From Calcarisporiella thermophila CBS 279.70 (lineage: Eukaryota > Fungi > Calcarisporiellomycota), in the NCBI RefSeq assembly GCF_041956535.1, contig NW_027192216.1:138274-202273 (forward strand): DNA of 64,000 nt, read 5' to 3'. A model generated the notes under the pieces. That model was given only the letters and a program-made list of their open reading frames with translations, made no database searches and had not been told where the DNA came from. Made by a program: the position numbers and the translations under genes. Below are positions 1-64,000 of this stretch, piece after piece. Each line of letters starts with the position of its first letter. Within the stretch, counting starts at the first letter, position 1.

Positions 1-343
1 TAGACAGTAATTTTGAACCTAGAGTGAAAAAAAAAAGAAATCTAACTTAGAAGAAATGCTGAAAAAATGAATAGCTCTGTTTTAATATTGAGACTAACTT
101 ACTCACAAATATCGGGTGGAGATCACCATGCTTATGAAATTATCGGCATTTCTAAAGAAAGGGAGTGTGCATATTGGGTTCAAGAGTGCCATAACTAGTA
201 ATTCTGTAGATGGGTCGGACACCAATATGGCGAGTAGACACCTGTGCAAAGGTATAAAATGTCTCTCCAAAGGAAGCATGTATGATAAATTAATATCTTT
301 ATATAAACAAATCTTTATTTTCATTCATCCCACGATTAACTAA

Positions 344-610
344 ATGAAATCAATATTTAACATTATAATTGCGTCAATATTGGCCTTGTGCGTAATGGCA
401 GCTGTTGAGGTCAATGAAGATTCCGCGTTGCAATCGCCTGAAGCAGCTACAATGGTCAGATGTTCAAATCATGACGGTACTGTTTTAAGTGCTTGTCGAA
501 AATGTTGCAACACATTCTGCGAGAGTGGGAATCCACGAAAACACTGCAGGCAGTGCTGCGAATGGAATGGCTCTGGATGTAATGAACGGCTTGGATGTCG
601 CCGTAACTGA
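344..610 (+). CDS. Small secreted cysteine-rich peptide (signal peptide, acidic propeptide, 10-Cys cationic mature domain)
   Basis: Intronless 88-aa ORF; hydrophobic N-terminus MKSIFNIIIASILALCVMA; acidic linker ending in R; 10 Cys with CRxCC twice; TATATAAA at 300-307. Confidence 0.75.
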   Translation: MKSIFNIIIASILALCVMAAVEVNEDSALQSPEAATMVRCSNHDGTVLSACRKCCNTFCESGNPRKHCRQCCEWNGSGCNERLGCRRN

Positions 611-1630
611 ACAAGATTGTTTATGATATGGGCACGATTTTGATATATACCTATTTATTATATCTGTGTCGATTATAGTCTTAAAACCCTTCCCATTCGT
701 TCAAAAAGATAAATACATCTAATAAATATAATAAGAGATGGCTCTTTATAATTTTTTATACAATTATATTAAATAGAATATATGATTATCAGTGCATAAA
801 AGCATATACAAAAATATTTAATTTACATATTGCAAAGATCATGAAATTGCGCACGTGGGCGAAGTATCAGCGCGATGACGAAAAGATAATTGAAGACCCA
901 AACTCATAACATGCTATCATGAATAAAAGCATCGCATAAGCGTCGGTTTACGTCGTGAACGTGCCAATACGTAAATCACTTACCCTGCATGAAGCCCCTT
1001 TTCTAAAATCGGATCACCTTCGGTCAGTAAGCAAAAAACGAACTGTAGGCTTTACATTTTTGAGTTTGATCAAGCTGTTAGTAGAACAACAAATAGCATT
1101 TTTGGACCCAAATTTTCACGCAAAAACATAGAGTGGTGAAAAATGGGATGCTTGCCTTAAATGAGGCGAGGGAGGTGTGAACACCCATACGCGAATAACA
1201 CTGCCCAACTACTACTTGTTTTGACATGCCGGTGCTCTTTCAACTACTTCCAAGACCGAACTTGCTGTCAAAAATTAAACCGCTGGTAGCAATATTGGAA
1301 TTTGCTTTGAGAAACTAAAGAAGTACGGGGTTTGTCTGTATAATTGCAGCTGGTTAATGCTGCTAAGTACGAACAAGAAATCCAGCCACATGGAGAAGTA
1401 CAACTTTACTAATTTTTAAGCGTCTGCAGAAGTTCCTGTGTGGTTGTTCTATTTTGGTATTTGGCACGAATTAAATTGCCTGCTAAAAATTTCTGAAAAT
1501 AATTCTCAAATCAGCTGCGCCCAGAGGTATACATAGTACTCAGATCCGGACAATGCTATCCAACCCTCATCTCATCTTTTCTATTCATTCTTTCGTTCTT
1601 TAAAAATCCGCCTGGCACATCATAAGAAAA

Positions 1631-3047
1631 ATGAAAGCGCTCATCTTGGTTGGAGGTAGGTTGTAAATCCAAATGCCATATAATTAGCCGATCTAGAATA
1701 TGTTTGACGCGCATCATTAGGATTCGGGACGCGTCTTCGTCCATTAACGCTCACTTACCCAAAACCTTTGGTTGAATTCTGTAATAAGGTACATCTATTC
1801 TAAAGCATCTAAGAGAATGATGATATAACCTATTGTAATTCCAGCCCATGATACTCCATCAAATCGAGGGATTGGTTAAGGCAGGAGTTAGCGACATTGT
1901 ATTAGCTGTGAATTACCGACCTGAAATCATGGTTTCGGTGCTCAAAAAATACGAGGAGAAGTACAATATTAGCATTACCTTTTCCGTTGAGACAGAACCC
2001 CTCGGAACTGGTAATCATGACTTTTATTCCGTCTCGAATTCTTCTCCATTTTTCACATCCCATTTTCTGTTAGCTGGACCACTTGCCCTTGCGCGAGAAA
2101 TCCTCGGCAAAGATGAGTCTCCCTTCTTTGTTCTTAATTCGGATATCATTTGCGACTATCCCTTTGAGCAACTGCGCGATTTCCACGTTTCTCATGGGTG
2201 TGAAGGCACGATCGTCGTCACTAAAGTCGAAGAGCCAAGCAAGTATGGAGTCATCGTGAACAAAACTGACTCCACCTTTATTGAGCGTTTCGTCGAGAAG
2301 CCCCAGGAGTTCATTAGCAATAAGATTAATGCGGGCATCTACATCTTTAACCCTGCCATTTTAGATCGAATTGAGGTGATTGGAGTGCATCCCTTCTTCT
2401 TCTGAGTTTTGTAAGATTTCGTAACACATCCAATCCAACCTAGGTCAAGCCGACTTCAATCGAGAAAGAAATTTTCCCTCGGATGGCAACTGACGGCCAG
2501 CTACATACCTTTGATCTGGAGGGATTTTGGATGGATGTTGGCCAGCCCAAAGACTTCCTCACAGGCACATGTCTATACCTGTCGCATCTGTCAAAACGTC
2601 AGCCGCATTTACTCGCTCCAGCGAGTTCTGGCCTGGCCTATGGCGGCAACGTACTAGTACATCCGTCTGCAAAAATCGGAAAGGATTGTAGGATTGGTCC
2701 AAACGTGGTTATTGGCCCCGATGTCGTTGTGGGCGATGGTGTGAGATTGCAGCGCTGTGTGCTGATGAAAGGGTCAATTGTTAAGGATTACGCCTGGATT
2801 AAATCATCCATTGTTGGTTGGCATTCGACAGTGGGTCGTTGGGTAAGCTTGGCCTATTCTTAACTTCACTAAGGTGCACAGTGGCTAAAATGTACCATTT
2901 TCTTAACTCTACTAGGCACGACTGGAGGGCGTGTCTGTATTGGGTGACGATGTTACCATTCAGGACGAGGTGTATGTAAACGGTGGCTCCATCCTTCCTC
3001 ACAAATCCATTTCCTCCAATATCACTGAGCCACAGATTATCATGTAA
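1631..3047 (+). CDS. MPG1: Mannose-1-phosphate guanylyltransferase (GDP-mannose pyrophosphorylase), multi-exon
   Basis: Spliced N-terminus MKALILVG|[23 protein letters not shown]; EPLGT|AGPLALA; FVEKP; [10 protein letters not shown]; hexapeptide-repeat C-terminus ending [18 protein letters not shown]. Confidence 0.97.
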
Positions 3048-3550
3048 AAAAAAAAGGAAAACGAAAAAGTTAGTTCTTTGAAAATTCTTCTATATCTTGT
3101 TTGCTTTGTTTTTAATAAATAATGCTTATTTTTGCCAACTTGAATTACCTTGTTCTTTGAGAGGCCAACTTTAATACTCTTTTGTAGGATACCTATGTTT
3201 ATTTCATATTATATTTGGCTGAATACACGAAAAATCGAAATGTTTTTTTTTCGCCTTGGGGCGAATATTTTACGTCCACTTGATATTACTTGCTTGTTAC
3301 GAGACCATCGATAGCCATTGACCCGTGAAAAAATCTGGCAGACTCTCGTGGGCGGAAATAAGTTCGATTTTTTTTCTTATTTTCTTTTCTAAAAATTTTT
3401 TCCTCTAAAGACGCGAGAACTTGCGTCATGTGTCTTATTAGAAATGTATTATACCTGTATGAGAGGTTTCCGAACAAGCTTATTAAGTACAAGCAAATAT
3501 GAGATAGAGCTTAAAGAGTTCCGTGATTGGAAGGAATTCGAGTCGTGTTT

Positions 3551-3889
3551 GCTATGTCGAGCAGAAGGTGTGTAGGGACAATCTTGTCCCCGATCACGAA
3601 TCCTTCTTCGACGATGTTGTGAATGTCGACGTCTTTTTTAAATTGGATCGCAATCTCCACGATGTCGCGTCGGGGGTTCTCATCGACAGCGATGATTGCG
3701 TCACCAAATTTGTTTGCGACAGCGGCGAAACTGTCTTCGCGATTAGCGATTCCGGTGAAGTTAAAAAATGATAGCGTCCTTCACCGAGTACGCCCTTTTG
3801 ATCGGCGGGTCAAGTGAAAGGCGGTGTTGATGGTTTATTCCACGTTGAAGGGCTCGAGAGTAATTCATTTTCCTTAGGGAAGGACAATC
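3551..3889 (-). mobile_element. Degenerate fragment resembling the N-terminal region of a fungal LINE ORF1, flanked by a 17-bp direct repeat
   Basis: Minus strand reads ...AYSVKDAIIF/NFTGIANREDSFAAVANKFGDAIIAVDENPRRDIVEIAIQFKKDVDIHNIVEEGFVI with a frameshift in a T run; GAATTCGAGTCGTGTTT at 3534-3550 and 3890-3906. Confidence 0.45.
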
Positions 3890-5214
3890 GAATTCGAGTC
3901 GTGTTTTCATGCACGAAAATTTGCAAAAATTCGGGAATATAGAGTTTAATTACTCTTAAATTTTTGTTACGTGGATTTTGGGGTATACCGTGAAGATTAG
4001 TACGTAAAGAAACAAATGGAAGGTTTTCTTATAAAGAAGAAAATAAGACAATAAATTTCAAGACTATTACTCAATATTAAAAAAAAACTAATCCGCCTCG
4101 CAGTTCACTCACGCTTGAATCTCTCCTTATATAATAAAACTAAACTAAATAGAACGAACTGAATAAGCAAACTGGTTAAACAAATTAATTTAACAAAACA
4201 GAACAAACTTGAATAAAATTATCAAAGTGCTAGTAATTTGCCGAAAGGTTATTAAAGTAACATAAAATTAATTGTGCATAAAGCTAAAGAAGAAAAGAGG
4301 TTTATTTTTTTAACTTGTGGCGCAGTTATGACTGTCTGTATGAAATATCGACATTCCCGTAATGTTTTTGTTAGAATCTGCGTAGTACATGCGAGGATAG
4401 TTAAGATAATTACTGGTTTATTAAACAAGAATACTATCTGGAACTTAGGATGTTTCCTTTACTATAGCGGGAGTTCTGTTCAATATATACTAAAAGAATT
4501 CCATTACAACGATTACTTAATAATGCTCCGATAATGCTCCGAAATAGCAGGGCTTGAGGGATTACGTGGCTTGGCTTGGTTGTCCTACTGCAGATATCTC
4601 GATACGATTCCAACATTTTAAGATTTCTCGAATGTCTCGGTTAAAAAAGCGGACTGTTTTCGAGCTTTGCTGGTTCAAATCGTATGTTCTGGAAATTTTT
4701 GTTACGCGAACTTCTTAGATCCATTGACTCTCTTTCCATAAGAGAACACCCATAGTCAATGCTTGAGTCATGGTTTCGCAATATAAAATTCCGCTGTAGA
4801 GTTCGGCTGTCAATCCATTGCTTCTTCCAGTCTTTGGAAGAGCAAGGCTCGTGGAGGATGGAACTCCTAAATGAAATGAGCTTTGTCCTTCCAGTGCTTT
4901 GCAACTCTGTTGGGATATATCCTTTTGGTCAACTTTGTGCCTTTATGGTCGCTTGAAATGCACTCGGGATTATTGTGTAGATTTTGATAGGATCGAGTTG
5001 ACCTTCTCTTGGTTTTAGATAATAAAATCGTGATCCAGGAGATTTAACCTAAATTATTATACGAACGCCGATATTAAATTTGGGCTTGGCCTTTCTTCCC
5101 AGGGCTTCAACCTGTTACGAGAATATATTCTCGGCACCAGAATTGTGATTGAATCCATTTATTTTCTTGCTAGCAGAAAATCCTGAAGAAACAGAATAAC
5201 AAAATTTTCTAAAT

Positions 5215-6464
5215 ATGCCTATTGAACAGCACATCATTGATGACTCTCATGGAATCACGCAATTTACCCTCACTTCCTCTCAGTTGACGGTAAAAATTAT
5301 GAATTATGGTGCCACAATTACACATATTCTCGTTCCTGACCGCAATGGTACCTTGCGTGACATCGCGCTGGGTTTTGACACGTATGATGAATACGTCAAG
5401 GATTCACATTACTTTGGGGCCGTGGTCGGACGTTACGCGAATAGGTAGGTTACATTCTATTTGAACAGCAGTGTACACACGGACCAGTAAATAGAAAAAA
5501 ATAATTATTTGATTCGTATGTTTAATAGGATTGGCAAAGGGGAATTTGTGCTTGATGGGAAACATTATCGCGTCCCTGTCAATAATGGCCCGAACTCGTT
5601 GCATGGTGGAATCAATGGCTTCGACAAGAAAATTTGGAATTTTACCATAGTGTCTCAAGATCCACCCGCAATCCGCTTCACATATTTGTCTTCTGATGGA
5701 GAGGAGGGCTATCCAGGAATGGTGCGCGCCATTGTCACCTACAGCATTACAAATAATATCCTTACGCTCTGCTATGAGGCAGCACTTGCCGACTCAAATC
5801 CTTCTTCTAAAACCGTCATCAATCTGACCAACCACACGTATTTCAATCTTTCTGGTTTGAGCAACAGCTCGGTTCTCGATCATACGGTGGAGATGAACTC
5901 TGACAAGTATCTTGAACTAGACCAGAATAGCCTCCCGACTGGAAAAGTGCTTCCTGTAGATGAGATAATGAGTTTCCAAGGAAACTGCAAGGGTAAAGCT
6001 ATCGGTAAGCACTTGAAAATGATACCCGGGGGAGGATATGATCATTGTTATGTGGTGGGCGAAGTGGATATGAAGAGTGTTGATGCAGTTGCGTCCCAAC
6101 CATTGCGAGAGGCCGTGACTGTAACTTCACCTGGAACGGGTATATCCGTTACGATGAAAACTACTGAACCTGGTATATTTACTTTTTGTACCGTCATTTT
6201 CTTTGTTTCTGCTCATATTCACCATCTATTTCTCGAGTAGGATTCCAATTTTATACGGCCAATTTTGTCTCGAATGTAGCCTCTAAAGCATCCACTCAAG
6301 CACATGCTGGAAAAAGAGTTGCACTAGGTCCACATTGCGCATTTTGTCTGGAAGCCCAACGTTTTCCTGACGCGCCCAACAAAGAGGCCTGGAGTGGACA
6401 GGTGGTGCTCTCAGCAGGTATGAAATACACTCAAAAAACGCAATACATTTTTGAAACGAAATAA
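5215..6464 (+). CDS. GALM: Aldose 1-epimerase (galactose mutarotase), 3 exons
   Basis: Motifs NYGATITHI, YFGAVVGRYANR|IGKG, NSLHGG, DGEEGYPG, NLTNHTYFNL, GGYDHCY, TTEP|GFQFYTAN, AFCLEAQRFPDAPN. Confidence 0.95.
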
Positions 6465-6499
6465 TTTTTCTTCTTTAATAATGGGATATATAATAAATT

Positions 6500-6860
6500 T
6501 CAATTGTTTATTGATCGAGGATTACAATTCATTCAAGATTAAACCCGGAAGATTAACCTAAGGAGCAAAATATGAAAAAAAAAACCGTTAGAATATTTGA
6601 CCAAAACTTCAAATAAGCTATCAAGTGACAGATAGGTATCCGACAGGGGCGAAAATTGTCTTCTTGGAGTTTAATGTTCTCAAAGACAAGAGAGAACATA
6701 TCAGTTGAACTATGTTATCTTCATAGTGCCTTATTTTCTGGCAACAGCACACTACGTGGCTATACAATACATACCTTGTGAATAGGTGTGAGAGAGAGGA
6801 AGATAGGTATAAAGAGTAGATTAGAAAAAGAGAGAAAACAAGAGATAAGGTGTAGAGAAG
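6500..6860 (-). ncRNA. Spliced non-coding snoRNA host transcript (single intron 6774-6558)
   Basis: Minus-strand TATATAAA (6873-6880), pyrimidine-rich first exon, AAG|GTATGT donor at 6774, TTCTAAC branch, poly-U tract, CCTTAG acceptor at 6558, AATAAA at 6507-6512; no credible ORF in the exons. Transcript ends approximate. Confidence 0.7.
6632..6734 (-). ncRNA. snR60: Box C/D snoRNA, snR60/U80-like (guides LSU rRNA Am817 and Gm908, yeast numbering)
   Basis: C box ATGAAGA (6724-6718); guide CATAGTTCA followed by A and D' CTGA, complementary to LSU UGAACUAUG; internal hairpin ATGTTCTC/GAGAACAT; guide TTTCGCCCCTGT plus variant D box CGGA (6642-6639), complementary to LSU AUAGGGGCGAAA. Confidence 0.85.
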
Positions 6861-7074
6861 AAAACAAATCTCTTTATATAATACTGTAAACACCACGTCA
6901 TATGTGACTGAATATTTCAACGGTACTGAATTCAATTTCAGTCGAAATGAGTTTCAATGACTAAGTTTAATTCTCTCGGTTATTAAAACTAGTACCCTTC
7001 AATTTTTTTCTTTACAAAACTTGAATTTTTTTCTTTTTCCTACATCACCTTCCATTTTCTCTAATTTTTTCCAA

Positions 7075-8219
7075 ATGTCTCTAGTTTCTAGTATTCGTAC
7101 TCGTGTTCTATTAAACACTTCCTTTTGCCCTACGATTTATTGCCGAGGTCTTTCTACGGCAACTAGGCCAAAACATCTTGTTACCCTTGCCGACTGGTCT
7201 GCACCTCATATCCATGAGCTGCTTGTATCAGCTATGGCTCATAAACATCGTGTTAAAAATACAGTTGTGGAAGGAACAAAGCCCCTTGCTGGTAAAACTC
7301 TGGCAGTAATATTCAATAAACGTTCGACTCGCACGCGTGTTGCCACTGAGAGCGCAATGGCCCTATTAGGTATACGGTGAATTGTTACAACTATAATATT
7401 TGTGTCTAATTCCTTCTAATTTCTTGTGTAAAAGGTGGCCACCCAATGTTCCTCAGTCCTCAGGATATTCAACTTGGAGTTAATGAGACGCTTTATGATA
7501 CCGCCAAAGTAGTTTCCAGTATGACTGATGGCATTATGGCACGGGTTGGACCCCATTCAGACATCGAAACCCTTGCACAAAACTCTACCGTGCCAGTTAT
7601 TAACGCACTTTCCGATAAATATCATCCCACCCAGATACTTGCCGATCTTGTCACGCTTCACGAACACTTTGGCGTACAGAAAAAAGGAAATAGCTTTGTG
7701 CCGCACCAACATCACCCAACTGAGGTATTGCCGGGATTGCGCGTCGCGTGGGTTGGAGATGGGAATAATATTCTGCACAGTATGTTGGTTACATACCCGA
7801 AATTGGGAATTCATCTTTCTGCCGCTTTTCCGCATGGCTATGCCCCGGCTGAAGATGTGGTTGGGATCGCAAAAAAGGAGGCTAATGCCAATGGTACAGA
7901 GCTAAATTTCACACATATCCCGGAGGAAGCGGTGAAAGGAGCAGACGTAATTGTCACGGATACATGGGTTAGCATGGGTCAGGAAGAAGAAAAGAAGCGC
8001 CGTCTTCAGGATTTCAAGGGCTTCCAGGTGACCATGGAGCTTGCGAAGCGGGGCGGAGCGAAAGATGGCTGGAAATTTATGCACTGTTTACCACGGAAGC
8101 AGGAGGAAGTTGACGACGAAGTCTTTTATTCACCAGACAGATCGCTAGTCTTCCCCGAGGCAGAAAATCGCAAATGGACGATTCTTGCGGTGCTGGAAGC
8201 ATTACTTGTAAAGAAATAG
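7075..8219 (+). CDS. ARG3: Ornithine carbamoyltransferase with mitochondrial-type presequence, 2 exons
   Basis: FNKRSTRTR carbamoyl-phosphate motif, [36 protein letters not shown]; Arg/Ser-rich N-terminal extension. Confidence 0.97.
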
Positions 8220-8362
8220 AGAGATTGGCTATGGGATAAATCTTATGGAGAAAAAAAACTTATATTCATTCTTATTTACAATTAAAATGCCTTTCTTTAC
8301 AGTTGATTTAAAAGAACTCTCAGCATTGTGACAAAATAATAATGGCAGAAGAAGATAGTATT

Positions 8363-9894
8363 CTACAATTTTGTGTCCTGCCGTAGGATATCATCTCTTA
8401 AGCGACTGTGAAGTCGCTCAAGGCGTTGGTTAATTTCTAGAAAAGGCCCCGTACTGGCAGAGCCAGGGGGAACAACAACACCCCCAGGAGGAGGGGAGGG
8501 CGCTGATGCTGCTGCCATAGCACTTGCACTCGCTGTTGCAGTCAGAAGCGAATCCAGGAGTCTCCCCGTATCCTTTCGTTGACGAGCCCCACCTGGACCA
8601 CCTCCACTACTGCCGGGAGTCCCAGAGGAGCCATTCGGTCCTCCACCATGGGTCTTTATATTCAAGCTTCCAACCATATCTGCAAGACGAATTACCATCC
8701 GTCTGATGGAATCCATCTGCTCGATGAGCTCGAAATTTTCTGCGCAAAGCTTGTAAATTTGCTCTTTCTTCATCACTTCCTCCTCTATCAGCAAGTCTAC
8801 CATGTGTTTTGTGCGCTCATGTTCGCGTATGAGTATGTCATATGGCGCTGCCATCTCAGCATCATCCCCCGCAGTGTTGTTACTTGAGGAAGGAACACGC
8901 AATGGTCCTTGGATGGTTCCAAAATATCCGTCTAAAAAATCCGCTACCCCGCTCATCGCCTCTCCAATTCTCTCCACATCCTGCTCAAGATCGCTGACTT
9001 TATGTTTCAAATTCGTATTTTCCTCTTCAAGGGCTCTCTTGCTCTCCGCCATTTCTTGAAGCTGTTTACTCTGCTGGTCATAGATTGCGAAAAATCCCTT
9101 TATCGCCTCATATGCGCAAACTTTGATGTGGGCAGATAGTTCGGGCTGGAGACCGGACCATGGACAGCCACGTGCAGCATGCGGGCACTCACAAGGGAGC
9201 TGAGGGCATTCGGCAAGATGTGTATCAAATCCACCCAGAGGACCAGTTTTTTTACAATGAGGGCAGCTCACTAATTTAGCAGGACATCTCTCTTTGTGAG
9301 CCTATAAATAAACGAATATATGAGAGATCAGTTGGGCGTAATAATGATCTAGTAACAAGTTGGTAGTAACCTCCAGATCCTTGACCAGCACTTGCTCTAT
9401 GCACGCATCACATTTTACGGTTCTCCACTCGCATTGATTTTGCAAGTGCTCCGCGAGATCCCTTTTTGGCACCATTTCTTTACATTCTGCCCTGGTACAG
9501 GGAATTAGCATAAAGCTACAGCTTCGCAGATGCACGGTCATATGCTGGCGCTGATTGATATGATCACAGCCGGTAAACCGGTTGGGGCAATACACTTTGA
9601 GTTCGTTAACCATGTTTCGTACGATTTTGTCCGAAGGAATCAAGGCAGATTGGGTCAGGTTGGAACGATCGACGGGGCATTGGGATTTGAGCTCAAGGGC
9701 ACGATTTATGCATGAACGACAAAATGTATGGCTTGAAATAGGAATGAAATTACATGTGGAAATAATAAAAAAATCAAATCAATGAAAAAGACTTACCCAC
9801 ATGGTGACAATACGGGATCTACAAAGGGCTCAGTGCAAATGCAACAAATGAGATTGGAATTAACGGTATCTATATATTCAAATGTCGGCTGCAT
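8363..9894 (-). CDS. RING finger + TRAF-type zinc-finger protein with coiled coil (TRAF-like E3 ligase), 3 exons
   Basis: MQPTFEYIDTVNSNLICCICTEPFVDPVLSPCG|HTFCRSCI...CPVDR (C3HC4 RING), then several C-x-C-x-H-x-C TRAF fingers and a heptad region; no MATH domain visible. Confidence 0.88.
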
Positions 9895-9951
9895 CGGTTA
9901 TATTGGCATTCAGGTTATCCATTTCTTTCTCAACTCTGTGCATATGAAAAC

Positions 9952-9993
9952 TGAGTATTACTCATGCTCAACTTAGCCACTTGAGTAACGTCA
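9952..9993. promoter_or_regulatory. Cluster of AP-1/Yap response-like elements in the 198-bp divergent promoter
   Basis: TGAGTATTACTCA quasi-palindrome (9952-9964) containing TTACTCA; TGAGTAA at 9982-9988; ACGTCA at 9988-9993. Confidence 0.4.
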
Positions 9994-10092
9994 CCAGTAG
10001 ATCTTATTTCTCATGACGAGTCTCATCAATTCTTTACTCTTCGATTCCAAACTCTTCGTTCATTTTGAAATTTCAATCGAGACACCAGATCA

Positions 10093-11468
10093 ATGGAAAA
10101 CATCACAGCGGAGAATTTTGCAGACACAGTCGCTTGGGATTTCTCTGAATTTGGGCTTGATGCCGAATCACAACGCCTACTCGCTGCCGCACTTGCAAGC
10201 AATTCCATTCAAAATTTGTCTAATGCCGTAATTGATAAGCGAAAGAGCGATGCCGTGGACGGCTTAATCCAGAATGAACCCGCTAAATTATCTCGTAATT
10301 CTTCATTGTTTAATTGATTTTAAAATCTGTGCCTCCCTCCTAATATTTTCCTCTTGATCAAGATCACGAGCATAACTCATCAATACCGCATTCCGAACAA
10401 GCTGACAACGGTTTGTATCTTACACCGCCACTAGTGTGCCATATAGATTTCATATACTTACCTATATAACCAGATACTGGAAGTAGCAATTATAATTTGA
10501 AAAAACCGGGACGTAAGCCTATCGTTTCATCACCAGAAGCAGATCTCAAAGACAAATCAACAGTATGTTCACTTTGGGTTTTTCTATCTGAATCGCTTTA
10601 AAATTGCTGACCTTTCCTCAATAGAAACGCAAAGCACAAAATAGAGCAGCACAACGTGCTTTCCGTGAACGCAAGGAAAAGTATGTAAAGGAGCTTGAGG
10701 ACCGCATTAAGGAGCTGGAAAAGAATGAGACAAAAAGTTCACAGCTCGAGGAAGAGAACAAAAAGTTACGAGAGATTATTCAGCAATTACAAGATGAAAA
10801 TAATTCTCTTAAATCTGATTTCACGTTCGAATTCCCTCTCCAAGGACATAATAAAGATACACCACTTGAGCCCGTTCGAAGCCTCTCTTTCCCAACCTCC
10901 TCATCCGACTCTGGCACACCGTTATCCTCTAGCGACCTGAATAACACACCCGAAACTTGCTCTACGTCGCCAGAGACCGATGCAATCAAATCATTCACGG
11001 ATAAACGACCCAATGACCTGCTCTTTGATTCCTTACAAAATGCATCGCTATTCAACACCTTTGAGGATGCGCCATTATTCCCCAACGATTCACTACTCTC
11101 CAATGGATTACCACTATTTGACATGGCAGGGTTGGCGGATGTATCCCCAAGCGAATCCTCACCATTGGACGAATTCGTTAAAATCGAGAATAAGTCAGAG
11201 ACTGAGGAGACGAAGGAGGTAGTTTCGCATCAAGAGGCATGGAACATCCTCGTCCAGCATCCCAAATTTGATGAAGTGGATCTGGATAGCTTGTGCAGTG
11301 AGGTGCGTATTTCTTTCGATTTTTTTTCCTTCTTGGATAGGCTAGTCTTACATCTCTCTTCTACTCTCCTTTTCATTGTAGTTCACGGAGAAGTGCAAAG
11401 CCAAATACTGCGCGACGTTAGAGAAAGAAGTGATGGATAAATTAATTCAGAAGCTGGATACACACTGA
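10093..11468 (+). CDS. Yap1/Pap1-like bZIP transcription factor with C-terminal cysteine-rich domain, multi-exon
   Basis: KKPGRKP; KRKAQNRAAQRAFRERKEKYVKELE basic region with leucine zipper; FTFEFP; C-terminal AWNILVQHPKFDEVDLDSLCSE|FTEKCKAKYC (PAP1-type c-CRD). Confidence 0.9.
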
Positions 11469-11791
11469 TGTATTTTGAATGAATGTTTTTTATCCTAATA
11501 TATTCGCACTTTTTTCTTATTTATTTGAGCCATCGTATTTTTCGTCTTTTTTGTTCAGTTTTTGTAAGAAATTTCTTTGCCCTTAGTATCCCAGTAGCTA
11601 ATTAAACGTTCAAGATCGGTTTGCCGAAGTAATCCCTCAGGGCTTGGCACAAAATCAAACGGAAAAATTCCCTGTATCCCTACCTATCCCCCCGCCCTAT
11701 TCCTTTTTCTCGCCACCTCATCCAATTTCCTTCTAATAGAACAGAAGCGTTTTTAGATTTCCTACATCCCACGCCTTCTGATTCTAGCAAC

Positions 11792-13829
11792 ATGCCCATA
11801 ACCAGTGCCGCCACTGCCGATTATGCCAGTCCTGCAGATACTACCAGTGGATCCTACTGCTGCGATATTGAACGCCTGATTAATGAATCTGGAGCCAAAA
11901 TTGTGATTACCAACGCTCAAAAGGTCAATGAAGGCGGAGGCTCATTTATCGCGTATAACATCAGCATTGGGGTGAGTGACAGCCTTATTTTATCCAGTAC
12001 ATTAGTGTGTACCTAGATCTCATACATCGTTGTGCCCTTCTTATGGCATATTCAGAACTTAATGACCAAAAGACGTTATTCAGAATTTGAATCTCTACGC
12101 AACTCACTCTGTAAATTGTATCCTACCGCACTAGTTCCGCCGATACCTGAGAAACATTCTTTCAGTAAATACGGCATTCCCTCTCCATCACAACCATAAT
12201 TTTCGACTAACTTAATTGTTTGAACTAGCGGATTACGCAACCATGCAAAATCGTGTTAAAGATGATGTGGTCATGATCGAAAAACGCAAGCGCATGCTTC
12301 AAACTTTCTTGAATCGGCTCGCAGAACACCCAATTCTTTCAACAGCACATGCATTCCATCGTTTTCTGGATGTTGTTCCCTGGGTAGGCCATGATTCTCT
12401 TTTCTTTGCACATTCTGAGCTTAGCTAATACGGTTTACTAGTCCGAAGTCTTACACCAGCCTCCGCTAAACAATCTTCCCAAGAATCCCCATATGGTTTC
12501 CCCTACTAAAGCCAAGTCCTCTGGAAACAATACAGATTCCGCATCCTCGAGTGGCCTATTGCCAAATCTTCCCAACCCGAGTCCAACTCAGAAACTTCGA
12601 CAGCCTGACATGCGGTTTGCCGACTCTGAGGCATTTACTAACAAATTCATCGAATGCATGAGCCTGAATGTAGACAAGAGCCAAAGAAGAGTTGTTAAGC
12701 GCCTCGGCGGTAAGCCAAACCTTGTTAGTCAATGAGGAGACATATTTCTGATGTTTTCGGTGACTTTTAGAATTAGCAAACGATTACTCAGAACTGGGAG
12801 CTATTTATAATGGATTCAGCTTGAATGAGACGGGGGCTCTTGCCAATGCGATTGAGAAAGTTGGGCAAGCGATCGATTCCTCATATGTATCCACTGGAGA
12901 AATGGTATTGAATGTCATGATCCCACTCTCCCTTTCCCGATAGGAAGTTCTAAGAAAATGTGCTCCTCTCTTCCATAGATTGCCACACTAGAATCAGAGT
13001 TTGCCGAGCCTATCCAGGAGTACACTCAATACGGACAACACATTAAACAAGTACTCAAATACCGGCATTTAAAACATTTGCAAGTGGAGGTGACTGAAGA
13101 TAATCTTGAGTCCAAACGTGCCATGCTTGAGACGCTGGAGAAGACAGAAAATGAAGCAAAAAGAATTGAAGAGGCACTTAAACGAGATCGTCAAGAGCAG
13201 ATGGCTAGTTCCTTTGGGTCTATCAAAGCTGGTGCCACCGGTGCTGGCGACGACGAAGGCCAGGAGCAATCCTCAGAACATGGCCAAAGAAAGAACTCGA
13301 TGGAGAGGCAAGAGGAGATGCAAGGAAATCGAACACAAGAAGCGTCATCTACTGTCCCAGCAACCGCAACGACAACAGATGAAGAGAGGAGTACGGGATT
13401 TGGAGAACCGTCTAAAGTTCGAGGTCGCAAACGTTCAAGCGGGACAAATTTCTTGAGTGTGATCAGTCACAAAATCCATGGGATCATGGATGTAGATCCA
13501 GAGCTAACAAGACGGAACAATATTGGCAAAATGAAGGATGCCATTTCTCAGGTATACGTCTAAACCTATATTCTTCTTAACGGTCCAACCAGTGCTAATT
13601 CGTGGCCTTTTTTTTCATTAAGCTTGAGGAAACTCTCGAGGTCTCGTCTAATGATCTTGTGCAGATCTCGGCAGCAATACAACATGATTTGGATCGGTTC
13701 CAACAGCAGAAAATTGCCGACTTGCGCGAGATGCTGTTGGCATATGCACGGAGCCATGTCAAATGGTGTGAGAAGAATTTGAATGCATGGGAAGAGGCAC
13801 AAGCAGAGATCGAGAAAATCAATGTGTGA
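11792..13829 (+). CDS. SNX41: PX-BAR sorting nexin, SNX41/Atg20 type, multi-exon
   Basis: PX motifs KRRYSEFESLR, VPPIPEKH, IEKRKRMLQTFLNR; BAR region ELGAIYNGFSLNE, IHGIMDVDPELTRRNNIGK, DLDRFQQQKIADLREML. Confidence 0.9.
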
Positions 13830-14080
13830 GGGGTGCCCTGTGCTTCCCTTGTTTTCCCCCCTCCTTCACCCTCTCCTTTTTATATTACTCATTAGTCAAT
13901 ACGTTTCAACCTATATTTGATGGATTAATTGCACGCGGCATATGACTATTGTTTTTATAATATCAATGTTTACCAACACTTTGAAGTGTTGATTGTAATA
14001 AAACTATTTCATGTAAAAGCAGCGAACGGAGGGACTAGTGACAAAATAAATAGCCACACAAATTTATTATAAAACAATTT

Positions 14081-14688
14081 TTACATTTCGCCAGCCCGTG
14101 CCTTTGCTCGTGCAATTAATGTTTGCCGTTTTTCCTCATGTGCGATTAGGTCTACAAGATTGAATCGTCTTGGTTTGGGAATATCCTTCGGCCAGGGAAG
14201 TGAATGATTGGCGTCAAGAACAACCCCAATATAACGCCGTTTAGGATATTCCGGATCGGTATAGAAACGAACGTAACCCTCCTCAAGCGCATATATAGTG
14301 TGATCCTTGCCTATACCAACCTAAGTGAGCAACAAGAATCAGTACAATTGAGAAAGCCTTTCATGTCATCCACACTCGAGAGCTTACATTATCTCCAGGA
14401 TGGAATTTTGTTCCCCGTTGGCGCACAAGAATATTTCCGGGCTGAACTAGCTCATTCTCAAACTTCTTCACTCCTAATCTCCTACCTGCCGAATCACGGC
14501 CATTACGTGTAGATCCTCCTGCGCGTTTTGTTGCCCATCTAATTTGTGTTAAGGCTAAATCAAAGCGAAAAGTGAGCTAAGGCGGAAAAATAAATATTAA
14601 CTGTAAGATATTTACTTGAGGTATTAGCGGGATTAAGGAGGGAGATTCTTGTAGATGTTAGCGAAGTGAATCGTGTGATGAGTGACAT
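14081..14688 (-). CDS. MRP7: Mitochondrial ribosomal protein bL27m (absent from the ORF track), 3 exons
   Basis: Presequence [14 protein letters not shown]..., then [27 protein letters not shown]...[15 protein letters not shown]|[19 protein letters not shown]. Confidence 0.95.
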
Positions 14689-14890
14689 TTCAATAGTATA
14701 ATGATTGTGCTAAAAATTAGCAACTTCGAGCTTGCAACTTGTTTACAGAAATTCATTTTCAATGAAATTGACCTATTTGCTGCGCCTTCACTTAAATGGA
14801 CTCGCTTCTTCTGAAAGTTATTCCTCACATCGCTTCATCGGAAATCCATTACCTCGGACATTCCCAACAAGTCTAGAAGAAAGAAAGAAG

Positions 14891-15640
14891 ATGGCCACTA
14901 CTACCCTCGATGAATTCCAGTTTGTAACACAATACCTTACCATGCTTAGCGATCGCTCTGTGCGATTTGGTACAGATTATAAAGCATCGGTCCCGGCGAC
15001 ACGTAAACCAATCCCTAAGGTAGATAGCTGTGCGTATATGGATTTTTCTGTCCTAGAAACATAACGACGGCCCGATTTCTTATTTGATAGATGCCTACCC
15101 CAAAGGGCGCCAGCAGTTCAGCGCAGAAAAAAGCAGCACCCAAGCCAGCGAAGCAAGGTTTGTCTACATACCAAAGGAAATCATAAAACATTTCATATTA
15201 ACCGTGGATCGTTCTCAACAGAAAAAATCAAAATCTCCGCGAAACTTCTTAAAGGAAATCAGAGCTATTCCCTTACCATCAACCCTGCAACCTGCACTGT
15301 CTCAAATCTCAAATCCGACATCGCCAAACTTGTTGGGGTTCATTCCAACGACTTGCGGCTTTTAATCAAAGGAAAAGCGCTTGTTGGCGAGAAATCGGTA
15401 GAAGAATATGGAGTGGTAGATGGAACTATTGTTCACGTTATCCTCAAGGCTGGAGTGGTGCCCTCAGGTACTGATTCCTCTCCTGCTACAGAGAGTGGAG
15501 TGAAGGATCCCCGTTTTTGGCAAAGATTGCATGGGTTCTTGAAGAATGAGCTCGGAGAAGGAGCCGATCAAGTCCTAGATGGATTCTTAAAGTCGGTAGA
15601 GGGTGCGCCTTCCAAGGAGGAAGTTGAAAAACTGGCATGA
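14891..15640 (+). CDS. GET5: Get5/Mdy2-like ubiquitin-like protein, 3 exons
   Basis: N-terminal EFQFVTQYLTMLSDRSVRFGTDY (Get4-binding type); UBL domain with LRLLIKGKAL; C-terminal FWQRLHGFLKNEL dimerisation motif. Confidence 0.8.
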
Positions 15641-15795
15641 TCTATCCTCTTTTTGCTCGCTTGTATACATTTATCTAAATATAATGCTTCATACACCCTT
15701 ATTGATGTTATATTATGATGCAAAAATAGAACTAAGAATTCATGTTCGTTACAAAAAAATGTGCACAGTCGATTGTATATCGAAAAAATAAAGAA

Positions 15796-15869
15796 TGCTC
15801 GTGACAGGGATCGAACCTGTGACCTTGGCGTTATTAGCGCCACGCTATAACCAACTTAGCTACACGAGC
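15796..15869 (-). tRNA. tRNA-Ile(AAT)
   Basis: GCTCGTG/CACGAGC acceptor stem; anticodon arm TGGCG-CTAATAA-CGCCA; T arm ACAGG-TTCGATC-CCTGT; T-rich terminator downstream. Confidence 0.97.
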
Positions 15870-15956
15870 CGATTTCGAATTTGTGTTACTAAAATGAGTT
15901 TTTGTTACAAGCAATTCATTTTGGCAGTCACAATAGAGCTCGAGAGCGGGGTTCTT

Positions 15957-16296
15957 GGGGGAGGGTTAGTGTAGTGGACTATCCCTGGTATGCCGATGAG
16001 AACGGCGTGGGTTCTAATCCCGCTTCCCCCACCAGCACTTACCCTTAGTTTGTGACTGCTGTCCACTTGATCAGAAATTGAATCTTCATTATTGAAAGCA
16101 TCCCTCCTACGATAAGTACAAAGATTACATCGGTTTCACGTACATGCTATTCACGACAACTACGATACACGCATATCGATTGAACGCCTATCGATCACGG
16201 ACCTATATCTCGCTATGTTAAGTCCATTGACATTAACTTCATGTAATATATGGAAATTAAATAAAAAGTTTCCATTGAAGATCAAAAAAAAAAAAA
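15957..16296 (+). mobile_element. tRNA-derived SINE, copy 1 (youngest in the stack)
   Basis: tRNA-like head with A-box-like TAGTGTAGTGG and B-box-like GGTTCTAATCC ending ...TTCCCCCACCA; body; AATAAA; GATC(A)13 tail; perfect 17-bp TSD TCGAGAGCGGGGTTCTT (15940-15956 / 16297-16313). Confidence 0.92.
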
Positions 16297-16313
16297 TCGA
16301 GAGCGGGGTTCTT

Positions 16314-16535
16314 CATATCTCTCTCTCTATATCACTTATCAATAATACCCACAGTTAGTTGAGTTTTATTACCCATCTACCCATTTGAAGAGAAAATTCG
16401 TTATGATCAACTTACCCCGAATTGCAATACCGCGTTAATATCTAGCTTTTCTCTCATTCTATTACTTTTAATAATGTAACGGTTGTACTTTAGAGTCTTC
16501 TTAAACAATAAAGACTCACTTTTGATTAAAAAAAA
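16314..16535 (+). mobile_element. Poly(A)-tailed retroposon 3' end, element B
   Basis: Ends AATAAA...GATT(A)8; TSD AGAGCTCGAGAGCGGGG (15935-15951 / 16535-16551); near-identical copy on the minus strand at 45015-45245. Confidence 0.85.
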
Positions 16536-16556
16536 GAGCTCGAGAGCGGGGCGACT

Positions 16557-16814
16557 ATATATATGGCCGAGACATACTCTAGAAATTGAACTATAAGCTA
16601 CTTCGTTACAACTTCTCCGAAATGCAGTAAAATGTGACAATGAAATACTTCCATATATACTTCTACTTATTCTGTATCTTTCTCGGTACAAGCAATTCCA
16701 CTCTACAAGGCTGGCCAGAAGCATTGCCTAGGTGATTTTGGCATAAAAGTCTACCCTGCTTTTAACTTGTATAGGAGACATTTTAATAAAGGTCCTTTGT
16801 TTAAAAAAAAAAAA
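16557..16814 (+). mobile_element. Poly(A)-tailed retroposon 3' end, element C
   Basis: Ends AATAAAGGTCCTTTGTTT(A)12; perfect 18-bp TSD CTCGAGAGCGGGGCGACT (16539-16556 / 16815-16832). Confidence 0.82.
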
Positions 16815-16827
16815 CTCGAGAGCGGGG

Positions 16828-17094
16828 CGACTCCCTTAGGCGACACCCGTCCATGAGAGTGTGCCGGGTTTTTCTCAGGATTCAACCGCTATCAATAGTA
16901 TAGCAATAAACGAGTAATATCAAGCGGCTACAAAAATAGCTAGCAAAAATCCTTAGGTGAAATCCAACCACAATAATGGGAGGCCAGGGGCAGTACTTGG
17001 GTGATTTTGTAGAAGTCTACCCTTCCATTCACTCCAGATAAAAAAATCGAGTGGATGTAAAAAAAATACCTCCCAAGGGAGAAAAAGAAAAAAA
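16828..17094 (+). mobile_element. A-tailed retroposon 3' end, element D (related to C)
   Basis: Shares GGCCAG...GGTGATTTTG...AAGTCTACCCT with element C; A-rich tail; followed by CTCGAGAGTGGGG. Confidence 0.72.
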
Positions 17095-17103
17095 CTCGAG
17101 AGT

Positions 17104-17418
17104 GGGGAGAGGAAATAATATAGTGATCCATCTCAAGAATGCCGAAAGGAACGCCGTGGGTTCGAATCCCACTTCCCCCACCAGCATTCACTTCTAGTTT
17201 GAGACTGCAGTCCGCTTGATCCATTTCGAGTCTATATTACCGGGAAGAAAGCTGCCATTGATAACATCGATCTCACCTGTATGCTTTTCGCGACAAAAAC
17301 GAAACACATCTATCGATCAAGCCTTGTATCTCACAATGTTAAGTCTATGGACACAAAACCTCATGTAATATACATGGAAATTAATAAAAGTTTACATTGA
17401 TTGATCAAAAAAAAAAAA
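17104..17418 (+). mobile_element. tRNA-derived SINE, copy 2 (older, diverged)
   Basis: Aligns by eye to 15957-16296 along its length (GTGGGTTCGAATCCCACTTCCCCCACCAGCA...ATGTTAAGTC...CATGTAATATA...GGAAATTAATAAAAGTTT...GATC(A)12); degenerate downstream TSD. Confidence 0.88.
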
Positions 17419-17565
17419 TACTCAAAAGCGGAGCAGGAGGGTAGTGTACGATATACATGCAATACTCGCGATCAACATGACGAAAATAGCGCGATATCAT
17501 GACACATACAACAAAGGTTTCGACCTTCCTAATACTCTCACCATTTCGCTGGTTTTTTATTTTTA

Positions 17566-18370
17566 TGTTATAGCCTCTCTTGACTAATGTAAGCCCACCC
17601 ATCATATTTTATGGTATCTCACCCATCTTCTACGTCCATCTAGGTGGTGTTATTCTCTATACTTTATTATTAAGTAATTAATAAAATCAATCTTCCGCTT
17701 TCGGCTAGTTTGTACAAAGTCTCCAACCGACCATAACAATTTGGTGGGACGTGAGAGACACTTCAGGGAAGCAGAACCCTGAACGAACTCTATAAAAATA
17801 ACTAAACGTATCGTTATGAGTGCACCAAAAGTGATTGACAGACGCATTGCTACCCCAACTCCGTTGCACGGTTCTCCTGCAGAAGAACCAATGAGTTGGC
17901 TGCAAAATTTTGAAATGGTTAAAAAAGCCAACGGTTGGGTGGATGAAACCGCCTGAATGTTGTGGAATCACTGTGTCTGGGTAGTGCTGCTACATGGTAT
18001 CAACGTAATGAAGCATAGTTGGACTCCTGGGCAAAATTTAGAGAAGAATGCTTGAAGTATTATCGCTCGGGAGTACGGAAGGAGATTTGGAGGACTGCAT
18101 TATGGACAAAGCGTCAGAGGTCAGAGGAATCGGTAGATTCTGCTGCGTCCGAAGCCCTAGCCCTTCTTAAGAGATTCGGAATTCAGGGAAAGGAAGAGAG
18201 AAACCAGTACTTTGTGGATGCTCTACGCCCCGAATTGGCTGCTAAATTGACCGAATGGATGACTGAGAAGGTGAAGACGGGATCGACACCCGAAGGAATA
18301 CGAGGGGTCGACTCTAACGAGCAGGATGAAGAGAGATTCCCTTCAAATTGGGTACAGTTCCACTCATAGG
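17566..18370 (+). mobile_element. Ty3/Gypsy LTR-retrotransposon relic: putative 5' LTR, PBS and disrupted gag
   Basis: TGTTAT...ATAACA (17566-17738) followed by PBS TGGTGGGACGTGAGAG at 17742; gag from ATG 17816: PLHGSPAEEPMSWLQNFEMVKKANGW.../LGSAATWY...SWAKFREECLKYY...RQRSEESVDS...FVDALRPEL, with a frameshift and a stop. Confidence 0.8.
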
Positions 18371-18584
18371 GGAATTGTATTCGATAGCCGAGAGAGTTTG
18401 ACGACAGCTCCGGCAAACATCACAATAGAACAGTTGCTTTGCCATTTCCCTTTCATACAACGAGAATGGGACTACTGCGTAGGGTTACCTCTAGAGTGAA
18501 TTCGGCTGATCTAGTCGTAGACGGATGACGATGGGTTTGATATTTGACGACTTCACAGAAGTTCGAGGTCGAATTATCACCAAT

Positions 18585-18982
18585 ATTCAATCGACCCATC
18601 TGCACTCTGGCGCTCAGTCTGTAACGTAGTCTTCCATTTCTCCTTTCGTACTTCCGATCAATAATACTTCAGGAACATGACCCTGAATTTGGCCCTGATA
18701 TCCATTTTTGACTTTAAACTGGTACGGTGTGGCTGCACTTCTCAGCACAATGATCCCACAACATTAACGAGAGGTCATCCGAGTAATCGTTGGCATTTTT
18801 GAAGAGTTCGAAATTCCGAAGCCAACTGGGTCTTCCATAGGAGAGCCGTATCACGCCGTTAGGGCAACAATGCGTCTGTCAATCACTCTTGGTGTACTCA
18901 TGATAATACGTTCGGTTATGTCTTATGGAGTTCGCTCAGGATTGTTTCTATGAAGTGTCTCCCACGTCCCACCAAAATGTTA
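18585..18982 (-). mobile_element. Second, inverted and more decayed copy of the same Gypsy 5' region
   Basis: Reverse complement has TAACA-TT-TTGGTGGGACGTGGGAGACACTTCA, GTGATTGACAGACGCATTG and the translation AKFRVMFLKYY*SEVRKEKWKT, homologous to the copy at 17734-18130. Confidence 0.8.
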
Positions 18983-19269
18983 CAGAGAGAAAGTGATGTG
19001 AAGATGTACAAATTTAGCAAAAATATATATATAGTTAGAAGTGACTAAGAAACACTAGTTAAAGAACACATAAACAGCTTATTAATGGTATTTCATTGTC
19101 TCAGCAACACAGATGATTAAATACTGCAAGAATTCAATGGAAGTCGGGGTGCTGTAAGAAAGTATCCAGGAACAACATCAATATATTCAACATTACGATT
19201 GCGTGTGAACGACTGAACTGAAATAAAAATCCCACGTGTATGCTCGAGTACCTTTGTGGCTGCTCGTGA

Positions 19270-19900
19270 TTTTCCCGTACAAAAACCAATTGTTTCTCAA
19301 TAGAAATTTTTGTCAAACTAAAGCTTATCACAATGAATTTCTCAACTTTTCGTCATTGGGACATTTTGACGACCGCGCTGTGAACTTGGATGATCTTGCA
19401 AGGTGCGTTATCGCCAACATTAAATACACCGATCGCGACCCTAAGTGCACACGCCGCAGCGCCTCGAAGAATACGATTTCCTATAGTTTCTCCGAGTGCC
19501 CAAGCCGGGCACTAGTATGGCAGTGGGCAGAGAATTGTATAGACCGTATAAATACCACTTCATGCCCCCAGAATACCCAGGTGCTAGCCGCACGGATTCT
19601 TATACCTAATTCCCGCGCACAATAAGATATGCTACCCAAATTAATTACATTCGATTCGGTACTCCGGCAGATGTGCCGGTTTGGATTGTTTTCCACTTTG
19701 ACAACTTGCGAGCTCCATCCGACACTCTCATCAATTGCGCCATTCCCGATATCGAGGAGGCCATAGGAACCGAATTGGCAAAAAGAAGGCAGTAGAACGA
19801 ACAATTCCGAAGCCGAAAAGAGAGAAGATGTTTGAAAGATGCTGGTACTTGAATGATGCAGCAACCCTTTTTTTTCTATTTCCTACTCTCCACCATATCT
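19270..19900 (+). mobile_element. Decayed C-terminus of a non-LTR (LINE) ORF2, zf-RVT-like
   Basis: DPKCTRRSASKNTISYSFSECPSRALVWQWA resembles the zf-RVT pattern CxxC...ETxxHxFxxCP...VW; stops and frameshifts downstream. Confidence 0.5.
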
Positions 19901-21096
19901 CAGCATTTTTAAGAAAGCTTCTATACTTTTGGGAGGCTAGGAATAGAACCTATGTGAGATTGGTTTAGAAGTTCGTTCAACTATTCTGCAAACCATGGAC
20001 AAAAACTTTGGAAAAATAAGAGAGGATATTGCACGGTATTCCGTGTAGTTGCAATCCCCTTTAATATCGCATGAGAGCACTTTACAAGAAACATTCTTGA
20101 TTTTTCCAGCCTCACTCTCCTCCTATCTTAATGATCCCTCCAATTTCTTTATTTATGAACTCATGGTCTCCTTAAAATGCCTATTTTCCGTTTCAAGAAT
20201 GCCAATGACTCTTCGTCATGCTCCAATGATACCTGGATCATAATCAAGGTGTTGTTGGCACAAAAAATCGACTACCTAAACTCATAATCGGCAGTCAGAG
20301 TGGAGAAAAACATATAAATGATTAGATTCCCCCACTAAATTCTAGGTTCCAATTCCTCTCCTGTAGACAGGCTGCATAGACGCGCGAATAATGCACAGCT
20401 CTAACCTAGTCACTTGTAATAGGCAGTTCGATAGAGCTGAATACAATCCAACTCAGAATGAGCAGGTATTGTATACGAGTCCCGTACTCTTTCAGCAGGT
20501 CAGCCGATAGCATTGGCATGGTCATGCCAAAGGTAACGCTCTCACAGCCTCAGCCGGGGTAATCCATATAAAGAAAGGTATGGTTTTTGTGGCATACTTT
20601 AAACCATTGAGAATCCTCACCTGGCCGATCGAACCTAGGCAAGGAGTAGCTTCAAAGCATTCGAAGCACTGGGTGATTCCGCGAGTTCTCCAGGCAATTT
20701 GACTATATTCCGAATATATATATTTGTATCTTTTCAATAGAAAAAAAAAAAAAACTAGACGAAACGAAAAAGAGAAAAGAAAAAAAATAAGGAATAAAAA
20801 TCACAAATAATAGCAAAGGGGAAAAGTTTTTTTTTCATATAGAGAAAACTTAAACATTAAGGAAACTGTACAAAGAAAAAAAAATTATAACAAAAATGTT
20901 TAGCGAAAAAAAATCCCTTAGTATATATATTTATATATATAAGAAACTTCATAATTAAAGAGACCCTGATTATTCTTTGTCTTACCTCTATTAACAAAAA
21001 AGAAAAAGAAAAAAGAAATAGAAAGCATCCGGAAAAAAAAATAAATAATTCGAGTTGAATGATATTCAGACATATCTGGAAAACAGCGGGAGGCTA

Positions 21097-22578
21097 TTAG
21101 GTGGCTTCAGTTTGTCCAAACTGGCTGCGAGGAAGGGGAGTAAAACTGTTGATGTCGATTCCACGGGCAAGTAGGGCAGGGTGAACGTGGGGAGGTACCA
21201 AGCGGTGAACAAGGTCCGGCCGAATCGACAACTCTATGATACCCAATCGGTTAGCTACGCTTTTAAACGGATGAGGAAAAAATGAACTCTCTACTCACCA
21301 AATTCAGAGAAATCGAAGAGTGGTGGCAACTCTGCCCCTCCTAACATCCGCGTATTGGGATCACGCAATTCATCGAAGAAAGGATGGCACATGGCCTCGA
21401 TGGCCGTCAAGCGTTGCTGAGGCGAATACACTAGCAAATAAGAGAGTAGGTCGATGGCCTCCGGCGAGCTCCGTGACTTGAAAATCTAAAGGAAGCAAAA
21501 AAAAAACACACCCCCGCAAGATGGGATGAATTCAAGCCTGCTCAATAAGATGTCAGAAGGGGGTGTACAAAAAATACCTTGCTAAATGGATGCGGTTTAA
21601 TTTGTGGGAATCTATGCTCCATGTAATTCGGGTTCATGGTTCGAATTTGTTCTTTAGTGGGGGTGCCCAGCACCTTGATAATCTCCACCAACTGATCGAT
21701 ACCACTCTCGCCAGGAAATATCGGCTGTCCCAGCATCAACTCTGCCATGACACACCCGGCCGACCACAGATCGATGCTGGTCGTGTAGTTCGTGGCCCCA
21801 AATATCAGCTCGGGTGCACGATAGTAGCGTGAGCAGATGTAGGAAACGTTTGGTTCACCGGGTACAAGTATTTTTGCGCTCCCGAAGTCGCAGAGCTTCA
21901 ACACCCCCGTGACTGGGTCGACGAGTAAGTTTTGCGGCTTGATGTCGCGATGGCAAATGCCCTGAGCATGGATATACGCAAGAGAGCGAAGCAATTGATA
22001 GGTATAAAGCTTGATAATGAGCATTGGCATGGCCTGTTTCATCTTATGATATTGCCGGCTCGCACGATACACCGTCTCGTTAACATACTCGAGTACCAGG
22101 TTCAAATAGACGTCCCCCTATCGGGTTATCAAGGAATCATAAGGCTTCTCATGCTGGGAGGGGGGATAAAGCATAGAGGTCCAGAAGCACATACCTTGTC
22201 GCCATTCGTATAAAAATAAGACTTAAGAGCGACTATATTCGTATGCTCTACCATTTGCATAATTTGAAGCTCTCGATTCTATGGAAGAAAAGAGGGGGGG
22301 TACATCAATGAACTCTCGAGCCATCATCCCATCTTCACAAAAAAAACTGCATTTACCTTGAAGCGTTTATCTTGAAACACCTTCTTGATTGCTGCATCTT
22401 CCCCTGTATTCACCAGTCGCGCATAATATACAGTCCCAAACGAGCCGCTCCCTATTACTTTACAGTTATGGTACGATAATTCGTAAGGGCGTCCCTTGCG
22501 ATCCGTTGCATGTACGGTGATGGTCTTAGAGGCATTTGGGGGACAGTTGTGTAATGCGTCTCTACTTCCAGGATGCAT
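21097..22578 (-). CDS. GSK3: Glycogen synthase kinase-3 family Ser/Thr kinase, multi-exon
   Basis: [21 protein letters not shown]|[62 protein letters not shown]. Confidence 0.96.
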
Positions 22579-23909
22579 GGCTTGGAGAAGCGGAATTAGA
22601 ACGGGCGAAGTTTATAAGCGCACGAAAGCGTGGAATAGTTACTTGATAATGGGATTGGAGTCTAGGTAGATAGAACGGCGGTCGTAATCGCAAGTGTTTC
22701 CTCTAGATCAATAGACTGGAAATCATATGGGGATTAGGCCAGGCAGGAGGAATAGAGAAGGAATCCAAAATGCGCATTGTACAAAATGTTGTGATGATCT
22801 CAGGGTCCCAAAATTAGCACGGAGAAACACTTACATGGGCTGTTTGCAAGCTTGCTGATCGACAGATAGCGATGATGAGATCCGTGGCACAAATTACACC
22901 CTTAGCAGAGATAATATGGGGGGAAAGAAAATGAAGCCGGCACTTTGGAGTGCTAATCGCATAAAAAAAAGGAACGAGAAGAAAGGTGTAAAAATCCAAA
23001 AAATTCGCGCTAAAAGGGGACATCTGTAATCCAGCCAATAAGGAAAGAGAGCAAATTTGGCTAGGAAGAAAAAAAAACATTAGCAAAGCAGTTGCACTGT
23101 CGCCTTTTGAATAGGAGGCAGAGTGAAAGAAACATGCCCCAGCGGGGGCCGTCCTAGCCTAAAGAGAAGGTATGGCAAGCGGGTGGAAAAGCCACGCCTC
23201 CCCCCTCCCTCCCCCTCACAGCGGGGCACTGGCTCTCCGAGGTGAGGCCCTTCGAGGTGTGGCGCAGCTACACAAACACTCCCCCTGCCTCTATTATCTA
23301 CGGGAGTCAACCTTATCGCGATCGCCTTACAGCTTACACATCTTCGGAGCCGTCTAAAAATGACCGATCAGAGTCCCATCGTCGACGAGAAAAAGGCACA
23401 ACAGGTAAAATCGCCTTTCTTCTGTGCCCATGATGTACTCTGGGAACTAATCCATGTTGGCTACAGTGGGATCGATGCCTGTCAAACTTGATAGTTAAGA
23501 GTGGAATAGGGCTCGGAACCGGAGTGGTTCTTTCAGTTCTTCTTTTCAAGAGTAGGTGACCCGCATTTATTTCATGCGAACTTTTTTCTTACAAAATACT
23601 CGAAATTGTATTAATGTATAGGGAGGGCATGGCCGGTTATGATGTCGACGGGTTTTGGGATGGGATACGCGTATTCTGATTGTCAGGTAAATTAGTTATG
23701 CCCTTGCGTTTTCCCCCGCCCATCACTTACCCCCTCCCCCCCTCCCCTCTTCTCCTAAAATACAGATTTTCCTAAACGCGCAAGCAAACAAATCTTCTAA
23801 ATAAATAATTCAGCGCTCCACTTTCTTTCCTCTGCCTCCTTCCTCTGTCATTGTTTACTCTGGAATTTTAATGCTTCATTATATTAAAAATATACTCCTT
23901 TACAAATTG

Positions 23910-24925
23910 CTAATCATACAATTCTCTGGCTGCCGGTGCTCCGAACATCCACCGCCAACTCTTAGGCGCTCTCCACTCTCTCACCCCTTCCGCTGAGAGC
24001 CCCAGCAGCCTATCTACACACTCTACCATAGCTTTACTGTGTGGAATATTGTCTCCCTCCATTGCAAACATAACGAGCATGGCCGCCTCCACTCCCTGCT
24101 CGGTCGCTTTCTGGAACAGCGTCCTTGAATATCCGCCACCAGCTATTTTGGGAACTCCATCAGCCGGAAGCTCTTCGGGCTGGGAAGGTGTGGGCTCGTC
24201 TTGACCAAACGAGGGCTCCAGTTTTACAAGACCCAATTGCTCTATGCGTTTTTGCAATCCAGAGGAGATATTAGGAGTGCTGAGGACACGGAATGGCTGG
24301 CCCGCGAGTTGCATGTCCCGGCGTAGAGTGGCGTCCGCGCTAGAAAGAATTAAGACATCGGCAAAGCCGTGTGTTTTGATAAATGCAACCAGGTTCGAGG
24401 AGAAGCGCGTCGAGTGATTCTAGCATAGAAAGTCAGGTTAGCTTCAAAAGTGCGGGTATGAATAGGATCGCTTCGTGGAGAGGAAACCTTATGGGGAGGG
24501 GTTCGCTGCTGGATCACCGTATATTTGCCGTCTTTTGTCACAAAAACTATCCAGCCCATCCAACGGGTTAATTAAGTTGAAAGAGTACGCGCGTATTTTC
24601 TCTCGGAATATTTTACCTTCAACAGCGACGGTTATCCCGCGACCATTTTCGTTCGGACCCGCTAATGACACAACATTTGGATCGTCTAGAAAGCCAACAC
24701 GCTCAAGCTCGAGGGTGGTGAGGATAAGATCTACCGTCAGCTGAGGAACATTGCCGATAGACACCACGGGCTAATATATAGGATAGAACATTTAATCATC
24801 GAGAACATGGACTAGCCGCTTAAAAGAAGGCAGAGAAAGAGAGAGAGAGAGAGATTTACAAGAATTAAAATTGTGTTTTTGAGGCGTGAACTGTCGAAAC
24901 CCGACACTGGTACGAAAGTATCCAT
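23910..24925 (-). CDS. PSMG2: Proteasome assembly chaperone 2 (PAC2/PSMG2 family), multi-exon
   Basis: MDTFVP...TILIL|PVVSIGNVPQLTVDL; IQQRTP; GGGYSRTLF; FAMEGDNIPH; WRAPKSWRWMFG...LYD. Confidence 0.92.
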
Positions 24926-26488
24926 GTTTCAATGTGTGAGCGGAAGAATTGGAATAGACAGCGACTTTATCATTCATACAGAGGCTGACGAGTCCAAGAC
25001 GTACGCGTCCAAAGTTTTGATTCGTTTTTATAAATGCGGATTCTATGGATTTTCCAAGCTTCCTTATATAGCTAAATAGATCAGAGTAAAATTTAGCATG
25101 CCTGCCCGAGGGTTCAGCAAAGTTGAGAAAGTCTCGGTGGGAAAATGAACTAATTCGCCACCCATACGCTCGCCAGAGAGTTTGGAAGATGCTCGGCCAC
25201 GAACATCTTCCAAACTGTCCGGCGAGTGTTTAGGCAACAATACGACAGAGCGCAAGAAAAAAGCCAAGGATTACAAGAGCCATTTGCAAAGGACTCATCA
25301 TAAACGCAAGTATGAAGGACAGGCTGCTTAATTTCCTAATGTCCCTAAATTCAAATTAATTTGAGAGATAAATCCAATCTATGCACACTAGATTTACTAA
25401 CGTGAGCGTTTGTTATTTTCAATTCATGAACCTCATGTGGCTTTGCCTTGTCGCATCCACTGTCTTTATGGGAGAGTCCCAATTAGAAAGGTAGCGTCTG
25501 GCGCCATTAAGACCAGATGCTGAGCTGCAGGGGCCGCAAATATCCAAGAGAGAATGAGTCTTCGCAGCCATCCCAAATGCAAAAGGGTTCCAGGTTAAGC
25601 TCTCTGATCCACTCTGCAACTTTTCTGTGGCCCTTTATGCCCATAATAAAGAGAGGCAGATGATGCTGCGTTAGTTGTCTCCGGCTGGCCGCGGAGAATA
25701 TGCACAATAGAAAAAGCATGAGCAGGCATGGTTGTCATATGGATCCTGTATAGCCCTCATTTCTTGAATCTCCAACCAAGTGTGCCGATTTGTTTTGTTG
25801 GGCTCCAGCTCGTCTCCTAAATAAACGAGAGCGCCGCATGATCATTTACCCACCCTCCCTAACAACCCCATGCGCTTCCTCAGCCCGGTTTCTCTGTTTA
25901 TTGCACGCACCGAGTGTCAATTAGGGCCAAATGAAATAGGCGGGGGGGCAGGATTGATTCGCTTTTAGTGGGTGCCAGCATTTCTGCAATGCAGGTGTCA
26001 ATTCAACCTTGTTTTCCCAAGCCTCGTCTCCCAGGCAGATTCTTCTGCCTGGGGGCATTCCAGAAGGCGCTCTAACAAGACCATAGGCTCGAGTGCCTAA
26101 CGGCAATGGGTGGGCCAGGATTGCCATAGTCCTTTCTTGATGAAGGCCATCCCCCGTGTGCATTCTAAGCGAGCGTAGCGCCTATGCAAGGATTTCCCTC
26201 TACCTAGATTGGGGGGGGGTGGGTCTACGCAATGGGGTGACGTCTGAGATTTCGCCTTTTTTCCCAAATATTTGGGGGTTTCAATTTTTCTAGCATATGA
26301 AAAATATAAAGAAATGAACCCTATAATGGATACTGTTGAATACATGTTGTTTTTCTATTAATTTATCATAGCATTTCTTTCTTATTTTCTCTTCATTATT
26401 TCCCTATTTTTGTAAACTGATGAATCACCACACATATACACATTCAGGCCATGCGCCCTCCGATTCGGACAAGAAACCAAGAGAGAAC

Positions 26489-27382
26489 ATGAATTCATTT
26501 CGAAAGTACGAGAAGGAAGATCTCTTCCTGAGAAGCGAGAAAGTGATGTAAGTCAAGCACCCTTCAACCCTCATCCCTCGTTCCCCCCTCCCTCCCCCTC
26601 TCTATTCTTATTTCAAAATAGCCGATGTGCTCACATGTTCTCTCCTCTCCTTTCATAGCGAGGCACGATTCAGCTTCTACACATTCTTCTTAATGCTCAT
26701 AAATCTTTCTTTACACATGTATACCTTTCTAATGCTGTCTATTAACCCTCTGCAAATCACCACTTTCGCACAATTTTTCCATCTCTCTGCCATTTCGCTC
26801 CAGACCGGCTTCATCGTCACCCACCTCAAATCATGGATCTACCTTGAACGATTCGGCGTGATTTATGGACTCCAAATGATCTTGAGTGGATGGACCCTTA
26901 CCTTCTGGGTCTATCCCGCCGCATCTCAGCGGCCCGAGGTCATATGGGCATGTAGGATTGGATTTATTGTGTGGTGGCTCTCGTTGATGGAGAGGCGGGA
27001 TCTCCTCTCCATCGTGGTGTGGGAGTTCCTGACCCGGAGTAGCCTATGCGGGACTCTTCTCTACTACCGTGCGTGGTGTCTGATTGGCGCGGCTGGTGGG
27101 TGGGTTGCTATCTGGGAGTTGATCAAGCATACGGCCAGCTACAGGATGGTGATTGTAGAGGGCCTGCCCAATATCTTGGCCTTTGTGGTATGGAGTATCC
27201 TTGCGGGGCTCTTCCTGACAATATGGTGGTCGTTTTGGACCTTCCAATTCCGCGGTGTGGTGTGGAGGAAGGAGTATCGAGAGGGACTGGTGGTCTGGTT
27301 CAATGATGGCTATCACCAGGCGGCCGAGGTCCGGTCCAGCTATCACCTCTTGAGCAACGGAAGTCACTTCTGGTCATTATAG
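26489..27382 (+). CDS. Multi-pass membrane protein of unknown function, 2 exons
   Basis: Exon 1 MNSFRKYEKEDLFLRSEKVI joins in frame (GTAAGT...CATAG) to a long hydrophobic, Trp-rich exon with about 5-7 TM-like segments. Confidence 0.7.
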
Positions 27383-27773
27383 CACTCCCCTTCTCCTATC
27401 CTCTTCTCCTCTCCTCCCTCCCATCCACCCCTCCCCCCCGATAATTTATTGAATTCTTTTTTCCAACTTGTATATTAAATTCCTGTTTCACCATATGCGC
27501 TATCTTTTTTATTTCCTGCTTCCAGGAGCCCTTAATAAAAGTGAACATAGAGAGAAACCATGCGGAGGGCAGAAATCGGTCTGTTCTCCCGGCCTAGGTT
27601 AGGTTATCGGTGCGGATCACCGATGGAGGAGGAGTGGGGGGGGGGGGAGAAGGGAGAATAAAAAAGAACTCCGCCACCCAAATGAAGCTGAAAATGAATA
27701 AACGGTTTCCCACTCACTCTCAGTCAGACACGAAACGCCATTCACAACAACCCCCCAGTACGCAAATAAATTA

Positions 27774-29138
27774 ATGGAGACTGTCCCGGCTGCATACGAG
27801 AAACCGCTGCCGTCGACCCCTCACATCCATGGCGGACTGGCGAAAACGGTGGGGGCGGGAGCGGTGAGTTGGGATAAAAGCTCGTTTCGCCGCCGATCCG
27901 TCCCCGCCATACGAAGACATAGGTTGAAAAGCGATCCTGCCCGCGCATCGCTCTCTTCGCTCCAGGCGGTGCAAGCAGGGCCGCAGCTAGTTCCATTGAC
28001 GGAATCGAATCTGGTGATGTATCTGAAGAGGGTAGGTTATCGTTGATCCGTAGATTCTTGCCTGCTTGGCATGGGTGGATTGGATCTGGGCACGCGAGCT
28101 GATCTGAGATGATCTTCATAGCTGCCGCCGACACGCGAAACCAAGGCCCAGTTTGTGGTGGATTATGTGGAGAGCCAGCGGCGGCTTGTTGAGCTCGAGG
28201 GTCGTCTACGCAGAGAGACCGAGTTGCAGATGGAGCGGCTGCGCCCGGTGCTGGAGGTCGCCGAGGCGGTGATTCCCGTGTGCGTCAACGGCGCAGACCA
28301 GACCATCTTCGTGCACCCACATACGCGATCCAGCGACTCTCTGAACCGGTATAGGCAATCGGTGTCGCACTATCACCACCACCCCTCAGCCACCCAAGCG
28401 ATGTTGCCACGGCTCTCCGGCCCCAGTAAGGCCGGGGTCTGCCACAGTTCGATGGGCGTGATGGATATGATACGGCGAGCATTTAGGGCCACCACCCGCT
28501 TCATACTGCCCGTGAACCAGCCGAACGCCTCCATGCTGCGTCGCGACGATGGTCCCCCTCCCATTCGACTAGAATCGCACGACGTCTCTCCTCCGTCGCA
28601 GGACCTGCAGCAGCCCTATCTCCGGGACCAGCAGGAGGGCTGCATCTCCAACGGAAATACCCCTCCCCCTCTCCCTCCAACTCCACTGGCCTCCTCCTCC
28701 TCGGCCAAGCCCCATCGCCAGGAGGAAGGCGTAGGCGCATGGCACTGGTGGCTGTGTCCAACCACCGAAGCCCGCTGGTGGTCATGGTGGTGGTTTGGCG
28801 GCAGGCGGAAGGGATGGTGGCGGGAAGGCGAGGACGCGTATGCATTCCGCTACCCCACCATGGTTCGGCTGCCGCCCTCGGCCGCGGATTCCACCTCCAT
28901 GCAGGTGGAGGAGAGGGGGTACGAGGCGGCGGAGGCTGGCGTGAATGAAATGTGTTCGTTGGCTGGAGGGAGACTGCGGCGTGCCTATTCAGAGGGCGAG
29001 GAGGGGAGCAGGGGGGATGGGGGAGAAGAGGAGGACGAGGACGAGGAGGTCGAGGAAGAAGACTTGGAGGCTATTGTTGGCCACATCGTAGTTGGAGGTG
29101 ACGTAAGCGCCGGCGAAAGAAGTGGGGCCAGCTTATAA
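27774..29138 (+). CDS. Hypothetical protein with coiled coil, Trp-rich segment and acidic tail, 2 exons
   Basis: ORF 27774 (…VPLTESNLVMYLKR) splices GTAGGT...CATAG to LPPTRETKAQFVVDYVESQ…; GC-rich coding-like composition. Confidence 0.7.
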
Positions 29139-29731
29139 TCCGGCTTATACCAAGTGCTATACAATATCCAGCCCATGTATTCATGCTGTGTTGTATATTT
29201 AATTACGAAGGAGAAGCATCTGTAGATAGTCCCCAACCCCCTAACTCTGCTTACCTCATGCTTGAACCCTGGATTTTCCCTCTCTCTAGCCCTATTGAGT
29301 CGAAGCGCTCCCATTTGTCCTCCCTGCGGGGTATGACATGCTCTCACTTTCCCCCACTCTCCTGCGGACCTCGAATTTTGCTCTCAGCATTGCGCGCCGG
29401 AAACTCTAACCCGGTGAAACGTTTCATTGCCAATGGCGTGGAGGAGGAGACGCGATTTCCTCCTCCAAGTGTTTCTCCAGATCCTCTTTTCTCTTTTACG
29501 CGTCTTTTGATTGATTGACCCTTCGAGCCCTCCCGCATTTCCTCTCTTCCCCTTGCTCATCCCCTCCGGTTTCTTGCTCTCTGGCGAATGGGGCGTGGCC
29601 TTTCTCTCTAATTTATCCCCAGCTTCCCTTCTCTGTAATATCTTCCCCTCTAATTCCATCATTCCTCCTCTATTTGTGGTTGGTTGGTCGACTAGTCTAA
29701 TGTATATTCTTCCCACTCAAATTCGATTCCC

Positions 29732-30706
29732 ATGATGCACACGCTTCAATGCTATTATTACGAGGCCTCCTCTCGCATCTCATCTGCTACAGCGGCCGCC
29801 TCCGTGCCGTCCGACTCCTCCTGCAGCGATGCCTCGTCGCTGTCCAGCTCCTCATCCGAACTGGATGAGCTGGAGTGCCCCACGCTGGTCACCCCCCATA
29901 CGTGGCATCGTTTCAAACAAACCCACGACGCCTCCCTCCTACTGACCGTGCCGCACGCCTTCTATCTCCCGCGATATCCACCGACCTTTGTGCACGAGTT
30001 TGACCCGGAACAGAAGAGTCGGGTCATGATGTTCCCATACCACAATGACAATGTGTTCAAGCCTGGCGCCGAGATGCCTCTGCCGAACCAGATTCGCCCG
30101 CGGACCCCTCCGCCTCCCTCGACCAGAGCCAGCATGAGGGGAATGGGAAGCGTGAGAAACTTGCGCAGCCTGAGTGACGGCGGCAGTTGCAAGAGTCTCG
30201 TGGGGAAGCACAGTGCGAAATCCAAACCACTCGGCGCCATGGAGAACCAGGTTCGCCGCCAGCGGTCCTTCTCTCTCCCTACGCGCCTCAAGCGCCAGAA
30301 CAGCACGAAGAGTCTGGCGTCGGACGCGCCGACCAGTGGCGGTGGTAATGGGCGAAGAACGGTGTCGCTGCCGACCGTCGTCATGTCCCAGCACCACCAG
30401 TTCCAGGGCCGGCGCCTCCCACCGCCCCCGCCATTGCCTCCTGATTTGGCCGAAGCCGTGGCGAGGCGCATGGTGGAGTGTGGTGGGAGGAGGAACAGAA
30501 GAAGAAGCGTGACGCCAGCGGGGGTTCAGGAGGTTGCCGGTGCGAGAAACACAAGACGACCTCTGCCGCCAAGACCTGCCTCATCGCTAGCAGCATATCA
30601 GCCGCAGACCATGGGGAAGCAGGAGCGGCCGGCGGAGAAAGAAGAGGAGAAGCTTTTGCAGAAAGTGAAGAAATTCCTTGCTCGATTCAAGCTGGGAAGA
30701 AAGTAG
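29732..30706 (+). CDS. Hypothetical intronless Ser/Pro/Arg-rich protein
   Basis: 324-aa ORF after a pyrimidine-rich 5' region; ordered-looking segment TWHRFKQTHDASLLLTVPHAFYLPRYPPTFVHEFDP; RxxS motifs; basic amphipathic C-terminus. Confidence 0.7.
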   Translation: MMHTLQCYYYEASSRISSATAAASVPSDSSCSDASSLSSSSSELDELECPTLVTPHTWHRFKQTHDASLLLTVPHAFYLPRYPPTFVHEFDPEQKSRVMMFPYHNDNVFKPGAEMPLPNQIRPRTPPPPSTRASMRGMGSVRNLRSLSDGGSCKSLVGKHSAKSKPLGAMENQVRRQRSFSLPTRLKRQNSTKSLASDAPTSGGGNGRRTVSLPTVVMSQHHQFQGRRLPPPPPLPPDLAEAVARRMVECGGRRNRRRSVTPAGVQEVAGARNTRRPLPPRPASSLAAYQPQTMGKQERPAEKEEEKLLQKVKKFLARFKLGRK

Positions 30707-31559
30707 GGGCGCCGTACGCGATCGCTCCTGCTGTGTAGTTTTCAGATTCCATCGGGCGTACAGCGTTGCTGTGTGTGTGCGTGTGGGCATTCGGGCGTGT
30801 GTATGTGGGCATTCATCTATCTACGTTTGACTTGGGTTGTATTATTATGTTTATCTTTCTTGGGGATTGATCGGGGGGCCAGGTTGGGGCCCCTGAGTTG
30901 ACTCATCATCGCCATCATCATCCATTCATGGAGTATTAGACCTCTATTGTTTATCATATATTCATGTATTTTGTGTGTGGACATATTTCTATCTTTCTGG
31001 CTGACGCTCCGTCTCCGGCGTGGCCCTATCGTCGGCACCATTCGTCGCACGTCCCCACTCCGTACGATGCCGTGCCGAAGCCGCCCTTGCTTACCTTCCG
31101 CAGTCCGACGGCTCTATAGATAGGCCCTGGCTGGAGAAGTCGGGGAGAAGGGCGGCTTCTCATATGCTTTTCATTCTATGGTTTTTATATGTCATTTGCT
31201 TTTTCCCATGCCTCTACTACATCATCTCTTCCCCTCTTCTGTACTAAGGTTGGACCGCATGGTCAGCTTTGTTTCATTATGGATGAATTTGTTTCATGTC
31301 TTGTCTTTTCTTGTCTTGTCTTGTCTTTTCTCTTAGATATGGTCACCCTGTTTCTACTACTAATTTTCCTTTCTACTGGTGATAACAAAACGTTCATGGT
31401 TGGCGATAATAATAAAAATGCTAGACGCATTTGGACTAAGCGGGGACTTCCATTTCATTGCGTGACCTGCTTTGGCGGAGTGATCGGCTCTATTGTCCCG
31501 ACAAAAAATCTCACACTCTCTGGAGCAGCCCGCATCGTTTTGCCAACTCATTCTCCACC

Positions 31560-32415
31560 ATGACCCAACCGCGCCTTATCGTTATCGCACTCGATCCCGC
31601 CACCGCCGGCTCGCAGAAGGCTTCACAGCACGTGGTGGCGTGGGTGCGCGACAACCTATGCAATCCTGAGCGCGATCATTTTGACTTGGTGTGCGCCCTG
31701 TCGCTCGATTCGGAATTCGACGAGAACGAACTGGGTAGCTCTTCATTTCTAATGATGGCATTGAGATGGGGAGAGAGGGAGAGAAAGGATGAGAGATGGA
31801 AATTAACGATTTCTGTGGTGGATAGATTTGACTTCCGGATGTGATCGCTCCTATCTCCTGGAAATGGAGGAAAAGGTTCGCCCGGGCCACCGCCCCAATT
31901 CTTCGTTCTGAAGCATTAACTCACTCTGTTGGGGATATGATAGATCGTGTCCGAGGCGCAGAATGCCATGGAGCGATATGCCCAGTTCCTGAGACAAGCA
32001 GGCGTACGCATATACTCCACCTGACATAGCATATAGCGCCCCCTGGCTGACGTCCTCCTCTCTTTTTTCTTTTTGCTTTCTTCCCCCCTCTCCCCTCTAC
32101 CTCTGCTCTAGGCCAGAACGGACGTGCATGTTCTCAAGTCGTGGACAGACACGCGCGATCTTATCGCCAACTACGTCGAGAAGTCGAGGGCGGACCTCCT
32201 TGTGATGGGGTCCCGCGACCTGAGCGTGTGGAAAAGGTAGTCCCTAGCGGGCGGACGCAGCGACCCGTGGGAACCAAGAGAGCGAGGAGGACTAATCCGT
32301 GTGCGATAATAGGTACTTTCTCGGCAGCTTTAGCGACTATGTGCAGCACCACTGCCACTGTCCCGTGGTGATCGTCAAGGACACCGAGAAGCGGCGGCCC
32401 TCGCTGGAGGAATGA
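31560..32415 (+). CDS. Universal stress protein (USP domain), multi-exon
   Basis: RLIVIALD at the N-terminus; ADLLVMGSRDLSVWK|RYFLGSFSDYVQHHCHCPVVIVK signature. Confidence 0.9.
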
Positions 32416-32782
32416 CGAAGCGCGGGCCCGAGAGAAGTAGGAGGCGGGCGTAGGCGTAGGCGAGGGCGCGAGGGCGCCGGCGCCCCCTCGATTAGTAGCG
32501 TGTGTTAGGTTAGTTTGCGCGCACTAGGGATTCTGGTGCCGTTGTTCTCCCAAATAAACCATTATTCAGCCCTATTGCCGTTTTTTCCCCCTTTGTGCTC
32601 GGTTGCAATAGCCTTTTTAGCTCACCAACACCAACCAAAAAAAACGTGCATCGATCGACATAATAAAAAAATTGTTTTACTCTAGAGCCCTTTTCTTCAA
32701 CCATTCTTTTTTTTTTCCCTTCTTTCATTTTCATTTGTTTTCTGTTTAAGCTTTCAACCCTAAATCTGTAAATTCTCAGGAG

Positions 32783-34864
32783 ATGGCTTCCACACTCCCC
32801 ATGGTAGCGTCATTACAGTTGCATAGCAACAGCTCCGATCTGGTGGCGTCCACCGGCCCCAATGGCCCCACCAATCCCTCCACGATCAACAGCTCCATCA
32901 ATCCCGCCAATGACGCCGCGGACGACAAGGCCCAGCCCCCGTCGCCCGTCCACAGAAAAAAACGGAATCCGTTTGCGCATCAAGTGGCCGCTGGGGATTT
33001 TGAGCCCGAACGGCACTTCTACCCACGGGTCTTGAACGCCCAGATCCATCCGCTCGTGCAATCATTCTTTCAGCTCGGAAATGAGCGAATCATGGCAAGA
33101 TATGCCCATCTGAATCCCCAGGTGAATTTCGAAAAGCTACGGGAGTGCCTCTCCTATGCCCCCAAGTTTTTCCAGTGGGCCGGTAAGTGTCGCGAGGGCG
33201 TTTCCCATGCCCTCCCGCCTCTATGAGGTGGCCGTGGGGCGGATGGATGGCATTCGCGATGGGAGATCGCAATGGCTAATCGTCTCTCCCTCCCCCTTCT
33301 AGGCTCGGACCTGTTCAATGTTACCACTGCGTCCGGCCGTCGCCAAATGATTATCGTCGAAACCAACTCTTGCCCCTCCGGCCAGAAATCCATGCCGCTT
33401 CTGAGCGAAACCGACGAGCACAACGAACACGGCGGGTACCGCGTCGTCCTTCAAACCGCGTTCAAGGAGCAGATTGACCGTGCCGATCCGTCCCTTGGCG
33501 ACTTGGCCGTCGTCTACGACAAAAACCCTATGGAGGCGTCGGGATACTGCGCGGTGCTGGCGGATATCATGAAGGAGCGCGTTTGGCTGGTGGAGTTCTA
33601 CTCGGATGACGACGATCCCCCCGTGAAGTGGGTGGATGGGGTGATGCATGTGCGCGATGCCAACAAAGGTAAAAAAAAAAATACAAGTCGAATCGACATT
33701 AATCGGACACTAATCCTCCTCATTCTCATCTCTCAATGCCGCGCAATCAGAATGGCATTCGATCCGCGCCTGCTTCCGCTACGTTACACAAATGCCTTGG
33801 TCTCGCTTCCCCGTCCATACCCGCACCATTGTCATGAACCCTATTGTCTCGTGCCTTGCCGGCGGACGCAATAAAATGATGGCCGCCCGCGCCTATGACT
33901 TCTTCAACGCCGAGCTTGTGGCCAGCGGACTTGCGGTGCGGGTGCCGGAGACGATTTACAACGTGACCAAGGAGGAGATCCCGCTGTGGGTCGCGAGCAT
34001 GGGAGGCCACGCCGTCCTCAAGGTCCCCTACAGCAACGCCGGTAAGCTCTTCTCCCGGGAAAAATGCTCAATCCAATCTCTTCTTCTTACCCTCAACCCC
34101 GTCGTGCCCTTTCCTCGTCTCTCCTCTCTTGCTTAGGCCAAGGCGTGTACACCATCACAAATCAGAGCGAGCTGAAGGCCTTTCTGGACAAAGACCACCA
34201 CTACGACAAGTTCATTGTGCAGTCGCTGGTGGGCAACGCCAGCTGGTCCTCCGTGACGCGCGCGGGCAAATTCTATCACGTCGGAACGATCCCGAACAAA
34301 AAGAACAACACGTTCGTGAGCGACCTCAGAATGATGGTCACCGGGAATCGGGAGGGATTCCGGCCGGTGGCCATTTACGCGAGAAGGGCGGAGCAAAAGT
34401 TGCGGGCCAAGCTGGATGACCCCTCTGGTAAGCCTAGTAATTGCTTAGACGGCTGGACATGACCCCCCCCCCCACAAGGAGTATACTCATCTGCGCTTTC
34501 CTGCGTCTAGTCTTGTCCTGGAACATGTTGGGAACCAACCTCAGTGTGAAGACCCCCGATGGCGGCTGGACCACGGACACCTCGAGGCTTATCCTGATGG
34601 ACCGCAAGGATTTCAACCAGCTAGGCATCGGGGTGGATGATCTGATTGACGCCTATGTTCAGACTTGTCTCTCGGTCATCGCCATCGACAAGCTGGCCGA
34701 GCGGCTGGTCACCGAGTCCGAGTGGGAGCACCGGAAATTTGACTATGAACTTTTTAGGGCACTTAACCCTGACGAGGCTCTCCTTAAGGAAATGTCCGAA
34801 GGGAACAAGTGTAAGGTTTTTTTTTTTATTTTTCATTCATCATTCTTACAATGGCTCCTTAGAA
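32783..34864 (+). CDS. Uncharacterised ATP-grasp-fold protein, multi-exon (3' end uncertain; alternative stop at 35037)
   Basis: Spliced product contains [38 protein letters not shown]|[18 protein letters not shown] and GTNLS, matching ATP-grasp motifs. Confidence 0.75.
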
Positions 34865-35386
34865 GTTTTCTTTTTCCCTTAGCCTATATTGTTTATCTTG
34901 TATTAGTGGATCCTGTTAAGGGAGGAGGGAGGGTTACCGGGTTTATCATGGAATTTTTTTTTTGTTCCATCTTCTTTTCTTCTTGGCTGTTTATTTTTTC
35001 ATTACAAAAAAAAGGAAGTTATTTAGATTGGAAATAATCTATTTTTTTTTTTAATTTTGCTTTCAGAATACGCTAGGAATGGAATTCCTTTTTTTTGTGT
35101 GAATGTGTTTTTATTCTCTTATTTTTTTTTATATGTGAAAAAATAATCGGAAAATTGTAGTGCTTATGATTTTCACTCTGTATTGACGTGGTGAATGGGG
35201 AAGAGGAGGGGCAAGAGAGGAAGGGAACACCATGTTTAATATACAAGTAGATGGGGGTAGAGGCTAATTCACTCTTCTGATGGTTCCTATGGTTGGCAGC
35301 AATGTCGGTAGAATGATACAAAAGGCAGCCCTTCAGAGATGGGGAGGAGGGGGGGATTGAAAGTGTGATAAAGACGGCGGAGATCA

Positions 35387-36929
35387 CTAGGACACGCCCA
35401 TCATCCGCCGCACATCATCCGCCACCTTCTCCAACTCCTCAGTGATCGCAAAGTACTCATCCAGCAGGGCCCGGAACTCATCACCTGCTCCCTCATAGGC
35501 CGCAAGCTGCACGTCGACCGAATCAAGCTGGTGTTGGAGCTCGGACTCCTTTTTGGCCATGGCTTCTCTGGAGGACATCCAGGTGAGAAGTAGAAGAAGA
35601 AAAAAAAGGTAAGCAAAGGGTGAGAAAGGAGCCCAGAGTCTAGCCTGGACTCACCTGAGGATGCTGAGGGCGGCACGCGTTGGCGCATCATAGATGGACA
35701 TCAAGATAGTAAGCTTCAAGGACCTAGCAAGAGCGTCATGAGTTTTTGTCCCATTTCCAGAGAGAAGAGAAAGCAGCAGGGTCTTGCTGGGGGATTGGAA
35801 CTAAGAGGGAGCGGGCCGGGGGGAACACTTACTTCAGCTTCAAGAAGGTCGAATCAATCATGCACGAGTAGTAATTGTCGTACACCCTGTTCCACGTCAG
35901 GGTATGCTTGTTCTTATACTCGGTGATCAGTGTCCAGAGGATCGAGAGTGATTCTGCCAGAACCTACAGAGGAAAGACATCATCTTGTGCTCCGCGTATA
36001 CAAGCGGACACATCCTATAAAGCTTACATTTACATATTGGGTTATATTCTCGGCCAGTTGGACGCGTTTCGCGCTGAACTCGGAGGAGACGGCGGTATTC
36101 TCTTCGAGCTTGGCTCCGAGCAGACTGGGGAGCTGCGATGCTTTAGCTACGAGGAGCTTGCTGTTGGTCGCTGGGGGGCATAGGGAAAAATTTAGATAGA
36201 GCATTAGAGGTGTGCATTCAGCGGGGCGTCGAGGACAGAAGCGGCCAGAGCACTAACCTTCCTCTAGTTTTCCGAAATGAAACAGAGCGATCGATTCGCA
36301 TTTCTTCTGGAGGCTTTCTTCGATCCGTTCGAGGATGTACTCCTTCGCTTTCTAGTATAATCGGTGAAGGAAACGGTCATGCATGAGGTCCGGGCAATGA
36401 GTAGAGAGTGTGGCCTTACCTCTACTACCTCTTTGTCCGCCTTAACAGCATCTTCCACCTCATTCTCTTTCAACCCTAACAATGTGCAGGATGCGCCGGT
36501 GAAAATCGGATTAGACAAGCATTGGCTTGTCTCAACGCTCATGATAACACGGTCTATTGCGCCGGCAATCTATTCATCTATGATCAATCCTTTTGTATCC
36601 ACTTTGACCTCTGAAAAAGGAATGCATACCCGTCTAAGTTGTATATCAAGGGCCCCATGGGATGCGCTGGCCATTTCTAGAATTGCCTCATAAAGGCTGA
36701 GGGTTTCTAGGTATTCTCTTTTGTGGTGCTTCAATTCATTCTACATGGAGTTTGGGGTCAAAACCCTACACGCCCGAAAGATAATTCTAAGCAAGCATTA
36801 CCAGCTCTGGAGCAGTTTTCAATGATTGTGAGACGCCCGTCGGAGTGATGTGGCGCGAGCGTAAATCGCGATAGAGAGCTGCAAAATTGGGGTGGGATGA
36901 GAGAAGAGATTGGGTGGGATTCATCGCAT
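35387..36929 (-). CDS. HAUS4: HAUS augmin-like complex subunit 4, multi-exon (start codon unresolved)
   Basis: HPNFAALYRDL...TPTGVS; TLLGL; LKLK|SLKLTILMSIYD...AALSILR; LAAYEGAGDEFRALLDEY C-terminal pattern. Confidence 0.72.
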
Positions 36930-37520
36930 TTGATTATTATTTGAGTTGCATCTCACGCTTGAAAGGGGAATTCGCGTCAAATTGGTCGCGTTAAATTGGG
37001 GGGGGGGTCCAAAGTCCAAATTTGAAAAATTTCATTATTCCTGTTTCAATGGGGTTAAAGAGGTAGTGCTGGCCAGCAAGTTAGGCACTTTTCCTAGGTC
37101 AAGCTTGGGTTTGAGCTAGGGGGCCACCAGTCAAAGTGCTTTGGGGATCCTTCTCACCAAGTGTTGGCTGGATGCGAGGAAAGAGACCGAGATGACGCCA
37201 TTTTGTTTTCAACCTAACTCATCTCAAGTTTGAGAGGTGTTTCCACAGGATGAAAAGAAAAATTTCCGCTGCAATCCGAGCATGCAAAGTATACTTGAAT
37301 AAAAAGCCTTCTACTGTGGTCCACTCTCCAGGGGATTCAAGGAAACAAATATATTAGGCCTCAAGAGTGGCCCATTATGCTCAATAGCACGGGAAAGCCT
37401 AACCCAGCGAGTTTATTTTGGGGGCTATATAAAGAGCCCTGTTTCCCCCCCTCCCTTTACCTCAGCATAAAAACCAGTTAAAGCAACCCCTTTCCAAATC
37501 TACCAGTGTACTCTTTATCC

Positions 37521-38288
37521 ATGAAGTCTTTCGTCGTCGTTGCCCTCGCCTTGCTCTCAAGCGTCGCGGCCATCCCCTTTGACAGAGCCTATTACGGAAT
37601 GGCCAAGTCCGGCGCTTTCTGGCAACCCTACATGTTTCCCTATCGCACCACCGGCTTATACGCATACCGCCCCTACGTGTATAAGCCCATTCTAGCGCCA
37701 GATGTAGGGGGGATCTCGGCGGCGGTTGCGATTGGAGCCAAATCGAGGGCGAAAGCATATGTTAGGCCAATGGCTGGAGCGTTCCTCGAGGAGCCCGCCT
37801 TCCGTCCACCGGTCCGCACCCAGCCCGTTGCAGAAGAGATCGGTTTGCAAAAAACCCATGCGGTGGGCGGAATAGCCCGTGAAAGTGCAAAGGCTACTGG
37901 CATCACTTTCCCCTTCGCGAAAACTCATGTTGCTGCCACATCTCATGCTCTCCTTCGAGCCAAGGACGAGGAGGCTTGCCCTGATGATATCCCCGAAAAA
38001 CCACTGCTTTCAGGCGAGACGCCTTTCACTCCTATTCCCCAAAAACAACCGTTAGGAAAGGAGCCCCTTGGGGTGGAGGTCAAGGCCGACCCACTTCCCG
38101 AGATTAAGGGAATCAATATCGAAAAATGCGTGCTCATGGGCATTCCGAAGCCAACCTGCCTGAAAATATATGGAGGCAAAGTGGCCATCCTCGGCCCGAT
38201 CCAGCAGGTGGTGCCGGAGGGTACACATGCCGAGATAAGCCGTGAGGTTTTCCCGTACTCCGCCCATGTGTTTGCAAAAACCCCTTGA
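37521..38288 (+). CDS. Intronless secreted protein rich in Pro/Ala/Tyr/Lys, unknown function
   Basis: Signal peptide MKSFVVVALALLSSVAA; TATATAAA at 37426-37433; 255-aa ORF. Confidence 0.8.
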   Translation: MKSFVVVALALLSSVAAIPFDRAYYGMAKSGAFWQPYMFPYRTTGLYAYRPYVYKPILAPDVGGISAAVAIGAKSRAKAYVRPMAGAFLEEPAFRPPVRTQPVAEEIGLQKTHAVGGIARESAKATGITFPFAKTHVAATSHALLRAKDEEACPDDIPEKPLLSGETPFTPIPQKQPLGKEPLGVEVKADPLPEIKGINIEKCVLMGIPKPTCLKIYGGKVAILGPIQQVVPEGTHAEISREVFPYSAHVFAKTP

Positions 38289-39457
38289 ACACCTCTTTGG
38301 TCAATAATTCTTTCTCGGAAAAAGCCTAAACAAGTCATAAACGTGTAAGCCCTCTTTACCTTTGCTCTACTTTTCTCCTCTTTTTTTTTGATTCCCAGTA
38401 CGGATTCCCAATTTCGCTTGCTGAAATAAAGGCTCTCCCTAACAAACTGCAATACTTCTGGGAGAGAGGAGGGGGAGCATTGTTTCTCAGTAATGCTAAA
38501 TAGCGGCTAAATCGGGAACCCGCAGCGAAACCCCTCCTCTTCACTAGATAAAGCACTCATAGAGCACCTGATACCAGAAAAAAAACATTTAATACACCCA
38601 TATCCTGGCTCCTGGCCACGATAGACTTACCCATAGATCATCTCTCGCGATATTTCTCACCGAATGCAACTATAATTCAGCCTCTAAGGGGTCACAGCTA
38701 TTCCCAATCATGATTCGCTTGCTTTCTTTTTTTGACTTGGGCCAATTCAGATGCAAGCGTCCACATGCATCTTCATGTCTGATAAGGGGAGGGGTTCACC
38801 TATTCAGTTTGACAACGTAAGCAACCTCTCTGGCAATGCATTAGATAAATGCATATCTCATCTCCACATCTTCTCATGCTGCTGCATGTTGAAGCATGCC
38901 CACCTTCAGCGACCCCAGAGATATTAAATCTGTCAAAGCAGTTAGACATGAGAACATTTGAGACTTTTCTACCTTGACCTATTTTGCCATGCCTGCGAGA
39001 AGCGCTATGTTGGTTCATTATGTTTTATTACGTGATATAATTCATCTTATTCCCTCAAAACACTGTACAGAGAAAAGAAGACAAATAAATAACAAAAGGG
39101 GAGACTCAATCAAGAGTAGGCGCCATAACAAATGAGAGAGAGAAAAAAAGCCGAAGCTTCCCATATGAAGAAAATTACAATGATTGAAGAAAAAAGAGAA
39201 TTAGTAGAAAGTAAGAAAGAAAAAAAAAATAAAACATAAAAACAATCAATAAGGGACTTAGCGATGGGGGAAATCAAGAAAAGGAAAGAGAAGAAAAAAA
39301 AAGCCCAAAAAGTGTAGGAAAATAATATTAATGAGAAAAAAAAGTAAGAAAAATTAGGAAACAGCTAGTAATCATAAAAGCAGAAAAATGTTTAATAATT
39401 TAATAGTAAGAAAAAAAAAGGCGTGATAAAAAAATGGGTCAAGGGGGGGGGGGTATC

Positions 39458-40888
39458 CTAGAATGCTACGTGCATTTGCCTCTCGTCCATTCCCATAATA
39501 GCAAAATCGGGTTTGATGTCGTCGTGGAAAGCAGGACGCCCTGCAGCAAGGAACTCGGGCTTGCCTCCAATGCCTCCACTTGCATTGGGCGCCCATTCGC
39601 CCATCGGGCAGGCGCAGTTAGAGGAGGCCCCGGAGGGGACCTCGAGCAGGAACTGATTGATTTCATCGCTGGAAATCGACTCGGAGTTGAGCAGGAAGTC
39701 GGTCATGTTCAGGGTGGAGAACGAGACGTAGGGGTGGTCGACGCCGATCATGGTGGAGAGCGAATGGCTACTTTCACTCTCAGCAGTGCTCAGAGGGCTC
39801 AAACCCTCGACCGGCGAGGTCTCTTTCTCCTCTTCGCTGCTGCGACGTTCCATGGACAGAGGCGGGGGGAAGAAGTGCTGCCGCGGGTGTTGCTCGGGTT
39901 GCTCTTGGGGTGGCAGAGAGGACTCCTGTGGTTGCCGATGGTGTGGCTCTTGCTCTTGTTGCGGGTGCTGCGGTGAGTGCTGTTGATGGTGGTGGTGGGG
40001 GTGGGGGTGCTGGGGTGATTGCTCTGGATGCGATGGGGGTATCTGTGAAGAGTGCTCGTGCGACTGGTGATGAGAATGGTGATGGAGTGGGTCGTGGTGC
40101 GGCGTTTGCTGTGGAGTGGAGGGCGGAAAGGAGAAGGAGAGATTGTGGAGCGGTTGAAGCTGAAGATGGTTGAAGCCCGCGAGGAGGGGAGAGATGGGCT
40201 GCGAGGGCGGGGAAAGGAGCGGCTGTGTTGTAGGCGAGGGGAGGGACCTGGCAGGCGATGCCACCGAGCTCGACGCGGTCGTACAGCTGGAGGGCTTGAG
40301 CGAAGATCGGCGCGCATTGCACAGGGGACACTGCCGGACAAACCGCGCAATGAGCTCCTTGGGGATCCAGGAATACTGGCGCCGAACCTGGTGCGAGCAA
40401 AAGTTTTCAATTGTCAGTCCATGTCGTGAGAGGAGAGATTGTTGGAGAGTAAAAAGAAAAAAAAAAGGCAAAGGAGCACAAAGGCGCAGGTCACATACCA
40501 ACGCGGAGGTTTTATCCCTTCCGCCGTGCGAAGCCTCTCTATGGCACTTGACCATGATTTCGTACATTTGCTCCCTTACGGCCACCGGCTTTCCCTCATG
40601 GTAGACGCGGTCCTGCACCAGGGTGAACATCTTCTTGGCCCAGAATCGGAACTGTGCCGTCGACATCTGCGTGTTGCGCGGATTGAGCAGCACGGCAAGC
40701 ACCTGTCGATACATGGCGCGGGTCAGAATGGCCTTGTCGCGTTTCTTTGGCGAGAGGGATTCCAGGTAGTCGTCCACGATCGCCTCGAACTGGCTCTCTG
40801 TTGGGAAGCTGTTAAGCGTGGGGGCGTTGAGGTAGCCAAACGAGGGGGATCCGCTAAACTGGTTGCAGTAGGCTTCATAGTATTCCAT
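39458..40888 (-). CDS. Protein with integrase-type H2C2 zinc-binding domain and His/Gln/Pro-rich tail; one in-frame intron (40498-40388)
   Basis: CHREASHGGRDKTSAL|VRRQYSWIPKELIARFVRQCPLC; upstream AQFRFWAKKMF; no integrase catalytic core. Confidence 0.85.
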   Translation of the reverse strand: MEYYEAYCNQFSGSPSFGYLNAPTLNSFPTESQFEAIVDDYLESLSPKKRDKAILTRAMYRQVLAVLLNPRNTQMSTAQFRFWAKKMFTLVQDRVYHEGKPVAVREQMYEIMVKCHREASHGGRDKTSALVCDLRLCAPLPFFFLFTLQQSLLSRHGLTIENFCSHQVRRQYSWIPKELIARFVRQCPLCNARRSSLKPSSCTTASSSVASPARSLPSPTTQPLLSPPSQPISPLLAGFNHLQLQPLHNLSFSFPPSTPQQTPHHDPLHHHSHHQSHEHSSQIPPSHPEQSPQHPHPHHHHQQHSPQHPQQEQEPHHRQPQESSLPPQEQPEQHPRQHFFPPPLSMERRSSEEEKETSPVEGLSPLSTAESESSHSLSTMIGVDHPYVSFSTLNMTDFLLNSESISSDEINQFLLEVPSGASSNCACPMGEWAPNASGGIGGKPEFLAAGRPAFHDDIKPDFAIMGMDERQMHVAF

Positions 40889-42224
40889 GTTCTATTTTGG
40901 AGATTGTCTATCGATAAGCGACGGGAAGAAACTCGGTCTAAAGGTGTGGTCAGCCTAGCCAGAAACAAGCACAGGGGGGGAGAGGCGATGGAGAGAGTGT
41001 GAAAGAAAGGTGAGTAAAAGATTAGAATAGTAAAAAAAACACAAAGATAAGATAAAAAAAAACGGAAAGGGGGAATTTGAGCAAGACGAAAGAGAGAAAG
41101 AATGGAGGGGGGAAAAAAGGGAAAGGTTAAAGGAGATATCGACTGAAATGAAGGGCGGGGAACGCGCACGGTAGCAATCCAGAAATGGGCAAGATAAATT
41201 CCTGGACCCTTCGAGGAGGAAATTCGATATTTCATGCCAATCGATGCAAACCCCGCGACTGGAACGTAACGAAAATACGCAATGGCTCCCCATGGCCTTG
41301 AAGAAATCGGCCAGCCCTCCAATCTCCATCGAGAGGGCCTTGTACGTCTGAATTGCAATCCCTACAAGCCCGGCGTGACTGAGTGGCCCATTGCTCTGCC
41401 CTACCTTCATTGGGTGGCTTTTCCCTTCGGCTATAAAGACCAACAAAGTTACCTCTGTTCCGCCACCTTACCTGTAATAAAAGACACGGGGATCCGATAA
41501 TACCGTTCTACCTTGTGGTGAGGCCAGGCTCAATTCTCTTGAAGTCACTTGTGCACGCCATCTCGGCACTTCATCAGCCATCATTCATCCTCATCATGCA
41601 CTCCTGCTCATCCAGAGGGCACCCGGAAAATCGTCCGATCCACCCGCCAGCAAACTAAAAACAAGAACGAGTTGGCATACTCCATCGGAAAGTTTTCAGA
41701 CCCTTAAGCTTACTTGAGGGGGGTGGGGGGTATCGGCGAGACAGCGCCCGGAGCCGCGGAGGACTCCAGGACGGCATATATGGCTGCGTCATTACCAAAT
41801 CGCTCTGATTAAACCTTGAGGTTAAACTTTAGAGTTATATGAAAAGTAGAGATCAAACATGGAGTAAGCACGCGCAGGGAAGCCGAGCCGGCGCAGTGCT
41901 GTGGCGTGGTGCTCCCATCTCTTTTTAATCTTGCCTGCGTCCCCGCATACCACCACATCGAATAAAATCCATACTTAATTCCGTCCATTCAACTTGCTAA
42001 ACTCTCTTTTTTTTTGGGAGCCTGCCTCCTCCCTCATCCTCTCCTTTTCATTCGGTGGCCATCCTTTCCCAGCTACTTTAACATGCATTCTCTCCCATTG
42101 CCCTTTCCTTCCCCATCATTAATCTCTATTCTCAATATCTATTTCACTGTCTAATTCATCTCGATCCTATTATTACGGCCTCGACGCTACACTCCCCCCC
42201 CCCCCCACGACACTACCCTCCACC

Positions 42225-43671
42225 ATGGGAAACGGGTTTTCGAGCTTGTTCATTCAGAGACGCTCCCCCTCTTTTTCTGAGCCGCAGTCGAACGTGCAAT
42301 GCTTCACTCCATGCTCTCAATTGTGCCGCTTCTTGTTCCGCGGACGCATTCCCTCCTACCTGCGGCCCGCAAAGCGAAACTCTCGCAGTTTGCTACGGCA
42401 GGTCGAGGAAGACAAGCAGAATAAACGGAATGCGCAGCCGGCCGTGACATCCACTGTAACAACAAACCAGCGAAGCTTCAACCTCAAGTTTCGAGAGGGC
42501 AGGAGCTACACCGAAGGACAGACCTATCTCTTCCCCGTGGATAAGGAAGAAGCAGCCAGACTGATAGACGAATACTATACCCTGCGGGCAGCATTTCAGT
42601 GGTAACCATTAGTTTGACCAGTTGTATCTCGACTTCTTTAGTAATGATTTGAATTGCTTTTCGTTGGGGGGGGGGGGGGCGGGGGGGATTGGCAGCCTCT
42701 ATTTTGTTCCGATAGAAGAGGGCCTTAAAAGCGGACTTCGAGTATTGGATATTGGGTACTCTGCGTTCTTGGACGCGGCTATTGGCTTGCCTCTTTTACT
42801 AATGTTCTGGTGATCATTCTATAGTTGTGGGCCGGGCTTATGGGCCTTGCAAATGGCAAGCGACTACCCCAACTCCGAATTTATCGGCATTGACGTGCAG
42901 TCCATGATGTTCCCTCAAGAGCTCTGGCCCGACCTCAGGATGCCCTCCAATCTCAAATTTGAACTTGTTGACATTCTGAGAGGACCCTTGCCGTACCCCG
43001 ATGCAACATTTGACTTTGTCCACCAGCGCCTTATGAACCTGGCCATCCCCAAGCGCCAATGGCCTGACGTGATAAAGGAGTTGAAGCGGGTCACTAAGCC
43101 TGGTGGATGGATACAGCTTCTGGAGGCAGATATAGAACCGCACCCGCAGGGAGTGACAAATAAGCAGCTTTCGTACAAGAGTAATATAATATTGTTGAGC
43201 CCAGAGTTTCCTTTCCCCCCTTTAGTGCTAATACCGCTTTCCTTTCATTGCCCCTTACTCTATGTTTATTTGGTTTACCCTGCTATCCAAGTCTTCCATG
43301 CAATCATGGCCCGCGGTATCGATCCACACATATCTCGTCGTATCGATCGCCTGCTTGCGGACTCACAGATTTCCGACCTCGAAAGTTTCATTATCGCAAC
43401 TCCGATCGGTGACTGGGGAAGGGATATCGGACGCATGCTCAAAAATGACGGGATGAAGGCCATGAGTACCTGGAGACCCTGGCTATGCCAGGCTACGGAC
43501 ACGCCGACCGATGAATTCGACGCTATGGTTAAGGAGGTGGAGAGAGAATGGGAGGAGAACAAGAGTAACGTCCATTTCCACGTGGCCTATGGGCGCCGAC
43601 CTCTGGAGGAGGCGATAACGAGCTCATCGGGTGGCATTACGGTTGATTTCGAGCCGGGCCAAGTAGACTAA
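42225..43671 (+). CDS. Class I SAM-dependent methyltransferase, LaeA-like, multi-exon
   Basis: YLFPVDKEEAARL; VLDIG|CGPGLW; FIGID; LPYPDATFDFVHQR; RVTKPGGWIQLLE; TPIGDWG; VAYGRRP. Confidence 0.92.
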
Positions 43672-45014
43672 TGCTGGAAAAGCGAGGAATCATGGGAGGA
43701 CAGGGCAGAGCAGAAGACGCGTGATCGTTAGCCGAAATGGCCTAGAAGTGGAGATAAGATTCTGAACACTGAAACTCTTTGAACATATAATCTCGTTTTC
43801 ACCATTACATATTGTATATATTTTAACTATTTTCCTATCCTATTTCTTTCCATCTTGCTGCTATTTCAAATTTTCAACAATGATACTCTCTTTTACTTCT
43901 TCCATTCGTCCAAAGTGCCGTTTCAAACCTCCTCTGCAATACGACCTAGCTAACGTTGGGAGTCAAGGGTAGAGAAAGTGACATGCAGCAGTTGGATTTA
44001 ATTGCTCATTTGTTTTTTATTTAACAATTAGAAACATATCACATGCAACTATGGTGAAAATGGGAAGCTTTGCAAAGCGCAAGGAATTGTAATGGCATGA
44101 CTGGGTGTTAGGGGTGCATATTTCCATGGCTACCATCTCAAATCCAGGTCGAGCGGCACCCTGTTTCTTTTGGTGATATCTCATTGAGCCTATCAGGGAA
44201 GCGAGATTGTAATAAGATATCTATCCCAAGTAGAGCCAACTGTAGTTGAAAATATTAAGGCCGAAGTGCCTTAGCAGCGTGTCGAAGATTAAATGCACAT
44301 GGCCCGAGATTTTATGCATGTACATGTCTGTCAAGTCATGCCTGTAAACATCCTATTATACTACATGACAGCAATTAGGCAGACGGCCTTCCTATAAGTG
44401 GAGAAGTCATGGGAATTTCACCTACTAACCATTACCCTAATATTGCATGTTTGGTAATGCCGTTTACATTTTAAAGAAGCGGAAGGAATTTACATAGCTA
44501 TATTTCAATAGCAGCGAGGGGCCTAAGGTAAATTCAATGGGTTTTCTTCCTTTTAGGAGCAGATCCTTATATTCACTTGATAATTCCCGAATAGGACAAA
44601 GGGGTAGATTTGAACTTCAATATCACTCAGACACAACCTTTAGTCTCTCGTTTGTATCGGGCTTCTCCTTAGGGCCTCTTGCTATCTATTATTGTAGCTG
44701 CAGGATGTTGCACTACTATGGTTAGCCATTGAATCCTAGAAAATCACGCTCTGGGGTCACCTTCGAGAACCAAAACCGCAGGCTAGTAATTCTACTCCTG
44801 AAAACAAAATTTTTCGGTCAAACTTGGACCAGATTATCGAGAAATAACCCTAATTGAACACATTGGTTGCAAATAGCCCAAAAATAAGTTACTCAAATTG
44901 GGTGGGATTGTGAGACAGATATGGCATTAATAATATTACTGCTTACATGGTGTAAGAATATATCAAGTGATAGTAATAGTGTATATTAAATTTTGAGGGT
45001 TTAAAGTGCCTACC

Positions 45015-45296
45015 TTTTTTTTGATCAAAGTGAGCCTTTATTGTTTAAGAAGACTCTAAAGTACAATCGTTACATTATTAAAAGTAATAGAATGAGAGAA
45101 AAGCTAGATATTAACGCGGTATTGCAATTCGGGGTAAGTTGATTATAACGAATTTTCTCTTCAAATGGGTAGATGGGTAATAAAACTCAACTAACTGTGG
45201 GTATTAGGGAACGACTTGATAAGTGATATGGAGAGAGAGATATGAGGGAAGAGAAGGGGTAGTAGTAGGGGCTACTGCGTCAATCCAGTTCTAGAG
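45015..45296 (-). mobile_element. Second copy of retroposon element B (longer 5' extension)
   Basis: 45015-45245 is the near-identical reverse complement of 16314-16535, including the GATC(A)8 tail. Confidence 0.88.
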
Positions 45297-45312
45297 CCGC
45301 GTCAAAAAAAAT

Positions 45313-45915
45313 TTTTTTTGNNNNNNNNNNNNNNNNNNNNNNNNNNNNNNNNNNNNNNNNNNNNNNNNNNNNNNNNNNNNNNNNNNNNNNNNNNNNNNNN
45401 NNNNNNNNNNNNNNNNNNNNNNNNNNNNNNNNNNNNNNNNNNNNNNNNNNNNNNNNNNNNNNNNNNNNNNNNNNNNNNNNNNNNNNNNNNNNNNNNNNNN
45501 NNNNNNNNNNNNNNNNNNNNNNNNNNNNNNNNNNNNNNNNNNNNNNNNNNNNNNNNNNNNNNNNNNNNNNNNNNNNNNNNNNNNNNNNNNNNNNNNNNNN
45601 NNNNNNNNNNNNNNNNNNNNNNNNNNNNNNNNNNNNNNNNNNNNNNNNNNNNNNNNNNNNNNNNNNNNNNNNNNNNNNNNNNNNNNNNNNNNNNNNNNNN
45701 NNNNNNNNNNNNNNNNNNNNNNNNNNNNNNNNNNNNNNNNNNNNNNNNNNNNNNNNNNNNNNNNNNNNNNNNNNNNNNNNNNNNNNNNNNNNNNNNNNNN
45801 NNNNNNNNNNNNNNNNNNNNNNNNNNNNNNNNNNNNNNNNNNNNNNNNNNNNNNNNNNNNNNNNNNNNNNNNNNNNNNNNNNNNNNNNNNNNNNNNNNNN
45901 NNNNNNCCCTCCCCC
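45313..45915 (-). mobile_element. Probable SINE insertion(s) hidden in the assembly gap (N 45321-45906)
   Basis: Right gap edge reads GGGGGAGGG on the minus strand (SINE head); left edge reads C(A)n tail; flanked by direct repeat CCGCGTCAAAAAAAAT at 45297-45312 and 45915-45930. Confidence 0.72.
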
Positions 45916-46001
45916 CGCGTCAAAAAAAATGTTAAAAAGGTAAAAAATTAAAAAAATTAAGGATTCTCTATGTTTTGGGGGGGACTGAATTATGTGTAAC
46001 A

Positions 46002-46074
46002 GTTCCTATGGTCTAGTGGTTAGGACATTCGCTTTACACGCGAAGGATCGCCGGTTCGAACCCGGCTAGGGACA
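46002..46074 (+). tRNA. tRNA-Val(TAC)
   Basis: GTTCCTA/TAGGGAC acceptor stem; anticodon arm TTCGC-TTTACAC-GCGAA; T arm GCCGG-TTCGAAC-CCGGC; T run downstream. Confidence 0.97.
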
Positions 46075-46616
46075 TTCGTTTTTCTTTTGATCACAAAAGC
46101 CTTTAATCTTTAGGAAAACTTTTCCTATTGAATTTTAATAGTTGGGCTAAGATTAGCTTGAAATGTATAAACCATATTACAATAGATATTGTCAATAAAA
46201 AAGGTTAAGCCGTATTTTCTATACTTTAATATGCCAACCGTCGATGCTAGAGAGTATTTTTAAGGAAATTTGAGTTAAAACAAGGCTGGAGATTTTGGAG
46301 AGGAAATGGGCAGGATCATAGTTTCGGTAAAGGGAATTTATTTGCTATCCTATAGTTTTGGGGGGTATTTTCATAAATAGAACGCTCAATCTTCAGTTGT
46401 TTTTTATAATCAAAGGTATCAATTTTCAGATATTTGATGGAGCTTTTATTGAAAAATATCTAGCAGGAACACAAATGGTATCCACGATTTCTTCTTAACC
46501 AAATATTATTATTAGGAGAGCGACGCGTGGAAATGAAAGTAAACCTAAAAAGAAGAAGGTGGAAGGTTAGAGTATTCTCATTAACTTTTGAATAAGCAAA
46601 TGATAGAATAAATATA

Positions 46617-46700
46617 GTTCAGGTGTTTATACACTGTTAATCTCATTAGATAACTTCGAAATGAGCTGGGTTAATCACAGTGTTGAAGGGTCATCATGAA
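46617..46700 (-). ncRNA. snR71: Box C/D snoRNA, snR71/U29-like (LSU Am2946, yeast numbering), copy 1
   Basis: C box ATGATGA; guide AACCCAGCTCAT complementary to LSU GUGAGCUGGGUU; variant D' TCGA; C'-like ATGAGA; D box CTGA. Confidence 0.82.
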
Positions 46701-46828
46701 AAAAGTAAAAAAAAAAGGATATGGAGACTCACCTATAGAAATTGTAAACAAGATATCTATAAAATAATAGAAAGAAGAGTGAGAAAACCCCTACAACACT
46801 ATATTGACTACAAAATTGCTAAGAAATA

Positions 46829-46912
46829 ATTCAGGTAATTATACACTGTTAATCTCATTAGATAACTTCGAAATGAGCTGGGTTAATCACAGTGTTGATG
46901 GGTCATCACGTA
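46829..46912 (-). ncRNA. snR71: Box C/D snoRNA, snR71/U29-like, copy 2
   Basis: Near-identical duplicate of 46617-46700 (C box GTGATGA, same guide, D box CTGA); identity is confined to the C-to-D interval. Confidence 0.82.
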
Positions 46913-49503
46913 AAATAAACATAGGGAATGAAAAAACAAACTCACCTATTGAATTCAAACGAGTGTGGGGCAAGATGTTGGGGGGTAGAAATGGAAGTTA
47001 AAGTAAGAATGAGAAGCAAAAGAATTTGGATATACGCGAGTTTATATGCATAGCCAGCTGCGCCTCCCATTGTAAACAATGGCAAAAGCAAGGGCACAAA
47101 TGGGGAGATTGGGCTTTAAAAATTTCCCGAGCAGAGCTGAAAAAGGTTTACCACAACGAACAACTTGCGGTGCCCCAATGGTATAATAATCATGGAGCCG
47201 ACGGCTCCTATATTCAATTCGAGCGGAGTGGTAGGACAAAGATCACAATTGTTACAACCCATAGAACAATTATTGAATGGGTACGACGCCGCCAAAATCA
47301 TGACACAAACGCCTCAGTTGGAACTTGTGCTCGTATCATCGTTATGGTTTTGCTGAATACTTCACATCAGATGCCCTAGTGAGTGTGCGGTTTGCGCAGC
47401 AGCTGCGCCTACCTTTTCCGCTGAGCTGGATAAAACGAGGTTCTCCTGACATCATACGACTGGCTTGGGCTTTTGCTGAACTAGAAGGCAGCACCAGGGG
47501 TTTAAAAGGTATCTGGGGTTGTTGACCGTGGAGCTGTGCGTGCATCGACCATGTCATCGGACGCTTCTAAAGGTTGCCGTGGGTCATGTAACAGGAGCCC
47601 ACTGTTGCGGTCACCAGTTCCAGTGCAATGAGATAGCCCTGGGTTGTGAGCTCTGTTCAAAGCGACTTAGGATATCACATCTTTGTTGGTATATTTAGAA
47701 GAGATTCTGGACGAAACGTTGAACACTTGTCAGCACATAGGATCGTCTTTCATTACCTACTTAATGTTACCGACTTACCATGGCCCTGCATGGGGATAGG
47801 GGCAATATTCAATAGAGAAATATTGAGATATGATTGGGCAGCTAGTCAAGTACCAGCATCATCAACTCTCAATTGGATATTGCCAATATACCCAAGGTGG
47901 GGAAATGGTGTTGAATCGGTAACATGAAGTAGGTAGTGGAAAACGATTCTATGCACTGACAAGGGGTCAACACTTCCTCCGGAATATTTACTAAATCTTC
48001 AAAGGGAATTGCTGGTTAGCTTGAAAAATGTTAACCCTTCTTTTTGGAGCATTAGTTAACATATAATGTTTAAATAATATTAATTTTTTAGGGTGGTGAT
48101 CGATCTCTCTATCAACCATTTCATTTCTGAAATAATGCTATATTGCAGTCCTCTCCTGGCTCTTAACCCAAAATCCCTAAGTAAAAATTTGTTAAAAAAT
48201 TATTTGACTATAATATTGAAATCGGCCATGAAACTGGGTCAAATCAAAAATGAATAAATTTCTAGACCTATAGATATACATAATTTAACCTATATTTCGG
48301 CCTCGAAAATTAAATTATCCCAAAGTCCTATGTGATGGCATTAATTATTTGCAACTAGAGGTCTACACCCAGTTGTTTATCATCATGTGAAAAACTGCTC
48401 CTCAACTCTTTCCATTATGTCAATTTTACACTTGATTTTATTCAATTTTGTTGTTTTATCAGAGATAGTCTGTTTTATTTATGGATTCTATCCTTGTAAT
48501 GTTTTTATACGGTGTAAGAATTTTTCGAGCTGGATAATTAATTTTTCACTTTATTTTCTGTAATAGTACCATAGTTAATAATTTATATATATTCCAATAT
48601 CCTCTTGAAAATCCTAGTTATCACTCGAACTATTTCTGTAAAATTTAGAATAGGTATAAGAACTACTAGATGAACTATTTAAGGCATATAGCTATCAACT
48701 AATTTTTTACAAAGTCTTTTACATAAGTTTGCAATTGAATTCTAAAGAGGCTTCAAGAAACGGAGCATACATTGCACCAAAAATGAGGGTATTTGGATGC
48801 GTATTGGTAGAGCTATTAGCTCTCAAAAGCCCATAATACTCAAGATATACTTTGTAAAGACCTGGGCCAATCAGAATCGAAATCCTTCTGTCTGAATTCT
48901 TTCTGAACTCTCCTGTTTTATTTACGTAAATAAAAAAGCCTTTAGCTTGTTCATATTTAAGGAGACAACTTAGCTTTTCGTTCTTTACCGCTAATATTCA
49001 GTAGTCTTTACTGCTAATTCCAATAAAACTTTTTTCATCTGATTCCTGTGTAGTGTGTATAGACAAAGGGGTTTGTGAAATGGAAAAGGCGCAACCAAGT
49101 GCTGCCAAATAATACTTAATATCGCACCTTAAGTCTGCAATACCACACGCTTTCTTTCCCAAGTGTGAGTGTTAGGAATATATAAGTGTGCGTACATTAA
49201 AGCACCTCGCGTGTAAACTAAATGCACTGTTCCTTCTTCTCGGTAGGCAGAGCATTACTGAAACCGCGAGATACTCCTTTGGCAAAACAATGGCACTCAT
49301 CGAGTGCAAGGGAATCCAGAATACTATGGAAAACTTCTATGGTTTGCTTCAAACTTTTATTAACTTCACCAAACCTAGTCCAAGCATGTGCAGATGAAAA
49401 AGATAAAAAATGGGAATTATATTTTGTGAAATTATATAAAAGAAAATGTACAAATCCAAAGAAACAGGAAAATTTATCGGAAAATTGAAGGACATCGTGT
49501 CAA

Positions 49504-51374
49504 TTATCGCCGGGGGATTCCTCGGCCTCGTGCACGCGCTTGCTGCGCAGCGGCCATCTGTCCAGCATCAGCCTTCTCGCTCTGAGGGGCCTTTACTGTC
49601 TCGTCCACGCTCAAAATCAAGCATGCTGCTTCCGTTGCTGATGCAATGGAGTTGGTCTTCACAAGCGCGGGCTCCCACACAAAAGCGTCAAAGTTGTTCG
49701 TGATCGTCTCGTTTTCGATGTCCACTCCGTACCACATATCGCCCTGTGCATGACGCATTCTCAGCTTGTTCAGCAGGTCAGTTGCATCGAAGCCTGCGTT
49801 GTCACAGAGCTGCCGGGGGATGATTTCAAGTGCCCGAGCAAATGCCGCGATAATAAGCTGTTGCTTGCCCTCAACGGTGCGAGAGTGGTCGCGCAGATAC
49901 CTGCTCAGCTCCATCTCAGTGGCGCCACCTCCCGCCACGACTAGGTTATTCTTTATCGCCCTCCGCACAATCATGATGGCATCATGCAAGCTGCGCTCAA
50001 CCTCAGCAATAAATTGCTCAGCTCCACCACGCAGCAGAAGTGTGCATGTCTTTGCCTTGGGGCATCCCTCAAAAATATTGTAGCGCTCGCCGCCAATCTG
50101 TCGTTCCTCGAAGCGCTCGCACGTGCCTAGGTGCTCAGGGCGGAGATCACTGCAGGTCGACTGAATGCTTCCGCCTACAGCCTGTACGACGCGGTTGAGA
50201 TCATCCGCTGCAACGCGACCGGCGCAGAATATATTACGGTCGGCAAAGTACTGTGTCGCAAGGTCGCCGATCGGCAACTTCGACAGTACCACATTCGCCC
50301 CACTGTTTACAATAGCCTCCAGCTTCTTGAAAATGATAGTCCACTCCGCATCGACAATTGCCTGGTACTCTGACACGTCCTCCACGCGCACTTCTGCATT
50401 ATCTTTTTCTGCCTTCAACTCGAGCTCTACGTTCAAGCAGACGATCTTAGGATTTTTAAAGGACTTAGGCTGCTGTTCAAAGCCGGCATATGAAAAGGTC
50501 TTCTTAAAGGCTACACCAGCTACGAGCATGGAATCTTGCATGGCACCACCAGGAATCTTCTTCATGCCAATTAATTTCTCATTGAGCTCGTTCTGGTCGA
50601 GTGTAAGCACCGCATCTACAACCATTTTTTTGAAGAAATCTTTTTGACCAGAAATTAGCTTTGAGCTCATTGCAGTTGAGGCACATTTCTCAAGCAGGTC
50701 ACGGAATTCTCTAATGGTAATTAAATTAGGCGTTATATAGAGCAGAGAGAATTAATTATCATGCTTAATTAACGTACTTTTCATTACTACGCTCAATTTT
50801 AATTGCCATTTCCTTCACCCTGTTAATTGCCTAGAATAAATATCCATCACGGTAAATATTAAATTAAATCGAGTGAATTGAAGAAAAATGATTTTACCAG
50901 TTGGGCTGCTTTCCGATAGCCTTTAATGATGATATGGGGGCTTACACCTTCCTCAATATATCCCTTCACCTCTTTAAGCAACTCTCCAGCCAACAAAACC
51001 ACACTTGTTGTTCCATCGCCAACCTCCGCATCCTGAGATCGCGCGATATCTACCAATGTTTTGGCGGCAGGATGCACGATGTCTAGTAGCTTCATGATCG
51101 TTGCTCCATCATTTGAGATGGTCGCTTCTCCTCGAGAATCCACAATTAATTTATCCATTCCACGCGGCCCAAGAGTAGTACGAACAGTGTCAACCACTGC
51201 AAGACATGCATTAATGTTTGAGAGAAGTTGGCCTTTGCCCTGAGAAGCATCAGTGCCCTCTTTGAGCAAGATGATTTGGGGTTGCTAATAAAATAGTTGG
51301 ATTAGATGGTTGAGATTAAAGCATCATCTATGAAATTCTCCACCCACCATCATCGGGAGTTGTGGGCGAGACAT
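49504..51374 (-). CDS. CCT7: T-complex protein 1 subunit eta, multi-exon
   Basis: [14 protein letters not shown]; [10 protein letters not shown]; ISNDGATI; EVGDGTTS; [15 protein letters not shown]; VWEPALVK; LILSVDETV. Confidence 0.98.
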
Positions 51375-51614
51375 CCTTTGATATTGTTCTCTTCTCTGAT
51401 AAACTAGATTAGGGGTGTGAAGAAGAAAGGATGGATGGATGAATGTAGGAGATGAAGAGTCCTGGATGATTGACCGAGAGAACCTTCGAGCAAAAAATTA
51501 TTCGCGACGTTCGCGTTTCTTTTTTTGGTTACTTTCGCGTTTTAAGAGAGGTGGCTTGGTAACGATGATTATTTTCTAAAGTTCGAGAGTGATCTAACCA
51601 AGTAATTCTTCAAG

Positions 51615-52230
51615 ATGTCAAATCTAAGGGCACAGCTAGAATCAGAATCTAACGAATTTCAGCAGATTCAAAAAGGTAAGAATCAATCAATGTAAACTGG
51701 TTTGACAATATTTTTAATTGAAATTCTCTAGAAATCTCCAAATTTGTTGAAACGCGTGAGCGTCTTGAATCACAATTGAGGGAGAACGAGCTCGTTGATA
51801 AAGTGAGTAGCTCGGATTCTAGTGCATCTATGACCATACTACACGTAGGACACACTTTTAGGAATTTCAACACCTCGAAGATGACGCAAATATTTACAAA
51901 CTCCTCGGTCCGGTACTTGTAAAGCAAGAGAAATCGGAAGCGAAGCTTAACGTGAGCAAGCGCCTAGAGTATATCAAAGGTGAAATGTAAGAACGTTGTT
52001 GTTGTCAGCAGTTTCTCTATTGCAAACAAACAAAAATAATCTATTCATTTAGAGAGCGAGTAGAAAAAACTCTCACGGAGTTATCGCAAAAGGCTGAGAA
52101 AAAAAAGACCGAGGTAAAGAATAAATGGAACCAAACAAATGGATAGTAGGCTGACTGGTTTTATACTTTCTTGCAGCTTATGAAGTTACAATCGCAATAT
52201 CAAGAGCAATTGCAAACTGCCAAGGCGTAA
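51615..52230 (+). CDS. PFD6: Prefoldin subunit 6 (absent from the ORF track), 5 exons
   Basis: RERLESQLRENELVDK|EFQHLEDDANIYKLLGPVLVKQEKSEAKLNVSKRLEYIKGEI|ERVEK. Confidence 0.95.
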
Positions 52231-53052
52231 TCTACTTCATCATCTCGGCATATCTCCCTTTTTCTCGTTGCAATAATTATAATAATAAATTTACAAGTAT
52301 TACAAAAAATTATCTCTCTTATTATCCAAGAGAGCGTAGAATGTAAGGATTGTCTGGGCCTATCTCATTTCGGGCGGAAGACAAAGAATTAAGTCTGGTA
52401 GTACTAGAATCACACATTTCTTAAATTTAATGATGAAAATTATTTAATGTTTTGGTCACCCATTAATCTGCAAAATGACATATATCGATGTACCGCATTT
52501 TGCACTTTATACCGTGAGCGGTTTTAAAATATACTTTTCAAACCTCCATTCGCAAGTTGAAGAGTTATTTTATCTAGGATTTGTTAAGATAGCGAGTGGT
52601 CATCTCAACAATTCCTTTTAGATATAAAATTTATCGCATGCAGGCTAGAGTGCAGGATCATTTATGATTTCCGAAACACGAAGAAACCAGGCGATAATTG
52701 AATAAAAACAGCCGTGAAGTTTAGCAATATGTATGAAAGTATCCACTCCAGCAATGTGTTACCACCATTTTATCAGTCATTAGAATGTAATAGCAATAAA
52801 GTATTCCACAGTCGATGTATTTCTATGAACCAAATCTGCAAGTCACAACCTTGGCTTTTAATATTGAGGCAATAAATAACCCATGGGCGAAGATTACTTG
52901 CTGACGTCGTGATAAATAACCAACCAAAAAAATTTTATATTTCGATTGAACCAAGCCGGTTTTTTCTTTACCTTATTTTCGCTTCTCTTATTTTGTTATT
53001 GGAAAGAAAGAAGAACCTTTTAAAACTCTTTTTATAACGATATTTTCAATAA

Positions 53053-55685
53053 ATGGCGTCATCCAGAGGGATCACAAAGGGGAATGGAATGCACGGGGAA
53101 TCAGATGAGATTAAACAGCTTCGAAAATCCTATGGCAGCAGCCTCGACACGCTACGGGAGCTGTTCTCCGATTGGACCGATGAAGACTTGCTTTTTGCCT
53201 TACAAGAGGCCCACGGGGATCTTGAAACAGTCATAGCGCGGATCAGTGAAGGTATAGACCCAAAATCTATATTGAGTCGATTTTACGGCGCTCTAACCCA
53301 TTTATGCTTTGTTTACTCTAGGTCATGCAAATCAGTGGGGCGAAGTAAAATCTAAGAAGTCAAAGCGCGAATCCGTAAAAGTGAATAAGCAGACAACGGC
53401 CCCGACCTCGTCGCAGCGTCCTTCCTCTTTGCCCCGCGGCGGCAGTGGTGGTGGACGCGGCAAAACTGGTAAGCAGCATTTTTTCCATTTGGCATTCAGA
53501 ATTATTCGAGCTAGCGCGATCTTTACTATTAGACGGTAATCTCCGTGGAAGAGCAGCAGGAGATAGGCCACGAAGTACTCCCTCTCGTGGTGGTGAGCAT
53601 CCAATGGTGATTAATCTGTTTGAACTTAGAATTGACCTTCTTTTTCATCAAGGTAAAATACCTCGTCAGAATGCTTCCCGCGACACCTCGAAACCAGCGG
53701 AGTCCACCCCTGATACCCTGGGTACAGCCAAGAATGACAAACCGACTGCATGGAATGAAGCTAGCTCTCTACAAGACACAAATGCTACGGACGGTTGGGG
53801 ATCTCTACCTACAGACGCCCAGTCTAGTTGGGGCAGCCTAACTACAGAAACTAAGAAAGATAATAACTGGGCTGATTCCTCGATTGATAAGAAGGAAACA
53901 CAACCATCACAACCCAAGACATTTACAGCAAAACCTTCCGCCGGAAAATCTTGGGCAGACGTTGCCAAGTAAGTGTAATCTCTTCCATTGACTAAACCTC
54001 AGTTGGGCTTATCACCTTGTATAGACCTGCAGTTAAACCAGAAGTCAAGAAACCGCCAGTCCAACCCGCCGAGCCTTTGAAACCTGCGACTACTGAAAAT
54101 CCTCCTCCCGCCCCTGCACCCGCTGAAGCACCGGCTCCATCAGAACCCTCCTCCCAACCAGAACCTGAAACCGCACAAGCAACAACAACAGCAGCAGCAG
54201 TAACAGCAGCATCACCAGCAATAGAAGAGGCCACCACTGATGAACCGTCTCCCGCAAAACAGCCTGTAATTGAAGAGCCAGCGCCTAGTCAGACAGTTGC
54301 CAAGCCTGTGGAGGTGGCATCACCTCGTCTTAAGGACAACGGCACACCCTCCCCAAGCTTTAAGCATCGCTCTCCTGCTCAGCGTCGTGCACGACAGGAT
54401 GCACCTGTGGTGATGCCTGGATTCGGCGCGAACTTGGAGCGTATCGGCGTGCAATTTGGTAGTCTTAATCTCGCTTCACCCAACGATATCTCTACGGAAT
54501 CTCGAAACAAGCCATCTGGAATGAGCCTTGCTGAATCTGATGAAAGGTCAGATCCTCTTTTCGTCTTTTCAATTCGATAAAGTTACTGAGTCCATGGTTC
54601 TTTTTTCTTTCATTTTTAGGCACCAAGCTGCCCCTGCTACCTCTGTTATTGATACCCCTATGATTCAACCTTCTTTGGCCCAAGCTTCCCAGCAAGCCCA
54701 GGACCAACCCGCTCAACAACCTCCTCAACCCCAACAGCCCTCTCCCCTCGCGTCGCAAACTCTTTCGCAGCCACAAGAAACGTCTCGACCCAACTCCCAA
54801 TCCGTTACTCAGCAGATGAGTTCCAATCTCATGAACCGTCTCGGCGGAGCCGCTGTCAACGCACTCCCTACTGCACAATCCGCTAATCTCGTAAACGTCC
54901 CCACGACTACCCAAACCACCTCTCAGACGACTACTCCGAGCATTGGTTATCTCAAGCAGCAGCAACAGGAACAACAATCCCCCGCTTCCTATCTCGGCCA
55001 TCAGCAGCATCATCTTGGCATGGACCCTATGGCTTCGCCTTATGGTTCCTACTTGCCGAATCAGGCTGCACAACTCTCAGCTTTCGGAATGGGTGGAATG
55101 GGCTCTCTTCCTGGCGATTTCAGCATGTATGGTTCAGATGTCCAGCGCGCTGCTCTGATGGGTGGCTACTACCCTGGCGATCCCACCGCCTTCAGTCAAA
55201 CTGCCACCTCAACTACAAATGCCAGCCTCCAGCCACAGCGTGACAGCAAATTCGGCCAAGAAACCCAGGCAGCTGCTACACAGGTGTCGCAGGCCCAACA
55301 GGCGCAGCAACAGGCGTACCCAAGCCAGATGGCAGCCGCATCAAATACGATGCCCTATTATCCTCACCACTATTACTTTATGCCGAATCAATTCCCAGCT
55401 GCCGCGTATCAGCAAGCCGGCTACGGTCAGCCTTTTGTAAATAAAAATATTTACCCCCACATGTACACATCCCATCATCACGCTGCTACCCCTGCCGGTA
55501 AGCCTGGCCAGCTAGTTAATCCAAGCTACTCGGGCTCTCCCTACAGTGCACCCCACCAGCAAGGATTCTCGCAGACCGCCGGTGGATATGGGGCTACAGA
55601 TGAAATGCACGCGGCTCAGGCTACTGGGATGCACGATTACCAGTCAAAAGGATACGGTGCTAACATGCAGCCACAGCAACAGCCC

Positions 55686-55717
<32 letters not shown>

Positions 55718-56087
55718 GCAGCAGACACAACAGTCGCAGCAAACTTACTCTGGGTTCTTGGGAGGGCAGCACCAGCCATCATCTACTCAGAAAGTTGGTG
55801 CCGACTTGGCCGGTCAGTACGGGAAATACGGAAATGACAAGTCAGCCTCCGGTGCGCAACAGCCCCAGTCCCAGCAACCCCAGGCAGCCCCTGGATTGAA
55901 TGGTACAAGTGGCTTTGTGCAGCAAAACCAACAGCAACCCCAACAAATGAGCAACCCGTCGTCGCTCTACGGTCAACCCCAGCAGCAACAACCTTTTACG
56001 TATCCATACCAGCAGCACGCACATCATCAGTACCACCATCACCCGCAGGCTGGCGCACGTAACCAACAATACTGGAATCAAAATTAA
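53053..56087 (+). CDS. DEF1: Def1/UBAP2-like CUE-domain protein with Q/Y/P-rich prion-like C-terminus, multi-exon
   Basis: LRELFSDWTDEDLLFALQEAHGDLETVIARISEG|HANQWGEVKSKK; KSWADVAK; PVVMPG...VQFGSL; polyQ; ends QYWNQN. Confidence 0.85.
55668..55742 (+). repeat. CAG/CAA polyglutamine tract within the DEF1-like CDS
   Basis: Encodes QPQQQPQQQQQQQQQQQQQTQQSQQ. Confidence 0.9.
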
Positions 56088-56541
56088 TTTTCTTTTTATC
56101 TTCACTTACTAGCATGGCGGAATGGGGCTATCTTTTATTTTAGAAGTGCTTGAGTGTGTGTGTGATTTCCTCATAGGATTACTTGGGTTACAATTATTTT
56201 AAAAATATTGCTTTTTTTCAATTTTTTTTCTTTTATTTCATGAATACGACTTTCTATGGGGTATAAAAAGTTTACTTTTTCTTATGAATGTAACTCGATT
56301 TTTTTTTTCTCTTTTTTTAATTATTTTATAACTATTTTCTCAATTGCTTTCCAAGAAGACGTTTCCCTTTTTATATACCGTACAACCTTAAATTTTTATC
56401 TGTGTAGAAAGTAACATTTTATGGCTATTTTATTTTATTTTTTACCATAAAGGCGGGATATAAAATACATTTAACAAAGCGGAGTATATTAAGACAAAGA
56501 AATTAAGAAAAAAATAGTTCAATATAAAAGCTCAACGTATA

Positions 56542-59500
56542 CTATGAGGATTCACGTTCCAAAGGTGGGGGAACCACAAGATCCAGGTTACGATCGCGAA
56601 GGAATTGTTCAACCAAATCTTCTGTGTCCTCATCGTCCTCTCGCTCCTCGTCCCTCTCTTCATCCAGCTGATTCAGCTTACGTCTTTTCCTCCCGTTGCT
56701 ACCTCTCATCTTATAGTACATCGCAACAAGTCGCTCTAGATCACGCCACCGCTTAGCATTTATCGTAAATCGAACCATGTTGTCAAGTTGATTGTGTTGT
56801 ATTAAATGTACAATCAGACCATTGAGATGCTGTGGGTGCTGCACGAGCATAGGGTACCAGGAATGTGCGTCAATATGGTCGTACACCGTGGTCAGAATGA
56901 ACGGCTTCGAAATCTCGCATTCAGCAATATTACAGAGAGATAGCCCGGGAATCGCAAGGGATTTCTCGTCCTTGGGTGAAAAGAGTGTGACAAAATGGGA
57001 AAAGAGCGCTTCAAGCACCGCCAGAGTCTCGGTTTGAGTCAACCCATTGACGATTTCCTGTATATTATATGATTTTAGTTTTGTATTTAAAATATCAATT
57101 GCAGATAGACAACCCATACCCGGACACGATTTCCCACTAGAGCATTCGGAGGAAGTACGGCTAATGCTTTAAGCACGGCGTGTGGACCATAGTGAGAGAG
57201 CATCTCTTCGAAGATATTTGCGAACGTATCCAGGTCGAGCTCAGTAAGAAATGGGCATTTCTGAATGAGTAAAAAGATACGGGGCAGCGAAAAAATCGTC
57301 GGCACTGAAAGACCTAGTTGCGCAAGGGAGGAGTTAGATCGTCCCTAAAAAAAATCGAAAAAATATTTTACACACCTTCTCTTTCATTATCCCGAATATC
57401 TTGTAAGAAGCCAAGCAAGGTCTGGTTCCATATATTGGGCAATTGCTTGAGTTGGGCGAGTTCAGGTACCGAACTAATGTGCTCCAACATCCCAGCAAGA
57501 TATTTGAACTGTAAACAATAGAGAGTGAATAATGAATCCCAAAGGAAGGGTGGTGCGTCCTGCAATAAATATATCCGATTTACCATCTTGAAATGAAGCA
57601 GCCTAGCTAGGGTATTCTCCCACAATGTCATGTCGTAAATTTGATTGTCCAAACAAAGATTACAAATTAATTGAATGACCTAGAAAGAAAATTCTTAGGA
57701 TAGAGTAGCAAGTTTGAGTGGAAGAAGTGGCTAACCTTTGGCTCTTGGTTGTGCTTCACCCATAATGATCTTGCGAGTGCATCCTTGTTGCAGTTGATAA
57801 ATTCCTTGAGTGACAAGGGAATTTCTAGCTCCTCGAAATCGGCAAGATACAAGAGCATTTGCATATATGTGCTAACAGAAGAAAAATTTATCGAGAGCCT
57901 TTATATCTATATTAGAATTAGTCATATGCATACCGAACTTCGCTGTACTTTTGCACCCTCCCGATTTCCTGTGGGCTTGCGAGTTGAAGTAAAACTCCAA
58001 TTGATCGGATTCGAGCCAATGTTGTAATCTTTTGAGAAGATTTGTGGGAAGGCTATTGGAAAATAGTTATCAAATATATCGTTAGTCGATGGGCAAATGA
58101 TCGTCAAGACTTGGCGCTTACCTGATAAGCAAACTTCAACAGAAGCCTAACGCTGGTCTCTATGGATTCGCATCGAAGTAGGTAGAGAATTCTCATTTGT
58201 AACGATATTTCTTGTGCGGAACTCGATCCTTTCTGGAGCTAAGTTATAAAATCATTCAGCCTAATCGAGTCTTTATCGTATCTAGAATAATGAAGTCGTA
58301 CTTGAATGCGCATAGATGGCAAAGCCATTCCTTTCTCTTTATCACTGATATCCAGTTCTTGTGTAAGCCATATCTAGGGACGCAGTTGAAGGATTTGTGA
58401 GTGTATGCTCATTCAATTTACTAAGACTTCGACTCAAATTAACGAGACACCTACTGTCAGCAAATATTGTCTAATCTTGTCGATTTCTAAGTTGTGTCGC
58501 TTCGATATATCGTTCGCTAGGGAATGAAGATCAATGGAATCTGTAGAGAATTTTTAATATATGGTAATCCATCCAGTTTTTCCATTGTATACGAATAATT
58601 ACCAGCTTCGATTAAAGCCTGCTCACTCTTTCGTGCATAGAGCTGACAGATCAATTCGAGGGGCTGGGACACCAATTCCACAAAATCACTCAAACTCAGT
58701 GAACGAAGCTGATTCTCTGTCTCGGCACGAGCCAATGCCTCTCTCAGCTTACTCATGGCGGTTGCGGCACGCTCTAATTTGATTTTCTTTCGCTCATTGT
58801 CAGGCTATTAATTAGAGTATGCTCTTAGTTTGGGCACTTTTCTCTATAGCAATCGGCTGGCGATTTCTCAAATACCTCTGAGGAAAGTTTTAAGTGCCAT
58901 TTTTCTGCTATATTGATTGCGGTGCGTAGTGCATTGATTTTGTTGACTCCACACGGGAACGCGTCGGAAACATATTTGGCGACACTAATCGCAAGCTCTG
59001 TATCCTGAATACGCAGGATTGGAATTTTGAATTCAGCGAAACTTGGCTTCGAGTGCACGCTTTCGAAATTTGGGGTGTGCCCTTTTTCTTGTGCAGATTT
59101 CTATGCAGGGAAACATTCATTAGAAAGCCGCAATATGAATTTTTGCATGAACAAAGCTTACCATCTGTGTCATTAGGTTATCGACAACTGATACGTAGAA
59201 CTTGTCGGCCTCGAGTCCAAGAGGAACCGTGAGTGAAACCAGCCGAGGAATAGAGCTCTCTACAAGCTCAGGCTTTAATACCTTCCATGGCTCTTCGATT
59301 AAGAGATGATAAGGGAGCCGACGTAGACATCCTGGGAAATTCTGTAAGAAAAATATTATTAAGAAACAATCTCCGTTTTATGGGGACAATGCATATACCT
59401 TTGCCTCTTTATCTGGATCAATGTGGTAAGCACTTGTGTCGATGCCATCCACAACTATACCCAACTTAAGTTAAAAATCGGATCTGTAGTTGTCTACATG

Positions 59501-62500
59501 AGAATACGAATACCTTTTTTTGCTTCTGAAAGCTCCTCGACACTGGGCGGATTGATGCGAGTGTAGTTCTTAAGAATATCTAAAATGATGGTGCCCTTTT
59601 TCGCGACAGAATTCTCAGGGTCCAAGTGAAGCATTTGTTTGAGGAGAAAGAGTAGTCCTATCATATGTACAAGATCAGCTAAAGTAAGCTGGCATATTCC
59701 AGATATATGAAGCTGGATTTACGTTCATAATCATAGGGCGAAATGCGAGGTAAACACAATTCTTGTAGCATTTTTAACAGCTTTCCCTTGTTTACGACGC
59801 CATCGATGACGCCTGCGATCAGGTCTTGATAGTTATCGCAGTTAGAGAAGAAGAGCTGTTTGATGTACTCGAGAAATACAAAATCGTCTAGTAGATTTGA
59901 AAATTTCACCTTAGCGCACATGATAATTTTTAGAAATATATGAATAGTAGATAATTGCCTTCAATAAAATACGCTTGGCCAAATTCTAGAGCAGAGAGAA
60001 CGTCAAAATTGGTGCGCTCCAGGAACAACGGTATTAGCTTGCGCTGATATTCTCCCATTTTCGATGTTATGAAATGGCTTTCATCAAATGGAATGCCTAC
60101 AAATGGAAATCGTCATATATAAGGCCCGATAATCAGCGAAAAGCTAACTTACTGAGAAGCTTCAACTGGTGCCACCAGCGTCCTTTGGCAGCCAGTTCTT
60201 TGCAGCTCACAAGGAATGAACGTTGTTTCCATATTGTAGCACATCCAATACCAATGGCAGCAAATTCAATCAGGCGATGGTAATCTGTCCCGACAGTCGA
60301 CATGCCGGCCTACAATGAATAATGTGAAAGTTGAAATATCCATTATGCATATGAAACAAGAGATATTTACTCTAAAAGCTTCGTATGCTTTCTCCATGTC
60401 CATCGAGATCATGTACGCAAAGGCAAGTTTTTGATCGATGCATCGTGCGGATAAAACCTGACAAATTCATTGCGGTTTGAAGGTTAAACTCACTCGATTC
60501 TCGCATAAATTTTGGATGCGCGTACCTTTTGAATGCAAATGCTCATCAACTCGTTGTAGTGATTGACATCCACTGAATCCAGTTGCAACTCCTGATTGCC
60601 TCTCACAATGAACTCCTGTGCCCGATGATATACGCAAACTGCTGTTTGAAATGAACGATTTTCACGCAGATATTCGCGTAAATTCTTTAGGGCAACGTAA
60701 AATGGTGAACTGTGATTTGATGCTCGGGATTTTGCCTTCCTATAAGAGCTATTTCGCTCGGGTTCGGCCCGACCTCTTTCGCAGCAGCTAATTACAAACT
60801 CCCCGGTAAGCATCATGGCATCCTTTGTCTTCATAACTAATCCATTTTCGTAGTAATGATCTTCAAAGAGGGAGCTTGCGTATTTGTCGGTAAGGGTGCT
60901 GTAGTTTTCGAAGAAAGCTTGGCGCGTAGTACCGGCTAAACCCCCAATTGCCGAAAAGCAGCCCGCAGTAGAAGAAGAGGACGAGACCACTGGGGTTTCC
61001 TCAAAATCTAGATGAAATACAATGAAAAATTCGTGGTTACAAAAGAAGACACAAGGGCTATACTTACTTCTACCCTCTGTTCGTGCTAGAGCATCATAAT
61101 CGCCACCCTCGCACTGAGCAAAGATATCACTCTGGATTTCATAACACTTGAAATCATCGAGGCAGTCTAAAGGTAAGAATATAAATTTATATATGCCCTA
61201 GCAGTCTCGCCCAAGGCGCTTTTCCACTTTACCTTTGATACTCTCATTACTGCATATAGTTAATGCGTTCTGAGAAATCCGCTGAATTTGGTTCGTCAAA
61301 CGAAAAGCGTTTTGATCGGTATTATACGCCATCTCTGGATGCTGAGCGGCAAATCGGCTCATTAAGAACGCAATATTCCGCAGCACTTCACCTGTTTCAT
61401 TATTTGGATACTTGTCCTGTAGCTCTTTGGCAAGAATTAATGCCGTCTGGAATTGGCCGTGCGCGCTAGCCTCCTCTGCCATTATGATCTTAGCACTATC
61501 GCGAGAAATGTTGAGAATCTCGGCCAAACTATCGTTATTAGGCAAACTTAGTATTCTGAGATGGATAGAGAACAAAGCCAAGTAAATACCGATATATTTT
61601 GGTAAAGCTATTGGTTGCTCCTGCCGGAGCAGTCCCATAACTCACTCCCGAGAACATTTTTTCCATTTCGCTTCTCAGTATTTGCCAGCATGTCTCTACT
61701 TGGGCCAGTTCATCCACCATCAGTACAATCCCAAATTCCACAAACAGCGCCTTCAGTGATCTAAGGTACTCGATTTTCTCGGCGGCAACATAGAGTTGTT
61801 TTCGGGTATGGCTATCGGTGCGCGAGACGAAAAATTCTGCAATTCCAAGAGCGGCATCTATTGCCCAAGAGAAAGTCGCCTTGGCCTCTGGTGGATATTG
61901 GTCTAATCCAGTTGAAGATTAGTATAACTACTCGCTTTTACGTAAATGCATACAAATCACTCACCTTCCTCAATCGACTCCTTTACGTCTTCAATGACAC
62001 CTAATAGCCAGACTATGACCTCCTGGCCAATACAGCACGTGAGCGGAGCAATCGCGGTGTCTGGCATGTTTTCTCGCTCCTTTTCGTCCAATTGATTGAG
62101 AAGCTCCAACGCCTCAGATAGCTTATGGGCAGCACACAAACTTTGTAGCCGCCAAACATAAGCATCCTCTCGGCTAAGGTGATGATATGCTCCCACTACT
62201 TGCAAAGCATCTTCCATTGCAGAGTCGATATCAGTCCTATTGACGAGATATTTTACCAATCCTGACAGCAAGCAAGATTAGTGAGCGTCTTAGTCAAGAT
62301 ATTAGAAGCAATGTAAATTGAACCTTTTGCAAGGGAGAAGTCCGACACGTTGAATGACCTGATCGAATATTTGAGAAGCATTCGCTTCAATCGCATAAGG
62401 CGGTATTGCTCTCGTAATTCCTCATCTCGCCTAAGGCCTTGCTGGGAGAGCATATCCTGGATGGTGGCCTCTACGTCATCGCTCCATGGTATGGGAGTAC

Positions 62501-64000
62501 GGCGCATCAATTCGATCACTACGTCTAGGCGAATCTCAAAACTACGTATATACTTAAGTATAGCCAAAACACGCGCTTCCCATGGTGCTTAAAAAACGGA
62601 GGCTTTGAGCAAATTCAATCTAAATTAATATTTTTGATGATAATTTTTACCATTAAATAGGGTGGACCCGATTTTAGCTAGTAAATTGAATACAAGATAT
62701 TTAGGGTATTGATCGAAATAAAGACAGAGGGCTCATAAGACTCATACCTGCACCATCCATTACTTCAATACAATACTCCATTAATAATTCATCATGCGGC
62801 AATCCATTCTTCTCGGTATAAGGAGCAAAGTTTTTCTCAATCGCCTCCGGTATTACTTCAGGTGCAGCAATGCGATCCACTAATTCAATTGCTACATAGA
62901 GGGAATATTAATAAAGCTAATTTTAAAGTAAAAAGAAGTGAAGTCTAACCAATCTGGCTTGGGGAAGACTGGCAATATTCGGCCAAAGTAACCTTCAGAT
63001 CGTGGGCATCCTATGAATATAGCGCAGGGATTGGTCCGTTAAAGCACATATGCATTGCAAAGAGAAGGAACACGATACCAACCCACAAATATACAAGATC
63101 TTCCAACTGACGCGCAAGTTTTGTCGGCTTCTCGACATTCCCGCTATCCCGTGTCGTGGTTTGGAAAGACGAGTACGACGCGGTTTGTGCTAGTAATATC
63201 GTATTATCAACGTATCTTGAAGGTGTGGCGATTGCAAAAAGATCATTGAAGGTCGATTGTATTTCATCGGCGCCGTTTGTCGCTGAGTTCGCCATCTCAT
63301 TCATGCTATTTACATCCAGCAATCGTATCACCTCCAAAGCATCATGTGGTTGTCTCTGCCGGCTCTCCATCATTCGGGCGCGCTGCTCAATCCACTCATT
63401 AACGCTTGCTCTGTCTTCTGTCTTTCGAACATGAGGCAAAACCTCATTCTTCAACCAGGGCGCAAATTCCTCCACAGAGGTAGAAGCTGGTATCTCGGTC
63501 AAAATTTCACGCACATGTTTCATCAGATCGGCATCGAGGAAATGACGCCGCCAAGCAACTATCGCCAGCTTTGGTTTGCCGATACCAAAGAGCCGACGTA
63601 GAACCTTGACCATATCACACGTGCGGAAACGCTGCCACGCGTTGCCGTCAAAATAATCATGCATTTTGGCTTCGATGGTACATGCATCCTCCCAATCTTT
63701 CCCTTCATAGCTGACATCCTCTTTTCTCTCGCCTATGATCTCCATCGAATCGGACAACGGAACTGCACTACCTTCCTCAGAGAGTGCAAATCGGATCAAT
63801 TGATAGGTGCCTAAACGGCGTATTGCAGAGTGTACTTGAAGCGAGGATATCGAGCTATTTTCGGATTTACGGTCATTTGCGGCCTGGACAATTGAGCGTG
63901 CATGGGAAAGAAGGCGAGAGGTTTCAGAGTAGGAAGGCAACACCGCCTTCAAACAAATATCGACAATAAATGCATCGTCCTAATAATGAATTAGTTGCAT
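56542..64000 (-). CDS. KNTC1: Kinetochore-associated protein ROD/KNTC1 (RZZ complex), many exons, 5' end outside the window
   Basis: IAIELVDRIAAPEVI; WEARVLAIL; TPIPWSDDVE; LKRMLLKYSIRSFN; AMEDALQVVGAY; PRISPYDYER; PLELICQLY; WENTLARL. Confidence 0.8.

Follow-up and report, generated by a model that had tools for sequence, protein, structure and literature searches.

Stacks of non-LTR retroposons at a set distance from tRNA genes in Calcarisporiella thermophila, a thermophilic fungus

Integration next to tRNA genes in other organisms

According to reviews from 2016 and 2018, non-LTR retrotransposons that integrate at specific positions next to tRNA genes were known only from dictyostelid amoebae (PMC5911963; PMC5006619), and a literature search returned no description of such targeting in fungi. 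The closest analogues of the elements described here are TRE5 (TRE5-A of Dictyostelium discoideum) and NLTR-B of Polysphondylium (PMC5911963; PMC5006619). Both there and in Calcarisporiella thermophila, non-LTR elements, with APE, RT, and zinc-finger parts of ORF2 (in the fungus recognized only in separate pieces), are located upstream of tRNA genes, at a constant distance, in the opposite transcriptional orientation and independently of the target sequence. As in dictyostelids, the host genome is compact and LTR elements positioned closer to the tRNA coexist with the non-LTR ones (DGLT-A in the amoebae, an LTR-like repeat in the fungus). However, the distance is different: ~64–72 bp for the inferred nick and 78–88 bp for the 5′ junction here, compared to 40–54 bp for TRE5 and 39–64 bp for NLTR-B. 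The hosts differ as well, being amoebozoan for TRE5 and NLTR-B and an early-diverging fungus in this case. Several tRNA-derived SINE families share the targeting in C. thermophila, whereas the tRNA-targeting elements that the reviews give for dictyostelids include no SINE (PMC5911963; PMC5006619). For TRE5-A, binding of ORF1 to TFIIIB was shown, and a functional B box (TFIIIC) is required for targeting of this type, but there are no such data for the C. thermophila elements. The likeness to TREs is probably convergent; no phylogenetic test was made.

The retroposon register, ~80 bp upstream, also recalls the first hotspot of yeast Ty1. Unlike Ty1 and Ty3, the elements in the stacks belong to the poly(A) non-LTR retroposons, relying on target-primed reverse transcription (TPRT) and not on integrase, and unlike the periodic 1-kb window of Ty1, one sharp peak and a fixed orientation are found. 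Similar to stringent LINE/SINE pairs, the SINEs consist of a tRNA-like head containing A and B boxes, followed by a body and a LINE-like 3′ end (~83%) with a hairpin, followed by a poly(A) tail, and are flanked by target-site duplications (TSDs) of 11–18 bp. In contrast to usual pairs of this kind, the heads keep the 3′ CCA of mature tRNA, tRNA heads of at least two kinds occur, and the SINEs are position-specific for tRNA genes. Sequence-specific LINEs of the L1/Tx1 group and of the R2 type, as Kojima and Fujiwara's surveys reportedly describe, insert inside multicopy RNA genes. They are, like the elements considered here, non-LTR elements associated with small RNA genes, but they recognize a DNA sequence and insert within the gene or repeat, whereas in the fungus an arbitrary target at a set distance outside the gene is used. 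Utopia serves as a comparison case for sequence-specific LINEs at RNA genes (PMC4640811).

The tRNA-Ile stack and the repeat that hosts it

C. thermophila is a thermophilic fungus with a 28-Mb genome. The analyzed window is a stretch of 64,000 nucleotides of this genome, for which a sequence-only reading had proposed a polarized series of retroposons upstream of a tRNA-Ile gene. That reading spoke of Mucoromycota, which is acceptable in the broad sense; NCBI gives the species a separate phylum, Calcarisporiellomycota. The landing site is anchored by tRNA-Ile(AAT), located at 15796–15869 on the minus strand, as found by ARAGORN and in the sequence. A T-run terminator follows it on the minus strand. 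Between 15936 and 17433, five A-tailed retroposons, all on the plus strand and pointing away from tRNA-Ile, with their poly(A) ends distal to it, alternate with six copies of one target site, so the five inserts of the sequence-only reading are all present. The first copy (15936–15956) contains both the TSD of element B, GAGCTCGAGAGCGGGG, and the TSD of SINE1, TCGAGAGCGGGGTTCTT. The youngest insert, SINE1 (15957–16296, +; 340 bp), is a tRNA-derived SINE of full length. Copy 2 (16297–16313) comes next, identical to copy 1 at 17/17 positions, and its last 5 nt already belong to B as the first 5 nt of that element. B (16309–16535, +; 227 bp) is a 5′-truncated member of a longer non-autonomous family and ends with an A8 tail; behind it, copy 3 (16536–16556) holds the TSD of B (16/16) together with that of C, CTCGAGAGCGGGGCGACT. 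C (16557–16814, +; 258 bp; A12 tail) is a 5′-truncated member of a second SINE family. It precedes copy 4 (16815–16832), which matches copy 3 at 18/18 positions and takes in, with its last 5 nt, the first 5 nt of D. D (16828–17094, +; 267 bp), a 5′-truncated member of a third SINE-like family with an A-rich tail, is flanked by the TSD CTCGAGAG(C/T)GGGG and followed by copy 5, CTCGAGAGTGGGG (17095–17107; 12/13 compared to copy 4). The outermost and oldest insert, SINE2 (17108–17418, +; 311 bp), is an old diverged SINE with an A12 tail, beyond which the degenerate copy 6, actcaaaagcggag (17420–17433), retains 10/14 positions of copy 5.

The TSDs are thus nested in the way the sequence-only reading had described, as the TSD of SINE1 includes the first 5 nt of B and that of C the first 5 nt of D, and the decay of repeat fidelity from the innermost to the outermost unit was confirmed (17/17, 16/16, 18/18, 12/13, 10/14). 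Identity to other copies of the same family also drops outward, from ~94% for SINE1 through ~86% for B and ~85% for C and D to ~71% for SINE2. The nested TSDs, together with the outward fall of both TSD fidelity and family identity, support serial insertion with outward aging, i.e., the claim that new insertions push the older ones outward. The same nested and aging pattern was found in other stacks (loci L007, L041, and L052). The insertion distance of ~66–87 bp, given earlier, agrees with tRNA-proximal TSD edges at 66–70 bp and element 5′ junctions at 82–87 bp from the tRNA 5′ end. An exact target-site core, TCGAGAGCGGGG, occurs at 15940, 16297, 16540, and 16816, and a copy with a single mismatch at 17096. 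In the whole 28-Mb genome this 12-mer occurs five times (as does the reversed control), four times in the stack, not by chance, and only once elsewhere. Since it does not accompany element copies at other loci, the core is, judged by its distribution, a target and not a part of any element, and the possibility that would have refuted the earlier claim is removed.

The target of the stack lies inside a solo-LTR-like repeat of ~376–380 bp, itself located 14 bp from tRNA-Ile. Its proximal 5-bp TSD copy, ATTTG (15879–15883), matches a second ATTTG at 17739–17743. The tRNA-proximal arm (15884–15951, +) starts with TGTTAC and is ~79% identical to “module 1”, a sequence which abuts other tRNA genes; the stack was inserted ~68 bp inside the repeat. 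The distal arm (17434–17738, +) ends with ATAACA just before the second ATTTG. The segment 17420–17611 matches other places in the genome at 72–75%, each of them adjoining 3′ parts of the E family. An unrelated low-copy repeat begins at ~17734–17738, and the flanking sequence resembles a host gene family of low copy number. The ends of the LTR-like repeat, TGTTACGAG...CCCGTAACA, are of the TG..CA type with a short inverted repeat and without poly(A), and its TSDs are GAAA (L075), AAAA (L052), and ATTTG (in the window). At ~14 tRNA genes of different kinds the repeat starts 7–14 bp from the mature 5′ end, from which these distances were measured, as the tRNA transcription start is unmapped. This position, near the Pol III start, is like that of Ty3 in Saccharomyces, and, as with Ty3, solo copies with 4–5-bp TSDs are left; no internal gypsy-type coding region has been linked to the repeat. 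In contig C9, a long RT ORF is followed, 2.75 kb further downstream, by one copy of the repeat on the same strand. Among 40 scored copies of the repeat no LTR pairs were found. A primer-binding site was also sought after the repeat in the window and rejected, as there was no match to the 3′ ends of 50 tRNAs. With the LTR-like repeat next to the tRNA and the stack inside that repeat, two insertion registers exist, that of the retroposons and a Ty3-like LTR position. In the window, it is proposed, the LTR was in place before the stack, which formed within it.

Distance, orientation, and element families in the genome

A second stack in the window (45015–45929, minus strand) is located upstream of tRNA-Val(TAC) (46002–46074, +). 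It comprises a B-family copy (45015–45296) and a poly(A) element (45312 to ~45915), mostly masked as N (45321–45906), the visible 5′ end of which reads like a SINE head. The latter is flanked by a 14–15-bp TSD, CCGCGTCAAAAAAAA, with the proximal TSD edge 72 bp and the 5′ junction 86 bp from the tRNA. The tRNA-Val locus repeats the geometry of tRNA-Ile with a different TSD.

The claim that the copies are distributed non-randomly with respect to tRNA genes was borne out beyond the window. For 19 of the 35 distinct 5′-complete SINE copies a tRNA gene is located 78–110 bp from the 5′ end, in each case divergent, a clustering with P = 6e-26 compared to uniform spread and more than 600-fold over genome-wide chance. 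A divergent tRNA gene within 1.5 kb was found for 27/35 copies, and in none of the 35 had the nearest upstream tRNA the same orientation. In eight copies the tRNA is 215–1441 bp away, several of these copies being visibly displaced by later insertions, and for another eight of the 35 there is no tRNA in the 1.5 kb examined. The sample consisted of the 30 best matches and chance finds, not of the whole family. When all families are considered, 63 of the elements upstream of tRNAs are directed away from the tRNA and 6 have its orientation (P = 4e-13); one exception is a LINE tail at L086, in the same orientation and ending 48 bp upstream of the tRNA. At L075, an LTR insertion separates the tRNA from an older SINE, and the gap is 78 bp once the LTR is removed. 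The proximal TSD edge is mostly found 64–72 bp from the tRNA. No recognized repeat is present in at least 10 of the 19 tRNA-adjacent SINE spacers. TSDs at other loci (11–18 bp) are mostly unrelated in sequence, hence the targeting is by distance, not by sequence. Full-length C-family copies have their tRNA-like head ~75–88 bp from tRNAs, and a long B copy likewise; the B, C, and D families use the same register as the SINE. In a cross-match by hand, at least 12 of 63 scored tRNA candidates had a listed element upstream in divergent orientation; these 63 were taken from ~1459 rough genome candidates, so the tRNA list is not a complete map. None of four scored 5S rRNA genes adjoins a listed element, a result that carries no weight either way, and at 20 SINE loci with no evident tRNA, scanning with Rfam found only tRNAs and no 5S, U6, or other Pol III gene.

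The five units of the tRNA-Ile stack represent four different families, each unit with its own poly(A) tail. SINE1 (at least 147 genomic candidates, 92–96% identity) has a head with A and B boxes and a CCA end, a 3′ hairpin (z-score −3.1), and an A13 tail. The A-box-like TAGTGTAGTGG and the B-box-like GGTTCTAATCC are visible in the head, and ARAGORN calls it tRNA-like in many other copies; the Rfam tRNA model stayed below threshold on SINE heads. The features expected of a tRNA-derived SINE are present, namely a tRNA-like 5′ head with Pol III boxes, a 3′ end shared with LINEs, poly(A), and TSDs. SINE2 is only ~69% identical to SINE1 and ~71% to young SINE copies. For B (at least 79 genomic candidates) longer 5′ ends are found at L033, L041, and L043, and the 3′ 90–190 nt are similar to the 3′ UTR found in a zf-RVT-encoding LINE. 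Full copies of the C family (at least 62 candidates; L064, L066, L068, L065, and L024) carry a different tRNA(CCA)-derived head of ~95 nt, and the 3′ 110 nt of C are common to LINE tails. D (at least 61 candidates, its loci judged from coordinates only) retains only the last ~20 nt of a tRNA-derived head, and at L052 a full head is joined to D-like sequence.

The 3′ 55–60 nt of the SINE are 83–84% identical to tails of longer elements, with the hairpin in both. One longer element with a SINE-type tail abuts a masked body, and RT coding was not seen in that element. The hairpin is clear in the SINE and its LINE-type tail and present, not significant, in B; a single 3′ hairpin common to all families was considered and dropped, as it is absent or weak in C, D, and SINE2. 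LINE domains were found in separate visible pieces, RVT_1 at L076 and zf-RVT at L041, L086, L087, and L007, and a match to Exo_endo_phos in a piece at L085 (20.9 bits) is below the Pfam cut-off of 24.5. The LINE bodies are mostly masked as N, there is no single full-length copy, and the clade and ORF1 could not be established. Pieced together from these fragments, the autonomous element would be a retrotransposon of the non-LTR type, combining APE and RT with a zinc finger at the C terminus, and the SINEs are inferred to be mobilized by it in trans. Relatives of the C-terminal ORF piece were found only in C. thermophila. A 5′-truncated LINE with a zf-RVT ORF at L041 is flanked by the TSD ACTCATGGTATTGCCACGG, present three times and starting 73 bp from tRNA-Lys, which puts a LINE copy itself at 73/92 bp. 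The common 5′ truncation and the A that usually precedes the TSD fit TPRT.

Proposed mechanism and competing explanations

These data are best read as a landing pad, where non-LTR retroposons integrate upstream of a tRNA gene at a specific position and in a specific orientation, and we put the probability of this reading at about 85%, with no experiment or polymorphism data behind it; no public sequencing run was listed for the fungus, so an empty allele was not observed. It rests on observed geometry, orientation, sequence independence, site reuse, LINE domains, and shared 3′ tails; the tether to Pol III factors, with TFIIIB as the guide, is inferred by analogy and has not been shown. It is assumed that L1-like LINEs (APE, RT, zf-RVT zinc finger) are guided by something bound at, or organized by, the tRNA gene; the likeliest candidate is the RNA polymerase III pre-initiation complex (TFIIIB/TFIIIC). 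The endonuclease would nick the tRNA-sense strand ~64–72 bp upstream of the mature tRNA 5′ end, TPRT would be primed at this nick on the poly(A) tail, and the second strand would be cut 13–18 bp further out. With such geometry, all inserts would point away from the tRNA and have the 5′ junction at ~−80 to −88. At least three SINE-like families (with tRNA(CCA)-derived heads and LINE-like 3′ ends) and B, if mobilized by the LINE in trans, may inherit its target choice. Each insertion would duplicate the target, and since the tRNA-proximal copy keeps the preferred distance, the next element would land there and push the older ones outward, with an age-ordered stack as the outcome. LTR-like elements would use the second register, 7–14 bp from the tRNA 5′ end. 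It is worth noticing that ~68/85 bp exceeds the classical TFIIIB footprint, and a direct TFIIIB tether is thus less obvious than for TRE5 (~48 bp) or Ty3.

The same numbers leave some room for the assumption that the targeting is real but read from chromatin, with the LINE endonuclease preferring the edge or linker of a phased nucleosome upstream of active tRNA genes. A nick at ~−68 and a junction at ~−85 are outside the usual TFIIIB footprint and near the expected start of the first upstream nucleosome, and the distance does not depend on the underlying sequence. However, the distances fall within very tight limits (64–72 bp for most proximal TSD edges), the orientation is strict, and the pattern, in the absence of chromatin data, is more like that of TRE5 than the broad periodic one of Ty1; this explanation is considered unlikely. 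It resembles the use by yeast Ty1 of the nucleosome upstream of Pol III genes (PMC5911963). Another debatable issue is whether the endonuclease reads a TCGAGAG-like motif in the LTR-like repeat, which would make the link to tRNA indirect. A (C/T)TCGAGAG-like core is common to TSDs at L001, L007, L008, L011, and L024, the TSDs at L003 and L008b share ATTCAG(A/G)AAGCGCGA, and all these loci represent homologous positions of one repeat family. The related TSDs of TCGAGAG type at four to six loci can be explained by targets located in homologous copies of the LTR-like repeat beside the tRNA. Most TSDs are unrelated, the repeat-free spacers noted above have insertions at the same distance, two different LTR families accept them equally far from the tRNA, tRNA-Val uses CCGCGTCAAAAAAAA, and an intact copy of the repeat at L052 has no insertion at that position. 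The motif explanation is already largely refuted and retains only a slight chance.

Two further explanations dispense with targeting. In the compact, gene-dense 28-Mb genome, random integration followed by purifying selection could leave copies only in harmless regions upstream of tRNAs, and such safe-haven arguments are standard for genomes of this type (PMC5006619). Selection cannot, however, yield a peak ~10 bp wide, a fixed orientation, or the reuse of the same 13–18-bp target, which leaves this proposal even less probable than motif recognition. The array could also have arisen from duplication, recombination, or an assembly artifact and not from five insertions. The flanks at L024 pair unexpectedly, which suggests recombination between stacked copies, but the tRNA-Ile array consists of units of four families, each unit having its own poly(A) tail, the nesting of TSDs arises only by serial insertion, and independent stacks with other TSDs exist, so that this origin is hardly credible.

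If the landing-pad reading is extended beyond the locus, a TRE5-like system would have evolved independently in an early-diverging fungus. It would include a Pol III-tethered L1-type LINE and at least three dependent SINE families with mature, CCA-ended tRNA heads, integrating by distance ~68/85 bp upstream, together with a Ty3-like LTR at a second register of ~10 bp, and tRNA genes would hold an ordered, datable record of retroposition. This broader proposal is favored, with clearly less confidence than the local reading. If it is indeed a second independent case, it would differ from the first in its distance and its SINE passengers, its host would be a small, culturable, thermophilic fungus, and the tethering of TPRT to Pol III genes would have evolved repeatedly. 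It may provide a new system for studying how a host complex positions a LINE endonuclease. The reuse of one site offers many natural replicates of the same integration event, and the order within the stacks gives the relative age of transposable element families without a molecular clock.

The nested stack at tRNA-Ile

The tRNA-Ile(AAT) gene, identified by ARAGORN at 15796-15869 on the minus strand, is adjoined on its 5' side by a 14-nt spacer and about 68 bp of a repeat beginning TGTTAC. Beyond this repeat start, the target site is present six times with five A-tailed units between its copies, and every unit lies on the plus strand. From the inside outward, these are SINE1 (15957-16296; tail A13; target-site duplication (TSD) TCGAGAGCGGGGTTCTT, matching at 17/17 positions), B (16309-16535; A8; GAGCTCGAGAGCGGGG, 16/16), C (16557-16814; A12; CTCGAGAGCGGGGCGACT, 18/18), D (16828-17094; A-rich tail; CTCGAGAG(C/T)GGGG, 12/13), and SINE2 (17108-17418; A12; TSD match 10/14). 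The sequence-only reading had described five A-tailed inserts in one orientation with a shared core between them and a TSD fidelity dropping outward, and all of this is present in the sequence. The nesting that it proposed was also found: the opening five bases of B fall within the TSD of SINE1, and those of D within the TSD of C, which makes SINE1 younger than B and C younger than D. The 12-mer core common to the target-site copies occurs in the window four times exactly and once with one mismatch. Beyond the window, a single occurrence was found in the 28.2-Mb genome, no more than for a reversed control. The core is therefore target DNA and not part of an element, and the claim that it is not attached to copies elsewhere holds.

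The typical identity of the units to their own families also drops outward (SINE1 about 94%, B about 86%, C 84-87%, D about 85%, and SINE2 about 71%). This age series is clear for its ends, and its middle is blurred by subfamily structure. Some SINE copies are 99% identical to one another, which points to fairly recent activity of the family. The LTR-like repeat is older than all five units, since the stack sits inside it. Other features of the window include a low-copy repeat of about 160 bp (about 80% identity; 17739-17900 and 18827-18982 (minus)) with gene-start-like ATGAGTGCACCAAAAGTG; two copies, 1 kb apart, are in inverted orientation, and another contig has one more. A 476-codon ORF at 39461-40888 (minus) has an integrase zinc-binding domain (PF17921) and homologues across Mucorales, Mortierella, and Kwoniella; it looks like a domesticated integrase-derived gene.

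Distance and orientation across the genome

Ninety loci around SINE, B, and C copies were gathered, among them 35 distinct 5'-complete SINE copies with sufficient flank. In 19 of the 35, a tRNA gene lies 78-110 bp from the SINE 5' end, and it is divergent in 19/19 cases; the copies are thus non-random relative to tRNA genes, as expected under the reading made from the stack alone. Within 1.5 kb, a divergent tRNA gene is found for 27/35 copies, and in none (0/35) is the nearest upstream tRNA in the same orientation. The clustering differs from a uniform spread over 1.5 kb with P = 6e-26, and the enrichment relative to the whole genome exceeds 600-fold, even assuming about 1,500 tRNA genes. Targeted tRNA kinds are Gly, Thr, Pro, Ser, Asp, Leu, Val, Ile, Phe, Ala, Lys, His, and Arg. 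TSD length varies within 11-18 bp, and the sequences are mostly unrelated; at least 10 of the 19 tRNA-adjacent SINEs have spacers without a recognised repeat. The tRNA-proximal edge of the TSD, located 64-76 bp (mostly 64-72 bp) from the tRNA, is the start point of target-primed reverse transcription; the base before the recognisable TSD is usually A, as expected if priming occurs on poly(A).

The geometry is not restricted to SINEs. When all families are considered, 63 elements upstream of tRNAs are oriented away from the gene, against 6 in the tRNA's own direction (P = 4e-13). One exception is the 3' end of a LINE (L086:1501-1731), whose tail is C-like; it stops 48 bp upstream of tRNA-Glu(CTC) and has the same orientation. 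Full-length C copies have their heads about 75-88 bp from the tRNA, as has one long B copy. The stack behind a tRNA-Lys (locus L041) includes a B copy and a 5'-truncated LINE that has a zf-RVT ORF; the TSD ACTCATGGTATTGCCACGG is present there three times, beginning 73 bp from the gene. In the window, tRNA-Val (46002-46074, plus) has, 86 bp upstream, the 5' junction of an element whose visible 5' end resembles the SINE head, most of the element being masked as N; it is flanked by CCGCGTCAAAAAAAA, with the proximal edge 72 bp upstream, and a B copy lies behind it. Two tRNAs whose variable arms are long, a Ser and a Leu tRNA, keep the usual distance to the 5' end (85 and 78 bp), a weak hint that the 5' side of the gene is where the ruler starts. 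Some contigs have strong clusters of tRNA genes (e.g., C8:936-1123 kb, C29:5-151 kb, C10:204-214 kb, and C24:86-89 kb), and the retroposon families are concentrated in the same regions.

Several copies distant from tRNA genes are outer stack members, with another element's poly(A) tail and TSD adjoining them toward the tRNA (L002, L007, L010, and L017), and others were pushed away by insertion of the LTR-like repeat. At L024:740-1500, a SINE-C copy occupies the usual position inside the LTR-like repeat, and its left flank matches the TSD of a SINE 400 bp farther out, not its own right flank. Because of this pairing, recombination between stacked copies is possible at this locus.

The LTR-like repeat and a second register

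The 70 bp separating tRNA-Ile from the stack is part of a repeat that adjoins many different tRNA genes, beginning 7-14 bp from the mature tRNA 5' end, always with the same end proximal. The repeat (TGTTAC...GTAACA) is about 380 bp long, starts TGTTACGAG, ends CCCGTAACA, and is without poly(A). At least 18 copies have 88-94% identity, and the repeat comes in no fewer than two related families, which start TGTTACGAG and TGTTGTGAGG. In the window, its arms lie at 15884-15951 and 17434-17738; other examples are L075:311-1048 and L052:724-1104. The flanks are 4-5-bp duplications: GAAA (L075), AAAA (L052), and ATTTG (window 15879-15883 and 17739-17743). In its behaviour, the repeat resembles a solo LTR from a Ty3-like element that targets the Pol III start site. 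At L075, it lies between tRNA-Glu and an older SINE, and with it removed the gap is again 11 + 67 = 78 bp; inside it, at the usual distance, sits a newer B-family copy. At L052, two copies are arranged in tandem, the outer with a stack of nested, outward-decaying TSDs and the inner intact. These arrangements show two registers, that is, fixed insertion distances counted from the tRNA gene, and neither depends on the sequence occupying the spot.

An LTR is the best reading of this repeat, but it is not proven, since no link to an internal gag-pol was found, no LTR pairs were present among the scored copies, and a putative primer-binding site beside the repeat did not hold up. A long RT ORF lies 2.75 kb upstream of one copy. 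A further repeat, "F", starts TGTTACAACTCGAGTCACATATC at 10-23 bp from tRNA 5' ends (L020:1424-1500; L040:3201-3231; L072:1-649; L003, minus, about 1100-1170); about 75 bp on, it has an ORF1/gag-like ORF without a Pfam match.

Element families, LINE partners, and the source of the ruler

All five units belong to multicopy families (first-look candidate counts of at least 147 for SINE1, 79 for B, 62 for C, and 61 for D). In SINE1, a full-length SINE, the tRNA-like head comprises the first 77 nt (15957-16033) and ends in CCA. The head is tRNA-like by ARAGORN in many copies, and the Rfam tRNA model stays below threshold on SINE heads. SINE2, with about 69% identity to SINE1, is its old relative. 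The stacked B, C, and D copies are 5'-truncated; longer B 5' ends occur in L033, L041, and L043, and in full C/D copies the tRNA-derived head is another one, about 90 nt long and likewise CCA-ended (L064:1405-1500; L052:1622-1709). Two different tRNA heads are therefore used among the SINE families, and their mature-tRNA CCA ends suggest an origin by template switching of reverse transcriptase onto mature tRNAs. Over its last 55-60 nt, the SINE shares 83-84% identity with tails of elements continuing into masked bodies, and a stable hairpin lies just 5' of poly(A) in both (z-scores -3.1 and -4.0). B over its last 90-190 nt and C over its last 110 nt match 3' UTRs downstream of zf-RVT zinc finger ORFs, and the Exo_endo_phos endonuclease and the start of RVT_1 were found in other visible LINE pieces. 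Given these shared 3' ends and domains, the autonomous partners are L1-like APE-RT-zinc-finger LINEs, although the domains come from separate pieces, no full-length copy was seen, and the bodies are mostly N. Such N stretches stand where bodies of LINEs or other retroelements are expected (window 45321-45906; many loci, e.g., L008:1853-2806 and L046:2032-3212).

What has been demonstrated is the distance and orientation, the independence from sequence, the repeated use of the site, the domains of the LINEs, the shared tails, and the 5' truncation. It is inferred that the Pol III complex at the tRNA gene would place the LINE machinery, which would nick the tRNA-sense strand at about -68 and prime on poly(A), with the second strand cut 13-18 bp further out; the SINE RNAs would be mobilised in trans via their LINE-like 3' ends. 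The site regenerates, since the proximal TSD copy stays equally far from the gene. As the main alternative still open, the ruler may be supplied by phased chromatin and not by direct protein contact; this is favoured by the location of -68/-85 beyond the TFIIIB footprint. A sequence-specific endonuclease might be suspected from the TCGAGAG-like TSDs that recur at a few loci, but the target there falls at homologous positions of the LTR-like repeat family, so no motif-reading enzyme is needed, and such an enzyme does not fit the remaining loci. Sequence specificity is considered excluded as the main cause of the pattern, as are selection and recombination.

One LINE ORF piece matches a C. thermophila protein at 100% identity, and a gene of the window has 92% identity to a second protein of this species along its full length. 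C. thermophila is placed in Calcarisporiellomycota by NCBI taxonomy and, by phylogenomics, as sister to the rest of Mucoromycotina (PMC10079182). In two reviews of Pol III-directed integration, the non-LTR cases are solely dictyostelid (TRE5, TRE3, NLTR-A, and NLTR-B), and TRE5 inserts at 40-54 bp in the opposite orientation (PMC5911963, PMC5006619). A literature search for fungal or Mucoromycota cases found none, and papers presenting or using this genome say nothing about it; since most subscription journals lay outside the search, an earlier description is not fully excluded. The stack is real and was correctly interpreted from the sequence; it is one case of genome-wide targeting. The system of C. 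thermophila is TRE5-like and apparently independent, with SINE passengers and a second, LTR register.
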